A stretch of 64,000 nucleotides of DNA, taken from positions 160,001 to 224,000 of the forward strand of contig CAWEMM010000009.1 of the NCBI GenBank assembly GCA_963810095.1, written 5' to 3'. The stretch is from an uncultured Chloroflexia bacterium (lineage in GTDB: Bacteria > Chloroflexota > Anaerolineae > CG2-30-64-16). The stretch's first letter is position 1. Each line of letters starts with the position of its first letter. Shown in pieces: positions 1 to 64,000 of the stretch. Position numbers and translations under genes: made by a program. The notes beneath the pieces are model-generated. The model had not been told where the DNA came from, made no database searches, and saw only the letters and a program-made list of their open reading frames with translations.

Positions 1-2144
1 GGGCCCAGCTTTCCGCATCCGCCAAGCCGCGATTGGAGCAGCGCAAGGTGCGCCGCGTACGCCTCAGCGTCGCGCTCCAGGCTGGGATTACCCGCTGCGG
101 TTGCATGGGCGTACACGAGCGCCACGACGGCCCTCGGCACGTTCGGGCAAGCCCTGGGCCTGGTAGACGGATGCGAGACCAAACCCACTCTGCATCACGA
201 CCAGCGCATAGGCTTCATGGCGGCGATCGAGAACGAACGCGAAGTGTTCCTCGGCACCGGTAAGGTCGTTAAGCGATGTAGCGTCCGCATCCGAGATAGA
301 AGTCCGCGCGGGTTAGGCTGTCGGGAAGGTCCGCGTCGCGGGCCGCCGTCAGCAGGCGGTTGGCGGTCTGAAGCAGGGTTGCGGGATCGGCTTCCATCCA
401 GTAGGCTGCGCACAGGATCATGAGCAGGCGTCCCTGGGCAGCGCTGCCGTGCAGCCTGTCGTCCTGCAACGCGTTCTCGAGCACCGCCACACCCTCTTGC
501 AGCCGGCCTTGCATCTGGAGTGCGCCAAGGTAGTATGTGAGCGCCGCCGCACCGCGCATAGCCCCACTCGCGCGGAACGAGGCCGAGCGCACGCTCGGCC
601 AGGGCGAGCGTGCGGGACGCATCCCCTGACCAATAGGTGACCTGAGAGCGCAGGGCGGCGATCTCCCCCTGCAATTGTCGCGCAACTGTCTCGGATGGCG
701 GGCACTGCTCCATGGCCGCCTCGATTTCGTCGAGGCACACGGCCAGGTCGGATAAGTGGAAGCGGCCGTGCAGCGTCCATGCCTTCAGCATCATCATTTC
801 GGGCCGGGTGTCGACCAGCCGTTGTGGCGCAAGGCTTAGCCAGTGTTCCAGTTGGCCGAATTGCTCCCGGTTCAGCATCTCGTGGCGGTGCTCCTGCACC
901 ATCTGCACCACTGCGTCCTCGTCGCCTGCCGCAAGCGCGTGTTGGATCGCCTCGGCCACCAGGCCATTCTGTGCAAACCACGCACTGGCTCGCCCGTGCA
1001 GCGCGGCGAGTTCGCTTGCGTCGCACCGCCGTTCAAGCTGGCTGCGCAGCAGCTTCTGGAACAGTTGGTGATAACGATACCAGTTACCCTGCGCATCGAG
1101 CGAGAAAGTGAACAGGTTCTGTGCCGCCAGCCACTCGAGGTACGCCTGACCGTCCCACTGTGAACCGGCCTGCCCGGCCACCGCGTCGCAAAGCGGCCCG
1201 GAAAGCCGCGGCAGGATCGAGGTCGTCAGGAGAAACTCGTAGGTGGCAACGGGAATGTGCGCGAACACTTCGTTCAGCAGGTAATCCAGGACATAGCGGC
1301 TATTTACCGCCAGCTCGGGGCTGGAGACATCGCCGCCCGCGGTCAGCGCCAATGCGGCGAGCCGCAGACCGGTAACCCAGCCCTCGGTCCATTCTGCAAG
1401 CGAATTGACGGCTGGCGCATCGAGCGGAACGCCGAGCGTCTGCTCCATGAATGCGGCGATCTCGGCCGGCGTGAAGCGCAGCTCGCGCACCCGGATTTCT
1501 GCCAGCTCGCCCCGTGCCCGCAGCGCATGCAGCGGGATCCGTGGGTCTTGCCGCGTGCTGATGACAAGGTGCAGGCTGCGGGGAGGGTGGCGCAGGATCT
1601 CGCCGAGCAGCGAGTGCACCTCTTGGCCCTGGACGTTCTGATAGTCGTCAAGCACCAGGACAAAGCGTTGTGGCGCGCCGGGTTCAGAGTCCTCGGCCAG
1701 GCGGTCAAGATCATTGGCGAGTGCGGTGACAAACGAGGCGAGCGGCGGACGAGCGGGCGCCTGGAGCAAGCTTAAGGTATCGGCACACGAGTCGGGATAC
1801 AATGAGCGCACACTCGCGACGAAGTATCTGAGGAACAGGGTCAGGTCACTGTCGCTTTCGTCGAGCGACAACCAGGCGTTGGGAAATGGGGCGGCGCTGA
1901 GCCAATCGCTGAGCAGCGTGGTCTTGCCGAAACCCGCGGGCGCACAGACGAGCGTGAGGGTGCGCTCGATATTGCGGTCGAGAGTGTCGCGTACACGCTG
2001 CCGGCGGATCAGGTCGCCCGTGGCGCGGGGGCGATACAGTTTCGTCCGCAGTAGATTTAGCGGTAGCGCTTTGCCTGCCAAGAGATTCCATCCAGTGCTA
2101 CGGGATTCGGTCGGGAACACGGCGGCAGTGAGTTGCCGCATCAT
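1..2144 (-). CDS. MalT-like (STAND ATPase/TPR) LuxR-family transcriptional regulator; 3' end runs off the window; frameshifts near 540 and 270
   Basis: LLRTKLYRP start, Walker A APAGFGKTT, WLSLDESD, LVLDDY, TEGWVTGL and WYRYHQLF are MalT-family motifs. The TPR-like continuation (YYLGALQMQGRLQEG) lies in ORF 269..685. Start codon uncertain. Confidence 0.85.
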
Positions 2145-2436
2145 CCTAGCACGACCGGCCAGGAATGGCAAGCGTGCATGCAAGAGACTGCCTCGCACGA
2201 TTTTGGTTCAGCAAAATACGCTGTAGCACCAACCCTTGACGGCTCCCGCTCTCCGCCTGGCGGCGGTGCCCGAGCGGCCTTGCAGGACTTAGCATCTCTT
2301 CATCCGGGATTAATCACGCTAGCCATCTGTCCATTGTAAGAGTGAGACAAATCGACTATCATGGAGGCGCGACCCACGCGAGTTTTGACGCGTACGCGTC
2401 ATGCGCCGGGCAGGGCGCCCACGGAGGTAAAGTCAC

Positions 2437-3678
2437 ATGCCCGATTCAGCCCCAACTACCGTCGACCAGTCTCGGGAAGCCTGGCGGAATCTTTGGACCA
2501 AAATCGCAAGCATCACCCCCAAGCAGGCGGGGCGGCTGGCGCTGGCGCTTGGCGCTGTCGCAGTTGCGGTCTGGGTCGCAGTCGCCTCCTGGCCCGCGCT
2601 GCTGCCATTCATCGTCGGTGGGGTGATCGCATATACGGTGCTGCCGCTTGTCAACGCGCTGGACAAATTCTTGCCCCGGTTCGTGGCCTCGCTGCTCGGG
2701 GTGCTATTTGCCGTTGCTGCACTGGTCGGGCTGGCCTACGTGATCGTGCCGCCGCTCGTGACCGAGCTTCTGCGACTGATCGACGCTCTGCCCGACGAGG
2801 CTCAGATCCAAGCAATCTCGCAACAGATCGCGGCGGCCCCTCGGTTCATACTGCTTCCACGGGTTGTCCAGGTGCAGTTGCTCGACATCGTCGCCAACAC
2901 ACTCGGCCGGCTGCAGCCAGCGGCCGAAAGTATCCTGCCCTCGCTTCTGAGCGATAGCCCGATTCTGACGCTCGTCAACACCTTCAGCAACGTGCTCGGC
3001 CTGATCGTGCTGCCCACCTGGGCGCTTTCGTTGCTCAAGGATCAGCCGCGTGCCTGGCCGAGCGTCGCCAACGTGCTGCCACCCGGCATGCGCCGGGATG
3101 CCCGTGCGTATGTGCGCATTCTGGACAACGCCTTCGGCACGTTCTTCCGCGGGCAAATCATTGTTGGCTTTGCGGTCGGGCTCGCAACCTACGCCGGCTT
3201 GTACCTGCTCGATCAGTACACCGCGATCGATATCCGGTACAAGCTGCCCCTCGCGGTGTTGGCGGGCTTTCTGCAGCTGATTCCCGAAGTCGGGCCGATG
3301 CTCAATATCATCGGCACGACGCTGCTGGCCCTGCTCGCTCTTGGCCGCCTGCCCGCGCTCGAGGTCCTGCTGCTGTACCTCGGCATCCAGTGGCTCACGG
3401 GGAAACTGTTGGCCGATCGCTACTCGAACAGATTGCTCGACGCACACCCCGCGGTGCTCGTGATCGTGATCGTCGCACTAACCCAGCTCGGACCCTTATG
3501 GTTTTTCCTCGCTGCACCGCTTGCCTCGGTGTCGCGGGACATGTGGCGATACACCTACGGCCGGCTCAGAGAGCCGAGTTTGCCCGCGGGCCTCTTGCCT
3601 GCCCAGCGTGATGCCTATCAGCGTACTCTCGAGCAGCAAACAGCCCGCCCGCTGCCTGCTGCTTATCGCAGGCGCTAG
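2437..3678 (+). CDS. AI-2E family (PerM-like) transporter
   Basis: Multi-TM protein with FFRGQIIV, LQLIPEVGP and HPAVLV...FLAAPL motifs. GGAGG RBS upstream. Confidence 0.85.
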   Translation: MPDSAPTTVDQSREAWRNLWTKIASITPKQAGRLALALGAVAVAVWVAVASWPALLPFIVGGVIAYTVLPLVNALDKFLPRFVASLLGVLFAVAALVGLAYVIVPPLVTELLRLIDALPDEAQIQAISQQIAAAPRFILLPRVVQVQLLDIVANTLGRLQPAAESILPSLLSDSPILTLVNTFSNVLGLIVLPTWALSLLKDQPRAWPSVANVLPPGMRRDARAYVRILDNAFGTFFRGQIIVGFAVGLATYAGLYLLDQYTAIDIRYKLPLAVLAGFLQLIPEVGPMLNIIGTTLLALLALGRLPALEVLLLYLGIQWLTGKLLADRYSNRLLDAHPAVLVIVIVALTQLGPLWFFLAAPLASVSRDMWRYTYGRLREPSLPAGLLPAQRDAYQRTLEQQTARPLPAAYRRR

Positions 3679-3704
3679 ACCGAAGGCCCCAGGAGGAAGG
3701 AATC

Positions 3705-4793
3705 ATGGCGAACAACGATACGTACGAGATTGATCCGAACACACTCCAACCCCAGCTCACCCAGGCGCGGGTGCCGCTGGATGAGGCGGGCGATGCATTG
3801 ATGGTGCGCGATGCCAGCGGCCGCATTCCTATCGTGGTGATACCGAAGCGCACCAGTCGGGTGAACCCCTGGCTGGTCCTGGCCGGCGCGGCCGCCATCG
3901 TGGCGGGCGCAGTCGCGACGGCCAACTACGATACGGCGCTGTGGGTTGGTATTGCGCTCCCCGCCGGCGCCTTATTGATCTTTTTTGGCCTCTTCCAGGC
4001 GTTCAGGGTGATGGTGCCCGAGGGTGCGAACGCCCTGTTGTTGCGCGGGGGCAAGTACTACAAGACGCTCGACAGCGGCATGCACTGGGTTCTGCCCTAT
4101 TACCCGGTCTCGCACCTGATCACTCGCCGCGTCATTCCGTTCGATGTGCCCGCCTATGTCAGCCCCACGGGTGACAATGTCCCGGCCACAGTCGACACGC
4201 TGGTCATGTTTCATATTGCGGACCCCTACAAGTTCGTATACCGAATCTCGGCCGACGACTTCGATCACGTCTTTCTCGCGGCCTGCCAGGATGCCTTACG
4301 CCAACTGGTGCGCTCCATCCCCTGGCACGACGTGCTTAACCTGAGCCAGGCAAGCACGGCCACCCTGCGCGCGGCTATCGCCGCCGACGTCGACGACTAC
4401 GGCGTCGAGGTCGACAGGGTCAACATCACCTATGCGGCGCCCCCCCTGGACTTCATGAAATCACAGGAGATGCGCGAGCTCTGGACCGTGCAGAAGGCCG
4501 AGGTGGGCCAGCGCCAGTTGCTCGAGGTGGAGCGGGTGGAGCAGGAAGCCGCGGCGGAGGCGCTCCGCCTTCAGAGGCTGCAGGAGCGGCTCGAGCACTT
4601 CCCCGAAGCAACCCGGTGGGAATGGGAAGGCGTCAAGCTCGAAGTGGCCCGCTCGCTGGCCGGCAACACCCGGGCGTTTGTACAGCTCGGCGAAGGCACC
4701 GATATTGCGCGGGCGTTCGTGGCTTCTGAGTTGATGGCTGGCAATCGGGTCGAGGATGCCGCGCTGGCGGCGAGCAAGATTCCGGCGGAATGA
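3705..4793 (+). CDS. SPFH/band-7 domain membrane protein
   Basis: Two TM helices, then VPEG..LL.RGGKY.KTL.SG.HW and DDYGVEV.RVNI, followed by a coiled-coil tail. AGGAGG RBS. Confidence 0.85.
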   Translation: MANNDTYEIDPNTLQPQLTQARVPLDEAGDALMVRDASGRIPIVVIPKRTSRVNPWLVLAGAAAIVAGAVATANYDTALWVGIALPAGALLIFFGLFQAFRVMVPEGANALLLRGGKYYKTLDSGMHWVLPYYPVSHLITRRVIPFDVPAYVSPTGDNVPATVDTLVMFHIADPYKFVYRISADDFDHVFLAACQDALRQLVRSIPWHDVLNLSQASTATLRAAIAADVDDYGVEVDRVNITYAAPPLDFMKSQEMRELWTVQKAEVGQRQLLEVERVEQEAAAEALRLQRLQERLEHFPEATRWEWEGVKLEVARSLAGNTRAFVQLGEGTDIARAFVASELMAGNRVEDAALAASKIPAE

Positions 4794-4809
4794 GCCGGGA
4801 GGGCCGGGG

Positions 4810-5190
4810 CTAACGGTCGTGCTTCGCCGCCGTTTCGCCTAGCACCCGCCGGCAGGCCGCAAGGAGCGCGTCGGGCGGGTCACCCTTGTAAACAAAATCG
4901 TCTGCCCCAACGGCCAGGGCCGGTTGTCTCGCTTCGGGACGCCGGCCCATTATGATTAACTTGGGGGCCGGTGCCCGTCCACGGCGGCCGCAGAGTAGCG
5001 CAGGAGCCGGCCGCCCCGGCAAGTCCCAGTCGAGCAGCACCAGGTGGGGCCGAAAAATGCGCAGTTGCTCGACCAGGCTGTCGAGATCAAGGCATTCCGC
5101 GACGATGACGGGCCCCGGCTCCTGCGAAAGCAGGACGTGCAGCGCCGAGCGCACTCGGATGTCCCCGTCAGCTACGAGTATTCGCATCAT
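4810..5190 (-). CDS. Stand-alone response-regulator receiver domain
   Basis: RILVADGD, LVLLDWDLP and GADDFVYK motifs; no output domain. Confidence 0.8.
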   Translation of the reverse strand: MMRILVADGDIRVRSALHVLLSQEPGPVIVAECLDLDSLVEQLRIFRPHLVLLDWDLPGRPAPALLCGRRGRAPAPKLIIMGRRPEARQPALAVGADDFVYKGDPPDALLAACRRVLGETAAKHDR

Positions 5191-5220
5191 CTGAACGCGT
5201 CTTCCAGCCCTTCGCCATTA

Positions 5221-5328
5221 GAATCTATCCGGAAATGCTCTGGCCGGTCTCGTACGCCAGCTTCGCTGGCGCCCGGGCCAGACGGGGCACGGTCAGAAAC
5301 CGGCCCCGGCTAATACTCGGATAGATAC
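5221..5328 (+). mobile_element. MITE-like element family A, copy 1 (108 bp)
   Basis: Terminal inverted repeats GAATCTATCCG...CGGATAGATAC flanked by TTA on both sides. Internal GGGGCACGGTCAGAAACCGGCCCC hairpin. Homologous to 15466-15573 and 28637-28746. Confidence 0.75.
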
Positions 5329-5344
5329 TTAGGAAGCTGCACGC

Positions 5345-5413
5345 ATTGTAAGAGGATGCGCAGGCGCGGACAACCTGCGTTCGTTTAGTGGGTCACTGGA
5401 TGAACGTTTAGTG
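5345..5413 (-). promoter_or_regulatory. Putative promoter of the receiver gene: direct repeats CACTAAACG and a -10 TACAAT
   Basis: CGTTTAGTG occurs at 5382-5390 and 5405-5413 (23-bp period). ATTGTA at 5345-5350 reads TACAAT on the minus strand. Lies just downstream of a NarL-family regulator gene. Confidence 0.4.
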
Positions 5414-5515
5414 TGGGGAGCCTATGGTCTGGACGGGGGTGCCAGGTACACCACCGGGGAGAGGCTTCAGCCCGTCTAGCCGGCCGAAGTCTCCACGACG
5501 TTGCCCGGCCCGGCG

Positions 5516-6166
5516 TCAGTCCAACAAACCGTGCTTAACCGCCAGCGCCGCAGCTTCGGCGCGGTTTGCTGCGCCGAGCTTGGCCAGGATTGCGCTGACG
5601 TGAAAGCGGACGGTCGAGAGCCCGAGGTACAGCTGCTTGGCAATCTCCTGGTTGCTGCGCCCCTGCACGACCAGTGCCAATACTTGACGCTGGCGGTCGG
5701 TCAGGTCTTCGATCAACTCGGGCCGCGCACTTTGGGCTTGGATGAGGGCCTGGGTTGCAGCTCGGTGCAGGGTGGATTGGCCCCGGCTGGCACTGCGCAC
5801 GGCTTGCGCTAACTCGTCAATCGCCACATCCTTCAGCAGGTAGCCGATCGCCCCCGCCTTGAGCGCATCCCGCACCAGCTGGGCCTCGTGAAAGCTGGAG
5901 AGCACGAGCACCTGCGTCGTCGGGTTCTGCTCCCTGATTTTCCGCGTCGCAGCCGAACCGTCCATGCCCGGCATCATCATGTCCATCACCACCACGTCAG
6001 GACGGTGCATATCACAGAGGCGGACTGCCTCGTCACCGTTGCTGGCTTCACCCACGACGCAGATATCGTCAAAGGCCCCCAGCGCGAAGGCAATGCCGCG
6101 CCGTACGACGGGATGATCGTCGACCACCAGTGTCCGAACCAGGTTGTTGTCATACATGCAGGTCAC
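5516..6166 (-). CDS. NarL/LuxR-family response regulator
   Basis: VVDDHPVVRRG and VVMDMMMPGMDG receiver motifs; LuxR HTH LTDRQRQVL...SNQEIA...TVRFHVSAILAKL. Confidence 0.95.
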   Translation of the reverse strand: MTCMYDNNLVRTLVVDDHPVVRRGIAFALGAFDDICVVGEASNGDEAVRLCDMHRPDVVVMDMMMPGMDGSAATRKIREQNPTTQVLVLSSFHEAQLVRDALKAGAIGYLLKDVAIDELAQAVRSASRGQSTLHRAATQALIQAQSARPELIEDLTDRQRQVLALVVQGRSNQEIAKQLYLGLSTVRFHVSAILAKLGAANRAEAAALAVKHGLLD

Positions 6167-7838
6167 TCCTCCTGCGCGGTCGATAGCTGACGCGCACCTC
6201 GGTGCCCCGTCCCGGTGCGCTTCGGACGGTCAGTTTTGCCCCCATCTGTCTGGCCCGCTCCTGCATAATGCACAGGCCCATCTGGCCCTCTGCCCGCGCG
6301 TCAACTTCGAACCCGCAGCCATCGTCTACAATGGCCAGCCGGACCTCCTGCGACCGGGCCCGGTAGTCGACTTCAACGTGCGAGGCGGCAGCATGCTTCA
6401 CGACGTTGCTGAGCGCTTCCTGGGCGATCCGATAGAGGGCTAGCTTCACATCGGCCGGCGGTTCCACCTCTGCCACGGCATCGGTCATCACGGGGATCAG
6501 CAGTCGGGTCGCGGCAGCCTCCCCCAGCTGGCGTATCAGATCGGGTAGGGGCTTTTCGATCAGCGCTGCGGGACGCAGCTCCATGAGCAGCATGCGCATC
6601 TCTGCCAGTGCGCCGCGGGTCCACTGCCGCAATTCTGCCAGTGCCGCCCGCCCCGCAGCGGGATCACGCTCCCACACCCACGGCAATGCCTCGGCCACCA
6701 CGCTCGCGGAGAAGAGGGTCTGCGTGACCGCGTCATGCAGGTCCCTGGCGATGCGGCTGCGCTCATTTTCGATCGCGGTCTGTTCGGCGCGCTTGCGGAG
6801 CTCCGCATTGTCCACAGCCAGGCCGATTTGGCGGGCAAAGAGGTAGTTAAGCTCCACGTCGCCCTCGTCAAGGTCGTGCCGGTCGCCATGGTAGACGGCC
6901 AGGTAGCCGTAAAGCCTGTCTGCACACTGGATCGGCGTCGCGATCAGGCTGTGGGCGGGCGAGGAAGGCACGTGGGAAGCGCCTGGGGATGCCTGCGCCG
7001 CGTCCACAAGGGGGGTGTGGGTCACAACCACCCCCCGCGGCCGTGCCAGGGCTTGCGCCAGGACCGCCGGCGTGAGGACCTTGTCGATCGTCCCCTTCCG
7101 TGGGGGCCGCGCTTCAGACCCCGCCACGAGCACCGGGTGATCCCAGCCCTCCGCGACGGAGTAGATGGCGGCAGCCGAGCCGCCCGAGGTGGCGCGCACA
7201 CGCTCCACCATCGCATCGAGCGCATCATCGATGTGCCGTCCCGAGCTGGCAATTGCCAGGAGATCGGCCACGGCTTCCGCCGTGCGCTGACGGCTCTCGG
7301 CCGCAGCACGCGCGGTCTCTGCCTCGCGACAGGCGGATTCCGCCGCCTCCTTCGCTGCGCGCAACTCCGCCTCATTCAGCTTCTGCTGCGTGATGTTCTC
7401 ATGGGACACCACCACGTGGCGCGCACCGTCAAGCTCGAACGCCGTGACCTGCTGGAGGAAGTGGCAGCCGCCGGGGGTGTCGCATGAATACTCCACGCGG
7501 TAGGAGGCAGTCGAGCCCTGCAGCACCCCCCGGATGCCGCCTGCGATATTGGCAGTGCCCGGGTCGCTCTCGGCAGCCCGGTCAAGCGCTGCCAGATAGT
7601 TGAAGCCAACGCCATGACGGGGCCAACGCAAGCCGTTCTCGTCCGCATAACGGCGCCAAGGGTCGTTAACGGCAACGATGACGCCGCGGGCATCGAGCAC
7701 TGCCACACTGATACCCAACGCGCTCAGCGCCGAGGCAAGCGCAGGCGCAGGTGCAGAGAGCCTGCCGTTACCGCCCTCGAACGCGGCCGGCCGGCTGGGT
7801 TTGTGTTGGCCCGGCTTAAAAATGACTGTTGCGCTCAT
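6150..7838 (-). CDS. Cytoplasmic PAS-GAF histidine kinase (HisKA_3 type)
   Basis: PAS (VAVLDARGVIVAVN), GAF, H-box ERSRIARDLHDAVTQ, QEALSNVVKHA and DDGCGF. Overlaps the regulator start. Confidence 0.9.
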   Translation of the reverse strand: MSATVIFKPGQHKPSRPAAFEGGNGRLSAPAPALASALSALGISVAVLDARGVIVAVNDPWRRYADENGLRWPRHGVGFNYLAALDRAAESDPGTANIAGGIRGVLQGSTASYRVEYSCDTPGGCHFLQQVTAFELDGARHVVVSHENITQQKLNEAELRAAKEAAESACREAETARAAAESRQRTAEAVADLLAIASSGRHIDDALDAMVERVRATSGGSAAAIYSVAEGWDHPVLVAGSEARPPRKGTIDKVLTPAVLAQALARPRGVVVTHTPLVDAAQASPGASHVPSSPAHSLIATPIQCADRLYGYLAVYHGDRHDLDEGDVELNYLFARQIGLAVDNAELRKRAEQTAIENERSRIARDLHDAVTQTLFSASVVAEALPWVWERDPAAGRAALAELRQWTRGALAEMRMLLMELRPAALIEKPLPDLIRQLGEAAATRLLIPVMTDAVAEVEPPADVKLALYRIAQEALSNVVKHAAASHVEVDYRARSQEVRLAIVDDGCGFEVDARAEGQMGLCIMQERARQMGAKLTVRSAPGRGTEVRVSYRPRRRSDLHV

Positions 7839-8085
7839 CCGCAATCCATCGCATAATACAAAAGTCGCATGCAGTATCGGACCCGGGGCGATCATTCACA
7901 AGACCCGAAAGGGTGCAAAAAAGGAGTACTGGCCTTTGATATAGTATGGGACTGGCCGAACGGTTGTTGTCAGCGCGCGACCGGCTGCTTATGTTCCTGA
8001 GGGTCGTTCCGCCAGCCGCGCCGTCAGTGCTCAGTGGGCGGGTTTTGTGCCCGTGTCACCTGATTTTTATCTCGAGGAGACACAC

Positions 8086-8698
8086 ATGACCGCAGAGGTG
8101 AAATCGAAAGCGACCCAGGGGGCTAAGCAGGCTGCGCCGTGGCGCAGAGGCATTCCCTGGGGCATCGTGCTGGCTGAGGGCATCGTTCTCTTGGCCGTAG
8201 GACTCTTTCTGCTCTTCGCCCCTCAACAGTCCGCACGCATCGTCGCCGAGATCCTGGCCGTCGTCCTAGGCGTCACCGGAGCGATCCAACTGATCGCTGC
8301 GCTGCGTGCGAAGCAGGAGGGACGGCTGGGCGAACTGAACACCCTGCCGCGGCGCCCTCGGCCTTGGCGTTGGCGCACTCATCCTGTTTCTTCTGCTGAT
8401 CAACGCGCTGTCCTTCCAGGCCGGACAGATCATCCTTGGCCTCGGTGCGCTGGCATACGGCGGTATCGGCCTCTACCTGGTCTATCTGACGCGTGAAAGC
8501 GGCGTGCGCCTCTTGCCGGCGATTGGCAACAGCCTCTGGGTGTTGTTCGGCGCGTTGCTCCTGATCGGCGCGGCCGGCAGCACACTCTTTACCTGGGTTG
8601 CCCAGTTGATAAACCTCGTCCTGCTCTTGGGCGGACTCTTCCTGATCGTCTGGGCGTTCGTCATCCGGAATGGCCGGAAATCTACCCCAGTTAGTTAG
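8086..8698 (+). CDS. HdeD/DUF308-like membrane protein; frameshift near 8345
   Basis: GAGGAG RBS. W.IVLAEGIVLLAVGLFLLFAP start; hydrophobic continuation in another frame joins ORF 8504..8698. Confidence 0.65.
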
Positions 8699-8739
8699 CA
8701 CAGGCGCCCGCGTCTCACCCGGAAAGGAGAACAGGTCAC

Positions 8740-9339
8740 ATGGAAGGCATCAACGTCGTCTGGGGTCTTATTGCCATTGCTGCAGGCATCTTCGTTTGCG
8801 TCTACGGCAACCTGCTCTTTCGCTTCGTCATCGCAGTGCTCGGCTTCATGATCGGCTTCTGGCTGGTCATGGCGCTCCTGCCCATGTCGAATGCCGCGCT
8901 CCAGGTCGTCCTCGCCATCATCGTCGGCGGCGCGTTCGCAGGCATCCTCTACAGCCTGTTCCGGCTGGCGCTGCACATCGCCGGCGCGCTGCTCGGCGCG
9001 GTCCTGGTGATGGTCGTCCTGGCCTTAATCGGCTGGGTCGGCGGGGGGAACTTCGGCGTCTTCAGCTGGATCCTCGTCATCGCGGGCGCTGCGGTCCTCG
9101 GGTTCTTCGGGAACCGGCTGGGCAACGCGATCATTCCTCTCGCCACGTCCCTCGCAGGCGCTGCGGCGGTCGTCGGCGGCATCAGCCGCCTCTTCATGGC
9201 GAACCTGGGCGTGGACACTGCCGACCCGATCAAGGTCATGTCGAACGGTTTTGCCTTCGTCCTGTTCCTGATCATCGCGATCATCAGCACGCTCGCGCAG
9301 TTCCAGATCGCCGACCTGCGCCGGCGGCTGTTGCGCTGA
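8740..9339 (+). CDS. DUF4203/TMEM198-like membrane protein
   Basis: G..VCVYG..LFR..IAVLGF..G and ATSLAGA patterns; AGGAG RBS. Confidence 0.75.
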   Translation: MEGINVVWGLIAIAAGIFVCVYGNLLFRFVIAVLGFMIGFWLVMALLPMSNAALQVVLAIIVGGAFAGILYSLFRLALHIAGALLGAVLVMVVLALIGWVGGGNFGVFSWILVIAGAAVLGFFGNRLGNAIIPLATSLAGAAAVVGGISRLFMANLGVDTADPIKVMSNGFAFVLFLIIAIISTLAQFQIADLRRRLLR

Positions 9340-9447
9340 TGCCAGTCCGGCGGCCGTCGTCTCGCATTTCGTGGGCTACCCGGCGGAGTGTGTGAGGCGG
9401 CCAGGCGGGCCGGCTACCGTCAATCTAACACAACTTGGAGGTTGGGT

Positions 9448-9921
9448 ATGTCGAACCTGATAGTCATCACTTTCCCAAATGTGGACGACGCGGATAAGGC
9501 CCGCGAGGCCCTCAAGTCCCTGAGCGGCGAGGGCTTGGGCCGCATCGAAGATTCTGCCGTCATCGTCAAAGACGCCGAGGGCAAGGTGAAGGTGCACGGC
9601 CAGGCCTCGAGCGGCGCAAAAGGCGGCGCGGCGGTTGGTGGGCTGCTCGGGCTGGTCATCGCGGGCATTTTCCCGATCGCAGGGATCGTGCTCGGCGCAG
9701 CGGCCGGCGCCTTCATCGGCCGGTCGTTCACCGACCATGTGGACAAGAAGTTTGTCAAGGATGTCGAGCAAGCGATGGCTCCAGATTCGTCGGCGCTCTT
9801 CATTCTTGGCAAAGGCAGCCCGGATGCCGTGGCCGCGGCCTTGCGCCCCTTCGAGGGCACGCTGTACCACACCAATATGGACGAAGAGAAGGAACAGGTG
9901 CTGCGCGACGCCTTGAAGTAG
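9448..9921 (+). CDS. DUF1269 family membrane protein
   Basis: MSNLIVITF, IEDSAVIVKD.EGKVKV, glycine zipper, and SSALFIL. GGAGG RBS. Confidence 0.85.
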   Translation: MSNLIVITFPNVDDADKAREALKSLSGEGLGRIEDSAVIVKDAEGKVKVHGQASSGAKGGAAVGGLLGLVIAGIFPIAGIVLGAAAGAFIGRSFTDHVDKKFVKDVEQAMAPDSSALFILGKGSPDAVAAALRPFEGTLYHTNMDEEKEQVLRDALK

Positions 9922-9936
9922 CCGGCGCTGCCTTTC

Positions 9937-9976
9937 ACGACAACACGGGCGGCCCAGCGGCCGCCCGTGTTGTCGT
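9937..9976. terminator. Long GC hairpin between convergent genes
   Basis: ACGACAACACGGGCGGCC-cagc-GGCCGCCCGTGTTGTCGT is a perfect 18-bp stem. Confidence 0.6.
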
Positions 9977-10016
9977 TCCGTTACCCCGCGTGCGGATGTG
10001 AACCCGCCCGCACCCA

Positions 10017-11297
10017 CTATTGCGGCCCGGCCAGGACCTTCCGCCGTTCCCGCATCTCCGGCCCCTCCACCATCTCCTCGAGCGGACCTTGCGCCCCTGC
10101 AAGCCGGCGTGCATACCAGACCGATAAGGGCGTGGCCGACAGGCCGTGGGCCACCACGCTGAGCAGAATCGTCCAGGTGGCTGCGGTGATCAGGGTTTCG
10201 ACAGGCCGAGCGGCTTCCGTGAACATCTCGAACGCCATCAGGGTGAAAACGACGGAGGCGAGGCCGCGGGGGCCAAACCACCCCATGAGGCCGACCGTAT
10301 CACGGCGGAGGCGGGTGCCGACCAACGCGATCGCGACGGGAACCATGCGAATCACCGTGAGGCTGAGCACGGCGTAAACGACGGGCCGCCAACTGGTCGT
10401 GTTGGGGATCACCTTCGTGACCAGCACAGCGCCGAAGACGCCCCACACCAGGAGCGAGAGAAACGAGCCAAGCGTCTCGGTGAACTCGGTAGACTCGACG
10501 AGTTGGTCGCGGGTCGTGGCCCGGAATACGATGCCGCCCGCAAAGGCGGCGATGAAGCCGTTGCCGCCGATTGCAAGCGAGCCGAAGTAAGCGGCGAGCG
10601 CCAGGCCCAGGATGGCAAGCTGTTCGGAAACGCCGCTCGTCCATTCCCGCCGGGTCGCGTATGCCAGCAGCTTGCCGCCGGCGAATCCGACCACCACCGC
10701 CGCAACGAGGGCCAGCAGAATCTCGATCAGGGCGTGGCTGAGCCAGGCGCCCGACCCCTGGCTCTCGGTCGTCGCGGTTGCGAACGCAAGAAACAGCAGG
10801 ACGAACGGTGTGGCAATGCCATCGTTCAGCCCGCTCTCGATGTTCAGCGCGCGCCGGATGCGCACGGGCACCCGGGGATTGTTGAAGATCGGCAGCCCGA
10901 GTGCTGCATCGGTGGGCGCAAGGATCGCGCCCAGCAGGCAGGCGAAGGCCAAGCCCTCCTGGGGCATCAGGAGCAGCGCGGCGGCCGCGCCGGCGAAAAT
11001 CGTCAGCAGCAGGCCGGTCGTGAGCAGCCGTGCAGGCAGGCGAGCGTCGCCACTGACCTCCCGCAGCTTGAGGGTCGACGCGTCGGCGAAGAGCAAGAGC
11101 GCCAACGTGATTTCGGTCAGGGCCTTCATCGATTCCGTCTGGGGCGAGATGGGCAGCAGGTCGGTGACGCCGCTGCCGAGCACCACCCCGATTGCGACGA
11201 AGACCATTGGCATGGTGATGGACCAGCGGCCGAGCTTGTTCGCGAGCGCGGCGTAAAGGACGATCAGGGCAGCCAGCACGGCGAGGCCTGTAATCAC
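10017..11297 (-). CDS. Cation:proton antiporter (CPA1/NhaP family)
   Basis: LAPTDAALG, ESGLNDG and GWFGPRGLAS motifs. AGGAGG RBS before GTG at 11297. Confidence 0.9.
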   Translation of the reverse strand: MITGLAVLAALIVLYAALANKLGRWSITMPMVFVAIGVVLGSGVTDLLPISPQTESMKALTEITLALLLFADASTLKLREVSGDARLPARLLTTGLLLTIFAGAAAALLLMPQEGLAFACLLGAILAPTDAALGLPIFNNPRVPVRIRRALNIESGLNDGIATPFVLLFLAFATATTESQGSGAWLSHALIEILLALVAAVVVGFAGGKLLAYATRREWTSGVSEQLAILGLALAAYFGSLAIGGNGFIAAFAGGIVFRATTRDQLVESTEFTETLGSFLSLLVWGVFGAVLVTKVIPNTTSWRPVVYAVLSLTVIRMVPVAIALVGTRLRRDTVGLMGWFGPRGLASVVFTLMAFEMFTEAARPVETLITAATWTILLSVVAHGLSATPLSVWYARRLAGAQGPLEEMVEGPEMRERRKVLAGPQ

Positions 11298-11483
11298 GGC
11301 GGCTCCTCCTCTTCGCAACACCAAAACGCAGGATTTTGAGGGAAACGATCACGAAGTGGGGCGCATTATAGCGCATTAGCCAACCGTGTGCACGGTGGAA
11401 GCAAACGCAGGCCCCGCGGGTGGTTCACCGAGGGGCCTGCGTGCCGCCGGATCTTCAGGTGGCAGAGCCGTGCTGCCTCGTGC

Positions 11484-12663
11484 TCAGTCCCGGCCCGTCT
11501 TCATGACGACCTTGAGGCAACCGTCCTCTTTATCGTTGAAGATCTTGTACATCTCCGGCGCCTCGTCCAACCGCGGCCGGTGCGTGATGATGAAGCTCGG
11601 GTCCAGCTTGCCCGTCTGGATCAGCTCCAGCAGCTTGGGGAAATACCGCTGCGGGTGCGACTGCCCCGTGCGCAGCGTGATCCCCCGGTTCATCAGCGAG
11701 CCCATCGGCACCTCGTTCACCAGCCCCATATAGTCGCCGATGATGGAAATGTTCCCCCCGCTCCGCACCGCCATGATCACCTCGCGGAGCGGCGTCGCCC
11801 GGTCCGGCATCAGGCGCGTCGCGGACGCCACCCGGTCCATCGCGGCGATCGGCCCGTGCCCCACCGACTCCATCCCCACCGCGTCGATGCACGCATCCGG
11901 CCCCCGGCCTGCGGTCAGGTCCATCAGCGCTTCCGCCAGGTCCGCGCCCTCAAAGTTCACCGGGATCACCCCCGAGTGGTCCATCGCGATCCGCAGGCGG
12001 TAGGGCTCCTTCTCGATCATCAGGATCGTCTCCGCGCCCATGTGCCGCGCGCTCGCGGCCGCGATCTGCCCGATCGGCCCGCCGCCCCAGATCGCCACCA
12101 CCGTCCCCGGCTTGATGTCGGCCATCTCCGCGGCCATCCAGCCGGTCGGGAACACGTCCGTCAGCAGGATCACTTGGTCGTCCGTCAATCCCTCCGGCAC
12201 CTTCTGCGGGTTCACGTCTGCGTAAGGCACACGCGCATACTCCGCCTGCCCGCCCGCAAACCCGCCCGTCAGGTGCGAGTAGCCGAACATGCCCGCGGTC
12301 GCATGGCCCCACGCCTTCTCCTGCATCCACGCGTTCGGGTTCGAGTTTTCGCACGCGCTCGAACAGCCCCGCCGCGCACGCATTGCACCGCCCGCACGCG
12401 ATTGGGAACGGCACGATCACCCGATCGCCCTTCCTGAGCTTCTTCACCGCGGGCCCGATCTCGACCACCTCGCCCATGAACTCGTGGCCGAGCACGTCGC
12501 CCTTCTCCACGCCCATCATATAGCCGTTATACAGGTGCAGATCCGACCCGCAGATACACGTCGAGCTGATCTTGACGATGCAGTCTTGCGCGTTGATGAT
12601 CTTCGGGTCCGGCACTGTCTCCACGCGCATGTCCTGCTTGCCCATCCAGACGGTCGCCTTCAT
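11484..12663 (-). CDS. Zinc-dependent alcohol dehydrogenase (glutathione-dependent formaldehyde dehydrogenase-like); frameshift near 12370
   Basis: CICGSDLHLY, LGHEFMGEV and IACGRC in ORF 11950..12663. GYSHLTGG.AGGQAEY, DVFPTG and DGCLKVVMK in ORF 11484..12383. Confidence 0.9.
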
Positions 12664-13382
12664 TGCTCCACCTCCTCCGTCCGCTCGCTGCGGGCGCGCT
12701 CGTCGCGCTTGACGCCGGTGGTGCCCATGCTGCTGCCCGGCCGCATCCTGTCGCCCTGGTAGTCTGTCGTGGTCCGCACGTTGCCCTCGAGGCCGCCGTC
12801 CGTCCGGATGTTGCCGGCATCTGGGATGTTGCCGGCATTTGGGATGCTACCGGCATCTCGGATGCCGGCCCCCTCGGGGATCTTGTCACTCGGCTGTGCC
12901 GGGTGCGGCTTTCCGTGGATCGACGCATCCGAGAAGAGCACCTCGCCGGTCTCCAGCACCTGCTTCAGGCTGCGCAGGTCGTCGTACACCTGCCGCTTCG
13001 GGTCCTCACCGAACAGCCCAGCCACCGCCTCGCCGAGCTTGCCGCCCGGCACCTCGTAAACCATCACCACGCGGACCTCGGTGCCCTGGTCGCGTGGGGC
13101 CTTCTTGAAGGTCACGCGGCCGCCATTGGGCACCGTCGCCTCGTCCACCGACTGCCACGCGATCATCTCGTTCGGCTGGTCCTCGACGATCTCCGCGTCC
13201 CACTCGACCGTGCCGCCGCCGAAGGGCGCCTTCGTGGCCCAGTGCGAATGCGTGTTGTCGATCACCCGCACGTCCTGCAGGTGCTGCATGAACTTCGGCA
13301 GGTTCCGGAAGTCGCGCCAGTAGGCGTACACCTCCTCGGGCGACTTGCGAATAGTTATCGCTCGCATCAACTGCATGGTCAT
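12660..13382 (-). CDS. SRPBCC family (cyclase/dehydrase) protein with low-complexity tail
   Basis: SPEEVYAYWRDFRNLPKFM, VEWDAEI and DLRSLKQVLETGE. 4-bp overlap with the dehydrogenase start. Confidence 0.9.
   Translation of the reverse strand: MTMQLMRAITIRKSPEEVYAYWRDFRNLPKFMQHLQDVRVIDNTHSHWATKAPFGGGTVEWDAEIVEDQPNEMIAWQSVDEATVPNGGRVTFKKAPRDQGTEVRVVMVYEVPGGKLGEAVAGLFGEDPKRQVYDDLRSLKQVLETGEVLFSDASIHGKPHPAQPSDKIPEGAGIRDAGSIPNAGNIPDAGNIRTDGGLEGNVRTTTDYQGDRMRPGSSMGTTGVKRDERARSERTEEVEQ
12806..12870 (-). repeat. 18-bp coding tandem repeat, about 3.5 units (GIRDAG-SIPNAG-NIPDAG-NIR)
   Basis: GGATGTTGCCGGCATCTG / GGATGTTGCCGGCATTTG / GGATGCTACCGGCATCTC on the + strand. Confidence 0.75.
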
Positions 13383-13588
13383 ACTCCTCAACTCAAACTC
13401 GTCACTTAGCTAATCTGTATGTGGTGAATTCTCTACTGACTAATGCAACTATAAATGTGAACCCAGGTGAGGGCTGTAGGGCGTAGTCCCATGCGCGGCA
13501 GCGGGCTTGCCGTAGCGCCGGGGGCTCGTGGTATACTCCCCCTCCGTGGCGTGGGCCGGCGGAATGGCTGCCCGCGCGGGGAGTCTCT

Positions 13589-14407
13589 ATGCTTAACGTT
13601 CGCAAGTCCGCCCGTCCGCTTTGGCCCGATTTCGGCCCGTCGCAGGACTGGGCCAAGCCGTTCTTGCGGATCGGTCACGGTGGCGCCGCGGCGCACGCAC
13701 CCGCGAACACCCTCCGGTCGCTGAGCCTCGCACTGTCGATGGGCGCGGACGTGGTGGAGTTCGACGTGCGCCCGTGCCAGGACGGCCTCGTCTTGCTTCA
13801 CGACGAGACGCTTTCCGGGCCCGGCCGCGCACCCATCCTCGTCCGGGAATGCGCGCTGGAAGCGCTGCGTGCCGCGTGCCGGGAGGGAGACGAACCGCTC
13901 GCGGTGCTGGCCGATGCGCTGGACCTGGTGAAGGGCCGCGCGTTGATCAACCTGGACATGAAGGCCGAGGGCTGCGAGGAGGCCGTGCTCGAGCTGTTGC
14001 GGGCAAAGGGAATGCTGGGGGACACGCTGATCAGTTCGCTGATCCCCGACAGTCTTCGCCGTATCCGGGCGCTCGAGCCCGCAGCTTTGACCGGCTATTC
14101 CTACCCGGAGGACAAGCGGGGGGCGTCACAGAAGGGCTATCTGAAGCCGGTCGTTGGTGGCGCGGTGGCAACGATGCGCCGGGCACTGCCCTATCGCCTC
14201 CCGCGCATGATGGCGTACGCCCAGGCCAACGCCGTCATGCTCTACCACAAAGTCGTCTCGCCGGGCGCCGTGCGAGCGGTGCATCGCCGGGGCGGGAAGG
14301 TCTTTGTGTGGACGGTCGACGATGCGGCGCAGCTCGAGCGTTTCAGGAGCATGGGCGTAAACGGCGTAGCGAGCAACCATCCCGAGTTGTTCGGGGTGCG
14401 TGGATGA
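13589..14407 (+). CDS. Glycerophosphodiester phosphodiesterase family protein
   Basis: IGHGGA..APANTL, VEFDV, LLHD, LDMK and FVWTVDD. The catalytic HRG and EN motifs are altered to HGG and AN. Confidence 0.8.
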   Translation: MLNVRKSARPLWPDFGPSQDWAKPFLRIGHGGAAAHAPANTLRSLSLALSMGADVVEFDVRPCQDGLVLLHDETLSGPGRAPILVRECALEALRAACREGDEPLAVLADALDLVKGRALINLDMKAEGCEEAVLELLRAKGMLGDTLISSLIPDSLRRIRALEPAALTGYSYPEDKRGASQKGYLKPVVGGAVATMRRALPYRLPRMMAYAQANAVMLYHKVVSPGAVRAVHRRGGKVFVWTVDDAAQLERFRSMGVNGVASNHPELFGVRG

Positions 14408-14417
14408 AGGTCCCACC

Positions 14418-14458
14418 CCCGCGGCCCGCTCCAACCGCCGGTTGGAGCGGGCCGCGGG
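14418..14458. terminator. Hairpin between convergent genes
   Basis: CCCGCGGCCCGCTCCAACC-gcc-GGTTGGAGCGGGCCGCGGG. Confidence 0.55.
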
Positions 14459-14475
14459 AGCGAGCTGCGGTGCTG

Positions 14476-14760
14476 TCAGTACTGGCGGGTTTCCACGACC
14501 TGCGCGATCCGGGCCCGCGGGTTCGTCATGATACGCCCCTGCACCTGCGCCCACACCTGGCGCATCGCCTCCAGGAGCCCGCCGGCTTCGCTCTCCGTCG
14601 CGAACTCCAGGTCAATACTGACGTGATTCGGATCGTCGACCGCTCGCGTAATCCAGTAGCGTTGCACCCCCGACCGGGCGCGACCCACGGGGTCGCTGTC
14701 GAAGGCATTCTTCCACCCGTCGAAGTCGGGCACAGGATGCTCGATGTGCAAGATGTACAT
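14476..14760 (-). CDS. Small dimeric alpha-beta barrel (cyclase-like) protein
   Basis: HPVPDFDGWK.AFD.DP..R..SGV and DDPNHV.IDLEF pattern. Confidence 0.7.
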   Translation of the reverse strand: MYILHIEHPVPDFDGWKNAFDSDPVGRARSGVQRYWITRAVDDPNHVSIDLEFATESEAGGLLEAMRQVWAQVQGRIMTNPRARIAQVVETRQY

Positions 14761-14765
14761 CGAGC

Positions 14766-15194
14766 CTATCCCCTGGCCGGCTCGCGCCGCCCCATCAGCC
14801 CCAACTGTTCCAACTGGGCGAACAGGTCGGGCACGCCCCAGTGTTCCACGATCTTCCCATCATGAACGCGCGCCAGGTCAAACACGTCGATCTCCATGGG
14901 CTTGCCCGTCGGCGGGAAGGGGCCGAGTGGTCCGCGGTGCGTTCCCCGGGCCGTGAAGTGGCACCAGACGAGTTCGCCGTCGACGGTCGCATGCCGGTGC
15001 GTCACGCTGAAGTCGGGGAAGGCAGCGTGCAGCATGCGGATGCACTCCTTGGTTCCTTCCCGGTTGCGCGGCTGGATGTTGTATTGGTGCTCGATGAAAT
15101 CGGCCGCGACCAAGTCGTCGATCACCTGTAAGTTGCCTTGTCCGAATCCTTCGTCAATCACCTGCCAGAGCACTGCCTTCCGTTCGTCGTCCAT
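14766..15194 (-). CDS. SnoaL-like ester cyclase
   Basis: AAFPDF, RGTHRG..GPFPPTGK and DGKIVEHWG. GGAG RBS. Confidence 0.9.
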   Translation of the reverse strand: MDDERKAVLWQVIDEGFGQGNLQVIDDLVAADFIEHQYNIQPRNREGTKECIRMLHAAFPDFSVTHRHATVDGELVWCHFTARGTHRGPLGPFPPTGKPMEIDVFDLARVHDGKIVEHWGVPDLFAQLEQLGLMGRREPARG

Positions 15195-15337
15195 TTGAAC
15201 TCTCCTTGTATGAGATTCGATCTATGGAGCAGAATACCAGCCGAACGGCAGCCTTTCATCGGCGGCAGTACTCACATTTTCGGATGCCTCGCCCTTACAC
15301 GACCGGGGTTTTGCTGGGCGCACCTGGTATCTGATCT

Positions 15338-15436
15338 GAAATGGGACGCTGATGCAATTGATTGAACTGATCCGCACTGTCCGTTGGGTAAAGATCTTGA
15401 TAATCAGTCGAATCCGTTCAATCAGTGTCCCATCTC
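15338..15436 (+). repeat. Inverted-repeat element family B, copy 1
   Basis: GAAATGGGACGCTGAT...ATCAGTGTCCCATCTC with 9-nt internal periodicity. Homologous to 49472-49571 and 62503-62600. Confidence 0.75.
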
Positions 15437-15465
15437 ATCCCGCGTTGTCCGGCAGCGCGGGGTCA

Positions 15466-15573
15466 GTATCTATCCGAGAATTCGCTGGGGCCGATCTCTG
15501 ACCGTGCCCCGTCTGGCCCGGGCGCCAACGAAGCTGGCGTACGAGCCCGGCCAGAGCATTTTCGGATAGATTC
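15466..15573 (-). mobile_element. MITE-like element family A, copy 2 (108 bp, inverted)
   Basis: GTATCTATCCG...CGGATAGATTC; reverse complement of 5221-5328 with a few substitutions. Flanks are TCA and TTA. Confidence 0.75.
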
Positions 15574-15606
15574 TTATCGCCCGCGGGGGTTGAAGGCAGG
15601 AATGGG

Positions 15607-18596
15607 CTAGTCCGGTCCGAGGTTTTCGACCACCCACGCGGCGAGCTGGACCCGGGAGGCCAGCCCCAGCTTAGCGAGGATATTCGCCACGTGCCGCTCC
15701 GCGGTGCGCTCTGAGATGACCAGCCGTTCCCCGATCTCGCGGTTCGAGCTCCCTTGCGCCACCAGTCTGGCGACACTGCGCTCGCGCCGGGTCAGGCCGT
15801 GGTGCGCCAGCGAATCGGCGCGGCGCGGCGTCGGCGGGGGAGGGCTGGGTAAGGTGGCAAACGCGCTGGCCGCGAACGCCTGCACGCCGAGCCCCTGCAG
15901 GCAGGCTGCTTGCCAGCTCTTCGACCAGCGCCCGGGCACGCGCGAACTCAGCCTGCGCGGTCTTCCGCTGCTTCGCATATCAGCCGCAGCCTGCCCAACT
16001 CGGCGTGTGCGCGCCACAACAGCCCTCGCCGGCCCTGGGATCGCGCACCGTCCACCGCGGCATCCAGCGCGCGCGCCGCGTCGTCCGTTCGCCCAAGCAT
16101 TGCGTAGACCCGCCCGAGCAGCAGCGCGAGTCGCGGCACGGCGGCCAGGCCCAGGCTTTCAAGATGAGGGGTCGAAACCAGCAGGGCCTCGAGCGTCGCC
16201 AGCGCCTCCTGGGCCTGGCCGGCCGCCAGCTCGATCTCGGCGCGCACGCACAGTGTTTCCCGCTCGATCCTGCCGCCGGCCCGGGTTGCACCGGTCAAGA
16301 GCCCGCCCACCAGTCGTTCCGCCTCCGCAAGATCGTCCGCCCGGCTTCGAGCCACCAGCGCCTGGCAAAGCGCTGCGGCCGCGATATCGCCAAAGAAGCG
16401 CGCCCCCGCCTGTTGAGCCTGGTCCCATGCGCTGCGCAGCCGGTCGACTGCTTCGTCGTAGGCCATCAACTCGATCAGGATGGCGGCGATCATCCGCTCG
16501 GACGCGCCGATGCCTGCAACGTGTTCGAGTCGCCGTGCAAGACGGAGGCTGTCGTCGAGGTAGGCCAGTCCGCGCCCGTACTCCCCCAGAAGCCCGTAGA
16601 AGCCGCCCAACAGCCCCAGCGCCTGGGCCTCGCCGCCCAGCCAACCCATCGTCCGCGCAAGCCCGAGCGCTTCCTCGCCGAGGCCCGCCAGCCGTTCGGC
16701 TTCCAGGGGGGGACCTACCTCCGTTTCAAATCGAAGCGGCAGCAATAGGTGAATCGCAGCGTGGAAGACCACGGATCGCTCGTCCGCAGTTCGGGCGAGG
16801 GTCAGCGCTTGTTCCTCGCAGGCCGCGCCGGCCAGCACATCGGGCAGGTTGTAGTAGCAGACGCCCATGAGCTCCAGGGTGCCGGCCTGCCCGGCCGGAT
16901 TGCGGGCGGATGCGAACGCGGCCAGCGCGGCCTCGTGGTACGGCAGGGCGCGATCAGGCTCGTCCAGGTTCAAGTGAACGTTGCCGATGCGATTCAGCGT
17001 TTCGGCCTGCGCAAGCGGGTCTTCCAGGGCCTCCGCCGCGTCGAGCGCGCGCTCGAACCAGGCGAGGCTCCGCGCGTAATCGCGTGCCGACCAGAGGTAA
17101 CCCAGTTTGAGGAGCGCCCGCCACACCTCGCGCCGGTGGCCCGTTTGCTCGGCGGCCTGCAGCGCGGCCGACAGGTCCCCCTCGGCGGCTGCGAACTCGC
17201 CGACCCGCTCGAACAGTTCCGCCCTGGCCAGCAGAAGGTCGGGCGGAGGTTTCTGCTTCAGCTGAAGGGCGCAATCCAGCGCGCGCGTGTATTCGGCCAG
17301 CGCCTCACGGGTCGCGTCGAGCCGCTGCGCCTGTTCGCCCGCCAACCTGGCCAGCGGGAGAGCCCGCTCCCACTCGCCAGCCGCGTAATAGTGGTAGGCC
17401 AACTCGGCCAGCGGGGCAGACTCCGTGCTGTGGATCTGTTCGAGCGCACGGGCGACCTGCCCGTGCAGGCTGCGGCGCTCGCGGCCGAGCAGCTCGGCCC
17501 GCGCTGCCTCCTGCAGCAGTGGGTGGCGGAAAGTAAAGGCATCCGGCCGCTCTTCGACGATGAAGCCGGCGGCCACCAACTCCTTCAAGCGGGCGACCAA
17601 CTCGTTTTCGGGGAGCCCGGCAATGGCGGCCACGAGTTCGAAGCCAAAGTCGCGGCCCGCGATCGCGGCTGCCTGCAGCAGCCGTTTTGCCTCCGGCGTC
17701 AGCTCGGCCCCGCGCCTCTGCACGGCATCCTGTATGCTCTTGGGCACCCGCAGTTCGCGTGCCAGCTTGCGCGTCCAGACCCCGTTCGCCAGGTAGACGG
17801 CGCCCGCGCGCGCCATGTCTGCCGCCAGTTCTTCGACGTAGAACGGATTGCCGGCCGAGAAGGCTGCCACCGCGTCCACCACGTCCGAACCTACGGGTGC
17901 ACCGCCGAAGCAGAGTTCCAGGAGCGCCGCGATTTCGCCGCGTGCGAGCGGCTCGAGCACGATCCACTGTGTGAGCTGCGCCCGCCGCAGCGTCAGAACG
18001 AGGTCTGCCAGGGGCGCCGGGAGCTCGCTGGCTCGGTAAGTAGCTATGACGAACGCCCTGTGGCCCTCCAGGTGCCGCACGAGGAACCGGACGAACGCCA
18101 GTGTGCCCTCGTCGCTCCAGTGAAGATCTTCGAAGACGAGCAGGAGGGGTTGCCGGGCTGCAAGATCGAACACTAGCTCCGCAGCAGCCTCAAACAGCCG
18201 GCGCTGCCTGGCCGCCGGATCATCGCCGTCGCCGCGGGTTTGTTCCGGGCGCACGTCGGCAAGGCCCGAAACCAGCGTGCCGAGGCTGCCGGCGTGCCGG
18301 GCGAAGAGTGGGGCTTCGTCGGGAGAGGCGGCCGCCAGAAGGCGGTTGAGGGCGCCCTGCAGCGGCGCAAATGGAATGGAGCGGTCCTCTTCATAGCACC
18401 GGCCCTCGAGTACGTAGCCCTCGAACTCTGCCCGCAGCTCTGCCACCAGCCGCGTCTTCCCGATGCCGGCCTCGCCTTCGATCAGCACACAGCCGCCCGC
18501 ACCGCGCGCGGCTTCGTCCGCTGCCTGGCTCAGCCGCTGCAATTCATCGGCCCGGCCAATCAGCCGGCGCGATCTCCTCGAATCGTTCACTGTCAT
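15607..18596 (-). CDS. Large ATP-binding LuxR regulator (AAA_16 ATPase, TPR, LuxR HTH); frameshift near 15960
   Basis: [35 protein letters not shown] and FRHPL motifs, then TPRs. The [12 protein letters not shown]...SNREIG...[10 protein letters not shown] is in ORF 15607..16017. Confidence 0.9.
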
Positions 18597-18741
18597 ATCT
18601 CTGCCCGCGCATCTACGCTATGCTGCTCTACTGGCTGCTAATGTAAGGAATGTTGCAGTACGGGGATCACGCTGACGCGTTCATGGTGCGGGCGGCGCTG
18701 AGGAAGGCGGACGGATCGGCCAGGCCCGACCTTGGAACGGG

Positions 18742-19341
18742 TTATCCTGGCTCCGGACCCTGGCGATCGAGGTACTCGTATCCGTAGCGGCCATCGTCCC
18801 CCAACTCCAGGTCTTCGAGCGGGGAAAACTCGTCCCGGTACAACTCGAGCAGCCCCGCAAGCCGGGCGCGGTCCGCCATTCCGGCCGCTTGCGCCTCCAC
18901 CGGCTCGTGCGGCCGCTCGCCCGCGACCTGGGCTAAATACGTTCGGATTGCCCTGCCGGTATAGGGGTCGACGGGCAACTGCAGCGCAGCGTCTCCCGTA
19001 ACCCAGACGTACTCTTCCGCTTCGTCGTTCAGCCGCACCTCGCCGCCCTCCGTGCGGCACGCATAGTCGAAGAAGATGAAATGGCCGGGCCGCCAAAATG
19101 CGGGGTCGAAGATGAATTCCTGGGTGAGCAGCAGGTGGACGTCGTAAATCGTCAGCCCGGTCTCCTCCATAACTTCCCGGTGCAGGGCGGCTTCGAGCGT
19201 TTCGCCCAACTCGACGTGGCCGCCGGGCACGACGTAGCGGCCGCCCCATTTGTGTGAGCGTAGCAGCAACATGCGGCCGGCAGGATCGACGATGAGTGCG
19301 CCGACCGTCGCTTCGGGGTACCTCTGCGCGGGTTTCATCAT
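18742..19341 (-). CDS. NUDIX hydrolase with C-terminal extension
   Basis: Nudix box GGHVELGETLEAALHREVMEETGL. Confidence 0.9.
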   Translation of the reverse strand: MMKPAQRYPEATVGALIVDPAGRMLLLRSHKWGGRYVVPGGHVELGETLEAALHREVMEETGLTIYDVHLLLTQEFIFDPAFWRPGHFIFFDYACRTEGGEVRLNDEAEEYVWVTGDAALQLPVDPYTGRAIRTYLAQVAGERPHEPVEAQAAGMADRARLAGLLELYRDEFSPLEDLELGDDGRYGYEYLDRQGPEPG

Positions 19342-19389
19342 TTCAGCTCCAGTTTGATGTGGCGCCGGCCGGCGGTCTACGCCGGGTGC

Positions 19390-20658
19390 TCAGGCTAGGG
19401 GTAGTTTCGAAGTCAGCGCGTCCGTTACGTCCTGTCCGGCCGCATGAATGGCCGGGGGCCGCAGCGCGGGTTCCTTCATCCGGCTCACCAGCAGCAGGCT
19501 TACGAGCAGCAGCGCGGCGGAGAGCAGCAGCGCGGGCGTAAACCCACCGCTGCCGCTCTTCATCGCCTCCATAACATACACGAAGATCACCGACGCTTGC
19601 CCGAATAGCTGAATCAGCCCGTTTGAGGTTCCTTCCGGCGTCGGGAAAGTGATCTCGGCCGCGTACTGCATTCCGATGGGGCTCGTACTGACGAGGAAGA
19701 AGCCGAGCACAAACGCCGAGACGACCATGACCGGGAAGGCGCCGGCGAACGCAAGTCCGATCAGCCCCGGAATCGCGCCCGCGAACCCGACCGCCATGTA
19801 GCGCCGGCGGCGGTGCTGCCTGTCAGAAAACGGCGGAATGACGACCGCACCGATGATGCCGCCGACAAGCATGGCCGCGCCGAGCGTTCCTGCATCCGTC
19901 GGCGTGAAGCCCCGCGGCCTGACGATCCCCTCGATCCAGGTGGTCACGCCGTTGAAGATGCCCATGCCGATAAACGAAATGAGCAGGTATAGCCAGAACG
20001 AGCCGACGGAGAAGGCGTGCCTGTACCCGTCGAGGATCAGGGCGCGCACCTCCAACCCGGCAGGGGCAGGCGGCGTCGGCGGGCGCTCACGCGCGAAGAC
20101 GAGGAACGAGACGGCCGAGATGGCGGCCATGAAGCCGTACGCCAGTTGAACGCCGGAGATGGGGATTTTTTCGATCAGGAGCGGCGTGAGGACCATGCCC
20201 AATGCCGTCCCGACGAGGTTCGCCAGCGTCACGAGCCCGACGGCGGTGGCCCGTTCTTCGTTCGGGAACCACTGGGCGGGCATCTTTGTCCACGCGTTGA
20301 GCAGGAACGGCTGGGACGCCGCGATTCCGACGGTGGCCGCCAGCGCCAGCGCATAGTTCGCCCCCGCCAGGCCGCGCGCGATGCCGAACGCGGCCATCAT
20401 AAGCGCGCCGGTGCTCACCGCCACCCGGAAGCCGTACTTGTCGATGACCCAACTCACGGGGATGGATAAGGGGATGAAGGCGACCATAAACGACATGGCG
20501 AAGAGCCCGATTTGAAGGTCGCTGACGCCGTAATAGTGTGCGGCCGGACCCGTGATCGGCGCGTAGGAAATCCAGAGCGTCTGGATCGTCAGGTTGACGG
20601 CCATGAAGACCGCCAGGACGACCCAGCGGTAGCGATAGAGCGTGAACGGTTGGGGCAT
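19390..20658 (-). CDS. MFS transporter (FLVCR-like)
   Basis: 12-TM pattern with YRYRW.VL, WFP.EERATA and AAEITFP.PEG.SNG. Confidence 0.9.
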   Translation of the reverse strand: MPQPFTLYRYRWVVLAVFMAVNLTIQTLWISYAPITGPAAHYYGVSDLQIGLFAMSFMVAFIPLSIPVSWVIDKYGFRVAVSTGALMMAAFGIARGLAGANYALALAATVGIAASQPFLLNAWTKMPAQWFPNEERATAVGLVTLANLVGTALGMVLTPLLIEKIPISGVQLAYGFMAAISAVSFLVFARERPPTPPAPAGLEVRALILDGYRHAFSVGSFWLYLLISFIGMGIFNGVTTWIEGIVRPRGFTPTDAGTLGAAMLVGGIIGAVVIPPFSDRQHRRRRYMAVGFAGAIPGLIGLAFAGAFPVMVVSAFVLGFFLVSTSPIGMQYAAEITFPTPEGTSNGLIQLFGQASVIFVYVMEAMKSGSGGFTPALLLSAALLLVSLLLVSRMKEPALRPPAIHAAGQDVTDALTSKLPLA

Positions 20659-20825
20659 ACCGCGTCTCCAGACTTGGCCTATGCGATGGGGTGGAGGCAG
20701 GCTTCCATCTTACCACCGGCCTGCACTTGACCCTACATCAGACGATGAGATAATTCGCTCATGTCCGCTAACACGCCCCGCGTGCGCACCGACTCGCGGA
20801 TATGTACCTTATTGGAGGCGACTTG

Positions 20826-21719
20826 ATGACGAACTACCACGCAACCGATGGCAGCGGCCGCGCGCCGAGGATGGAAGTCTTCCAGGCGACCTGGGCCTTG
20901 CGCGACCTTCCCGGCGGTGCGGACCCGTTCGACCTGCGGGAGGCCTTGGCCTTGGCCCGCGGCGACGGCTTCGCCGGCGTGATGCACTGGGTCGAGAGCG
21001 AAGCGGATTTCGCGGCAGTCGACGCTATCCAGCAGGCCGGTATGCTCGCCGGCGTGGGGTTCCCGGTGCGTGACATGACGACCGCGGCGGCGGTGGCCCG
21101 CGGAGCGTGTGACAGGGGCGTGGCGTTTCTGAACGCGCAGGTTTACGATGCCTTCACGCCCGACGCGGAAGCCATCGGCAAGCTGGAAGCGCTGTACGAG
21201 CTGTGCGACCGCTTAGGGGTGCCCCTGTTCATCGAAACCCACCGGGGCATGATCACGCAGGACCTCCTGCGCACCGTCGAGTACGCCCGCCGGGTCCCGC
21301 GCATCCAGTTTACACTGGACGCCTCCCACTACGTCCTGGCCGGAGAGATCAGGCAGCCCGACCAAGCCCCTGCGTTCAACGCCGCGCTGTCCGAGATCAT
21401 CGCGGCCAGCGCGTCCCTGCACGCGCGCGTGTCGAACGGCGAGCAGGTGCAGGTCGACGTGGGTGACGGCGCCGGCCCGCTGGTACGCGACTACATCGGA
21501 TGGTGGAAGGCTGCTTATCGACACTGGCTCGACCGGGCGGGGCAAGGTGATTTCTTCCCGTTCGTCTGCGAGCTCGGTCCGCGCCCTTACGCCATCATCG
21601 CGCCGGCCGGAACCGCGCTGCCGGCGGGTGTCGAGCTATCGGACCGCCGAAGCCAGGCATTGGTCCTTAAGCGGATCGCAGAGGATATCCGGCGCGAAGT
21701 CGACCTCAGCCGCGCATGA
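20826..21719 (+). CDS. Sugar phosphate isomerase/epimerase (xylose isomerase-like TIM barrel)
   Basis: FIETHRG, TLDASH, HARVSNGEQVQ and ELGPRPY. GGAGG RBS. Confidence 0.8.
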   Translation: MTNYHATDGSGRAPRMEVFQATWALRDLPGGADPFDLREALALARGDGFAGVMHWVESEADFAAVDAIQQAGMLAGVGFPVRDMTTAAAVARGACDRGVAFLNAQVYDAFTPDAEAIGKLEALYELCDRLGVPLFIETHRGMITQDLLRTVEYARRVPRIQFTLDASHYVLAGEIRQPDQAPAFNAALSEIIAASASLHARVSNGEQVQVDVGDGAGPLVRDYIGWWKAAYRHWLDRAGQGDFFPFVCELGPRPYAIIAPAGTALPAGVELSDRRSQALVLKRIAEDIRREVDLSRA

Positions 21720-21721
21720 AG

Positions 21722-21766
21722 GGCTGCGTGTCTGCGTGCCAGCTCTCGGCGCGCAGACACGCAGCC
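21722..21766. terminator. Hairpin between convergent genes
   Basis: GGCTGCGTGTCTGCG...CGCAGACACGCAGCC. Confidence 0.55.
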
Positions 21767-21772
21767 ACACAG

Positions 21773-22069
21773 CTATCCGCCGGCAATCGAGCCAATGATC
21801 CAAAACGGCTCATCGCCCGACGCCACCTGCTCGGGCAGCGGCGTATCGGGCGGTTGAAGCGATAGGTCCTTCTTGCACGCGAAGAAACGCATCAGGGGCC
21901 GGCGCTCCTTCGTGACGTGGTCGCGGATCGTCCCCTTCAGCACCGGGTACGCTGCCTCGAGCGCGTCGAGCACCGACCTCTGTGTCACAGCGCCCTGCAC
22001 GTCGAGCTCGACCTCGCGGCCGGTGTTGGCAATCAGCCGCAGCGGCTGAGGCAAAATCACTCGGATCAT
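21773..22069 (-). CDS. MoaD/ThiS family ubiquitin-like protein
   Basis: MIRVILP..LR, LEAAYP.L.GTIRD and a C-terminal IAGG-stop di-glycine. Confidence 0.85.
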
Positions 22070-22082
22070 GTAGCGAGCCCTT

Positions 22083-23198
22083 TTACTGGATCGTCTGCAC
22101 CTCGACGGACAGCACCGACGGCAGCGTCTCCGCAATGGCGCTCCACGTCTCGCCGCCGTCCGGCGATGCGAAAACCTGTCCGCCGGTCGTCCCGAAGTAG
22201 ATGCCGCACTCGTCCAGGTCGTCGACCGCCATCGACTCGCGCAGCACGTTGACGTAACAGTCCTCCTGGGGCAGTCCTTTCGTCAACGCCTCCCACTCGT
22301 TGCCCCCGGTCTTGCTACGGTAGACCCGCAGCTTCCCTTCGGGCGGGTAATGCTCGCCGTCGCTCTTGATGGGGACCACGTAGACTGTCTCCGGTTCGTG
22401 TGTGTGGACGGCGATCGGGAAGCCGAAGTCGCTCGGCAGGTTGCCGCTGATCTCGTACCACCTGCCGCCCGCGTCGTCCGTGCGCATCACATCCCAGTGC
22501 TTCTGCATGAAGAGCGTGTCGGGCCGGGCCGGATGCATAGCGATGCGGTGGACGCAGTGGCCCGTCTCGGCCTCCTGGTCGGGCAGGAACTCGGATCGAA
22601 GGCCCTGGTTAATCGGCAGCCAGGACTGGCCGCCGTCGTCGGTTCGGAACGCGCCCGCAGCCGAGATGGCGATATACATGCGCTTGGGGTCGGTGGGGTG
22701 CAGCAAGATCGTGTGCAGGCCAAGGCCGCCTGCGCCCGGATGCCACGTGCTCGCCGAAGGATGCTGGCGCAGCGCGGCGAGCTCGTGCCAGCTCTTGCCG
22801 CCGTCCGTAGTCTTGAACATGGCCGCGTCTTCCACGCCCGCAAAGACCGTATCCGGATCCGTCAATGACGGCTCGAGATGCCAGACGCGCAGAAATCCCC
22901 ACGGGTGCGGCGTGTCGTCGTACCACAGATGTGTGCCCGGCTCGCCCTCGTATGTGAACTCATTGCCGACCGGTTCCCAGGTCTTGCCGCCGTCGTTCGA
23001 CCGCTGCATCATTTGCCCGAACCAACCCATGGATTGGGCCGCGTAGATGCGGTTGGGATCGACGGGCGACCCCTTCATGTGGTAGACCTCCCAGCCGCCG
23101 AACAGCGGGCCCTCGATCTCCCAGGTCCGCCGCGTGCCGTCCGACGTCAAAACAAACCCGCCCTTGTGCGTTCCTACCAAAACACGTACACCGGTCAT
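22083..23198 (-). CDS. BNR/Asp-box beta-propeller (sialidase-like), no signal peptide
   Basis: Repeated S/T-x-D-G-G-x-T/S-W boxes; VLVGTHKG start; [10 protein letters not shown]. Confidence 0.9.
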
Positions 23199-23309
23199 CA
23201 CGAACTCCTTCTCTGATCGTCTGCCGCAATCTGCGGCGCTCTCCGGCAAAGGCGACGATCGGCCCCTGAGGCAGATCGTCGCATGGATGTAACTCGCGGC
23301 GAAGGCCGG

Positions 23310-23668
23310 TTACAATGGCGCGCATTCCTTAATCGGGCGCACCTCGATGCAGCCAAGCCGCAGCGGCGGGATCTTCGCCGCAACCCGGATCGCATCGTTC
23401 GAGATCACGAGCTTCGATCAGAAAGAATCCGCCCAGCTGCTCTTTGGTCTCGGCGAACGGTCCGTCGGTCACGGCGAGCTTGCCGTTGCGCATGCGGATT
23501 GTCGTCGCCGTCTCCGTCGGTTGGAGCGCTTCGGAGGCGAGGAACTGGCCGCTGTCCGTTCAGCTCCTCGCCGTACGCCACGGCCTCGCCCGCAATGCGG
23601 AGGTAATCCGCCTCGGGCAAGGCCGCGGCCTGCGCCTCATCGTAGTAGATCAGGCAGAGGTATTTCAT
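23310..23668 (-). CDS. YCII-related (DGPF) protein; frameshifted
   Basis: MKYLCLIY start. [19 protein letters not shown] and IEVRP are readable in shifted frames. Confidence 0.8.
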
Positions 23669-23670
23669 CG

Positions 23671-24575
23671 CTAGCGGCGCTGTTGCTGCGCCACTTGCTG
23701 CGCGCTGCCGCTCTTCCTGCTCCCGAACCTCCGGCGTGTACTCGGGGCCGAAATCTTCTTCGCTCGCAACCTGCCGGATGCGCAGCTCGACGTCGCCGTT
23801 CTTCCTTCGGCCACCGCTTCGACAACTCGACGATTTCGTCCAGCGACTTCGCCTGAAACACGCTGAACCCTGCGACCAGTTCCTTCGATTCCGTGAACGG
23901 GCCATCGATCACGCTGATCTTGCCGTTCGAGTAGCGCACCTTGGCGCCCTTCGAGCTGGGCTGCAGCCCTTCGCCCGAGAGCAGCATGCCCTTCTCGATC
24001 GCCTCGCCCGTGTAGGCGCCCATCGCGGCCAACATGTTCCTCGGTCGGCAGGACGCCCGCCTCGGTCTGCGCATCGGCCATTACGAACCCCATAAACTGC
24101 TTGAGGCCCTTCTGCGGCTGTACGCTGGGCGCCGCACGCTCGGCCGCCTCGGCCTCGCCGCCAGCCCGACTCGTTCTCGTTGACCGGGAAGTCTTCCAGG
24201 TCGAACAACTGCCGCACTTCGATCTCGCCGGTTCCGTCCGCCGAGCCTGCCTGCGGACCCGCGACCTGCTCGACCGTCCGGAAGCAGCGCTTGGCCCACT
24301 CCACCGCCTCGTCGAGCGAATTGGCCTGGATGATCCAGTACCCGCCGATCACTTCCTTGGCCTCGGCAAAGGGGCCGTCGGTCACCGTGGCCTTGCCGTT
24401 CTGGATCCGGATCTTCGCGCCCTTCGAGCTCGGGCAGGAGGCCCGCGGCATCGAGGAGGGAGCCGGAATCGATCAATGCCTGGTTGTACTGCCCCATCGC
24501 CTCGAAAAGCTTCGTATCGGGCATCGCGCCCGCCTCGGCCCGCTCGTCGTTCTTGATCATCATCATGAAACGCAT
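23671..24575 (-). CDS. Tandem two-domain YCII-related (DGPF) protein; frameshifted
   Basis: MRFMMMIK...PSSKGAKI...TDGPFAEAKEVIGGYW...EIEVRQ, then a second GLQPSSKGAKV...IDGPFTESKELVAGF...ELRIRQ. Confidence 0.8.
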
Positions 24576-24614
24576 CTTATCACCTCACGTTTTTATTAGT
24601 CTGGCACTTCAATA

Positions 24615-24641
24615 GTCGTTGGACACGGCCCCAAATCGACA
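24615..24641 (-). promoter_or_regulatory. ECF42-type promoter (TGTCGA-N17-CGAC)
   Basis: Minus strand reads TGTCGA-tttggggccgtgtccaa-CGAC, 40 bp upstream of the YCII start. It matches the ECF42 consensus (-35 TGTCGA, -10 CGWC) as I recall it. Confidence 0.7.
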
Positions 24642-24658
24642 AACTGGCCGGCGAGTTT

Positions 24659-25960
24659 TCAAAACTCGTCGATGGAGACGCACCCTTGCAGCTCCGTCAG
24701 CCGTCGTCGCAGGTAGCGCTGCTCTGCGTCCTGCTGCGTCAGCGCCAGCGCCCGCTCGTAGGATGCCTGGGCCTCTGCGACCCTGCCCAACCGCCGGCAC
24801 AGGTCGGCCCGCGCGGCGTGGGCCAGGTGATACTTCGCCAGTCCGCCGTCCTCCAGGATTTCGTCCACGAGCACGAGGCCCGCCTCGGGCCCCTGGGCCA
24901 TCGCGACGGCCACGGCCCGGTTCAGCGCGACGACCGGCGACGGCGCAAGTTCGGCCAGGCGATCGTACAAGCCGCACGATCTCGGTCCCAATCGGTGCCC
25001 GCCGGGCTGTCGGCCTGGTCGTGCGTCGCGGCGATTGCGGCCTGCAACGTGTAGTGGTCGTACCGGCCGGAAGCGCAGCGCCGCGCGCGCACCAGCCCGA
25101 CGCCCTCGACGATCTGGTCCCGGTTCCACAGCGACCGGTCCTGCTCCTCCAGCGTCACCAGGTCGCCTGCCGGCGAGGTCCGCGCGGCCGCCGCGCGTCC
25201 TGCAGCAGCATCAGCGCCAGCAGCCCCGCCACCTCCGGCTCGGGCAGCAGGCCGAGCAGCAGCCGGCGCCAGCCGGATCGCTTCGGCCGAGAGATCGGTC
25301 CGGGTGAGCGCCGTGCCCGAGGATGCCAGGTAGCCCTCGTTATACACCAGGTAGATCACCTGCAGCACGGCATCCAGTCGATCGGGCAGTTCGTCTGGCT
25401 CGGGCACCTGGAAGGGAATGCCCGCATCGCGTATTTTCGCCTTTGCGCGCACGATGCGCTGGGCGACCGTCGGCGCGCCGGTCAGGAAGGCCCGGGCGAT
25501 CTCCTCGGTCGTCAACCCGCACACCTCCCGCAGCGTGAGCGCTACCCGGGCGTCCTGAGGCAGGGCAGGATGGCAGCACATGAAGATCAGCCGCAGCTGG
25601 TCGTCCTCGACGCCCTCGCTCCGCCGAGCGTCCGATCGGGGCTGCCCGCTGCCTGCCGCGCGCCTCGAGCCGCTCCGCCAGGTCGTCGAGCGGCGTGTCG
25701 CTGCGCGACCTGCGGCGGAGCGCGTCGATGGCCTTGAAGCGGCCGGTCGACACCAACCAGGCGCGCGGGTTGGCGGGCGTCCCTCCTGGGGCCACTGCCG
25801 GGCGGCCGCGGCAAAGGCATCCTGCAGCGCATCCTCCGCCAGGTCGAAATCGCCGAGCAAGCGGATCGAGCGTCGCGAGAATCCGGCCCGCTTCCGCCCG
25901 GTACAGGCGATCGAGCTCGCCAGAGATTTCTGTCGCATAACGCGTCGCAACGGGTTTCAT
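24659..25960 (-). CDS. ECF sigma factor, ECF42 group (C-terminal TPR/DUF6596 extension); several frameshifts
   Basis: LLGDFDLAEDALQDAF, DDQLRLIFMCCHPAL, GLTTEEIARAFL, LEEQDRSLW, LQAAIAA.H and PSPVVALNRAVA. Confidence 0.9.
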
Positions 25961-26044
25961 TAGCACTATTGTACCATATTGGTGTCAAGAATGAGAAGTT
26001 CTCGTAAACACGAATTGGAGGCGCGGCCGGCGGCCGCGCACACT

Positions 26045-26161
26045 TTAGCGCCGGCGGCGCACGAAGAGGTTGGCCAGCAGCGTCAACGCCGCGCTGGCAA
26101 GCAGCGAGATCAGGATGCCCCAGGGCGTGCAGCCTAAACCAAGGATGATCAACTCGTCCAC
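26045..26161 (-). CDS. Putative 38-aa single-TM small protein (MDELIILGLGCTPWGILISLLASAALTLLANLFVRRRR)
   Basis: GGAG upstream of GTG at 26161; hydrophobic helix followed by a poly-Arg C-terminus. Confidence 0.45.
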   Translation of the reverse strand: MDELIILGLGCTPWGILISLLASAALTLLANLFVRRRR

Positions 26162-26468
26162 ACTCCGTTCGACACATACTCCCCTCGCGGGACGCACCAC
26201 AGCGGCGCTCGGCCCACCCGGGCCTTGTACCATAACCAACGCTGCGGCCGCTGTCGGTAGTCCCGAACACCACGCCGAGAAGATTCAGCTTTGTGTGGAC
26301 GATGCTTTCGGGGGGTCGTGCGCGCCAAGGACTGCGAGCGATGGGGCCTGGAGCGCTTCGAGGCTCTCGAGCGAGGTGAGTTTCCGGCTTGGGGCTCCGA
26401 GCGGGCTAAGGGGTGATGCGAGGGCGGAACGGCAGAGGTATCTGTTCCCTTACGCCGGGCCCCACGCG

Positions 26469-26511
26469 CCGGCCTCCCGGGCCTCGCTGCTTGCGAAACC
26501 CGGGAGGCCGG
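26469..26511 (-). terminator. Hairpin downstream of the fasciclin gene
   Basis: CCGGCCTCCCGGG...CCCGGGAGGCCGG. Confidence 0.5.
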
Positions 26512-26536
26512 ATCAGACCAGGTGTAGGGGCAGGTG

Positions 26537-27666
26537 TTACTTGTTGCGCGATCACGAACTTGGTGACGTACTCGTCGTAGTTGCCGTCGCTGCGCACGAC
26601 ACGGAGGCGCAGGGCGTGCTCGCCGTTGGGCAATCCGGCCGTGTTCAGTTTGTAGCTAACGTTGCCGGCGTCCTCGCCCAGGGCCAGGAAGATCGCCGCA
26701 TTCGCGTCGCCACCGGGCAGCAGGTCGAGCTGCCACTTGCTGAAGTTCGGGTCATTAGCATGCCCATGATCTCTACGGTTCCGGAGACGGACGCACCGTC
26801 TTTCGGGGCGGTGAGGCCGTTGCTCTTAGCGGCTGCGGCCGCCGGCAGCCGCGGCGGGGGCAGGATGACCGAGTCGATGACGTGGATCACACCGTTCGAG
26901 GCCATGATGTCGGTGGCGACGATGTTTGCGCCGTTGATCATCGGCTTGCCGTCCATGATCGTGAAGGTGACGGGCGAGCCCTGCAGCGTCTTGGCGGTCA
27001 GGCCGTCCTTCACAGCCGCGGCCTTGACCTCGCCGGAAAGGACGTGGTACAGCAGGATGTTGGACAGTGCCTTCGGGTCCTTGAGCAGGCCCTCGACGGT
27101 GCCGGCGGGGAGCTTGGCAAATGCCTCGTCGGTCGGAGCGAAGACGGTGAAGGGGCCCTTGCCCTGGAGAGCGCTCACGAGACCGGCGGCCTGAACGGCT
27201 GCAACGAGGGTCTTGAACTGGCCGGCGCCAATCGCGGTGGCGACGATGTCTTTACCGGCCGCCGGCTTTGCCGGCAGGCAGAGCGCTGCTGTTCGCAATG
27301 GTAAACTTGTTCACGTACTCGTCGTAGTTGCTGTCGGTGCGCACGACACGGAGCCGCAGGGCATGCTCGCCCTCGGGCAGGCCGACGGTGTTGAGCGAGT
27401 AGCTGAAGTCGCCGGGCTTCTCGCCCAGGGCCAGGAAGATCGCCGCATTCGCGTTGCCGCCGGGCAGCAGGTCCAGCTGCCACTTGCTGAAGTTCGGATC
27501 GCTGGCGTAGCCGGTCACATCCACAGTGCCCTTAACGCTCGCTCCGTCTTTCGGGGTGGTAATCCCATTGGCCATTTGTGCACCCGCCGCGAGGGGCAGG
27601 CTCATGAGCAGGATCGCGACGATCGCGAACATCGATAATCTTCGACCCGAACCGCTTGAACGACAT
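26537..27666 (-). CDS. Secreted fasciclin (FAS1) protein flanked by two near-identical ~95-aa domains; frameshifted
   Basis: Signal peptide; FAS1 motifs [19 protein letters not shown] and [24 protein letters not shown]...[15 protein letters not shown]...[17 protein letters not shown] occurs twice. Confidence 0.85.
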
Positions 27667-27722
27667 TGAGGAACTCCTTCTTCTTCTGGTTGAACGCCCG
27701 TTGCTTTGGCGCTGTTCGTTAT

Positions 27723-27750
27723 TGACAAACATATGTATAAGGTATGTACA
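27723..27750 (-). promoter_or_regulatory. Three 11-bp-phased TnnACA-like direct repeats (CarH/LitR-like operator candidate)
   Basis: Minus strand reads TGTACA-tacct-TATACA-tatgt-TTGTCA upstream of the fasciclin gene; the third repeat is imperfect. Confidence 0.4.
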
Positions 27751-27920
27751 GGGTTTCTTCTGTAGTCTACCTCCCCATTGCACCCATCACGGCCTGAGTT
27801 CCGCGTCGCAGCCGTGTTTTGAGCGCACGCGGGTGTGCAGACAGGTGGTATAATCAAGGCAGGTGCGAGCGGTCACTCGGTTAGCAGGTCTCGTAGAGTC
27901 GCCACGATGGGGAGGCTGAT

Positions 27921-28244
27921 ATGAGAAGCACGTTCTTCACCGAGTTGGGAGAAAACGTCCGGGCGTTCTTGAGGGCGCCGTTTGAGCAGCTGCCGCCGCA
28001 ATATGGCGACACCGTTCCCCCCGAGCTCCGGGTGTTTGAGGCGCAGGCTGAGGAGGCCTTCGAGCATCCCGCGAGATGGGCGAGGCGCCCCACGCACATG
28101 ATGCGAGCAGCAAACCCGTCAAGGTCGGCAGCGGCCCAAGGCCTTTGGCATCCGAGTAGCCGCGGGCGAGGTCTACCACGCGGCAGGGTTACAAAGAGTC
28201 GACAACCCCTCTTTGTGACGCTGCGCGTCCCGGTGCTTTTGTAG
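27921..28244 (+). CDS. Hypothetical small protein; C-terminal half doubtful
   Basis: GGGAGG RBS and an extended -10 TGGTATAAT at 27846-27854. The first ~55 aa are protein-like. Confidence 0.45.
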   Translation: MRSTFFTELGENVRAFLRAPFEQLPPQYGDTVPPELRVFEAQAEEAFEHPARWARRPTHMMRAANPSRSAAAQGLWHPSSRGRGLPRGRVTKSRQPLFVTLRVPVLL

Positions 28245-28272
28245 CTAAACTGATCGCAATAGGGTTGCGCAT

Positions 28273-28295
28273 GTAGGGCGAGCTTTAGCTCGCCC
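28273..28295 (+). repeat. GTAG-type REP-like palindrome
   Basis: GTAG followed by GGCGAGCT-TT-AGCTCGCC. Confidence 0.5.
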
Positions 28296-28636
28296 GTGCT
28301 TAGCTGAAGGACTGGTTGGCGGGGGCGCTGTGGCCAGCCGGCCCTCGACCAGGGGCTGCGTCCCTTAGGCATCACCCCACAAGGTCACGCTGTGGGCACA
28401 GGTTGCCCGGTTAAGTCACAGACGGGGGATGAAACTGCTGGACGGCAGGCACCATCCTTCGACTTCCTCCGCCTGGCGTGCGCTGCGATCATTGCTATGC
28501 CCTTCGCTGCCAGGGATCCAACCGTGTAAGCGCACGCAGGCATCCTGTGCGGAGCGTTGCCTTTGCGGTCAGGGGCGATGCAGTCGAAGCGGACGCCGGG
28601 ACATGCGGCGGCCAGCTTTCTCCTTGGTTGCACTTA

Positions 28637-28746
28637 GACATCTATCCGAAAAGGGTTCTGGCCGGTCTCGTACACCTAGCTTGGCCGGCGCCCCGGCAGA
28701 CGGGGCACGGTCAGAGACCGGCCCCAGCTAATTCTCGGATAGATAC
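28637..28746 (+). mobile_element. MITE-like element family A, copy 3 (110 bp)
   Basis: GACATCTATCCG...CGGATAGATAC flanked by TTA and TTA. The right TTA is the stop codon of the GH13 gene. Confidence 0.75.
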
Positions 28747-30457
<1,711 letters not shown>

Positions 30458-30576
30458 CTACGAATTTCACGATCAGCACGAATTATACGAGTGATCGACC
30501 TGAGCCGAAAAGTGGGCCGATGCGGAGGGCTGGATATCGTGGACGAAGGCAGGCGCGCAGGCCGGCGCGAAAATAA

Positions 30577-30644
30577 GAATCCATCCGAAGAATCGCTGGG
30601 GCACGGTCTCTGACCGTGCCCCAGCTAATTCTCGGGGGGTGAAC
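30577..30644. mobile_element. Shortened, degenerate family A copy
   Basis: TAA-GAATCCATCCG, perfect hairpin GGGGCACGGTC-tct-GACCGTGCCCC, then AGCTAATTCTCGG. Ends at the TTA stop of the next gene. Confidence 0.6.
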
Positions 30645-31115
30645 TTACTCGGAAGGCGACCCGGCCGGCGCGAAGGACAGACGGCCCAGGTGCAGGTAAT
30701 AGTGGACGCTGGCCTGGAGCAGGGCCGCGCCGATCCCGGCGTAGAGGACGGCCAGGTAGGGACGTGGTATCCCCGAATGGCGCAGGAGCATGCCGCCGCT
30801 CATCATGACCACGATGATCAGCCAGCCCTTCCACGCCTGGAACGCGAACGCGCAAGCCCGCTCGTCGTATGCCATGATGCGGTCGATGTTCTTCTTGGCG
30901 AGTTTTGAGAAGCCGAAGAGGTTGATCACGACGGAGATCGCGAGGCCAAGGAAGCCGAGTGCCAGGGCGATCTTGGTCGCCGGGTGGGTCACCCAGTTCC
31001 AGGCATAACTGCACAGCAGGATGCCGACCGCGCTCCACATGAGGCCGGCCAGCGCCAGCAGCCAGTTGCGGGGCACCACGGGATTAAAGCGCGCGACAAA
31101 AGTGCGCCAGTTCAT
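30645..31115 (-). CDS. Conserved-type 4-TM hypothetical membrane protein
   Basis: LLALAGLMWSAVG.LL, KNIDRI, C.FAFQAWK and YAGIGAALL. Confidence 0.7.
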   Translation of the reverse strand: MNWRTFVARFNPVVPRNWLLALAGLMWSAVGILLCSYAWNWVTHPATKIALALGFLGLAISVVINLFGFSKLAKKNIDRIMAYDERACAFAFQAWKGWLIIVVMMSGGMLLRHSGIPRPYLAVLYAGIGAALLQASVHYYLHLGRLSFAPAGSPSE

Positions 31116-31266
31116 AGCTATCTCGGTCCTTTGGGTTCGATTGCACGCCCGCAGTTGCCCGCGCCGTGGTGCTGCTGGGAGAGGGATCCAACGTGCAGGC
31201 CCAGTATACCCGAACCCCGCCAAACCGAGAACTTCGCCCGGCTTCTCGCCGAGCGACTGCTACACA

Positions 31267-31413
31267 CTACATGGGGCGCGACACCACCCGCCGCCAAGAC
31301 CGTCGCCGTCCTGCGGTGAAGGTCCGGCCCCCCATCAGGATTGCCATGGCTATGGCAATGATAATGCCTAACACCAGCACGCCGCTCTCCGCGGCTGAGC
31401 CTTCGCTTTTCAC
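31267..31413 (-). CDS. Putative 48-aa single-TM small protein absent from the ORF track (MKSEGSAAESGVLVLGIIIAIAMAILMGGRTFTAGRRRSWRRVVSRPM)
   Basis: GGGAGG RBS 6 nt before GTG at 31413; clean hydrophobic helix. Confidence 0.5.
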   Translation of the reverse strand: MKSEGSAAESGVLVLGIIIAIAMAILMGGRTFTAGRRRSWRRVVSRPM

Positions 31414-31549
31414 TGTCCGCCTCCCGGTTACGCGATCGCGGTGCGTGCGACCGTGACCTGCGCCGCAGCCGAAGCCCGCGCAAACTCAACTTCTTCTGAT
31501 TATAGTCTTGTTTGTCACTCTTCTTCCGGAGGATCGCTTCCCAAGGAAC

Positions 31550-31584
31550 AAAAGGCCCCGCCGGTCGCAGTGACCGGCGGGGCC
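31550..31584 (-). terminator. Rho-independent terminator after the ABC1 kinase
   Basis: GGCCCCGCCGGTC...GACCGGCGGGGCC followed by TTTT on the minus strand. Confidence 0.7.
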
Positions 31585-31608
31585 GCTCGGCCCGGGCACC
31601 CTTGCCTG

Positions 31609-33345
31609 TTAGTCTTCGTTCGGATTCCGCCCCCGGATCCAACGCCAGAGCAGGCGCAGCACGATCAGCCCGGCCGCGAGCGATGCGAAAACGTAGCTGA
31701 CCACTGCGATTCGCACGATGAGCGTCCAGAACGACCCTTCCATGCTGCCCACCGCGATACCGGCCGTCACGATAGCAGAGCCGATGACCAGGCCGACCAG
31801 CATCATGGCAATGACGGCGAGCCGGCCGAACCGGTTAAGGGTGACGACCTCTTTCGAGATGGCCGACGTGTCGACGTAGACTTCAAAACGTCCCTTCTTG
31901 TACTGCGTCAGCCAGCCCATCGTGGCTTCGCTCAGGCTGGGCAGGTTGCTGCTCACCTCTCGGGCCACCATATTGAGGGCCTGCTTGGCCACCTTGTTGA
32001 TGTTGTCCGACGAGATCAGCTTTAGCGCTTCTTCCTGCGCGACCTGGATGCCCTGTTCGAGCAGGCCGCCTCCGGGGAAGAGCAGGGTGGTGATGGCTTG
32101 CGCTTGCATGAGCGCCTTGATCGCCAGGGTCAGGTTCGGGTCGAGTCGCAACCCATGCCGGCGCAGGACATCCATCCCCGTGTTGAGGGATTGCGCAAAG
32201 TCCATCGTCCCTGCGCCCTTCATGTACGGGCCCAGAGACCGCTGGAAGTCTTTGTTGTACCCCGCCTCGTCGAGATTAGCCTGGAACGGCACACTCAGGC
32301 TCTTGAGGACTGCGGCGGAGGACTCGACGTCCCGATTTTGCAGTGCCAGAAGCAGCTGAACGAAATTGAGGCGCTGTGCCACTGTGATCTCGCCAACCAT
32401 GCCCGTGTCGATGAATGTCACGTCCCCCGTTGTCGTGTTCACGAGGATGTTGCCGGGATGCGGATCGGCATGGAAGAAGCCGTCGATCATCAGCATCTTC
32501 ACCATCGCACGCAGCGTGTTCGTGGCCAGCATCTCGCGGTTAATCCCTGCGGCGTCGATGGCTTCCAGATTGCTGATCTTGACCCCGCGCACGAATTCCA
32601 TGGTCAGCACCCGGCTCGTGGAGTAGTCGGGGAATGTCTTGCAGATGTGGATGCCCGGGCAGCCGGCCAGGTTTTCCGCCAAGCGCATGGCGTTGTAGGC
32701 CTCGCCGACATAATTCAACTCGAGAAGCGCATTGCTGCCGAACTCGTCGACCATGCCCGCCAGGTCGAACGCCTGCATGCTCCGGATGCGCCGGGTAAAG
32801 ACCCGCGAGGCGTTCGACAGGATGCCAATGTCGGCCTTCATCTGCCTGCGGATGCCGGGGCGCTGGAGCTTGACGACGACTTCGGTGCCGTCATGCAGCA
32901 CCGCGCGGTGCACCTGGGCGGTGGAAGCGGCAGCCAGCGGCCTGATGCTGAATTCGGCGAAGAGGTCTTCGGGCGCGCCGTTTAGCTCCTCCATGAGGAT
33001 TTGGCGCACCTCGTCTTCCCCGAAGGGCGGCACGTTACTCTGGAGCTTCTCCAGCTCGACCTGCCATTCTGAGGGGAGGGTCGATGCCTGGCTGGAAACG
33101 ATCTGCCCGATTTTGACGTAGGTCGGGCCGAGCTCCTCCATCATCAGGCGGATCTTGGTGGGAAGTTCCGGGACTTCAAGGTCCTTGGGCAAGTCCCACA
33201 CCCACGCCTGCATGCTCTGGCGCAGCGAGCCGAGGTAACCGGGCCGGTCGAGGATGATGTCGAAGCCGTAGCGCAGGAAGACGCTGTACACCTGCTGGAG
33301 CCGCAGGTTCTCGCGGAAGGAGTCCAATCCAGATGCTTGTTCCAT
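31609..33345 (-). CDS. ABC1/AarF/UbiB family atypical kinase
   Basis: EELGPTYVKIGQ, AAASTAQVHRA, VVVKLQRPG, FFHADPHPGN and IDTGMVG; two C-terminal TMs. Confidence 0.93.
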   Translation of the reverse strand: MEQASGLDSFRENLRLQQVYSVFLRYGFDIILDRPGYLGSLRQSMQAWVWDLPKDLEVPELPTKIRLMMEELGPTYVKIGQIVSSQASTLPSEWQVELEKLQSNVPPFGEDEVRQILMEELNGAPEDLFAEFSIRPLAAASTAQVHRAVLHDGTEVVVKLQRPGIRRQMKADIGILSNASRVFTRRIRSMQAFDLAGMVDEFGSNALLELNYVGEAYNAMRLAENLAGCPGIHICKTFPDYSTSRVLTMEFVRGVKISNLEAIDAAGINREMLATNTLRAMVKMLMIDGFFHADPHPGNILVNTTTGDVTFIDTGMVGEITVAQRLNFVQLLLALQNRDVESSAAVLKSLSVPFQANLDEAGYNKDFQRSLGPYMKGAGTMDFAQSLNTGMDVLRRHGLRLDPNLTLAIKALMQAQAITTLLFPGGGLLEQGIQVAQEEALKLISSDNINKVAKQALNMVAREVSSNLPSLSEATMGWLTQYKKGRFEVYVDTSAISKEVVTLNRFGRLAVIAMMLVGLVIGSAIVTAGIAVGSMEGSFWTLIVRIAVVSYVFASLAAGLIVLRLLWRWIRGRNPNED

Positions 33346-33350
33346 GGCGA

Positions 33351-33998
33351 TCAGGCCTCCGGCTCAGTGGCATTGGCTGCAAGCGTAGCCTTGTTGTCTT
33401 CTGCCGCGGGCGCAGCGTGCGCCACGGCGTCTGCGGTCTTCGTATTGAGGGCCGGCAGCGCTGCCGCCTCCGCATCGGTCTCGACTTCCAGCTCGCCCGG
33501 GCTGAGCTGCGACTTGCGCGCGATGCGTGCCGGCACGATGCGGGTCCGGTAAAACTGGCGGTCCTTGATCCGCTCGCGAATCTCCGGGTACTTCTCCGCG
33601 ACGATTGGCGGGTTGAGGCCCAGCAACGCCTCGAGGACGGCTGTCGCCAGCCCGAGCAGGAGGCCGCCCAGCAGCGCCGCGAAGAGCGTCTCAACCCGCA
33701 GCAGGTCGGGCAGCAGCCAGGACAGCAGGAACAGGATGATCGCGTTGATCACGGCCAACACCAAGCCGGCGGTGGCGAAGATGAACCGTAGGGTCAGGAA
33801 GGCGATGACCGGCTTGACGAATGCGTTAAGCACGCCAAGCACCAACGAGAGGATCAACCAGTCTAGCACCCGCCGGTCGACGAAGTAGACGTTGGGGAGG
33901 AGCAACACCGTAAACAGCAGCGACAGCATGTTCACGAGGATGCGCACGACAAACATGCGCGGGTTGAAGTTTTGTTTCCAAAGCCTTAATCGGTTCAT
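33351..33998 (-). CDS. Phage holin superfamily IV-like (DUF360/YvlD) membrane protein with C-terminal extension
   Basis: RILVN..SL, LGVLNAFVKPV..FLT....TAGL..AVINAIIL. GGAGG RBS. Confidence 0.75.
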   Translation of the reverse strand: MNRLRLWKQNFNPRMFVVRILVNMLSLLFTVLLLPNVYFVDRRVLDWLILSLVLGVLNAFVKPVIAFLTLRFIFATAGLVLAVINAIILFLLSWLLPDLLRVETLFAALLGGLLLGLATAVLEALLGLNPPIVAEKYPEIRERIKDRQFYRTRIVPARIARKSQLSPGELEVETDAEAAALPALNTKTADAVAHAAPAAEDNKATLAANATEPEA

Positions 33999-34301
33999 TC
34001 TTCCTCCTTGCAGAGGTGGGCAGGGCAGGGCGCATACGCCCAACCTGGGAGGAACGCGGTTGCCGTCTTGCCGCGACGCGACAGCCACCGCCTCGGCAAC
34101 GATTGCGGGCGCGCAAATCATACACCTGTTACGTTACGCGTGCCATCGTATGAAAATATAGTCTGCAAGCGCGGTGATGAGTGGGGCCTTGGGCCACGGC
34201 GGGCCGATCGGTAGTCCGCCCACTACATCCGAGCGTGACTTCGCGTATCTTTACCGCCGGACTGCTGACTGCGGCCCGCGGGAGAATGGAGGCGCAAGCA
34301 A

Positions 34302-35003
34302 ATGACGGTATCAGAAGTCGTACCGGGACTCTACCAGGTGGGATTGGGCATGGTAAATGCGTATTTGCTGCGGCAGAAAGACCAGCTCACGTTGGTTGAT
34401 ACCGGGGTGGCGGGCAGTGCCGCAAAGATTCTGGCGGCGGTGAACGAGTTGGGCGCGCGCCCGCAGGACCTCAAGCGCATCCTCGTTACGCATCTGCATG
34501 CCGATCACACGGGGAGTCTCGCGGAGTTGAAGCGCCAGACCGGGGCCACCGTCTACATGCATCCCGCGGACGCTGCGCTCGTGCGCCAGGGAGTGGCCAG
34601 CCGGCCAGCGCACCCCGCGCCCGGCCTCTTCAAGCGCATCGTCGTGCCGATCGCCATGCGCCGGCCCGCACGCATTGAGCCGGCCGAAGCGGACATGGAC
34701 CTGGCGGACGGCCAGGAGCTCGACATCGCAGACGGGCTCTGCGTCGTGTCGGCGCCCGGCCATGCGGCCGGCCAGGTCGTCTTCCTTTGGCCGAAAAACG
34801 GCGGGGTTCTCATCGCGGCGGACGCGGCGGCGAACTTCCGCGGCAAGCTGGACTATCCGATCCTGTTTGAGGATATGGCCGAGGGCGTGCGAAGCCTGCA
34901 AAAGCTGGCCGGGCTTGACTTCCAAGTGGCTGTGTTTGGCCACGGCCGCCCATCCGTCGGGCATGCGGCCGAGCGATTCCGGGCGAAGTGGGGGCCCGGC
35001 TAA
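34302..35003 (+). CDS. MBL-fold metallo-hydrolase
   Basis: LVDTG, THLHADHTG, PGHAAG, AAD and FGHG. Confidence 0.92.
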   Translation: MTVSEVVPGLYQVGLGMVNAYLLRQKDQLTLVDTGVAGSAAKILAAVNELGARPQDLKRILVTHLHADHTGSLAELKRQTGATVYMHPADAALVRQGVASRPAHPAPGLFKRIVVPIAMRRPARIEPAEADMDLADGQELDIADGLCVVSAPGHAAGQVVFLWPKNGGVLIAADAAANFRGKLDYPILFEDMAEGVRSLQKLAGLDFQVAVFGHGRPSVGHAAERFRAKWGPG

Positions 35004-35078
35004 TGCGCCGCACCCCCACTTCAAGGGGCAAAGCCCCGGACAGACTTCCTGATCGTCTGCGTCGTCGCGCCCCGGTGG

Positions 35079-36041
35079 CTAACGCGGGCGAACGGACGGT
35101 GCGCTCGTTGGGGCGGGCGCGGCAGCATCTTGCGCCGCGGCCGCCAGGCCGGCGAGCACTGCGATATTGACGAGCATGCACCACAAGCAGACGGCCGCAG
35201 CCACGTAGACGACCGCCAGGAAGGGGCTTGCGCCGCTCAGCATCATCACGCCGCCGACGAGCATCTCCAGCGCGAACGCCAGGGCGCCGACCCAAGCCGC
35301 CTTCCGGACGCCGTTGACACCGGCCGCGCGCACCGCCGTCACGATGAACGCGACGACCAGCAGCGCGGCGGCGACTGAGACGACGAGCCGCACCACCTGG
35401 GGCCACCCCGGCAGGTCGACGGGCAGGATGCGCCAGATGGGCCAGCTCAGGCAGCGCGTCAGCGAGCCCGCGCCCGCCACGAGGATGCCGCCCACATACA
35501 CGGCGTAAACCGTCGCCAGCGTTGCGATGCCCAGCGCGGCGAAGGACGATGAGGTCGAAAGCCGGTCGGGAAGCGCCGGGTTGTCGCGCCGCGCAAACGC
35601 AGCAGTCGTCGCGGTGGTCATCAGGGTCAGCACGATCAGCGCGGAGCCGAGATCCAGCGCGGCCACTCCCCGTGCGAGGCCGGTCAGCACCGCGAAGGCG
35701 CCGAATACCACGACGGCCAGGGTGAAGAAGATGGCGATCAGGGGCAGACGGGTGACGAGGAGGTCATGGCGGGCCCGGCGCCAGCCCACGACGGCCGCCG
35801 CAATGATCAACGGGGTTGTCAACGCGGCGATGAGCCGGTGGGTGTACTCGATAATCGAATGAATCTGCGGCGGCGGGATGGCCCGGCCGAAGCAGCCGGG
35901 CCAGTCAGGACAGGCGGCGCCCGACTCCGTCGCACAAACGACGGCGCCCATGGTGACGAGCAGGCCTGTGAATACGGTGGCCACGAGCAGCAAGTTGCGG
36001 TGTCCGCGAGTGATTCCTGAAGGGTTCGCTACGTTGCTCAC
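35079..36041 (-). CDS. COX15/CtaA (heme A synthase) family protein, divergent
   Basis: SGAACPDWPGCFG and IEYTHR motifs; 8 TMs; the other conserved histidines are absent. Confidence 0.8.
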   Translation of the reverse strand: MSNVANPSGITRGHRNLLLVATVFTGLLVTMGAVVCATESGAACPDWPGCFGRAIPPPQIHSIIEYTHRLIAALTTPLIIAAAVVGWRRARHDLLVTRLPLIAIFFTLAVVVFGAFAVLTGLARGVAALDLGSALIVLTLMTTATTAAFARRDNPALPDRLSTSSSFAALGIATLATVYAVYVGGILVAGAGSLTRCLSWPIWRILPVDLPGWPQVVRLVVSVAAALLVVAFIVTAVRAAGVNGVRKAAWVGALAFALEMLVGGVMMLSGASPFLAVVYVAAAVCLWCMLVNIAVLAGLAAAAQDAAAPAPTSAPSVRPR

Positions 36042-36120
36042 ACTCTTCTCCGTTCGTCTTCGAGGAGCAGGGTCAAAACGTCATTCCACGCATGCTTTCG
36101 ACAAGCAGTGGCTGCGGCCC

Positions 36121-38218
36121 TTATTCTATCACATTCGCGGCTATCTGCACGATCCGGCCGTCCCCCGTACCGATGAAGAGCAGACGATCCTGGGCAAATG
36201 TTGGGGAGAGTGCGAGTGCCGTGGGCACAACGCCGGTTCCGGCATCCATCTCGGCCCACGTCTGCCCCCCATCGCCCGAGTGGTACAGGTGGCCCCACGT
36301 ACTCCGCTGCTCGCCTTCGTAGCGCGCCCCGCTGGCCACCAGATAAACCTCACGCCGCGCTTCGTTTGGGCCGTATGCGATCTGCATCTGTGCTGCACCG
36401 GGATTGGCGCTGTCACCACCCGCCTGCAGCACCCGCTGCCACGTTTGCCCCGCATCGGCCGAGCGGTACAGGTCGCCCACGACGTCCCCGGCGAACATCA
36501 CACCCCACCGGCTGAACCCGGGCGCAAGGCTGAGCAGCCGCGGTCCGCCGGTGGAGGGAGCCGTCAACTCGCGCCAGTGCTCGCCCCGGTCGTTCGACAG
36601 TTGCACGCTTCCCCCGCCGGCTTTCATACCATAGACGGCCACCGTGCCGTCCTGCTCAAACTCCGGGGAGAGCGCGATCACGGGCGCGAGACTGGTGGGC
36701 AGCGTCTGCCATGTCACGCCTCCGTCGACGCTTCGCTGCAGTCCGTTCTCGTACACCGACGCGAAGGCGGTGCGGTCGCGGGCAAAGGCGGGCGAAAGCG
36801 CCAGGTCGTGCACGGCCATGTGCGGCAACCCTTTGCCCGCGGGCAGCCAGGTCGTGCCGCCGTCGGTAGACCTGAAGATGCCGTTGCCCCGGATCCCCGC
36901 CAGCAACGTGCGATCTTTCGCATACGCCGGCGACACCGCCAGTGCCGACACCCGTGCGCAAAGGGCGGGCAGCCCACTGCCGGCGGCGAGCCACTGCTTG
37001 CCGCCATCACGGGTGAACGCAAGCGGGCCGCTGTCCACCTGGTTGAAAACGTAACAGGTCGTGTCGGGGTAGGGCGCAGACCACGAAGCGAACAAGGTGT
37101 TGTCCTGCTGCCAGGCCGGCGAGGGAGCCACAACGTTCACGGGGGCAGCGGGCAGCGTCTTAATCGGCGCCGGCGCTTTGGCCGAGGTGACGAGGCGAGC
37201 CGCGGGCCAGGGTCGAATAGTCCCGCCGTCGACGAAGTAGAGCCGGTCGCCGGCGGGGTCGTACGCGGCCAGTTCACCCTTGACCGGTTGAGCGGCGACT
37301 GCAAGCAGGCGCATGTCTTTCGGATCGAAGATGCGGACGCTGCCCTCGGCGCTCTGGTACAGGCGCGCCCGTTTGGTGTCGAGCTGGAACGCGCCGCCCC
37401 CGCTCCAGCCTGTGCTCCGGTAGTCCGCCTTGCCGTCCCGCTCGGTCCAAATCGTGCCGATGCCGAAACGGTGCCAACCTTCGGCGTAGAAGTTGCCGCC
37501 CGCGGCCAGCCCGCTGAAGCCATCCGTTCCGACCCGGCTCGTCTCGGCTCCTTTTGCCAGGTCGTAGGCGACAACCGTGAAGCCCACCCACGGCGTGCAG
37601 GCATAGGATGTGAACTGCAGATAGACCAGCCGTCGTTCGGCGTCAAAGAAGGTGCGCTCGATGGGCAGTGGATCCGGGCGAAGCCATGCGGCAGCGGTCC
37701 TGGACCGGGACGTCGAAGCTCGTCGAGGCAAGCTCTTGCCCTGTATTCGGGTCGAGCACGTTCATGCGGTTTCCGGCGAAGACGAGCAGGTGCCCGGTTT
37801 GGACGTCGAACTGGGGCGCCGGAAGCGGCCTCCGGGACGCCGGAGCCACGCCCTTCACGTCGAGCGTGCGCAGCGTCTTTCCAGATCGGGAGTCGAGAAC
37901 CGCGACCTGGTCGGGGCCGGAGATCACGAACAGCCTGTTTCCTTTTGCGTCCAGGGCAAAGGGGTTGCTGTAGGCAAAGGATGCGAGGCTGCGCCCGTCC
38001 GTTGCCGAGAAGACGCCGATATGGTGCTCCTGGCCGTCGGCCAGCACGAGCGCGTACAGGCGCGCATCCGGGCCGTCGACGAGGAGGGGCAAGGCCAGCG
38101 TGGTGACGGGAACGCGGGCGGGCGCGCCTAAAGCGGCTGGAACCGGCGCGGCGGCCATGATGAGCAGCAGCAGCCAGGTCAGCGTGAACAGACCGGTCGG
38201 AAGATGTCCTCTAGCCAC
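36121..38218 (-). CDS. Secreted beta-propeller protein (YVTN-like N-terminal part, BNR/Asp-box C-terminal part); frameshift near 37680
   Basis: Signal peptide in ORF 37643..38491. Repeated S.DGG.TW and LALSP.FA.D motifs in ORF 36121..37731. Confidence 0.75.
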
Positions 38219-38336
38219 ACGCACCTCGTCCTCTTGACGCCGGCGGGCGCGCGCCGGTTTCGCCAGGATAAACCAGGACTGTAGTATAATCAGGTTCAGT
38301 CCTAACCGCCACGCGCTCCAAAGCAGGAGGCCACCC

Positions 38337-38984
38337 ATGTTCGTCAAAGACTTGATGACGCCCCACCCGATTACCATTACGCCTGAAAGCTCGATCACCG
38401 CGGCCGAGCGAGTGATGAAGGAAAACAACATCCGCCACCTGCCCGTGGTGAGCCCGGGCGGCGCGCTGATCGGCCTGATCACCCGCACCACGCTCGAACA
38501 GGTCCTGCCCTCAAAGCTGACGACACTTTCGGTCTACGAACTCCACTATCAACTAGACAAGATCAACGTGCGGCAGGCGATGCTGCGCCAGGTCGTCACC
38601 GTGGGCGAAGACGTGCCGATCGAGCAGGCGGCCCGGATGATGTGGGAGAAGAAGATCGGCTGTTTGCCGGTGATGCGCGGCAACACGCTCGTGGGCATCG
38701 TGACCGACATCGACCTCATGCGCACCATGTTCGACCTCCTCGGCGCCCGACAGCCGGGCGTGCGGCTGACCTTGAAGGTGCCGGGCAGGCCGGGCGAATT
38801 TGCGAAGGTCACCGGGGCGATCGCTGCGCAGCAGGGCGACATTATGGGGCTGGGCGTGCTGCCGACCGACGAGCCGCTGACGTGGTGGGTCGTAGCAAAA
38901 GTGCGCTTTGTGGAACAGGAGCGCCTGGTGCAGGCAGTACGGGCGATCGAAGAGGTGGAGATCGTCGACGTGCGGTCTGAGTAA
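38337..38984 (+). CDS. CBS-pair plus ACT domain protein (AcuB-like)
   Basis: MFVKDLMT.HPIT, IRHLPVV, KKIGCLPV and GIVTDID, then an ACT domain (GRPGEFAKV). Confidence 0.9.
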   Translation: MFVKDLMTPHPITITPESSITAAERVMKENNIRHLPVVSPGGALIGLITRTTLEQVLPSKLTTLSVYELHYQLDKINVRQAMLRQVVTVGEDVPIEQAARMMWEKKIGCLPVMRGNTLVGIVTDIDLMRTMFDLLGARQPGVRLTLKVPGRPGEFAKVTGAIAAQQGDIMGLGVLPTDEPLTWWVVAKVRFVEQERLVQAVRAIEEVEIVDVRSE

Positions 38985-39003
38985 CGGAGACTGGCAGGCA
39001 AGT

Positions 39004-39032
39004 AAGGGCCTCCGAATTCGGGGGCCCTTTTT
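39004..39032 (+). terminator. Rho-independent terminator
   Basis: AAGGGCCTCCGA-at-TCGGGGGCCCTTTTT. Confidence 0.7.
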
Positions 39033-39053
39033 GTTCTGCACTGGGTTGGGGTG

Positions 39054-39521
39054 CTATTGCCCTGGGACCTCGGGCGCCTCGCCCATCAATCCCTCCGCGA
39101 TCTGGGCCGCAGCGGCAACAAATGCGGGGCAGAGCGTCGTGAACACTTTGCGCGCCCGGGCATCGGCCAGCCCTTCGGGCGTGCGTTGGTCGGCCTGAAT
39201 CAGGTCACGACAGTGCAGGCTGCCGGTCTTCTCTTCGAAGCGGCGCACGAACTCGGCCGCGACCGCGTACGCCCGCTCCTTGGCCGCCTTATCCAGTCTT
39301 GCGTCCCCATAACGCAGACCAAGCGCCATCAGCGCACCCGATGCTGCGCCACACACCTCGCCCTGCCGGCCAATGCCGCCGCCAAACGGTGCGGCAAGGC
39401 GTAGGGCAGCGTCGAGCGGCAGGCCGAGTTCTTCGGCAAACGCGGACAGCGTTGACTGAGAGCAGTTGTAGCCCTCGCGAAAGCGGGCAAGGGCGATCTC
39501 CGCGGCGGATGACTCGGACAT
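39054..39521 (-). CDS. C_GCAxxG_C_C family putative redox protein
   Basis: YNCSQS, FGGGIG..GEVCGAASG, LHCRDL and TLCP. Confidence 0.9.
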   Translation of the reverse strand: MSESSAAEIALARFREGYNCSQSTLSAFAEELGLPLDAALRLAAPFGGGIGRQGEVCGAASGALMALGLRYGDARLDKAAKERAYAVAAEFVRRFEEKTGSLHCRDLIQADQRTPEGLADARARKVFTTLCPAFVAAAAQIAEGLMGEAPEVPGQ

Positions 39522-39564
39522 GGGTTGGATAAACTCCTGGCAGGTCGATCTGTGTGGGCCGGCC

Positions 39565-39834
39565 TCACTCAGGCCGGGTCGCTTCTTCCAGCATGATTAA
39601 ATAGCTCAGCGCCTCTTCCGCGTTCGTCCCGCACATCTCGGGCATCGGGCGCAGGTTGACGCACACTTGCGGGCGATCGGGCTGGCCGAAGAGCTTGCAC
39701 AGGTTGTCGGCGGTCAGTTGGACACATCGCACGCCGGCCGGCTTACCCTCGGGCATTCCTGGGATGGGTGAGGAAATCGATAGGGCGATGCAGCACGCCC
39801 CGCAGCCAACCCGGCACGCGAAGCCTTCGCTCAT
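39565..39834 (-). CDS. YkgJ/YeiW-like cysteine-cluster protein
   Basis: CRVGCGACCIA.SISSPIPGM..GKPAGVRCVQL...LC.LFG...RP.VC. Confidence 0.9.
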   Translation of the reverse strand: MSEGFACRVGCGACCIALSISSPIPGMPEGKPAGVRCVQLTADNLCKLFGQPDRPQVCVNLRPMPEMCGTNAEEALSYLIMLEEATRPE

Positions 39835-40835
39835 TCGTATTTCGCCAGCGTTTCGGCGAACCCGCGCACTGCCGCGCCGACGAGTGCGGCCCGGGGATGC
39901 ATGATCAAGTGCACCGGCACCTGCGCCAGGACGTCTTGAAAGCGCCCCTTATCGCGGAAAGACCGGACGAAAGACTCGTTGTTCACCAGCCGCGGCAGGA
40001 TGCGGGGTGGAATACCTCCGCCAATGAAGACGCCGCCTGTCGCCAGCACTTTCAGCGCCAGGTTCCCTGCTTCCGCAGCCAGGATGCAGACAAAAACGTC
40101 CAGCGTCATCTGGCACAACCTGCACGGCCGCTCGGTGTCCAGTCCTGCGTTGACGATGACGGGGGTCGGATCGACCGCCGCCGCGAGTTGCTCGGCCAGC
40201 CACCCGGGCTCCTCGGCTGCGCCGCTCGCCGCCAGGTAATCATAGATGTTGGGAATGCCGATGCCCGAACAGACACGTTCAAAGCTAACGTGGCCCAGCT
40301 TGCCCATCAGGTACCGGAGCAGGTCGATCTGCAGCTCGTCGCCCGGTGCGAAGCTGGCATGCCCGCCCTCCGATGGGTGTGACCTGTACCGCGTGCCATC
40401 CCACGTCAGGAACGCCTCGCCCAGGCCGGTGCCGGGTGCGATGACGGCGACCGCGCCGCGGGGCACGGCGAACCCGGGAATGAGCGTGCGGATATCGTCG
40501 TCGGCCAGGTGGGGCACAGCATTGGCAATGGCGTCCAGGTCATTCAGAAGGCGCGCACTGCGCACCCCCAGCGCCTGCGCCAGTTGTCGCTCGTCCATCA
40601 CCCAGGGCAGGTTGGTGATCTCGGCGCGGCCTTCGATCACCGGCCCGGCTACGCCAAAGACCGCGGATTCGACGGGCAGCTTGACCTCGTTGAGAAAAGA
40701 CAGGGCGATGTCTTCCAGGCTGTCATAGGCCGAGCTCGGGTAAGACTTTTCGACCAGCGGCCGGCGCGCGCCGGCGTCCGTCGAGAAGATGCCCAGCACC
40801 GTCTTTGTTCCGCCGATATCGCCCGCGAGGAGCAT
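39831..40835 (-). CDS. glk: Glucokinase
   Basis: LAGDIGGTK, GVAGPV, TNLPW, LLNDL, APGTGLGE, SEGGH and GGVFIGGGI. Confidence 0.93.
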   Translation of the reverse strand: MLLAGDIGGTKTVLGIFSTDAGARRPLVEKSYPSSAYDSLEDIALSFLNEVKLPVESAVFGVAGPVIEGRAEITNLPWVMDERQLAQALGVRSARLLNDLDAIANAVPHLADDDIRTLIPGFAVPRGAVAVIAPGTGLGEAFLTWDGTRYRSHPSEGGHASFAPGDELQIDLLRYLMGKLGHVSFERVCSGIGIPNIYDYLAASGAAEEPGWLAEQLAAAVDPTPVIVNAGLDTERPCRLCQMTLDVFVCILAAEAGNLALKVLATGGVFIGGGIPPRILPRLVNNESFVRSFRDKGRFQDVLAQVPVHLIMHPRAALVGAAVRGFAETLAKYE

Positions 40836-40932
40836 GGAGCCTCCTTGATAGGTGCAGAAAGTTGTCGATCCGGCCCCGATGGTACCACGATTGGGCCGGT
40901 CCGCAAACAAACTCCAGTTCCATCCCGGGCAG

Positions 40933-40973
40933 AAAAAGGGCCTGGCGCCAGGCTGCCCTGACTCCAGGCCCTT
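40933..40973 (-). terminator. Rho-independent terminator after the large Kelch protein
   Basis: AAGGGCCTGG...CCAGGCCCTT with a T-run on the minus strand. Confidence 0.6.
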
Positions 40974-41041
40974 GTCATCTTCGACTGCGGACGGCAGCAC
41001 CGGCATTCGATGCCGTCGCCCGCAGCACGGTTCTACGGTCG

Positions 41042-44000
41042 CTACCGCTGGATCAGCGGCAGGAAGATCCTGTAGGGTAGCGCCGGCGCTGCCCCGAAGG
41101 AGAAGGCCTCATTGATAGCCGTCGCGGCGATGCCCGGAGCCGTGCTGCCTCCGACCACATAGACGGTGGCGCCGATGGCCCCACCCGCGGCCCCGTGCCT
41201 TGCCGTCGGCATCGGGGTCAGCGTGCGCCAGCTATTGTCCGCCGGATCGAATTCCTCGTTCGCGTCGAACACGCCGTTTGCGTTCTCGCCGCCGATGACG
41301 AGCGCCCGGCCGTTCAGCACCGCGACGACCGGCGCCCGGCGCCCCGTCGGCATGTCATTCAGCGTCAGTTCGGTCCACGTGCCTTTGGTCGGATCGAACA
41401 TCTCCACGGAAGTCGGCGTGCTCACGCTTTCGCCTCCACCCGAGAAGCGCGTGCGGCCGCCGAACACGTAGATCTTGCCGTTGAGAACTGCCGAGCCCGG
41501 GTTGTCGCGCGCCACGACCAGGGACGGCCCGCTCCGCCAACTGTTGTTGGCGGGATTGAAGATCTCGACGCTGGCCAGTGACACGCCGGCCGCGTCCATG
41601 CCGCCGATGACCCAGATCTCGTTGTTGAGCACCTGGGCCGTCGCCCCGCCACGCCCCGTAGCAAGGGGCGGCAGATCGGTCCACGTGTTGTTCGTCGTGT
41701 CGTAAACCGCTGCATTCGGGACCGCGCCGCTAAAGGGCATGCTCGATCCACCGAAGACGAAGAGCTTGTTGCCCAGGGCGACGGCGGCCGGGTTCTCGAC
41801 CGCGGGGTAGGTGGCCGGCACGTCTGCGCCGGTCGACCAGCTATCCGTCGCCGGATCGTAGATGCGCAAGCTCTTCTTCGGTCCGACGCCGTCTTTGCCC
41901 ATGACAAGATAGAGCTTGTTGTTCAGCACCGCGCTCCCCGCGTCGAGCAGGGCCGTCGTCATCGGCTTCTTATTCGTCCAGCTCCCCACCGGCTTGGGCG
42001 TGAGGACGGTGATCTTCCCCCCACCTGTGGCCGAGCCGTGTTCGCCCACGTACAAGCGGCCGTCTGGCCCCTCGGTAAGCGGCAGCGGGTCCATGAAGCC
42101 GGTCACCAGCCGTTCTGAGAGCACGACGCTTTTGCCGTCCGGCGACAGCTTGACGCGCACAATGTCGTCACCCACGGAGTAGTTGGTGATCAGGAGGTCG
42201 CCCTGGAGCTGGCCGCCAAACGCGTTGGAGCGGTAGGCGATGATGGCGTTGGCCGACTTGTTCATGCCCAGGTTGAGGAGCGGCGGCACGTAATTGGGCA
42301 GCGGGGCAACGCCTTGCCAATGGCCGTCCTTGAAGACGCATTCGTTGCGATACGGATTGGGATGGCCGTAGTACTTGCCCTGGAAAATGATGTTCAGCAG
42401 GTCGGGCTGGATGCCCGGATCGTCCACCGCCAGATCGCCGGGGCCGGTGCAAGGCGGCGTTGGGCTCGGCGGGTACGTGCCGAGGACGCCCAGGCCGTTA
42501 TCCGGCCCGTAGATGTTGCCGTTCGGATGGAACACGAAGTCGTACATGTTCCGCGTCCCGGTGGAGTAAGTGCGCACGTCGCACGTCGCCGGGATGTCGA
42601 AGCTCCCGAGCGGCGTCGCGCAGTCGCCCTTGAACCCCGGCGCCTTGACGTCGGCCACCAGGAGCGCGGCAGACAGCGGCTGTTCGACCCGGTCGCCGAA
42701 CTCGTTGTTGGCGCTGTTCGGCGCACCGGTGCCCGTGTTGCCGCCCTGGGCGATGTAGAGCTTGCCGTCCGGCCCGAAGTGGAGCGAATTGGTCGAGTGG
42801 TTAGCCAACGCGCGCGGTAGGCCGGTGATGATGTCCTCGCGCTGGAAGGCCGGGCCGGCGAAGCGCGAGACGATGCCCGAGTTCGGCGCGCCGGCGAACA
42901 TGCCGTTGTTCATCGTCCCATCAGAGTGTGCGACCCACAGGATCTCGTTGGCCGCCGTCGACGCGGGATCTTCCGTAATCCCGAGTACGAGCCTGCCGGT
43001 CAGCGTGTGAATCAGGTCGTTGCTCGCCACCGTGAGGTCCGGGTTGAACCGGATGGCCCGGATGTTGCCCCAGGTCTCCGTCGCATAGAGTCGCCCGTCC
43101 TTCGCCATGACGAGCGACGACGGGTAGCTAAACGGAATCGAGGTGCGGTCAAAGGCGAATGCACCCGCCGAAGGGCCGATGGGCTGTGAGGTCAAGGAGA
43201 AGTTGTCGAACTGGAATACTGTGGGTCCGCCGGCAAAGCGGTGCGTCGCGAACACGCCGCCGAACACGCGCGTCCCAAGCGCGGGGTCGATGCCCGCCGC
43301 ATCCGCATTGAAGAGCCCCGGCGGCACGTCGAAGGTGCTCATCTCCGCGTAGCTTACCCCATCCAGGCTATAGAAGCCGGTCATGGTGTGAGCGACAGGG
43401 TCGCCGCGCATCCGGAGATATACCTTGGTCGTGCCAGCAGGGAACGCAGCGCCCACAACCTGCTGCTGTGTCACGCCCGCCCGTTCCTCCACGAACTGCG
43501 CCCGCGTGCCCGCAGGGTCGTAGACGACGACCAGCTTCAGGTAGTTGTCGTTGTCGATGCCGTACCAGAGGCCGGCCTGCTGGAAGTTCGGAACCAGCGC
43601 CGGCAAGTTGACGACGGTGGTGTCCAGGATCGAGATCTGGTCCGCCGCGTCGATGCCCACGCCCAGGGCATTGTCCTGGTTGTTGGCTGCTTGGGTCGCA
43701 ATGCCGGCTGTCGTCGTGATCTTTAGCACGCTGGCCGCCGTGTCGACCTCGAGATTGGCAGGGATGTACCCCGTGCCACCCGCCGTGGGCTTGTCCACCC
43801 AGGTGAACCCCGTGCCGACGCCGTTACCGGCCTGCAACCCACCGTGATCTGCGCTGAAGTCGAGCACGTACGGCGCGGCCACCTTGACCTGGGTACAGTC
43901 AAGGGGGGCGCAATTGGTGTCCGGCGCCAGTACGACCAGGTTCGCCGTGATGCTGGCGGGGGCGAGGCCCTCTGCCGTGGCCGTCAGGGTCGCAGTGTAT

Positions 44001-44782
44001 CTGCCGGGCGCCATATCCTGCGCGTTGAATTCGACGATCTGCGAGCCCGGGGCCACGCCCTGTTTCGGATCGCCGATGGGCGAGTCCGACTTCAAGCGGA
44101 GCCAGGGAGCGTCAGACTCGATGCTGTAGCGGACGACGCCGCCCTGGTTGGTCATCATCTGGAGCGCGCGCTCGGTGCGTCCTCCGGGCAGGAGCGTTTC
44201 CTCGAGCGGCATCGCGTCGAAGAGTAGGGCCGGGCCCCCGTTGTGGACCTGCACACGGGTGGTCTTGATGATCGTGCGGCCGTCCGCGAGGTCAATCGCT
44301 GCGACGATGGTGTGTGGACCGTCGGGTAACGTACCCGTGTCGAAGCGTCCCTGGCGCCCGAGCGTGAACGGTGCCTGGTTCGCAACCGCAAATGGTTCCG
44401 CAGATGACGTCAGCGTTTCGATCGAGCCCGCCGGCGGATCGATGTAGTAGCGGACGCGTTCGATTCCTACCGCAGGCGCAATAGCGATACTGGGCGTCCC
44501 TGCCAGAACACCGACCTCCGAAACCGGCGCGTCCCGGTCGGGCGCAACTTTCAGCCGCAGTTCATAGTTTTCTGTCCCCGGTCCCGCTTGAGAAGCGGGT
44601 GTCGCCGGTTGCGGTGCCGCGTGCACAGGCGCCAGCGGCAAAACGAGAAGCGCGAACATCACCAACAGCGGGGCCCAACGGCGGACTCGACCCATTCCCC
44701 CGGCGCGCGAAGTGCGTCCGTCGCGCGCGGCCGAATGTGTCATCCCGCGAGAAGTCTTCTCACCGGGTCGACCCTCAGTCAT
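41042..44782 (-). CDS. Large secreted multidomain protein: Ig/BACON-like, lectin-like, PQQ sugar-dehydrogenase-like propeller and Kelch repeats, with a C-terminal FLPL motif
   Basis: Signal-like PLLVMFALLVLPLAPVHA; NHSTNSLHFGPDGKLYIAQGG and GTRNMYD..FHPNG; Kelch units (YVFGG...EMFDP...W); ends YRIFLPLIQR. Start uncertain. Confidence 0.8.
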   Translation of the reverse strand: MTEGRPGEKTSRGMTHSAARDGRTSRAGGMGRVRRWAPLLVMFALLVLPLAPVHAAPQPATPASQAGPGTENYELRLKVAPDRDAPVSEVGVLAGTPSIAIAPAVGIERVRYYIDPPAGSIETLTSSAEPFAVANQAPFTLGRQGRFDTGTLPDGPHTIVAAIDLADGRTIIKTTRVQVHNGGPALLFDAMPLEETLLPGGRTERALQMMTNQGGVVRYSIESDAPWLRLKSDSPIGDPKQGVAPGSQIVEFNAQDMAPGRYTATLTATAEGLAPASITANLVVLAPDTNCAPLDCTQVKVAAPYVLDFSADHGGLQAGNGVGTGFTWVDKPTAGGTGYIPANLEVDTAASVLKITTTAGIATQAANNQDNALGVGIDAADQISILDTTVVNLPALVPNFQQAGLWYGIDNDNYLKLVVVYDPAGTRAQFVEERAGVTQQQVVGAAFPAGTTKVYLRMRGDPVAHTMTGFYSLDGVSYAEMSTFDVPPGLFNADAAGIDPALGTRVFGGVFATHRFAGGPTVFQFDNFSLTSQPIGPSAGAFAFDRTSIPFSYPSSLVMAKDGRLYATETWGNIRAIRFNPDLTVASNDLIHTLTGRLVLGITEDPASTAANEILWVAHSDGTMNNGMFAGAPNSGIVSRFAGPAFQREDIITGLPRALANHSTNSLHFGPDGKLYIAQGGNTGTGAPNSANNEFGDRVEQPLSAALLVADVKAPGFKGDCATPLGSFDIPATCDVRTYSTGTRNMYDFVFHPNGNIYGPDNGLGVLGTYPPSPTPPCTGPGDLAVDDPGIQPDLLNIIFQGKYYGHPNPYRNECVFKDGHWQGVAPLPNYVPPLLNLGMNKSANAIIAYRSNAFGGQLQGDLLITNYSVGDDIVRVKLSPDGKSVVLSERLVTGFMDPLPLTEGPDGRLYVGEHGSATGGGKITVLTPKPVGSWTNKKPMTTALLDAGSAVLNNKLYLVMGKDGVGPKKSLRIYDPATDSWSTGADVPATYPAVENPAAVALGNKLFVFGGSSMPFSGAVPNAAVYDTTNNTWTDLPPLATGRGGATAQVLNNEIWVIGGMDAAGVSLASVEIFNPANNSWRSGPSLVVARDNPGSAVLNGKIYVFGGRTRFSGGGESVSTPTSVEMFDPTKGTWTELTLNDMPTGRRAPVVAVLNGRALVIGGENANGVFDANEEFDPADNSWRTLTPMPTARHGAAGGAIGATVYVVGGSTAPGIAATAINEAFSFGAAPALPYRIFLPLIQR

Positions 44783-45112
44783 CTTACCCTCCATATATAG
44801 TTGTGCTCGATACGACTTATCCGTCGATCTCAATACGGCGAAGCAATCCCTGCAGAAGTCGGGGCCTGCACGCTCTAGTACACCACTCAGCGCGGCGTTT
44901 GTCATCGGCCCGGCGACCGAGGCGCGTGCTTCATTTGTCCCATTTGTTGCAGGTTGGCGCCTCACACGCACATCCATGGGAACACCGTCGGACCTAACCT
45001 CGTTATTATCGACTGGAAGGATCGGGTCTCAGTCCTGGTCTGAATCGCGCGCGTCGGTCGGCTGCTCGACCAGAGAATAACTGGATCACCGATCCGGTGA
45101 ATTGACGGGTTC

Positions 45113-46390
45113 ATGAAGCTAATTCGAAATGCAATCGCGCTCGTGGGGACCCAGGCGGTCACCTCGCTGCTGGGTTTCGTCTACTGGTGGTTGGCGGCGC
45201 GCCGTTTTCCGGCGTCGGAAGTCGGCGTCGCTTCTGCCACGGTCTCCGCGATGACGTTACTGGGCACACTTGGCATGTTGGGACTCGGGACCCTGCTGAT
45301 CGGCGAGCTGCCACGACAGCGCGGCCGCGCGCCCCAAATGGTGACGACGTCCGTCCTCGTCGCCGGTGGAGCGAGCGCAGCGTTTGCGTTGCTCTTCGCA
45401 TTTCTCGCGCCCCTGATCTCCGCCGAGCTGAGCTTCCTGGCTACGAACGTCCAGCATCTCGGCGTCTTCGTCGTGGGGGCGGCCGTCACAAGCATGAGCC
45501 TGGTGCTCGATCAAGCCGCGGTCGGCGTGATGCGCAGCAGCCTTCAATTCTGGCGCAACCTGATCTTCTCGGCGGTGAAACTGCTGGCCCTCGTGGTCCT
45601 GGCACTCTGGCTGCACGAGGTGGCCGGTTTCAGCATCTTTGCGACCTGGGTGCTGGGGATCCTGGTCTCGCTGGCGGCGGTGGTATTGATCGAGATTGCG
45701 CTGGGGAAGTTCCATGCTGGGTACCGGCCGCGTTGGGAAGTGCTGCAAGGCAAGGGGCGCTCGGCGCTGCAGCACCACGGGCTCAACCTGGTGCTGCTCG
45801 GCCCGGGCCTCTTCCTGCCGTTGGTCGTGACCGCAATGCTCTCGGCCGAGATCAACGCGTATTTTTACACGGCCTGGATGATCAACAATATCGTGATGTT
45901 CGTCCCCGTGGCGCTGGGCACAATCCTTTACGCGGGAGGCTCGGAGCACCCCGAGAATCTGCGGCGTACCCTGAGAATGACACTCGGCGTCTCGCTGGCC
46001 TATGGGCTGGTCATGAACCTCGTCGTACTAGTGGCCGGACCGCGGCTGCTGGGATTCTTCGGCCCCGCCTATCAGCAAGCCGCGCCGACGTTGGTTATTC
46101 TCAACCTGAGCGTCATCCCGGTCATCATCAGCGAGCACTTCGTCGCGTTGCGGCGCATCGAGCGGCGGCCTGAGAGCGCGCTGCTGCCGCTGGGGTTGAG
46201 CAGCGTGCTCAAGATCGTCGGCGCGGCAATCGGCGCGCGGGTGGCGGGATTGACCGGCCTGAGCGTCGGCATCGTGGTCGCAAGCTACGTAGTCGCCGTC
46301 TTTCTGCTGCCGGCCGTGCTAAAGGTATTTGGGGCGGGCGAATGGCTCAAGTCCCGAGCGTGGCGCGGAAGTCAAGGGGACCCGCTGTAG
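45113..46390 (+). CDS. Polysaccharide flippase (Wzx/MATE-like)
   Basis: RNAIAL.GTQ..TSLLGFVYWWLAAR, about 12 TMs, and LGFFGPAY. Confidence 0.85.
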   Translation: MKLIRNAIALVGTQAVTSLLGFVYWWLAARRFPASEVGVASATVSAMTLLGTLGMLGLGTLLIGELPRQRGRAPQMVTTSVLVAGGASAAFALLFAFLAPLISAELSFLATNVQHLGVFVVGAAVTSMSLVLDQAAVGVMRSSLQFWRNLIFSAVKLLALVVLALWLHEVAGFSIFATWVLGILVSLAAVVLIEIALGKFHAGYRPRWEVLQGKGRSALQHHGLNLVLLGPGLFLPLVVTAMLSAEINAYFYTAWMINNIVMFVPVALGTILYAGGSEHPENLRRTLRMTLGVSLAYGLVMNLVVLVAGPRLLGFFGPAYQQAAPTLVILNLSVIPVIISEHFVALRRIERRPESALLPLGLSSVLKIVGAAIGARVAGLTGLSVGIVVASYVVAVFLLPAVLKVFGAGEWLKSRAWRGSQGDPL

Positions 46391-46423
46391 CGCAATCGTT
46401 CTCTCCTGCTAAGGACTGCTTAA

Positions 46424-47605
46424 GTGACACGAATGACAAGGGCTGAGGCGCCGCGGCGCATGGCAGGTGGCTTGCTTGGGCTCTACGCCCTGGCGATTTT
46501 CTTGTGGAGCATCTGGCGCGGTCGCAGCGCGGCCCGGAAGCCGGTCGCAGCGGCGCCAGCGGATAACGGCAATTGGCCGTTCGTGTCTATCATCATCCCG
46601 GCGTGGCGCGATCGCGCGGCCCTCGAAGCCTGCCTGCGCTCGCTCCGGGAGGTCGACTATCCGGACTACGAGGTGATCCTTGTGGCCGGCGGCCCCGACG
46701 GGACGTACGCTGCCGCTTGCGCTGCCGCGGCGGGCGACCGGCGCATCCAGGCCATCGAGCAGCTTCCGCGGGGCAAAAACGCCGCGCTGAACCAGGGCCT
46801 CACTGCGGCCAGTGCCGGCACGCTGGTCCTGCTGGACGCCGACTCCGAAGTATCGCCGGAATGGCTTAAGGGGTTGGTGGGCGCGCTGCAAAGAGATGTT
46901 GCCGCGAGCACAGGTAATTATGTGCCCATGCACGAGACGCCGGTTTCCCTGTGGGGCGACCTCGCAAAGGTCTACGAGTACGAGGTGCGCGGCCGGGTGA
47001 TTCTGCAGGGCAGCGGCGGCATCGCAGTACGCAGGGAAGCGCTCGAGGTCATCGGTCCGTTCCCCGAGGAGCGCATCTCGAGCGATTGGGACCTGGACGC
47101 CCGGCTCGCGCTCGGCGGCTACCCGCGGGTGTTCGTGCCCGGGGCCACCATCCGATCGCACCGGCCCGCAACGGTGCGCGAGTGGTGGCGGAACGAGTTG
47201 CGCTGGCGGAGGCTGCATCTGCGTTCGTTGTTCCGGCTAAAGGACGGCCTCCTGTCCGACCCTGCCCAAGCACTGCGGCACTTTTATCCGTATATCGCCT
47301 CGTGGACGGCGGCGGCTGCGACGGGCGCGGCGCTCGGCGCACAGCTAACGGGCTCGGCACGCCTGCGCGAGGCCTCCTGGTTGGGTTGGGGCCTGCTGAC
47401 CTCGCTCTTTCTGTCTCGTGACGTGGCGCCGGTGGTTTCCGTCATCGCATTCCGGCCGTCGAAACGCTGGCTGCCCCTGGTTCCCCTCGCGCCCGTCATG
47501 AGCATCATGACCTGGGCGGCCTGCCTCGTGGCTTCTGTGACGCGCAACCGCGCTGCGCTGCAGTTTAAGGGTGCACGGTCTGGAGCGACCGCCCCGCGCA
47601 AGTAG
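46424..47605 (+). CDS. GT2 family glycosyltransferase, membrane-anchored
   Basis: VSIIIPAW, GKNAALN.G, LLDAD and RNELRW (QxxRW-like). Confidence 0.88.
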   Translation: MTRMTRAEAPRRMAGGLLGLYALAIFLWSIWRGRSAARKPVAAAPADNGNWPFVSIIIPAWRDRAALEACLRSLREVDYPDYEVILVAGGPDGTYAAACAAAAGDRRIQAIEQLPRGKNAALNQGLTAASAGTLVLLDADSEVSPEWLKGLVGALQRDVAASTGNYVPMHETPVSLWGDLAKVYEYEVRGRVILQGSGGIAVRREALEVIGPFPEERISSDWDLDARLALGGYPRVFVPGATIRSHRPATVREWWRNELRWRRLHLRSLFRLKDGLLSDPAQALRHFYPYIASWTAAAATGAALGAQLTGSARLREASWLGWGLLTSLFLSRDVAPVVSVIAFRPSKRWLPLVPLAPVMSIMTWAACLVASVTRNRAALQFKGARSGATAPRK

Positions 47606-47701
47606 ACTATTCATTTCTCGCTCGTCCCTACGGCCGGTGCTTGTGGTACACTCACTCCCGGAGAGTGTCACCGCGCGAAGCGACCCACCGGAGGAGGCGC
47701 T

Positions 47702-48328
47702 ATGCAAACAATTGACCTGAAGAAGCTGTACAAGCCCCTGTATTTGCCACCCGCCGGCAAAGTGATGCTCGTTGACGTCCCCGAGCTTCAGTTCCTCATG
47801 ATTGATGGCGCGATCGAGCAAGGCGAGGGGCCGGGAACTTCGCCCGGCTTCGAGCAAGCCATGGGCGCCCTCTACGGCGCAGCTTATACGCTGAAGTTCA
47901 TGCTGAAGAAGCGTGAGACGGATCCCGTCGATTACCCCGTCATGGCGCTCGAAGGGCTCTGGCGCATCGCGTCCGGCGAGTTCGATCCCCTCGTCAAGGA
48001 TAATTGGACCTACACCCTGATGATTCTCACGGCCGACGTCGTCACCCAGGACGATTTTCGCCGCGCCGTCGCCCAACTGGACGCCAAGAAGCCGAATCCG
48101 GCAAACCGGGCGCTGCGCCTCGAGCGCTTCCGCGAGGGGTTGTGCGTCCAGGCGCTGCACCTGGGGCCCTACGCGACCGAGCCGGCAACCCTCGAGCGGA
48201 TGCGGCAACTGGCCGAGGCAGAAGGGTACACGCTGCGCCACGGTCATCACGAGATCTACATGGGCGACCCCCGCCGCGCCGATCCTGAGAAGCTGAAGAC
48301 GGTCTTGCGCTATCCAATCGAGAAGTGA
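47702..48328 (+). CDS. GyrI-like small-molecule-binding protein
   Basis: IDLKK..K.LY, ALYGAAYTLKF, ALEGLW, LHLGPYATE and HHEIYMGDPRR. Confidence 0.88.
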   Translation: MQTIDLKKLYKPLYLPPAGKVMLVDVPELQFLMIDGAIEQGEGPGTSPGFEQAMGALYGAAYTLKFMLKKRETDPVDYPVMALEGLWRIASGEFDPLVKDNWTYTLMILTADVVTQDDFRRAVAQLDAKKPNPANRALRLERFREGLCVQALHLGPYATEPATLERMRQLAEAEGYTLRHGHHEIYMGDPRRADPEKLKTVLRYPIEK

Positions 48329-48427
48329 TAGAAATTCTGTTTTAGGAGTCTCCTTTACTGACCGTATGTTCTATCGTGCTAGACTACTGTCATATTGTAT
48401 TGAACTAGACGGAGGCTCCGTATTGAT

Positions 48428-48868
48428 ATGGCGACTAACAACGGGAACAATAACGCCGGGACAAACGGGGATGCCACACGCAGCACCGATCTGCGCGATT
48501 CCCCGATGATGCGACACTTGCTCGATGCACTCGAAGAGGGCACCGACATCGGGCAGTATGGGCGACTGGTCTTTGCGATGGTCGCGCGGCACTTCATGGA
48601 CGAGGACGAGATCACGCGGCTGCTGGCCGGCCAACCCAGTATGGACGAGCAGCAGGCCAAAGCAATGGTGCTCCAGGTGCAGGGTCGTGACTACAACCCG
48701 CCCAAGCGGCAGCGCATTCTCGAATGGCAGGCGCAGCAGGACTTCCCCATCTGCCCCGAGCCGGACGACCCGCAGGCGTGCAACGTCTATCGCGAACTGC
48801 AGTTCCCCGACGAGATCTACGAGCGGATCGGGGAGTTCTGGGAAGAGAAGGCCAGGGCCGAAGAGTAG
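48428..48868 (+). CDS. Hypothetical protein resembling the primase large subunit (PriL) C-terminal domain
   Basis: GGAGG RBS and own terminator. SPMMRHLLDALEEG.DIGQYGRLVFAMV and YNPP.R..I......ICP......C. Confidence 0.6.
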   Translation: MATNNGNNNAGTNGDATRSTDLRDSPMMRHLLDALEEGTDIGQYGRLVFAMVARHFMDEDEITRLLAGQPSMDEQQAKAMVLQVQGRDYNPPKRQRILEWQAQQDFPICPEPDDPQACNVYRELQFPDEIYERIGEFWEEKARAEE

Positions 48869-48888
48869 GCCCTGAGGTCGAGGTACAC

Positions 48889-48925
48889 GCGGGAGCAGTG
48901 CACGATGACTGCTCCCGCTTTTTTT
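48889..48925 (+). terminator. Rho-independent terminator
   Basis: GCGGGAGCAGT...ACTGCTCCCGC-TTTTTTT. Confidence 0.85.
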
Positions 48926-49040
48926 GTGTCCGACCGGGACGTAGAGCAGCTCGCGCCCTTTTCATAACGACGACGTCTTAACGTGCAGGGTCGGGACGCA
49001 TTCAGTGTCCTCGACCGCGCGAGGAAGGAGGACCTCACAG

Positions 49041-49460
49041 ATGAGACGCATGTACGGCTTGATTTGTCTTGTGGCCATCGTCGCAATGCTGCTCGTTGCC
49101 GCGCCGGCTTCGGCCGCGCCGTCGGCGACCGGCGGTGGCTCTGGTTGCGGCCAGTTCTACACGGTCCGCTGGGGCGACACGCTTAACAAGATCGCGGTCC
49201 GTTACGGCACGACGGTCGCCGCACTGATGAACCTGAACGGCATCACGAACCCGAACAAGATCACCGCCGGGCAGACCCTCTGCGTCAAGCCTGGCGGCGC
49301 CGTACCCTGGGGCTTTCTGTACACCGTGAAGGCTGGCGACACGCTCTATTCGATCGCCCGGCGTTACGGCTGGAGCGCCGCATACCTGGCCTCGGTCAAT
49401 CACATTTCGAACCCTAACCGGATCTACATCGGCCAGGTCCTGCTGATTCCCTACCACTAA
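49041..49460 (+). CDS. Secreted protein with two LysM domains
   Basis: Signal peptide; [16 protein letters not shown]...[12 protein letters not shown] and [17 protein letters not shown]...[12 protein letters not shown]. Confidence 0.92.
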
Positions 49461-49471
49461 GTCTCTACCGC

Positions 49472-49571
49472 GAAATGGGACACTGATGCCACTGATTGGC
49501 CTGATCCCCACGGTCCTTTGGGAAAAAGACCGTGATAATCAGTCCGATCCGTCGAATCAGTGTCCTATTTC
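49472..49571 (+). repeat. Inverted-repeat element family B, copy 2
   Basis: GAAATGGGACACTGAT...ATCAGTGTCCTATTTC, between convergent genes. Confidence 0.75.
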
Positions 49572-49591
49572 AATCCCGCCTCGGATGAGCC

Positions 49592-50497
49592 TCAAGCCCT
49601 CGCAAGAATCTGAGCGAGCACCAAGACCCCCGGCGCGCCGCCGTCGCCATCTTCGATACTCCAACAGGCCGACAAGACCGCGCCCACGAGTGCGCAGGCA
49701 ACGAGGCGCTGCCGATCAAGCCCCAACAGTTCGCGGAGAATGTCGAGGCGCCTGCGTGTGACCCGCTCCAGATCCGGCCATCCAAGCACGTCGGGCGGAT
49801 TGTACAGCAGGGGACCCACCTCGAAGGCGGGCTCGGCGGCCACGCCTTTCGGGTCGATCACCAGCCACGGCTCGCGTTCGCCGCGCAACACGTTCCAGTG
49901 GTGAAAGTCACCGTGGATCAGGACCGGCGGGTGCGCGTCGGTCAGCAGTTCACCGAGCAACCCAAGCGCAGTGGCAATCATCGCGGGCGGCAGAGGTCCC
50001 TCGCCCTTTGTCGCCACGTGACGTTCGGGATATTGGCGCAAAGCCCGCGTCCAGCGCGCCAGGTCGGGAAACCGGTGCTGAGGTGGCAGGGGGCGCCACA
50101 GCTTCTGCATCATCTGCCCCGCCACTAACGTCGCCTCGTCGTCATCCGGCAGTCCGGCCAGAGGTTCTCCGGGCCGCACGCGCTCCATCAGCAACGCACC
50201 CAAATCAGGGTCGGCCTCATACAACGCCGCTGCGCCTTGGCTATCGTACAGCCTCAGCGCTTCGATCTCGCTGGAGAGCTCGGGATTGGGAACGCCCAGC
50301 TTGAGGACGGCTTCCGAACCGTCCGCGCGCACGACGGGGGCGACGTAATTGTAGGAGAGCGGAAAAGGTGCGAGCGCACGAAGGTTCCAGCGCTGTTCGC
50401 AGTATGTGATCAGCGCGGGCAGCCGGGCGAGGAAAGCCGGGCCATCGGTGGGCCAGGCGCCCGTGACCGATAGGACGAAGGCGGGCGGTAGCTCCAC
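49592..50497 (-). CDS. Aminoglycoside/hydroxyurea resistance kinase family (APH(6)-like)
   Basis: AVLKL, GALLMER, LIHGDFHHWNVL and LVIDPKG. Confidence 0.85.
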   Translation of the reverse strand: MELPPAFVLSVTGAWPTDGPAFLARLPALITYCEQRWNLRALAPFPLSYNYVAPVVRADGSEAVLKLGVPNPELSSEIEALRLYDSQGAAALYEADPDLGALLMERVRPGEPLAGLPDDDEATLVAGQMMQKLWRPLPPQHRFPDLARWTRALRQYPERHVATKGEGPLPPAMIATALGLLGELLTDAHPPVLIHGDFHHWNVLRGEREPWLVIDPKGVAAEPAFEVGPLLYNPPDVLGWPDLERVTRRRLDILRELLGLDRQRLVACALVGAVLSACWSIEDGDGGAPGVLVLAQILARA

Positions 50498-50499
50498 TG

Positions 50500-51237
50500 C
50501 TACTTGACGATCAATTCGTCGATTTGGATCTGCACGCCTTCTGCGGGGAGCCGGATCACGAGATGGTGGGTGCCGGGCGCGACGGCTGAGAAGAGAAAAT
50601 TGCCGAGTTCGTCAATTTGCGTCGCCGCGCCCAGCTCGCCCTCGTCCATGCTCGCCGCGGCCCCGGTGAAGTCCACAGGACCGGCGACCAGCCCCGCCAC
50701 CGCCCTCCCCGGCAGTCCCATGCGCTCGATCCAGCTGTCGACGGTCACCAGAACGTCCAGGGCGCTATACATCGCGGGCGCAGCTTCCGAGCTGTGGGGT
50801 AGGGCGCGCAGCGCGGGGGCAAAATCAGGCCCGCCCCCGCCCGCACCGGGCCCGACTTGCTGCGCGACGAGGGTGCGGAGCGACCCAAGGACGACTCCGA
50901 CCGCGTCCGCGACGGGCTGGCGCAGGTGCTGCATGAAGGCCGCGAGATCGCCAAGCTCCTTGCGGCAGGCCGGGCAAAGCCGGAGGTGCTCGGCCACCTC
51001 AGCAGCGTGCTGATCGTTTAGCAGGCCCAGGTGGTGCTCGCCGAGAGTGAGGGCGGGGGGACACCCTGCACGGTGAAGCAGCCCTTGCAGGGAGCGCTGC
51101 TCCCGCCGCAGAAGGAACGCCCGCTCCCGGCATGCCCGGCAGGCGGCGATGTGCTCCCGAATAGAAACGCTTGCTGCGTTATCTGCATAGGCCAGAAAGT
51201 CACTGAGTTCTGGCGTCACAGGTCCTATGCAGTCCAT
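50500..51237 (-). CDS. Putative soluble anti-sigma factor with two HxxxCxxC zinc fingers and a C-terminal beta-sandwich
   Basis: HIAACRAC and HLRLCPAC; C-terminal DELGNFLFSAVAPG.HHL.I; directly downstream of a sigma factor. Confidence 0.7.
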   Translation of the reverse strand: MDCIGPVTPELSDFLAYADNAASVSIREHIAACRACRERAFLLRREQRSLQGLLHRAGCPPALTLGEHHLGLLNDQHAAEVAEHLRLCPACRKELGDLAAFMQHLRQPVADAVGVVLGSLRTLVAQQVGPGAGGGGPDFAPALRALPHSSEAAPAMYSALDVLVTVDSWIERMGLPGRAVAGLVAGPVDFTGAAASMDEGELGAATQIDELGNFLFSAVAPGTHHLVIRLPAEGVQIQIDELIVK

Positions 51238-51303
51238 GATTCGATCCTTTCCACCGCTTGATTCAATACTCCTATCATGCTGAACGTCGCAGGCATGGAT
51301 TAT

Positions 51304-51996
51304 TCAGGCATACGGCTCCAGGAACTTCTTCAGACTCTCGTTGCGCCGCAAGCGCTCCAGTACGTTCTGCTTGGTGCGGTAGACGTCCTGCACGGAGGCG
51401 AAGCTGGCGCCGTACTCTTCGTACACTTCGCCCGGCTTCATGAGAAGGGCATAACAGCAGTGTAGGACGATGCGCTCCTTCTCAGATCGCATTTCGCCCC
51501 CCACCGCCCGCCAGATCTCGGCCTTCTCTGCAGGTGACAGGGCTTCTTCGAGCGCGGCCGGTTCGGGCACCAGGGCGTCAGGGTCGTCAGGCTCGAGCGG
51601 GACGGTCGGTTCCGTGGCGCGCACGTAATCGGCAACGCTGCAGTGTGCGCACAACTGGAGGTAACGCAGCAGGGACCGGAGATCGGGGAAGTGTGCGAAG
51701 CGCGCCGGAGGAATCGCGATCCACAGTCGCTCAAACGCCGTGTTGGCGAACAGCTCTGCGTCCTCGCCCGTCTGAACGAACTTCGGATGGCGCCGGACCC
51801 AACCGTCCACCAGGTTCCGATAGTTCGCCATGAGCAGTTCGAAGGCGCCGGCGTCACGCTGGGCCAGCGCCCGCCGAAACAGCTCGTAGCAATAGCGGGT
51901 GTCATGGGCCAGGCGCTTGAAGAACCGCTCGGTCTCTTCGTGGCAGCGCCGCGCGACTTCGCGGAGCGCAGCGCCGCGGTGGCTGTCGGTGAGCAT
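51304..51996 (-). CDS. Sigma-70/ECF-like RNA polymerase sigma factor
   Basis: CYELFRRA...D..AF, AFERLW, LLRYLQLC.H..V.D..R, and a region-4-like C-terminus (K.NVLERLRR). Confidence 0.75.
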   Translation of the reverse strand: MLTDSHRGAALREVARRCHEETERFFKRLAHDTRYCYELFRRALAQRDAGAFELLMANYRNLVDGWVRRHPKFVQTGEDAELFANTAFERLWIAIPPARFAHFPDLRSLLRYLQLCAHCSVADYVRATEPTVPLEPDDPDALVPEPAALEEALSPAEKAEIWRAVGGEMRSEKERIVLHCCYALLMKPGEVYEEYGASFASVQDVYRTKQNVLERLRRNESLKKFLEPYA

Positions 51997-52100
51997 AGCG
52001 GTCCTTGCACCCAGGAATTGTGTGACGGGTCTTTGGTGCGAAAGTATAAGTGAGCACTGAATGTGAAGTCAATGAGACAAACAATCAGTTTTTGGACATT

Positions 52101-52661
52101 TCAGGGCGTCTCGAGTCGCAGCAGCGCCAGGGCCATCGCGGCCGCCCACGCCATGACCTTGAACTCGCCCTGCACGAGACCCTGGCGCACCTCTTCACGC
52201 GTCAGCAGAAGTGTCTCTTGTTCCTCCAGGTCGTCGCTCTCGGTCTTCCCGACGAAACGCGCGCCGCGCGCCAGGTAGAAGTGGCCGCTGCCCATCCCGC
52301 GGTTGGCATCGACGGGATAGACGCCCAGGTCGGTCCAGTCGGCCGCCTCGTAACCCGACTCTTCCCGTAGCTCACGCTTGGCGGCGCTCAGGGGGTCTTC
52401 CCCCGGTTCCATGTACCCGCCCACGACCGCGAGCGAAGGACGGTCCAGCGCATACTTGATCTGCCGGAAGCACAGCAAGCGCCCGTCCTCCGTTTCCGCC
52501 ACGATATTGACGTAGTCCGGGGTGATCACCCACGCCCAGTCGTCGATCACCTTGCCGTTCGGCCACTCAACCTGGCGGGATTCGACCGTCAGGTACTTGC
52601 CGCTTTCGAACACGGTCCGCTTGGAATGCGTTGCCGGTCGCGGGAACGTCTTCTCGTCCAT
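52101..52661 (-). CDS. NUDIX hydrolase (ADP-ribose pyrophosphatase-like)
   Basis: GGYMEPGEDPLSAAKRELREESGY; RQ.KY; DDLEE. Confidence 0.9.
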   Translation of the reverse strand: MDEKTFPRPATHSKRTVFESGKYLTVESRQVEWPNGKVIDDWAWVITPDYVNIVAETEDGRLLCFRQIKYALDRPSLAVVGGYMEPGEDPLSAAKRELREESGYEAADWTDLGVYPVDANRGMGSGHFYLARGARFVGKTESDDLEEQETLLLTREEVRQGLVQGEFKVMAWAAAMALALLRLETP

Positions 52662-52662
52662 C

Positions 52663-54089
52663 TCAACCTTCCAGGAGCAAGGCTTCGGGGTCTTCAATCA
52701 GCGTTTTCAGCCGCACGAGGAATTGAACAGCCTCGCGCCCGTCGATCACCCGGTGGTCGTAGCTTAGTGCGACATACATCATGGGCCTAATACCCACCTC
52801 GCCATTCAGTGCGACAGGCCGCTGCTCGATCTTGTGCATGCCGAGGATCGCCACTTGGGGCGGGTTGAGGATGGGCGTGCTGAGCAGCGAGCCGAAGACG
52901 CCGCCGTTGGTGATCGTGAACGTGCCGCCGCGCAGGTCCTCCAACGACAGGGCGCCGTTCCGGGTCTTCTGCGCCAGCGCCTCGATAGCTTGCTCGATCT
53001 GCGCAAACGTCATCCGGTCCGCGTCGCGCACCACGGGCACCACCAGCCCTTCTTCCGCGCCGATGGCGATGCCGATATCGTAGTAATGCTTGAGCACCAG
53101 CTCGTCACCCTGCAGCTCGGCATTCACCTGGGGAAAGGCCTTGAGCGCGCCGATGCTGGCCTTGACAAAGAAGGACATGAAGCCCAGGCCCACACCGTGG
53201 TGTTCCTTGAACGATTCCTTGTGCTTCGCCCGCAGCGCCATCACCGCGCTCATGTCGAGCTCGTTGAACGTCGTCAGCATGGCGGCCGTCTGCTGTGCCT
53301 CCACAAGCCGCCGGGCGATGGTCTGCCGCCGGCGGGAGAACCGCACGCGTTCCTCCGGCCTCCCAGATGCCCCCGCCCGAACGCGGCCTGAGGCCGGGTC
53401 GAAGGTGGGGCGGACGCAGGCGCCGGCTGCGCCTCCGTGGGTGCGGCAGCTCGCGGCGCTTCGGCGGCGGGACGGGCCGCCGGTTCTGCCCGCCGGCTTG
53501 CAGCGAACGCCTCCACGTCCTCGCGCGTGATCCGGCCGGATGGCCCGGCAGGGACCTGGGAGAGGTCCACACCGAGCTCGTCGGCGACCCGTCGTGCCAG
53601 GGGGCTGGTCTTGCCTTCGTCACTCTGCGGCGCCGCGCTCCCGGTTACTGCCGGCGCCGGCGTATTCGCCCGAGCGGTTTCTCCTTCGACTGCCGCGGCT
53701 GCCTGCGCGGTGGCTCGTCCGGCCGGCACCCGGTCCCCCTCGCCGTCGCCGCGGCCGCCTTCGGCCGGCAAGGTCGCCAGGGTGGACGACTTTGCCTGAG
53801 GTGGTTCGGGTGGCGCTGCCGCCCCGCCCGCCGCTTCAGGCTTGCGGCTGCCGGCCGGTTCGATCGAGCCGAGCACTTCGCCCACGCGCACATCCTCGCC
53901 TTGCTGCCGTAATATATTGCCGAGCACGCCATCGCCCTCTGCGCTGACCTCGACATCGACCTTGTCCGTTTCGAGGCGCACGATGGCTTCGCCCGTCTTC
54001 ACCGCGTCCCCTTCGGCCTTTAGCCACTCCGCGACCGTCGCCTCCACCACAGACTCGCCCAACTCGGGAACCCGTATCTCACTCGCCAT
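52663..54089 (-). CDS. sucB: 2-oxoglutarate dehydrogenase E2 (dihydrolipoamide succinyltransferase); frameshift near 53370
   Basis: Lipoyl domain VPELGESV...LETDKV, binding domain SPLARR...GRITREDV, and catalytic [14 protein letters not shown]. Confidence 0.95.
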
Positions 54090-54143
54090 CTCAGCCCTCC
54101 TCCCCCTGTGCCGCCGATAACTGTATTCCACCCAACGAAGAAC

Positions 54144-56946
54144 TCATTCGCCAAAGGCCCGCTGGATCAGCGCATTCTGGTTCACGACGTGCCACGCGGT
54201 CGACCCTTCGGAGGGACTTGACGCGCGCGGCCGGCCAATGTACCGCACGGGCGGCTCGCCGCGCCCGCACCCACCGAGCAGGTCCTGCAGCTTCGGCCGG
54301 ACAAAGTCCCACGCGCCCATGTTCTCGGGTTCTTCCTGCAGCCAGACGACCTCTTCGACGCGGCCGTAACTCTCGATCAGGGACGCCACCTCTTCCGTTG
54401 GGAACACGTACAATTGCTCGAGCCGCGCAATAGCGACGTCGGCATGTTCGTCGCGCTGCTTCGCCGCGGCCAGGTCGAAGTAAACCTTGCCGCTGCACAG
54501 GATGAGGCGTCTCACTGCCTCCCGGCGGTCCGACGCCAGCGCGTCGTCGATCACGGGCTGCCAACGCCCCTGCGCCAAGTCGGCCAGGGTGGAGGCCGCG
54601 GCCGGGTTGCGCAGCAGGCTCTTGGGCGTCAGCACGATTAGCGGCAGCGGGTCTTCGCCCAGCAGCGCGGCCTGCCGGCGTAACAGGTGGAAATACTGGC
54701 TCGCGGTGCTCGGGTAAGCCACCCGCATGTTCGTTTCAGCCGCGGCCTGCAGGAACCGCTCGACCCGTGCGCTCGAGTGATCTGGCCCCTGGCCCTCATA
54801 GCCGTGGGGCAGCAGCAGCACGAGCGACGGCGTGTGCCCCCACTTCGCGCGGGCCGACACCAGGTACTCGTCGATGAGTACCTGCGCGCCGTTGATGAAG
54901 TCGCCGTACTGCGCCTCCCAGATGACGAGGCGCGAGGGGTCATAGGTGCTGTACCCGTACTCGAATCCGACCAGGCCGGCCTCCGAGAGCGGGCTGTTGT
55001 GGATCTCGAACGCGGCCCGGGCCTGGGGCAGCGCCTGGAGGGGGATGAACTTGGCCCCGTTCGCCACGTCGTGCCACACGGCGTGCCGGTGGCTGAACGT
55101 GCCCCGCTCGACGTCCTCGCCGGTGAAGCGGACTGGCGTTCCGTCGCACAGAATGGATGCCAACGCCAGCGACTCCGCCGTCGACCAGTCTACGCCGATC
55201 TCCGCCTCGGCTGCGGCGGCAAAGGCTTTCCTGCGCCGGTCGAGCACGCGTGACAGCTTCGGATTGACGCTGAAGCCTTCCGGCGCGGACAGCAGCGCAT
55301 CATTCAGGGCCCGCAGCTCGGCTGCGACGACGGCCGTCGGCGCGCGTTTGGCGGCACCCCTTGGCGGCGCGGCGGGAGGCTCCTCGTCCACGTCACGCTC
55401 GGGCTGCAGCGCATTCGCCACCTCCTGCAGCTCGGCCAGGCGTGCCTGCAGCATCTCTTCGGCCCGCCCGGCCGGCAGATCGCCCCGCCGCGCCAACTCG
55501 CTGGCCCACAGGGTGCGCACGCTTGGATGCCCGTCGATGGCCTGGTACATAAGCGGTTGCGTAAAGCTGGGGTCGTCGCCCTCGTTGTGCCCGTAGCGGC
55601 GGTATCCCACCAGGTCGATGAGGAAATCGCGCTCGAACTCGTGCGCGTAGGCGTAGGCGATGCGCGCGGCTTCGATGCAAGCCTCGGGATCGTCGGCGTT
55701 TACGTGGATGACGGGGATCTTGAAGCCTTTGGCCAGGTCGCTCACGTACAGGGTGCTGCACACCTCAGGGCGCAGCGCGGTGAAGCCCACCTGGTTATTC
55801 GCGATGATGTGGACGGTGCCCCCGGTCCGGAACCCCTCCGTGTTTTGCAGGTTGAGCGTCTCGGCGACGATGCCCTGGCCGGGGAACGCAGCGTCGCCGT
55901 GGATCAGGATGGGCAGCACGAGCCGGTCGTCAAGCCGAGGCGGGCCGGGCTGGTCCACTTTGCTCATGGCCGCCCGGGCCATGCCCTCGACGATCGGGTT
56001 GACGAACTCCAGGTGCGAGGGATTGGCGACCATCGATACCTCGACATTGACGGCCTCGCCCCCTCGCAGCGCGCGGCGCGCACCCTTGTGGTACTTCACG
56101 TCGCCGGTCCAGCCCAAGTCGTCCCGGATCATCCAGTGCTGGCCCTCCAGCGGGTCCTTGAACTCCGCCAGGATCTGCACATACGGCTTGTTGAGCACGT
56201 GGGCCAACACGTTCAGCCGCCCGCGGTGCGCCATACCCAGAAAGATCGACGGCACGCCGGCCTCGGCGGCCTCGCCAATGATCTCGTCGAGGATCGGAAT
56301 CATCGTATCCAGGCCCTCGACGGAGAAACGCGTCTTGCCGGGATAGAATTTCTGAAGGAACTGCTCGAACGCCTCGACCTGGGTCAGCCGGTCGAGCAGT
56401 GCCAGGGGATCGATGGGGTCTTGCGGGGGACGGAAACGGCCCGACTCGACCGCATCGCGCAGCCAGGCGCGCGCCTCAGGATTGCGGAGATGCGCAAAGT
56501 CGAAGCCGAGGTGCGACTGGTAGACGCGGCGCAATCGCTCGATCGCCTCCAGCCCGTTCGCCGCCTCGTCGCCAAGCGGCCCGCCGACCAGGTGCGGGGG
56601 CAACGCCTCGAGGTCAGCCTCGGTAACGGCGTGGCTTGCCAGGTCGAGGCTTGGGTCGCCGGGAAGCGGGGAGCCCAGCGGGTCGATCTGCGCGGCCAGG
56701 TGGCCGTAGTCACGGATGGCGTTGGCGAGATTGACCAGGCCCATCACGGTTTCGTTGCAGGGGACGGCGATCGGGCCGGCAGCGTCCCGCTGCCTGCCCT
56801 GCGTCGACCCGTGGCGCAGGCGGGGCGAGACGGTCAAAGGCCTCTCGGGTGGCCGCGTCGACCGAATTCGGGTCGCGTACGTAACGCTCGTACAGCTCTT
56901 CGACATAAGCCGCGTTCGGGCCGGCAAACTCAGTCCAGATATTCAT
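54144..56946 (-). CDS. sucA: 2-oxoglutarate dehydrogenase E1; frameshift near 56800
   Basis: GPNAAYVEELYERY..DPNSVD, KTRFSVEG, GMAHRGRLN, GDVKYH, HGDAAF.GQG, RGTFSHRH and WEAQYGDF.NGAQ. Confidence 0.96.
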
Positions 56947-57085
56947 CGCTTCTCTCGGCACTTCAATCAAAACACGAGAGCAGAATATCCGGTTTATGGT
57001 AGAGGTTCTGTAAGGGGATGATCAGTAGGGGCGAAACGGCCCGCCCGGCTCACTCCTGGCGGGCCCTGGCATTGTGGAGAGCGGC

Positions 57086-57884
57086 TCAATACCCCCGCAG
57101 ATCCGTACTCGAGCGGCGAGGCAGGCCTTCCTTCGGCGTTCGCTTCAGCACCACGTACTCGATGCCGTGTTCGGCACAGAAGGCGCGCTTCTCAGGCTTG
57201 TCGCCATCTTCGTTCACCGCGTACATGTGCGGCCGGATCAGCGCGATTTCGGGTTCGGCATCCATCCACCCCATGCCCGAGGTGACGAGTGAGTGCTTTA
57301 CATAACGGCACGAGCCGACCACGTAACGGCGCTCGTCCTCGGGGAAGAGGGGATGGCCCTCGCCCTTGAGCAGGCGGACGTTGGCGTCGTGCCCCACCAC
57401 CACGTATAGGTCGCCAAGCTGCGAGCATTCCTCGAAGAACCGCACGTGCCCCGAGTGGAACCAGTCGTAGCATCCGGTGACGACGACCCGTTTCCGGTCC
57501 GGGATCCATGCGCGCAGGATCGAACTGGGCGGCAGGGAAGCCGGCCAGCTCCTCCGGCTCGATGACTTCCAGCCCCAGGCCGTGGCGCTGGCAGAACGCG
57601 CGCTGCTCGGCGGTGTCTTCGCCCGCGCGCACCACCCACTGCGCCGCAGTTGCTATGGCCCCGGGGTCGACCGGCCAGGTCAGCACCTGGTCGACGAACC
57701 GCACCGCCTCCAGCACGTAACGCCGTTCGTCGAGCGGGAACTTGCAGCTGACGTTGGCCTGCTGCACCAACTCGTCGGGCCAGAGCGCCACGCTGAGAGG
57801 GCCGCGCTTTGCCGCTGCTTCCAGAAAGCGGATGTGGCCCGAACGCAAGTCGTCAAAAGCGCCCGAAACGAAGACTTCGCTCAA
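57086..57884 (-). CDS. Tandem cytidylyltransferase-like (HIGH) nucleotidyltransferase; frameshift near 57490
   Basis: Domain 1 VSGAFDDLRSGH (degenerate HxGH); domain 2 VTGCYDWFHSGH...ERRY...RSSTDLR. The TTG start overlaps the upstream TGA. Confidence 0.8.
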
Positions 57885-58696
57885 CTTTCCCTCCGCTCTT
57901 CCGTCGTCCGCTCTGCCGCGGCCCGCACCCGCACCTGGAAGCCGCCCGGCACCGGGTCCTCCGACACGACATACAGGTACCCCCCGCCGCAGCCCGAGTA
58001 CATGGCGCCCGCGTACGCGCGCCTGGTAGTGCGCCAGCAGCGCCATCAGGTCGACGGCGATGGTCGGATGGCGTACGACGTGTGGGAGCAGGGTTTGCCA
58101 GCAGCGCATCGTTTCGTTCATCGACTCGGCCAGCCCGCGGCGTCACGGGCTACGATTGCCGCGTAACAATCCTTGCCCGACTGCCCGAGCCGCCGCACCC
58201 ACGCCGCGTCGAGGTTTTGTATACCCAGGGGGCTGTACCCCGGCAGACGTTGGACGACCGGGACCATCCAGATCACCTGCTCGAGCCACCGCGCCACCTT
58301 GGGCTCGTTGCACGATTCGACGTGACACGGAAACCACCCGCCCTCGACCTCACTGTCGTAGTCCAGCCGGTTGACGCCGGGGTAGATGAGCCCTGCCATG
58401 TCCTGCGAGCCGCTGGGCTCTGGCTTGCCAGCGTTCTCGGCCTGGTAAAGCTCGCGGACCAAGTCTGCCGGGTCGCGGCCGGGAAGCTGGGGACCCCACA
58501 GCTGAGCGGCCACGTTGCGCGTGCTCGTCCCCATGCCGCAGCGGTCCATGAAGCGCACGGTGGGCTCGATGTTGACGACGACCATCGAGCCCGGCGCGTC
58601 AGGATTCAGCCGCGAGACGAAAGGTTGGTCGATCCAGCCCCCCGCAAAAGCCATGCGATAGGGGATCTTGCCGATGATATCGGCGATATCGGGCAT
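57881..58696 (-). CDS. Divergent GHMP-family sugar kinase; frameshifts near 58130 and 58020
   Basis: IPYRMAFAGGWIDQP, CGMGTST, SGSQD and YSGCGGGYLYVVS correspond to the GHMP motifs. Confidence 0.7.
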
Positions 58697-58708
58697 AGCT
58701 CCCTCATG

Positions 58709-58741
58709 AGAAACCTGGTTTCTGTCAGAAACCAGGTTTCT
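58709..58741. repeat. Double palindrome AGAAACCTGGTTTCT-gtc-AGAAACCAGGTTTCT
   Basis: Read directly; each 15-mer is self-complementary around its central base and the pair forms a perfect inverted repeat. Confidence 0.75.
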
Positions 58742-58759
58742 TAGCCTCAATGGTTGTGC

Positions 58760-59809
58760 CTAAATGTGATCGGTGACGACCTGCTTGCCGGCCTTCCGGT
58801 CTTCGTACTGGCTCTCGATCCACTTGAAGGTCTTTGCCATGCCTTCGCGCAGCGGCGTGCTCGGCTCCCAGCCCAGCACCTGCTTGATGAAGGTATTATC
58901 GCTGTTCCGGCCGGCCACGCCCTTCGGCGCGGTCGGATCGTAAGTGCGGTTCAGCTTGGCCCCCGCGATGTCCTCGACGATGCTCACCAATTCGTTGATC
59001 GACACAAGTTCGCTCGACCCGAGATTGATGGGCGTCGCGAGCAGTTCGTCGCAGTGCGTGATCATGTCAATGCCATGGACGCAGTCGTCGATGTACATGA
59101 AGGAGCGGGTCTGGGTGCCGTCGCCCCAAATCTCGATCTCGTACTTGCCCGTGTCCTGGGCTTCAACCACCTTGCGGCACATCGCCGCCGGCGCCTTCTC
59201 GCGGCCGCCGTACCACGTCCCGAGCGGTCCGTAGACGTTGTGGAACCGGGCAATGAAGGTCTTCATGCCGCGCTCGGCGGTGTATTCCTGGCAGACCATC
59301 TCGGAGAACAGCTTCTCCCAGCCGTAACCGCGCTCGGCCATTGCGGGATAGGCGTCCGATTCCTTGAGCGCGCGCACGTTCGGGTCTTTCTGAAGCAGCG
59401 TATTGTAAGCGCATGCGGACGAGGAATAGAAGAAACGGCGCACGCCGGCCCGATACGCGGCCTCGGTCATGTGCATGCCAATCAGGACGCTGCGCATACA
59501 CTCGATGCGGAAACGCTCGATGAACCCCATGCCGCCCATGTCGGCGGCGAGGTTGTAAACCTCGGTCGCGCCCTCGCAGGCGCGTACGGCGTTTTCCCAT
59601 TCGCTCACGTCCAGGTTGAGCGACTCGACCCCCGGCACACGCTGATACCACTGGTACAGCGGCTTCTTGTCGACCGCCCGGATGCGGGTGTAGCCGAGGT
59701 CATGGAAGTAGCGGGCGAGCGCGCCGCCGATGAAGCCACCGGCGCCGGTGATGACGATCAACTCGTCCGGGGCAAGGTCACGTTGGATGTTCGGATAGGA
59801 CTGAGCCAT
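58760..59809 (-). CDS. GDP-mannose 3,5-epimerase-like NAD-dependent epimerase
   Basis: GAGGFIG, NLAADMGGMGFI, SSSACAY, YGWEK, GGREKAPAAMCRK, IWGDG.QTRSF and GVAGRNSDN are GME-type signatures. Confidence 0.88.
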   Translation of the reverse strand: MAQSYPNIQRDLAPDELIVITGAGGFIGGALARYFHDLGYTRIRAVDKKPLYQWYQRVPGVESLNLDVSEWENAVRACEGATEVYNLAADMGGMGFIERFRIECMRSVLIGMHMTEAAYRAGVRRFFYSSSACAYNTLLQKDPNVRALKESDAYPAMAERGYGWEKLFSEMVCQEYTAERGMKTFIARFHNVYGPLGTWYGGREKAPAAMCRKVVEAQDTGKYEIEIWGDGTQTRSFMYIDDCVHGIDMITHCDELLATPINLGSSELVSINELVSIVEDIAGAKLNRTYDPTAPKGVAGRNSDNTFIKQVLGWEPSTPLREGMAKTFKWIESQYEDRKAGKQVVTDHI

Positions 59810-59852
59810 TAGATTCTCCCTTGAGTGGTTCTGATAACGCAAGTTAGTATTC

Positions 59853-59923
59853 ACCACAAAGGCACCACGGCACCACGTTCACAAAGTTCTTCCTGTGCCT
59901 TCGTGTCTTCGTGTCTTTGTGGT
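59853..59923. repeat. Short palindromic element with 8-nt internal repeats
   Basis: ACCACAAAGGCACCACGGCACCAC...TTCGTGTCTTCGTGTCTTTGTGGT; ends are inverted. Confidence 0.6.
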
Positions 59924-59927
59924 TCGT

Positions 59928-60941
59928 TCAAGCTCCCCTGCAAACAGGCCCGGTGGAGCGGCGGACGACGAGCTCCGTCGGCAAGACGATTTCGGTTGGC
60001 TCCGCCGGCCCGCCCTTTTCCAGCCGCTGCAGCAACAGCTCGGCCCCGCACCGGCCCATCTCGTAGGCAGGTTGGCTGGCGACGGTCAGGAACGGATCGA
60101 GAATCAGCCCATCGGGCAGGTCGTCGAACCCGGCAAGCGAAATGTCGTCTGGCACGCGCAAGCCCGCTTCGCGCAGCGCAGCGAACGCGCCGATCGTGAT
60201 GAAGTTGTTGGTCGCGAAGAGTGCCGTCGGCCGGGGCGTGAGCGCGAGCGCCTGCTGCGCCATCGCCTTCCCGCTGAGGGTCTCGGGCTTGCCATAAAGC
60301 ACCCGGGCCGCGTCAAAGGCCAGCCCGGCATCCAGCATGGCGCGCCGCGCGCCGGCGATGCGATCGACCGCCACTGAGGCGTCTGGCGCTGCGCTGAGAA
60401 CGGCGATGTCGCGGTGTCCCAACTCGACGAGGTGGCGCACCATGGCATACGCCCCGCCTTCAGAATCACAGCGGACGGTGTCGACCGGCGCGCCGGCAAT
60501 GCGGCGATCCAGGATCACCACTCCGACGCCGCGCCGGCGGGCCAGGTCGGCCGCCTGAGACGACGACGCTGCGGGCACCAGCAGCAGGCCGTCCACCTGT
60601 TTCTGCAGCAGCACCCGAACGTGGGCCGCCTCTTCCTCTTCCGACTCGTCGGTGTTGCAGAACATCACCGAGAATCCCTGGCTGCTCGCGGCGTCCTCGA
60701 CGCCACGCGCCATCGTCGTGAAGAATGGGTTGCCGATGTCTGTGAGCACGAGTGCCAGGGTGTGTGTCCGCTTGACGTGCAGGCTGCGTGCGAGTGCGTT
60801 TGGCACGTAGCCGAGCTCGACGACCGTTGCCATCACGCGGTCGCGCACCTCGGGGCTGGCGTACCCAGAGTTGTTGATGACGCGCGAGACGGTCATGGTC
60901 GAGACGCCGGCCTTGCGGGCCACGTCGGAGATGGTGCTCAT
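59928..60941 (-). CDS. LacI-family transcriptional regulator
   Basis: TISDVARKAGVSTMTVSRVIN, YVPNALARSL, NPFF and VPDDISLAGFDD. Confidence 0.96.
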   Translation of the reverse strand: MSTISDVARKAGVSTMTVSRVINNSGYASPEVRDRVMATVVELGYVPNALARSLHVKRTHTLALVLTDIGNPFFTTMARGVEDAASSQGFSVMFCNTDESEEEEAAHVRVLLQKQVDGLLLVPAASSSQAADLARRRGVGVVILDRRIAGAPVDTVRCDSEGGAYAMVRHLVELGHRDIAVLSAAPDASVAVDRIAGARRAMLDAGLAFDAARVLYGKPETLSGKAMAQQALALTPRPTALFATNNFITIGAFAALREAGLRVPDDISLAGFDDLPDGLILDPFLTVASQPAYEMGRCGAELLLQRLEKGGPAEPTEIVLPTELVVRRSTGPVCRGA

Positions 60942-60949
60942 TGTCTTGC

Positions 60950-60977
60950 TGTTACGGATAACATGATATGGATAACA
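60950..60977. promoter_or_regulatory. Tandem LacI-type operator candidates
   Basis: Near-palindrome TGTTACGGATAACA (60950-60963) and related TGATATGGATAACA (60964-60977), immediately upstream of the LacI start. Confidence 0.55.
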
Positions 60978-61084
60978 TACCATGTCTTCCGTCCTGTGTC
61001 AAGAGTGGGGTGAGGTTAAGGAGCGTTTCTCCATGAGGTCCACCGCGCCCTTCCGGCACGCTGTCCGAAAGCGGAATAGGCGCG

Positions 61085-62218
61085 TCAGACCGAGTCGAGA
61101 AGGGCCCAGGCTTCGCGGGCCATGACCGCCTCGAACGGGTCAGGCATGGGAGCATCCGCGCCCTGGCTGACCGCGCTCGCGCCACCTCGGGCAATTTCGA
61201 GGTTGCTCATGACCAGGCGGAACAGGCCGATCCGAAGGGCTGCACCGGCCGCGAAGCCGAAGCGCACCTGCTGGGCATCGACACGGCAGCCACTATCGCG
61301 GAGGCCGTCCACGTAGGATTGGAAGAGGCGGTCGGCTACTTGTTCCGGAGGCGAGGCAGTGAGGCTGCTCTGGGCGCCGAGGGTGAGTTGGCCCAGGTCG
61401 CTGCCGAGCGGTTCGAGGCCCACGAGCGCCCAGTCGAGGGCAACTGTCTCTTCTTCTCCGCCCGGCCCCAGGCGCGATACGAGGTTGGTGGGGTAGGTGT
61501 CACCATGACTGAGGGCCAGTGGCAATGTGTCGAGCCGGGCGAGGAAGCGATCGCGGGCGGCAAGCATCCGACGAAACGGATCGGCCTCGCCCCCAGGATA
61601 CCGGGCCGCGACCAGCGGGTGATCCCAGGGGATGTCCTGCAACTCGGGCGTCGCCAGCCACTGCCGGTGCCGCTCGCGGCTCAACCAGGGATAGGCCGGC
61701 AATCCATCCCCAGACGAATACAGGCCGTTGAGCCGGCCCAGATGCCGGGCGGCCAGGGCGTACCGATCGAGGGACCAGCCGGTGCTCTGTGCGGAGCCAA
61801 GGTCTTCCAGCCATAGCGCTGCCATGTCGCCCGGCAAGTCAACGGCCTCGTAGCAACTGGGGGCAGCGAGCCCCGGTGGAAGAGAATCAAGGAGGCCCAC
61901 CCGGTAGGCCAGCACCTCGCGGCGCCAATAGTTCCAGTGCCCCTGGTTGTCCCCCTCGCCCATGTTCGTCCAGCCGGAATTGGCCGGGGACTGGATCAGC
62001 TTCAAGATCACCGACCACGGCAAGTCGCGGGCGCCGTCATGTGCGGTGCCTTCAATGCGGTAGACGCCAAGGCTGACCGGGTTCCCAAAGCCTCCGCCGA
62101 GCTGGCACACATGCCAGTCGGTGACTTGCAGGTTAGCGAGGTGCAGCGACTTCCTGACGACCGGCTTGAGAGTGGACTCGTCCAGGGCCGATAAGATGGG
62201 GGGAAGGGAGTTCGTCAT
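61085..62218 (-). CDS. Phosphotransferase (APH/choline kinase-like)
   Basis: VILK, WRREVLAY, LWLEDL, LSHGDTYPTN and ALDWALVG. Confidence 0.82.
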   Translation of the reverse strand: MTNSLPPILSALDESTLKPVVRKSLHLANLQVTDWHVCQLGGGFGNPVSLGVYRIEGTAHDGARDLPWSVILKLIQSPANSGWTNMGEGDNQGHWNYWRREVLAYRVGLLDSLPPGLAAPSCYEAVDLPGDMAALWLEDLGSAQSTGWSLDRYALAARHLGRLNGLYSSGDGLPAYPWLSRERHRQWLATPELQDIPWDHPLVAARYPGGEADPFRRMLAARDRFLARLDTLPLALSHGDTYPTNLVSRLGPGGEEETVALDWALVGLEPLGSDLGQLTLGAQSSLTASPPEQVADRLFQSYVDGLRDSGCRVDAQQVRFGFAAGAALRIGLFRLVMSNLEIARGGASAVSQGADAPMPDPFEAVMAREAWALLDSV

Positions 62219-62362
62219 GCTCAATCTTTCTCCTGCGCCCTCGCTGCCAAGGTAGGGCAGCGAGTTCGGAACGGTAACACGAGTGATATACAAACGCAAG
62301 AGCAAACCACGAGGGCGCGGTGCGGGAGGTTTTGGAACACGAAGGCTCGAAGGTTGAAGGAG

Positions 62363-62414
62363 AGCACGAAGCGGGAAGTGCGCGAAGCACGAAGCGGGAA
62401 GTGCGGGAAGCACG
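62363..62414 (+). repeat. 23-bp tandem repeat, about 2.3 units
   Basis: AGCACGAAGCGGGAAGTGCGCGA / AGCACGAAGCGGGAAGTGCGGGA / AGCACG. Confidence 0.7.
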
Positions 62415-62502
62415 CATACCGATGCGGCAGCCTTCGTGCTTTGCGTCTTTGCCGCGTCTTATAGTCTAGACCTTCACCCCAGGCTGGTGGACAACGAGGG
62501 AT

Positions 62503-62600
62503 GAAATGGGACACTGATTGAACGGATTCGACTGATTATCACGGTTTCTGACCGAAGACAGTGCAGATCAGTTCAATCAGTTGCATCAGCGTCCTATTTC
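62503..62600 (-). repeat. Inverted-repeat element family B, copy 3 (inverted)
   Basis: GAAATGGGACACTGAT...ATCAGCGTCCTATTTC. Similarity to copy 1 extends about 20 bp beyond one end. Confidence 0.75.
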
Positions 62601-62659
62601 AGATCGGTGTTCCAAACCACCAAAGGTCGCCCCAACAGACAGGGTCTTGCCGGCCGCTT

Positions 62660-64000
62660 TCAGCAGCTTGCGATCACTCGCCGGAAGAACTCCACGCAGC
62701 GCGGGCGCGTGGTGGTCAAACATAAAGAGCTCCCGCTGCCGCCAGGTGTTTTGCTGCACCTGCGCCAGCCGCGGACCGGTCGCGAATCTGCTCGCCCAGG
62801 TCGTGGATGTCTTTGAACAGGAACCCGGTTTCCAGGCGCCGGACGACGGTCTGGGTGGCGACGATGGACCCCGTGTTGTCACCCTGAAGCTGGGGCACGC
62901 CGCTGACCGCCAGCGTGGCCAACCGGGCCGGGATGTTCAGATCGTCCCAGTTCGAGCGGCGGATTTCGCCCTGATTCTCGCTCTTGAAGAAGTGCAGCCA
63001 GCCGGCGTCGTATTGGCTGAACTCGGCCAACCAGCGGTCCTGGCTGACGTTTGCGTGAAGGTGTAGGTGGCGCGGCGCCAGGCTCCCGGCCTTCTCGATC
63101 CACTGCTTCCATTGGCCCTGGGTGAAGTCGCCGTAGAAGTGCAGGTGGATGCCCTCGCGCGCCAGTTCCTCGACCGTGTGAGGGTGAAGGCCGATGGGCC
63201 GGCCCGGCACCACCGTGTGGATTTCGCCGTCTTGCTCCGACAGCCGCGGCGAACGCTCGCCGAGGAACCAGTCCTGTTTGGGCAGGTCGCCGTCCAGCAC
63301 CAGCACGGGCCGGCCGTCGTCCTTGATCCCAGGCAGCACGGTCTCCGTCCACTGCTGCATTTCGTCCGAGCAATAGATCAGGGCGTCCGCCCCCCGGTAC
63401 AGGTCGACCATCTGCTGCCAGTGGCCCTTTTCCAGGGAGATGAACGGCCCTTCCTTGTAATGCCAGACGAACGGAATGCCGGGGTTCGCTTTCAATACCT
63501 CGTGGCAGAACGGCACGGCCTGCCAGTTGAGCAGCGCGTAGATCACGTCAGGCTGCAACTCGCGCACGGCCTGCTGCCAGTTCTCGCGCGGCAGGTCCTT
63601 CACATGCCCGAAGGCCAGCGGACCGACCGCGTTATACCAGTACGGCTCGTCCATCCACAGGCCGTACAGCTCGTGCCCGAGCTCCTCCAGCGCCATCACC
63701 CGGTCCGCGTTATAGGCCAACTCGCCCACTAGCAGGATCCTGAGGCCGTCGGGTGCCCGCGGCGTGTCGGGCCGCGAGGTGTAGCGGGCGTACTGCTTCT
63801 CTTCGTCGATGAAGTTGCCGACCGTGGTATGGAAACGCAGCGGGCCCTTAACGTCGTAATACTGGCGGTAAGGCATGATGCCCCCCACCGGCTCGCGCAC
63901 GATCTTGTGTCGCTGACGGGGGTGGTCGACCCATTCGCAGGTTAGCTGGCCGGTGTTCACGAAGGCGCCGCGCGCCCGCAGGCGCGCCCACATCATGCGC
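62660..64000 (-). CDS. Glycosyltransferase-like protein, 5'-partial; frameshifts near 62770 and 62700
   Basis: LRILLVGELAYN, PDVIYALLNW and FSQYDAGWLH (GT-B-like). True end probably HAPALVEFFRRVIASC-stop at 62660. Confidence 0.65.

Follow-up and report, generated by a model that had tools for sequence, protein, structure and literature searches.

We describe four co-oriented genes on the minus strand of a 64-kb window (the whole stretch of DNA analysed here) from an uncultured member of the Anaerolineae, encoding a LacI-family repressor, an epimerase, a kinase and a nucleotidyltransferase (Table 1), and we see about an even chance that they form an autoregulated LacI operon assimilating, via nucleotide sugars, a free sugar with the shape of L-fucose, most likely L-galactose. 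A more specific proposal, to which we give a somewhat lower chance, is that this is an undescribed GDP-linked catabolism of the Leloir/Isselbacher kind, present in at least five phyla, in which L-galactose, set free alongside L-fucose from the glycans of plants, algae and microbes, would be converted to mannose-1-phosphate. It would rest on two uncharacterised enzyme families, a minimal fucokinase-like GHMP anomeric kinase of roughly 265 residues and a pseudo-dimeric tandem HIGH-fold sugar-1-phosphate guanylyltransferase, and would give the plant-type GME (GDP-mannose 3,5-epimerase) its first catabolic role. A literature search found no description of such a bacterial route. The picture is built on observed gene identities, folds, motifs, conservation, gene order and operator sites.

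Table 1. Features of the locus, in window coordinates, listed from the promoter downwards.
Feature	Position	Strand	Remarks
Sigma-70-like promoter of lacI	60974..61002	-	TTGACA, 17 nt, TATGTT, TG extension; 10/12 matches
Two tandem LacI-type operator half-palindromes (putative), TGTTATCCATATCA and TGTTATCCGTAACA	60950..60977	-	overlap the -10 box and transcript start
lacI-family repressor gene	59928..60941	-	337 aa from ATG 60941; PF00356 2e-19, Peripla_BP_1/3/4
GDP-mannose 3,5-epimerase orthologue	58760..59809	-	349 aa; E 2.3e-84 to plant GME structures 8sg0/2c59
REP-like double palindrome, AGAAACCWGGTTTCT x2	58709..58741	.	between epimerase and kinase genes
Short fucokinase-like GHMP kinase	57881..58696	-	about 271 aa; assembly breaks near 58139 and near 58016
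Tandem cytidylyltransferase-like (HIGH) nucleotidyltransferase	57086..57884	-	frame break near 57504
Transferase domain 1 (degenerate)	57884 to about 57531	-	FDDLRSGH
Transferase domain 2 (catalytic-looking)	57499-57089	-	CYDWFHSGH

The initial annotation, made from the sequence alone, had recognised the four co-oriented genes, the LacI regulator and the tandem operator-like sites beside it, and all of these stand. The lacI reading frame is listed by the ORF finder as 60983-59928, and the start that matches its homologues is the ATG at 60941. Its product combines a LacI helix-turn-helix with a periplasmic-binding-protein-like sugar domain, as in the LacI/GalR family, and stays below every NCBIfam equivalog cut-off (the top one being RbsR, 241 bits against 531); orthologues 58-70% identical adjoin the other three genes in relatives. 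A single promoter-like site is found between 56900 and 61150 (61002-60974), and relatives carry TTGACA and an A/T-rich -10 box at the equivalent position. The two putative operator sites at this promoter (60977-60964 and 60963-60950) each differ by two mismatches from TGKTAWCGWTAMCA, the operator consensus of the lacI upstream regions compared here; LacI/GalR operators are palindromes with a central CG. Matches to this pattern with up to three mismatches are not enriched over the window (7 found against 4.9 expected), and it is rather from their position and from the relatives that the sites draw their support. A palindrome of the TGKTAWCGWTAMCA type is present in 12 of 15 lacI upstream regions against 0.11 in shuffles, a count that is partly circular, these very regions having served to derive the pattern. 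In 12 of 15 loci, both of the sites flagged earlier included, the palindrome overlaps the lacI promoter, and a perfect 28-bp palindrome stands at an equal offset in L018, a locus of the same genus. Autoregulation by LacI through this predicted operator is proposed as part of our overall best explanation.

The epimerase, whose GME signatures had been noticed at first reading, is an orthologue of GME. Aligned with 2c59 and 8sg0, it keeps the catalytic Cys (SSAC), the Tyr and Lys of YGWEK and the Lys of GREKAP, in columns that are invariant across eight aligned orthologues and paralogues, and orthologues from different phyla are 72-74% identical. In the accessible part of PMC8787198, GME is described as an extended SDR with a Ser/Tyr/Lys triad and a Cys/Lys acid-base pair (C145/K217 in Arabidopsis); both triad and pair are found in our sequence. 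Identification as HldD (heptose_epim, 44.7 bits, cut-off 274.6) or as GalE (galE, 56 bits, cut-off 262) was rejected. The likeness to plant GME and to MfGM35E of Methylacidiphilum fumariolicum (PMC6678494, accessible part) lies in orthologous sequence and catalytic residues, and the accessible parts of PMC6678494 and PMC8787198 assign such enzymes to the making of ascorbate and cell walls in plants and, as a proposal, to an LPS role in bacteria. Here, by contrast, the epimerase gene shares a predicted LacI-controlled operon with those of a kinase and a transferase, a setting that suggests the reverse, assimilatory direction. A second GME paralogue lies beside a canonical Fkp-like gene in this genome, a point against our best explanation, since the two systems may divide the work between them. 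The REP-like double palindrome behind the epimerase gene is a genome-wide repeat, not one specific to the operon: AGAAACCWGGTTTCT occurs 152 times across the genome, its reversed control not once, and public contigs with unrelated flanks end at 58709 and 58743.

The kinase belongs to a family of more than 7,000 clusters (at 90% identity), none of them named. A Pfam search with the window's kinase fragment and with an intact orthologue of 276 aa matched no family, GHMP_kinases_N and GHMP_kinases_C included; a distant fused member (P0233) is the sole one to match GHMP_kinases_C (1.3e-6). The AF2 model (pLDDT 91.7) has the two-domain GHMP fold and, as modelled, is closest to anomeric sugar kinases, namely the heptokinase WcbL (Z 22.3, rmsd 2.9, 238 residues aligned), the kinase domain of Fkp (Z 20.4, 20% identity) and galactokinase (Z 19.8), with galactokinases and mevalonate kinases in general at Z 15-20. 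That the top structural match is WcbL, about 2 Z above Fkp, counts against our best explanation. Canonical GHMP kinases have a motif II of the PxGSGLGSS type and a glycine-rich motif III. Both motifs are present in variant form (R-[CS]-G-[ML]-[GA]-T-S-T-R for motif II, SGCGGGY or GAGGGGY for motif III) and are kept in 27 aligned members; the unusual ATP loop CGMGTST reported earlier reads RCGMGTSTR. Only residues 19-40 are matched by the Fkp model of NCBIfam (PRK13412, 11.5 bits, cut-off 721), and the Pfam search gave the orthologue no PF07959 (Fucose_pyrophosphorylase) match. Weak Fkp-motif matches lie at both ends of the kinase (the N-terminus and the GGGY loop), and fused paralogues reach 3.6e-17 and 3.2e-12 with the Fkp model. 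Eight of ten distant members tested are fused to a cytidylyltransferase-like domain, N-terminal to the kinase, and one distant member also carries an L-rhamnose mutarotase domain.

The stop codon of the kinase (TGA 57883-57881) overlaps the start of the transferase (TTG 57884-57882), as had been noted, and the description of the latter as a two-domain HIGH transferase with a degenerate first domain is borne out: in domain 1 the first His of HxGH is gone and no HxGH is conserved, whereas HSGH is invariant in domain 2 (18 sequences), which has motifs of its own (GWMDAEPE, NEDGD and KRxPKxGLPxRxST). An orthologue belongs to PF01467, which it matches in two stretches (61.7 bits against 21, 1.1e-16); the domain-1 reading frame of the window, taken alone, reaches 16.9 bits and falls under the cut-off. 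The best NCBIfam match, rfaE_dom_II (TIGR02199), stays at 98.3 bits against an equivalog cut-off of 181.5. HldC, 30% identical over one domain, matches the model domain by domain, while human ECT matches it as a whole (TM 0.75). What the enzyme shares with HldE domain II/HldC and with ECT (PDB 3elb/4xsv) is the HIGH fold of a transferase acting on a phosphate ester, HldC being a precedent for a sugar-1-phosphate substrate and ECT for two tandem domains per chain. It differs from all of them in scoring under their family cut-offs and in the private motifs of domain 2, and from ECT, which has an HxGH-type motif in each domain (HMMER alignment), in lacking HxGH in domain 1. Its closest characterised relatives use ATP (HldE/HldC) or CTP (ECT, TagD), not GTP, which again speaks against our explanation.

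Gene order was scored in the best 80 of 565 relatives, from at least five phyla, and the co-occurrence survey suggested by the initial annotation found its three enzymes tightly linked. Within these 80, the epimerase lies directly upstream of the kinase at 63 of the 76 loci with room, the transferase directly downstream at 61 of 73, and both at 55 of 69. LacI accompanies them at 24 of the 80 loci (22 of 37 in Chloroflexota), so that homologues are not confined to loci without LacI, the outcome that had been named as contrary to the proposal. In a phyletic profile of 41 relatives, 12 have the kinase, and the orthologous epimerase (11) and transferase (10) occur only within those 12. Among loci from the best of the 565 relatives, neighbours of the kinase include a FucU mutarotase (13 of 81), a CUT2 sugar ABC importer (9 of 81), FucI (5 of 81), a class II aldolase (3 of 81) and, within the best 80, GH29 (6 of 80); loci in Verrucomicrobia have a GH95-like gene. 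Two observations go against our explanation here: a search of this genome (88.5% complete) turned up no GH29, and no importer adjoins this copy of the operon.

The initial annotation had inferred that free L-galactose, L-gulose or a related sugar is phosphorylated, activated and epimerised into the GDP-mannose pool. The kinase fold, the gene linkage, the fucose-type neighbours and LacI fit this idea, in which the direction of flux and the effector of LacI are inferred and the sugar and the nucleotide are our guess from context. In the route that we propose, the short GHMP kinase would phosphorylate the anomeric hydroxyl to give beta-L-Gal-1-P, and transferase domain 2 would join this to GMP from GTP, yielding GDP-L-Gal and PPi, with domain 1 as a possible non-catalytic, pseudo-dimer partner. 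The GME orthologue would then epimerise C3 and C5 of GDP-L-Gal to give GDP-D-mannose, the side that the GME equilibrium favours. Finally, a guanylyltransferase of the ManC type could run in reverse with PPi to release mannose-1-P and GTP, for a net conversion of L-Gal + ATP to Man-1-P + ADP; its gene stands apart from the operon in this genome and forms part of it in about one relative in four. ManC lies downstream at 24 of the best 80 loci (Pfam and NCBIfam) and is encoded on another contig of this genome, both in favour of the route; its absence from the other 56 loci and from this operon is a further point against us.

By analogy, the proposed route may be seen as the Leloir pathway in its Isselbacher (pyrophosphorylase) form, transposed to GDP and an L-sugar. 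That form consists of GalM, GalK, a UDP-sugar pyrophosphorylase, GalE and UDP-glucose pyrophosphorylase under GalR/GalS of the LacI family. Common to both are a mutarotase (at some loci), a GHMP anomeric kinase, a sugar-1-phosphate nucleotidyltransferase, an SDR epimerase, a second pyrophosphorylase freeing a common hexose-1-phosphate and a LacI-family repressor. The differences are that the carrier would be GDP instead of UDP and the substrate an L-sugar, that a GME-type enzyme would perform a double epimerisation at C3 and C5 in place of that at C4 by GalE, that galactokinases exceed the kinase by about 100 residues and the Pfam GHMP models do not capture it, and that the transferase has the HIGH (cytidylyltransferase) fold and not GT-A or HIT. 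With neither a GalT-type HIT uridylyltransferase nor a GalE C4-epimerase, the operon would work like the Leloir pathway without being a member of it. Fkp, the L-fucokinase/GDP-L-fucose pyrophosphorylase of Bacteroides fragilis (PDB 5yys, 9iip, 9iit), likewise couples a fucokinase-type anomeric kinase to nucleotidyl transfer; here, however, there is no Fucose_pyrophosphorylase domain, the HIGH-fold transferase is a separate protein, and an epimerase is attached.

The enzymatic logic shared with Fkp would also serve an anabolic salvage, in which free L-fucose or L-galactose becomes GDP-L-fucose or GDP-L-galactose for glycans, as in Bacteroides, while the epimerase evens out the supply of GDP-Man and GDP-L-Gal to glycosyltransferases. 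We think this unlikely, while taking it seriously: glycosyltransferases and UDP-galactopyranose mutase (Glf) are encoded just beyond lacI in this genome and would suit such a role, a distant kinase member (P0199) is fused to a GT2 domain, and one locus has a GT21 gene upstream. However, this adjacency is not kept in relatives, even within the genus, and the conserved neighbours in the best 80 of 565 relatives include no glycosyltransferases; LacI control, together with importers, GH29, FucU and FucI, speaks for the use of an external sugar, and the adjacency of ManC fits an exit at mannose-1-P.

Rather improbable, in our view, is a route dedicated to L-fucose itself, from L-Fuc-1-P through NDP-L-fucose to a 6-deoxy analogue (GDP-D-rhamnose or a mono-epimer). 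Classic L-fucose genes (FucU, GH29, FucI, class II aldolase, an FGGY kinase) occur among the neighbours, and the kinase resembles the fucokinase domain of Fkp; yet we know of no onward metabolism of GDP-D-rhamnose in a catabolic setting, ManC would suit mannose and not 6-deoxymannose, several loci already have the FucI/FucK/FucA route, and this genome has the Fkp-like gene besides.

A slightly smaller probability still goes to the idea that the cluster is a decaying set of pseudogenes in this strain. Three frame breaks fall within 700 bases (the kinase frame is lost near 58139 and regained near 58016, with two stops passed in between, and the transferase frame shifts near 57504), the operators are more degenerate than those of relatives, and the missing GH29 would fit as well. 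Nevertheless, two of the three breaks are contradicted by public short-read contigs, and assembly error is thereby likelier than gene decay: one contig (99% identical, depth 3.2, 2 other differences in 262 bases) has an extra C behind 58139, and another (96% identical, depth 4.1, 10 other differences in 268 bases) has one base missing at 57504, each being a single low-depth contig, possibly from another strain. With both variants applied, the kinase aligns in a single frame over residues 5-242 and the transferase over residues 4-285 of intact orthologues. The repair of frameshifts called for earlier is probably moot, given these contigs at 58139 and 57504; no contig spans the break near 58016. 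The protein text is fully conserved when read across the breaks, and sucA and sucB in the window also look frame-broken, as in an error-prone assembly; the three breaks are probably assembly errors.

A conventional LPS or capsule pathway that activates heptose or mannose, by an HddA/WcbL-like kinase, an HldE/HldC-like adenylyltransferase and an epimerase, would agree with WcbL and rfaE_dom_II as best matches and with the resemblance to HldC, and is nonetheless very improbable given the bit scores reported above for rfaE_dom_II and heptose_epim, an epimerase that is GME and not HldD, loci of sugar utilisation under LacI, and annotated conserved neighbours without any GmhA- or GmhB-type gene, so that the heptose/capsule setting named at the outset as contrary to the proposal was not encountered.

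If assimilation of L-galactose through GDP-sugars is correct, it would open a new way for an L-hexose to reach central metabolism, assign a function to two abundant "hypothetical" families, the large kinase family among them, and explain why plant-type GME is so well conserved across phyla in soil and sediment bacteria. It would also provide a compact kinase and transferase with which to produce GDP-L-galactose and related L-sugar nucleotides, costly reagents for which the accessible part of the review PMC8787198 stresses the need. The present window contributes one more LacI-regulated member with a clear putative operator, and its frameshifts, in all likelihood errors of assembly, serve as a warning.

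The candidate rare-sugar salvage operon put forward in the initial annotation is a real and widely conserved feature, and its copy in the window is an ordinary member of the group. On the minus strand, from 61002 to 57086, a promoter, operators, lacI, a spacer and the genes of the epimerase, the kinase and the transferase follow one another, and the TGA stop of the kinase gene is overlapped by the TTG start of the transferase gene (GTTGA). sucA and sucB lie downstream; upstream come an unannotated ORF of 442 aa, directly before lacI, and a GT4-like gene. A terminator candidate at 59874-59861, in the spacer that follows lacI, does not exceed chance expectation and was discarded.

Positions of the operon elements and neighbouring features
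Feature	Position	Strand
Glycan-synthesis genes beyond lacI	62716-63996, and fetched locus L101 1-5574 (G000:C9:224001-229574)
442-aa ORF	61085-62413	minus
Sigma-70-like promoter	61002-60974	minus
Two tandem operator-like sites	60977-60950	minus
lacI	60941-59928	minus
Spacer, lacI to epimerase gene (119 bases)
Epimerase gene	59809-58760	minus
Perfect double palindrome	58709-58741
Short kinase gene	58696-57881	minus
Two-domain cytidylyltransferase-like gene	57884-57086	minus
sucA	54144-56970
sucB	53274-54131

The three enzyme genes are closely linked in other genomes. Their order was counted in 80 loci, the best of 565 related ones from species-representative genomes. The epimerase gene is the immediate upstream, same-strand neighbour of the kinase gene in 63 of the 76 loci with room for it, the transferase gene lies immediately downstream in 61 of 73, and both flank the kinase gene in 55 of 69. 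Of 41 relatives of the window's genome (kin that are not independent, several of their genomes being incomplete), 12 have the kinase; the orthologous epimerase (11 genomes) and the transferase (10) occur exclusively inside these 12, and none of the three was found in the other 29.

The company kept by the three genes points to sugar metabolism. A ManC-type mannose-1-P guanylyltransferase gene is found downstream in 24 of 80 loci (20 of the 62 with 3 kb of room), LacI in 24 of 80 (22 of 37 in Chloroflexota), an RbsD/FucU mutarotase in 13 of 81, a CUT2-type sugar ABC importer in 9 of 81, a GH29 alpha-L-fucosidase in 6 of 80, L-fucose isomerase in 5 of 81 and a class II aldolase in 3 of 81; an MFS transporter, an FGGY kinase and a GH95-like gene are each neighbours in single lineages. 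DAHP synthase, pantothenate kinase and other lineage-specific neighbours were set aside as unrelated housekeeping genes and counted as synteny noise. No GH29 was found in the window's genome, which is 88.5% complete, so that absence is not proven. In the window's own genome the genes beyond lacI, on both sides of the window edge, form a glycan-synthesis set (GT4-like, GT2, a GH1-like gene, an aldo-keto reductase, UDP-galactopyranose mutase and GT1). The 442-aa ORF has no Pfam or NCBIfam match and contains an HGDxxxxN-type motif that resembles those of aminoglycoside/sugar phosphotransferase-like kinases; neither this ORF nor the GT4-like gene has a match in the eight related loci compared.

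The kinase is recognised by no Pfam or NCBIfam model, and phmmer matched just two short Fkp-like motifs. Its relatives among 5.8 billion proteins fill more than 7,247 clusters, all of them, among the matches listed, unnamed or "hypothetical" and devoid of a Pfam domain; among representatives clustered at 50% identity there were 674 matches, and a protein atlas look-up returned unnamed clusters only, some with GHMP domains. An AlphaFold2 model built from 27 family members (pLDDT 91.7) predicts a GHMP fold, closest to the heptokinase WcbL (Z 22.3), the fucokinase domain of Fkp (20.4) and galactokinase (19.8), each an anomeric sugar kinase. The family conserves the motifs PYRxxLAGGWxDQP, SGSQD and SGxGGGY, and its phosphate loop is the variant R-[CS]-G-M-[GA]-T-S-T-R. 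An N-terminal cytidylyltransferase-like domain is fused to the kinase in 8 of 10 distant members tested; fused members carry one or two such domains, to which one protein adds an L-rhamnose mutarotase domain and another a nucleoside-phosphorylase domain, and one distant member has a GT2 domain and no cytidylyltransferase-like domain. Fused paralogues match the NCBIfam model of Fkp at 3.6e-17 and 3.2e-12, and in two loci a transferase-kinase fusion adjoins a second GME paralogue. These distant fused proteins (fetched loci L045 3439-4596 and L070 5563-6717, minus strand; proteins P0139, P0140, P0145, P0167, P0199 and P0233) seem to form an entire family of compact enzymes that activate L-sugars.

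The transferase consists of two cytidylyltransferase-like domains. Its model (pLDDT 87.2) superposes in its entirety on human ethanolamine-phosphate cytidylyltransferase (TM 0.75), and taken one by one its domains resemble HldC, TagD and an RfaE-II-like protein of Thermoplasma. The first domain had been described in the initial annotation as degenerate, and the comparison of 18 orthologues bears this out: domain 1 is probably a structural partner only, because its HxGH positions vary freely, whereas in domain 2 HSGH is invariant and is accompanied by motifs of its own.

The epimerase aligns with plant GME structures at E 2.3e-84 and keeps the catalytic Cys, the Tyr-x3-Lys and the second Lys, with residue roles as given in the available text of PMC8787198. 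Orthologues with 72-74% identity to the window protein occur in Planctomycetota, Acidobacteriota, Verrucomicrobiota and Latescibacterota. One characterised bacterial GME has a proposed LPS role and, in the available text of PMC6678494 and PMC8787198, no link to a kinase or to salvage.

We propose that L-galactose would be phosphorylated by the kinase to beta-L-Gal-1-P, which domain 2 of the transferase would convert to GDP-L-Gal with release of PPi, and that the GME orthologue would then epimerise GDP-L-Gal to GDP-D-mannose. The GME equilibrium favours GDP-mannose. ManC, which the window's genome encodes on another contig, might finally run in reverse and yield mannose-1-P and GTP, so that the route as a whole would mirror the Leloir pathway in its Isselbacher form. 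The alternatives to be weighed against this are anabolic salvage of the Fkp kind, an L-fucose-specific version leading to a 6-deoxy product, a heptose route and, in this strain, real gene decay. As for the heptose route, WcbL is the best structural match, and no GmhA- or GmhB-type gene occurs among the annotated neighbours, which cover part of the neighbour clusters. We found no description of a bacterial L-galactose or GDP-L-galactose kinase-transferase pathway in the full text of open-access papers and bioRxiv preprints.

This genome has the combination of a fucokinase-type kinase, a nucleotidyltransferase and a GME-type epimerase in two versions whose transferase folds are unrelated, because a canonical Fkp-like gene immediately precedes a second GME paralogue (fetched locus L108 6057-10193, G000:C6:1625056-1629192). 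The Fkp-like gene has Fucose_pyrophosphorylase and GHMP N/C domains, which the assembly divides between two overlapping ORFs; the paralogue is 47% identical to the window's epimerase and 45% to that of L015, the intact operon of a same-family relative, and keeps the catalytic residues, including the Cys/Lys pair. Many relatives have similar paralogues. There is also a third GHMP kinase (L109 5542-6645, G000:C12), which has both canonical Pfam domains, N and C, and adjoins an MFS transporter; it is weakly related to the kinase family, with E 4e-11 against that family's profile.

In relatives, ATGGTAWCGWTACCAT-type palindromes, often as a tandem pair, stand immediately after the lacI promoter. 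A site with at most two mismatches is found in 12 of 15 lacI upstream regions, against 0.11 in shuffles, the pattern having been derived from the same regions as were counted, and in 4 of 14 lacI-epimerase spacers. The two candidate operators of the window have two mismatches each and share their offset with a perfect palindrome of 28 bp in a relative from the same genus. The operon would thus most likely be autoregulated from one promoter. A genome search with TGKTAWCGWTAMCA gave 11 sites at one mismatch or fewer, of which four were fetched, two being placed (L104, L105) and two unplaced (L106, L107). No further regulon member was gained: the operator-like word TGGTATCGTTACCA recurs inside long ORFs (window 1069-1082; L104 and L105 around 3973-3986), where it encodes the conserved WYRYH peptide of MalT/LuxR-type regulators, and it is thus a trap in operator searches of this genome. 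The double palindrome AGAAACCTGGTTTCT-GAC-AGAAACCAGGTTTCT between the epimerase and kinase genes belongs to a REP-like repeat family. A 15-mer of it has 152 copies genome-wide, often in pairs three bases apart, against none for the reversed control, and the reading as an operon-specific operator or attenuator hairpin was rejected on that ground; public contigs with unrelated flanks stop at its borders.

Finally, the reading frames. In the L015 operon all genes are intact: besides LacI it encodes an epimerase of 345 aa, a kinase of 276 aa and a transferase of 285 aa. Compared with it, the window kinase is out of frame from about 58139 to about 58016, crossing two stops, and the transferase shifts frame near 57504. 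Logan contigs from four freshwater-sediment runs were aligned to 56900-59000 (the highest share of sampled words in any run was 0.19, and none was RNA). In one contig (2 differences in 262 bases) an additional C stands behind 58139, and in another (10 in 268) one base is missing at 57504; with both variants applied, the kinase is in a single frame over L015 residues 5-242 and the transferase over residues 4-285. Contig cover is partial, the break near 58016 lying outside the covered parts. Assembly error is likely and not proven, because both contigs are shallow (depth 3-4) and could belong to sister strains. In this 16-contig MAG sucB and sucA also look frame-broken in their ORF translations, a typical SucA N-terminus lying in ORF 56970-56710 with the SucA body in a different frame and the end of the sucB ORF appearing out of frame, and this is consistent with an indel-prone assembly.

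In this operon a known pathway logic takes a new form, carried by enzymes that are non-orthologous and uncharacterised.
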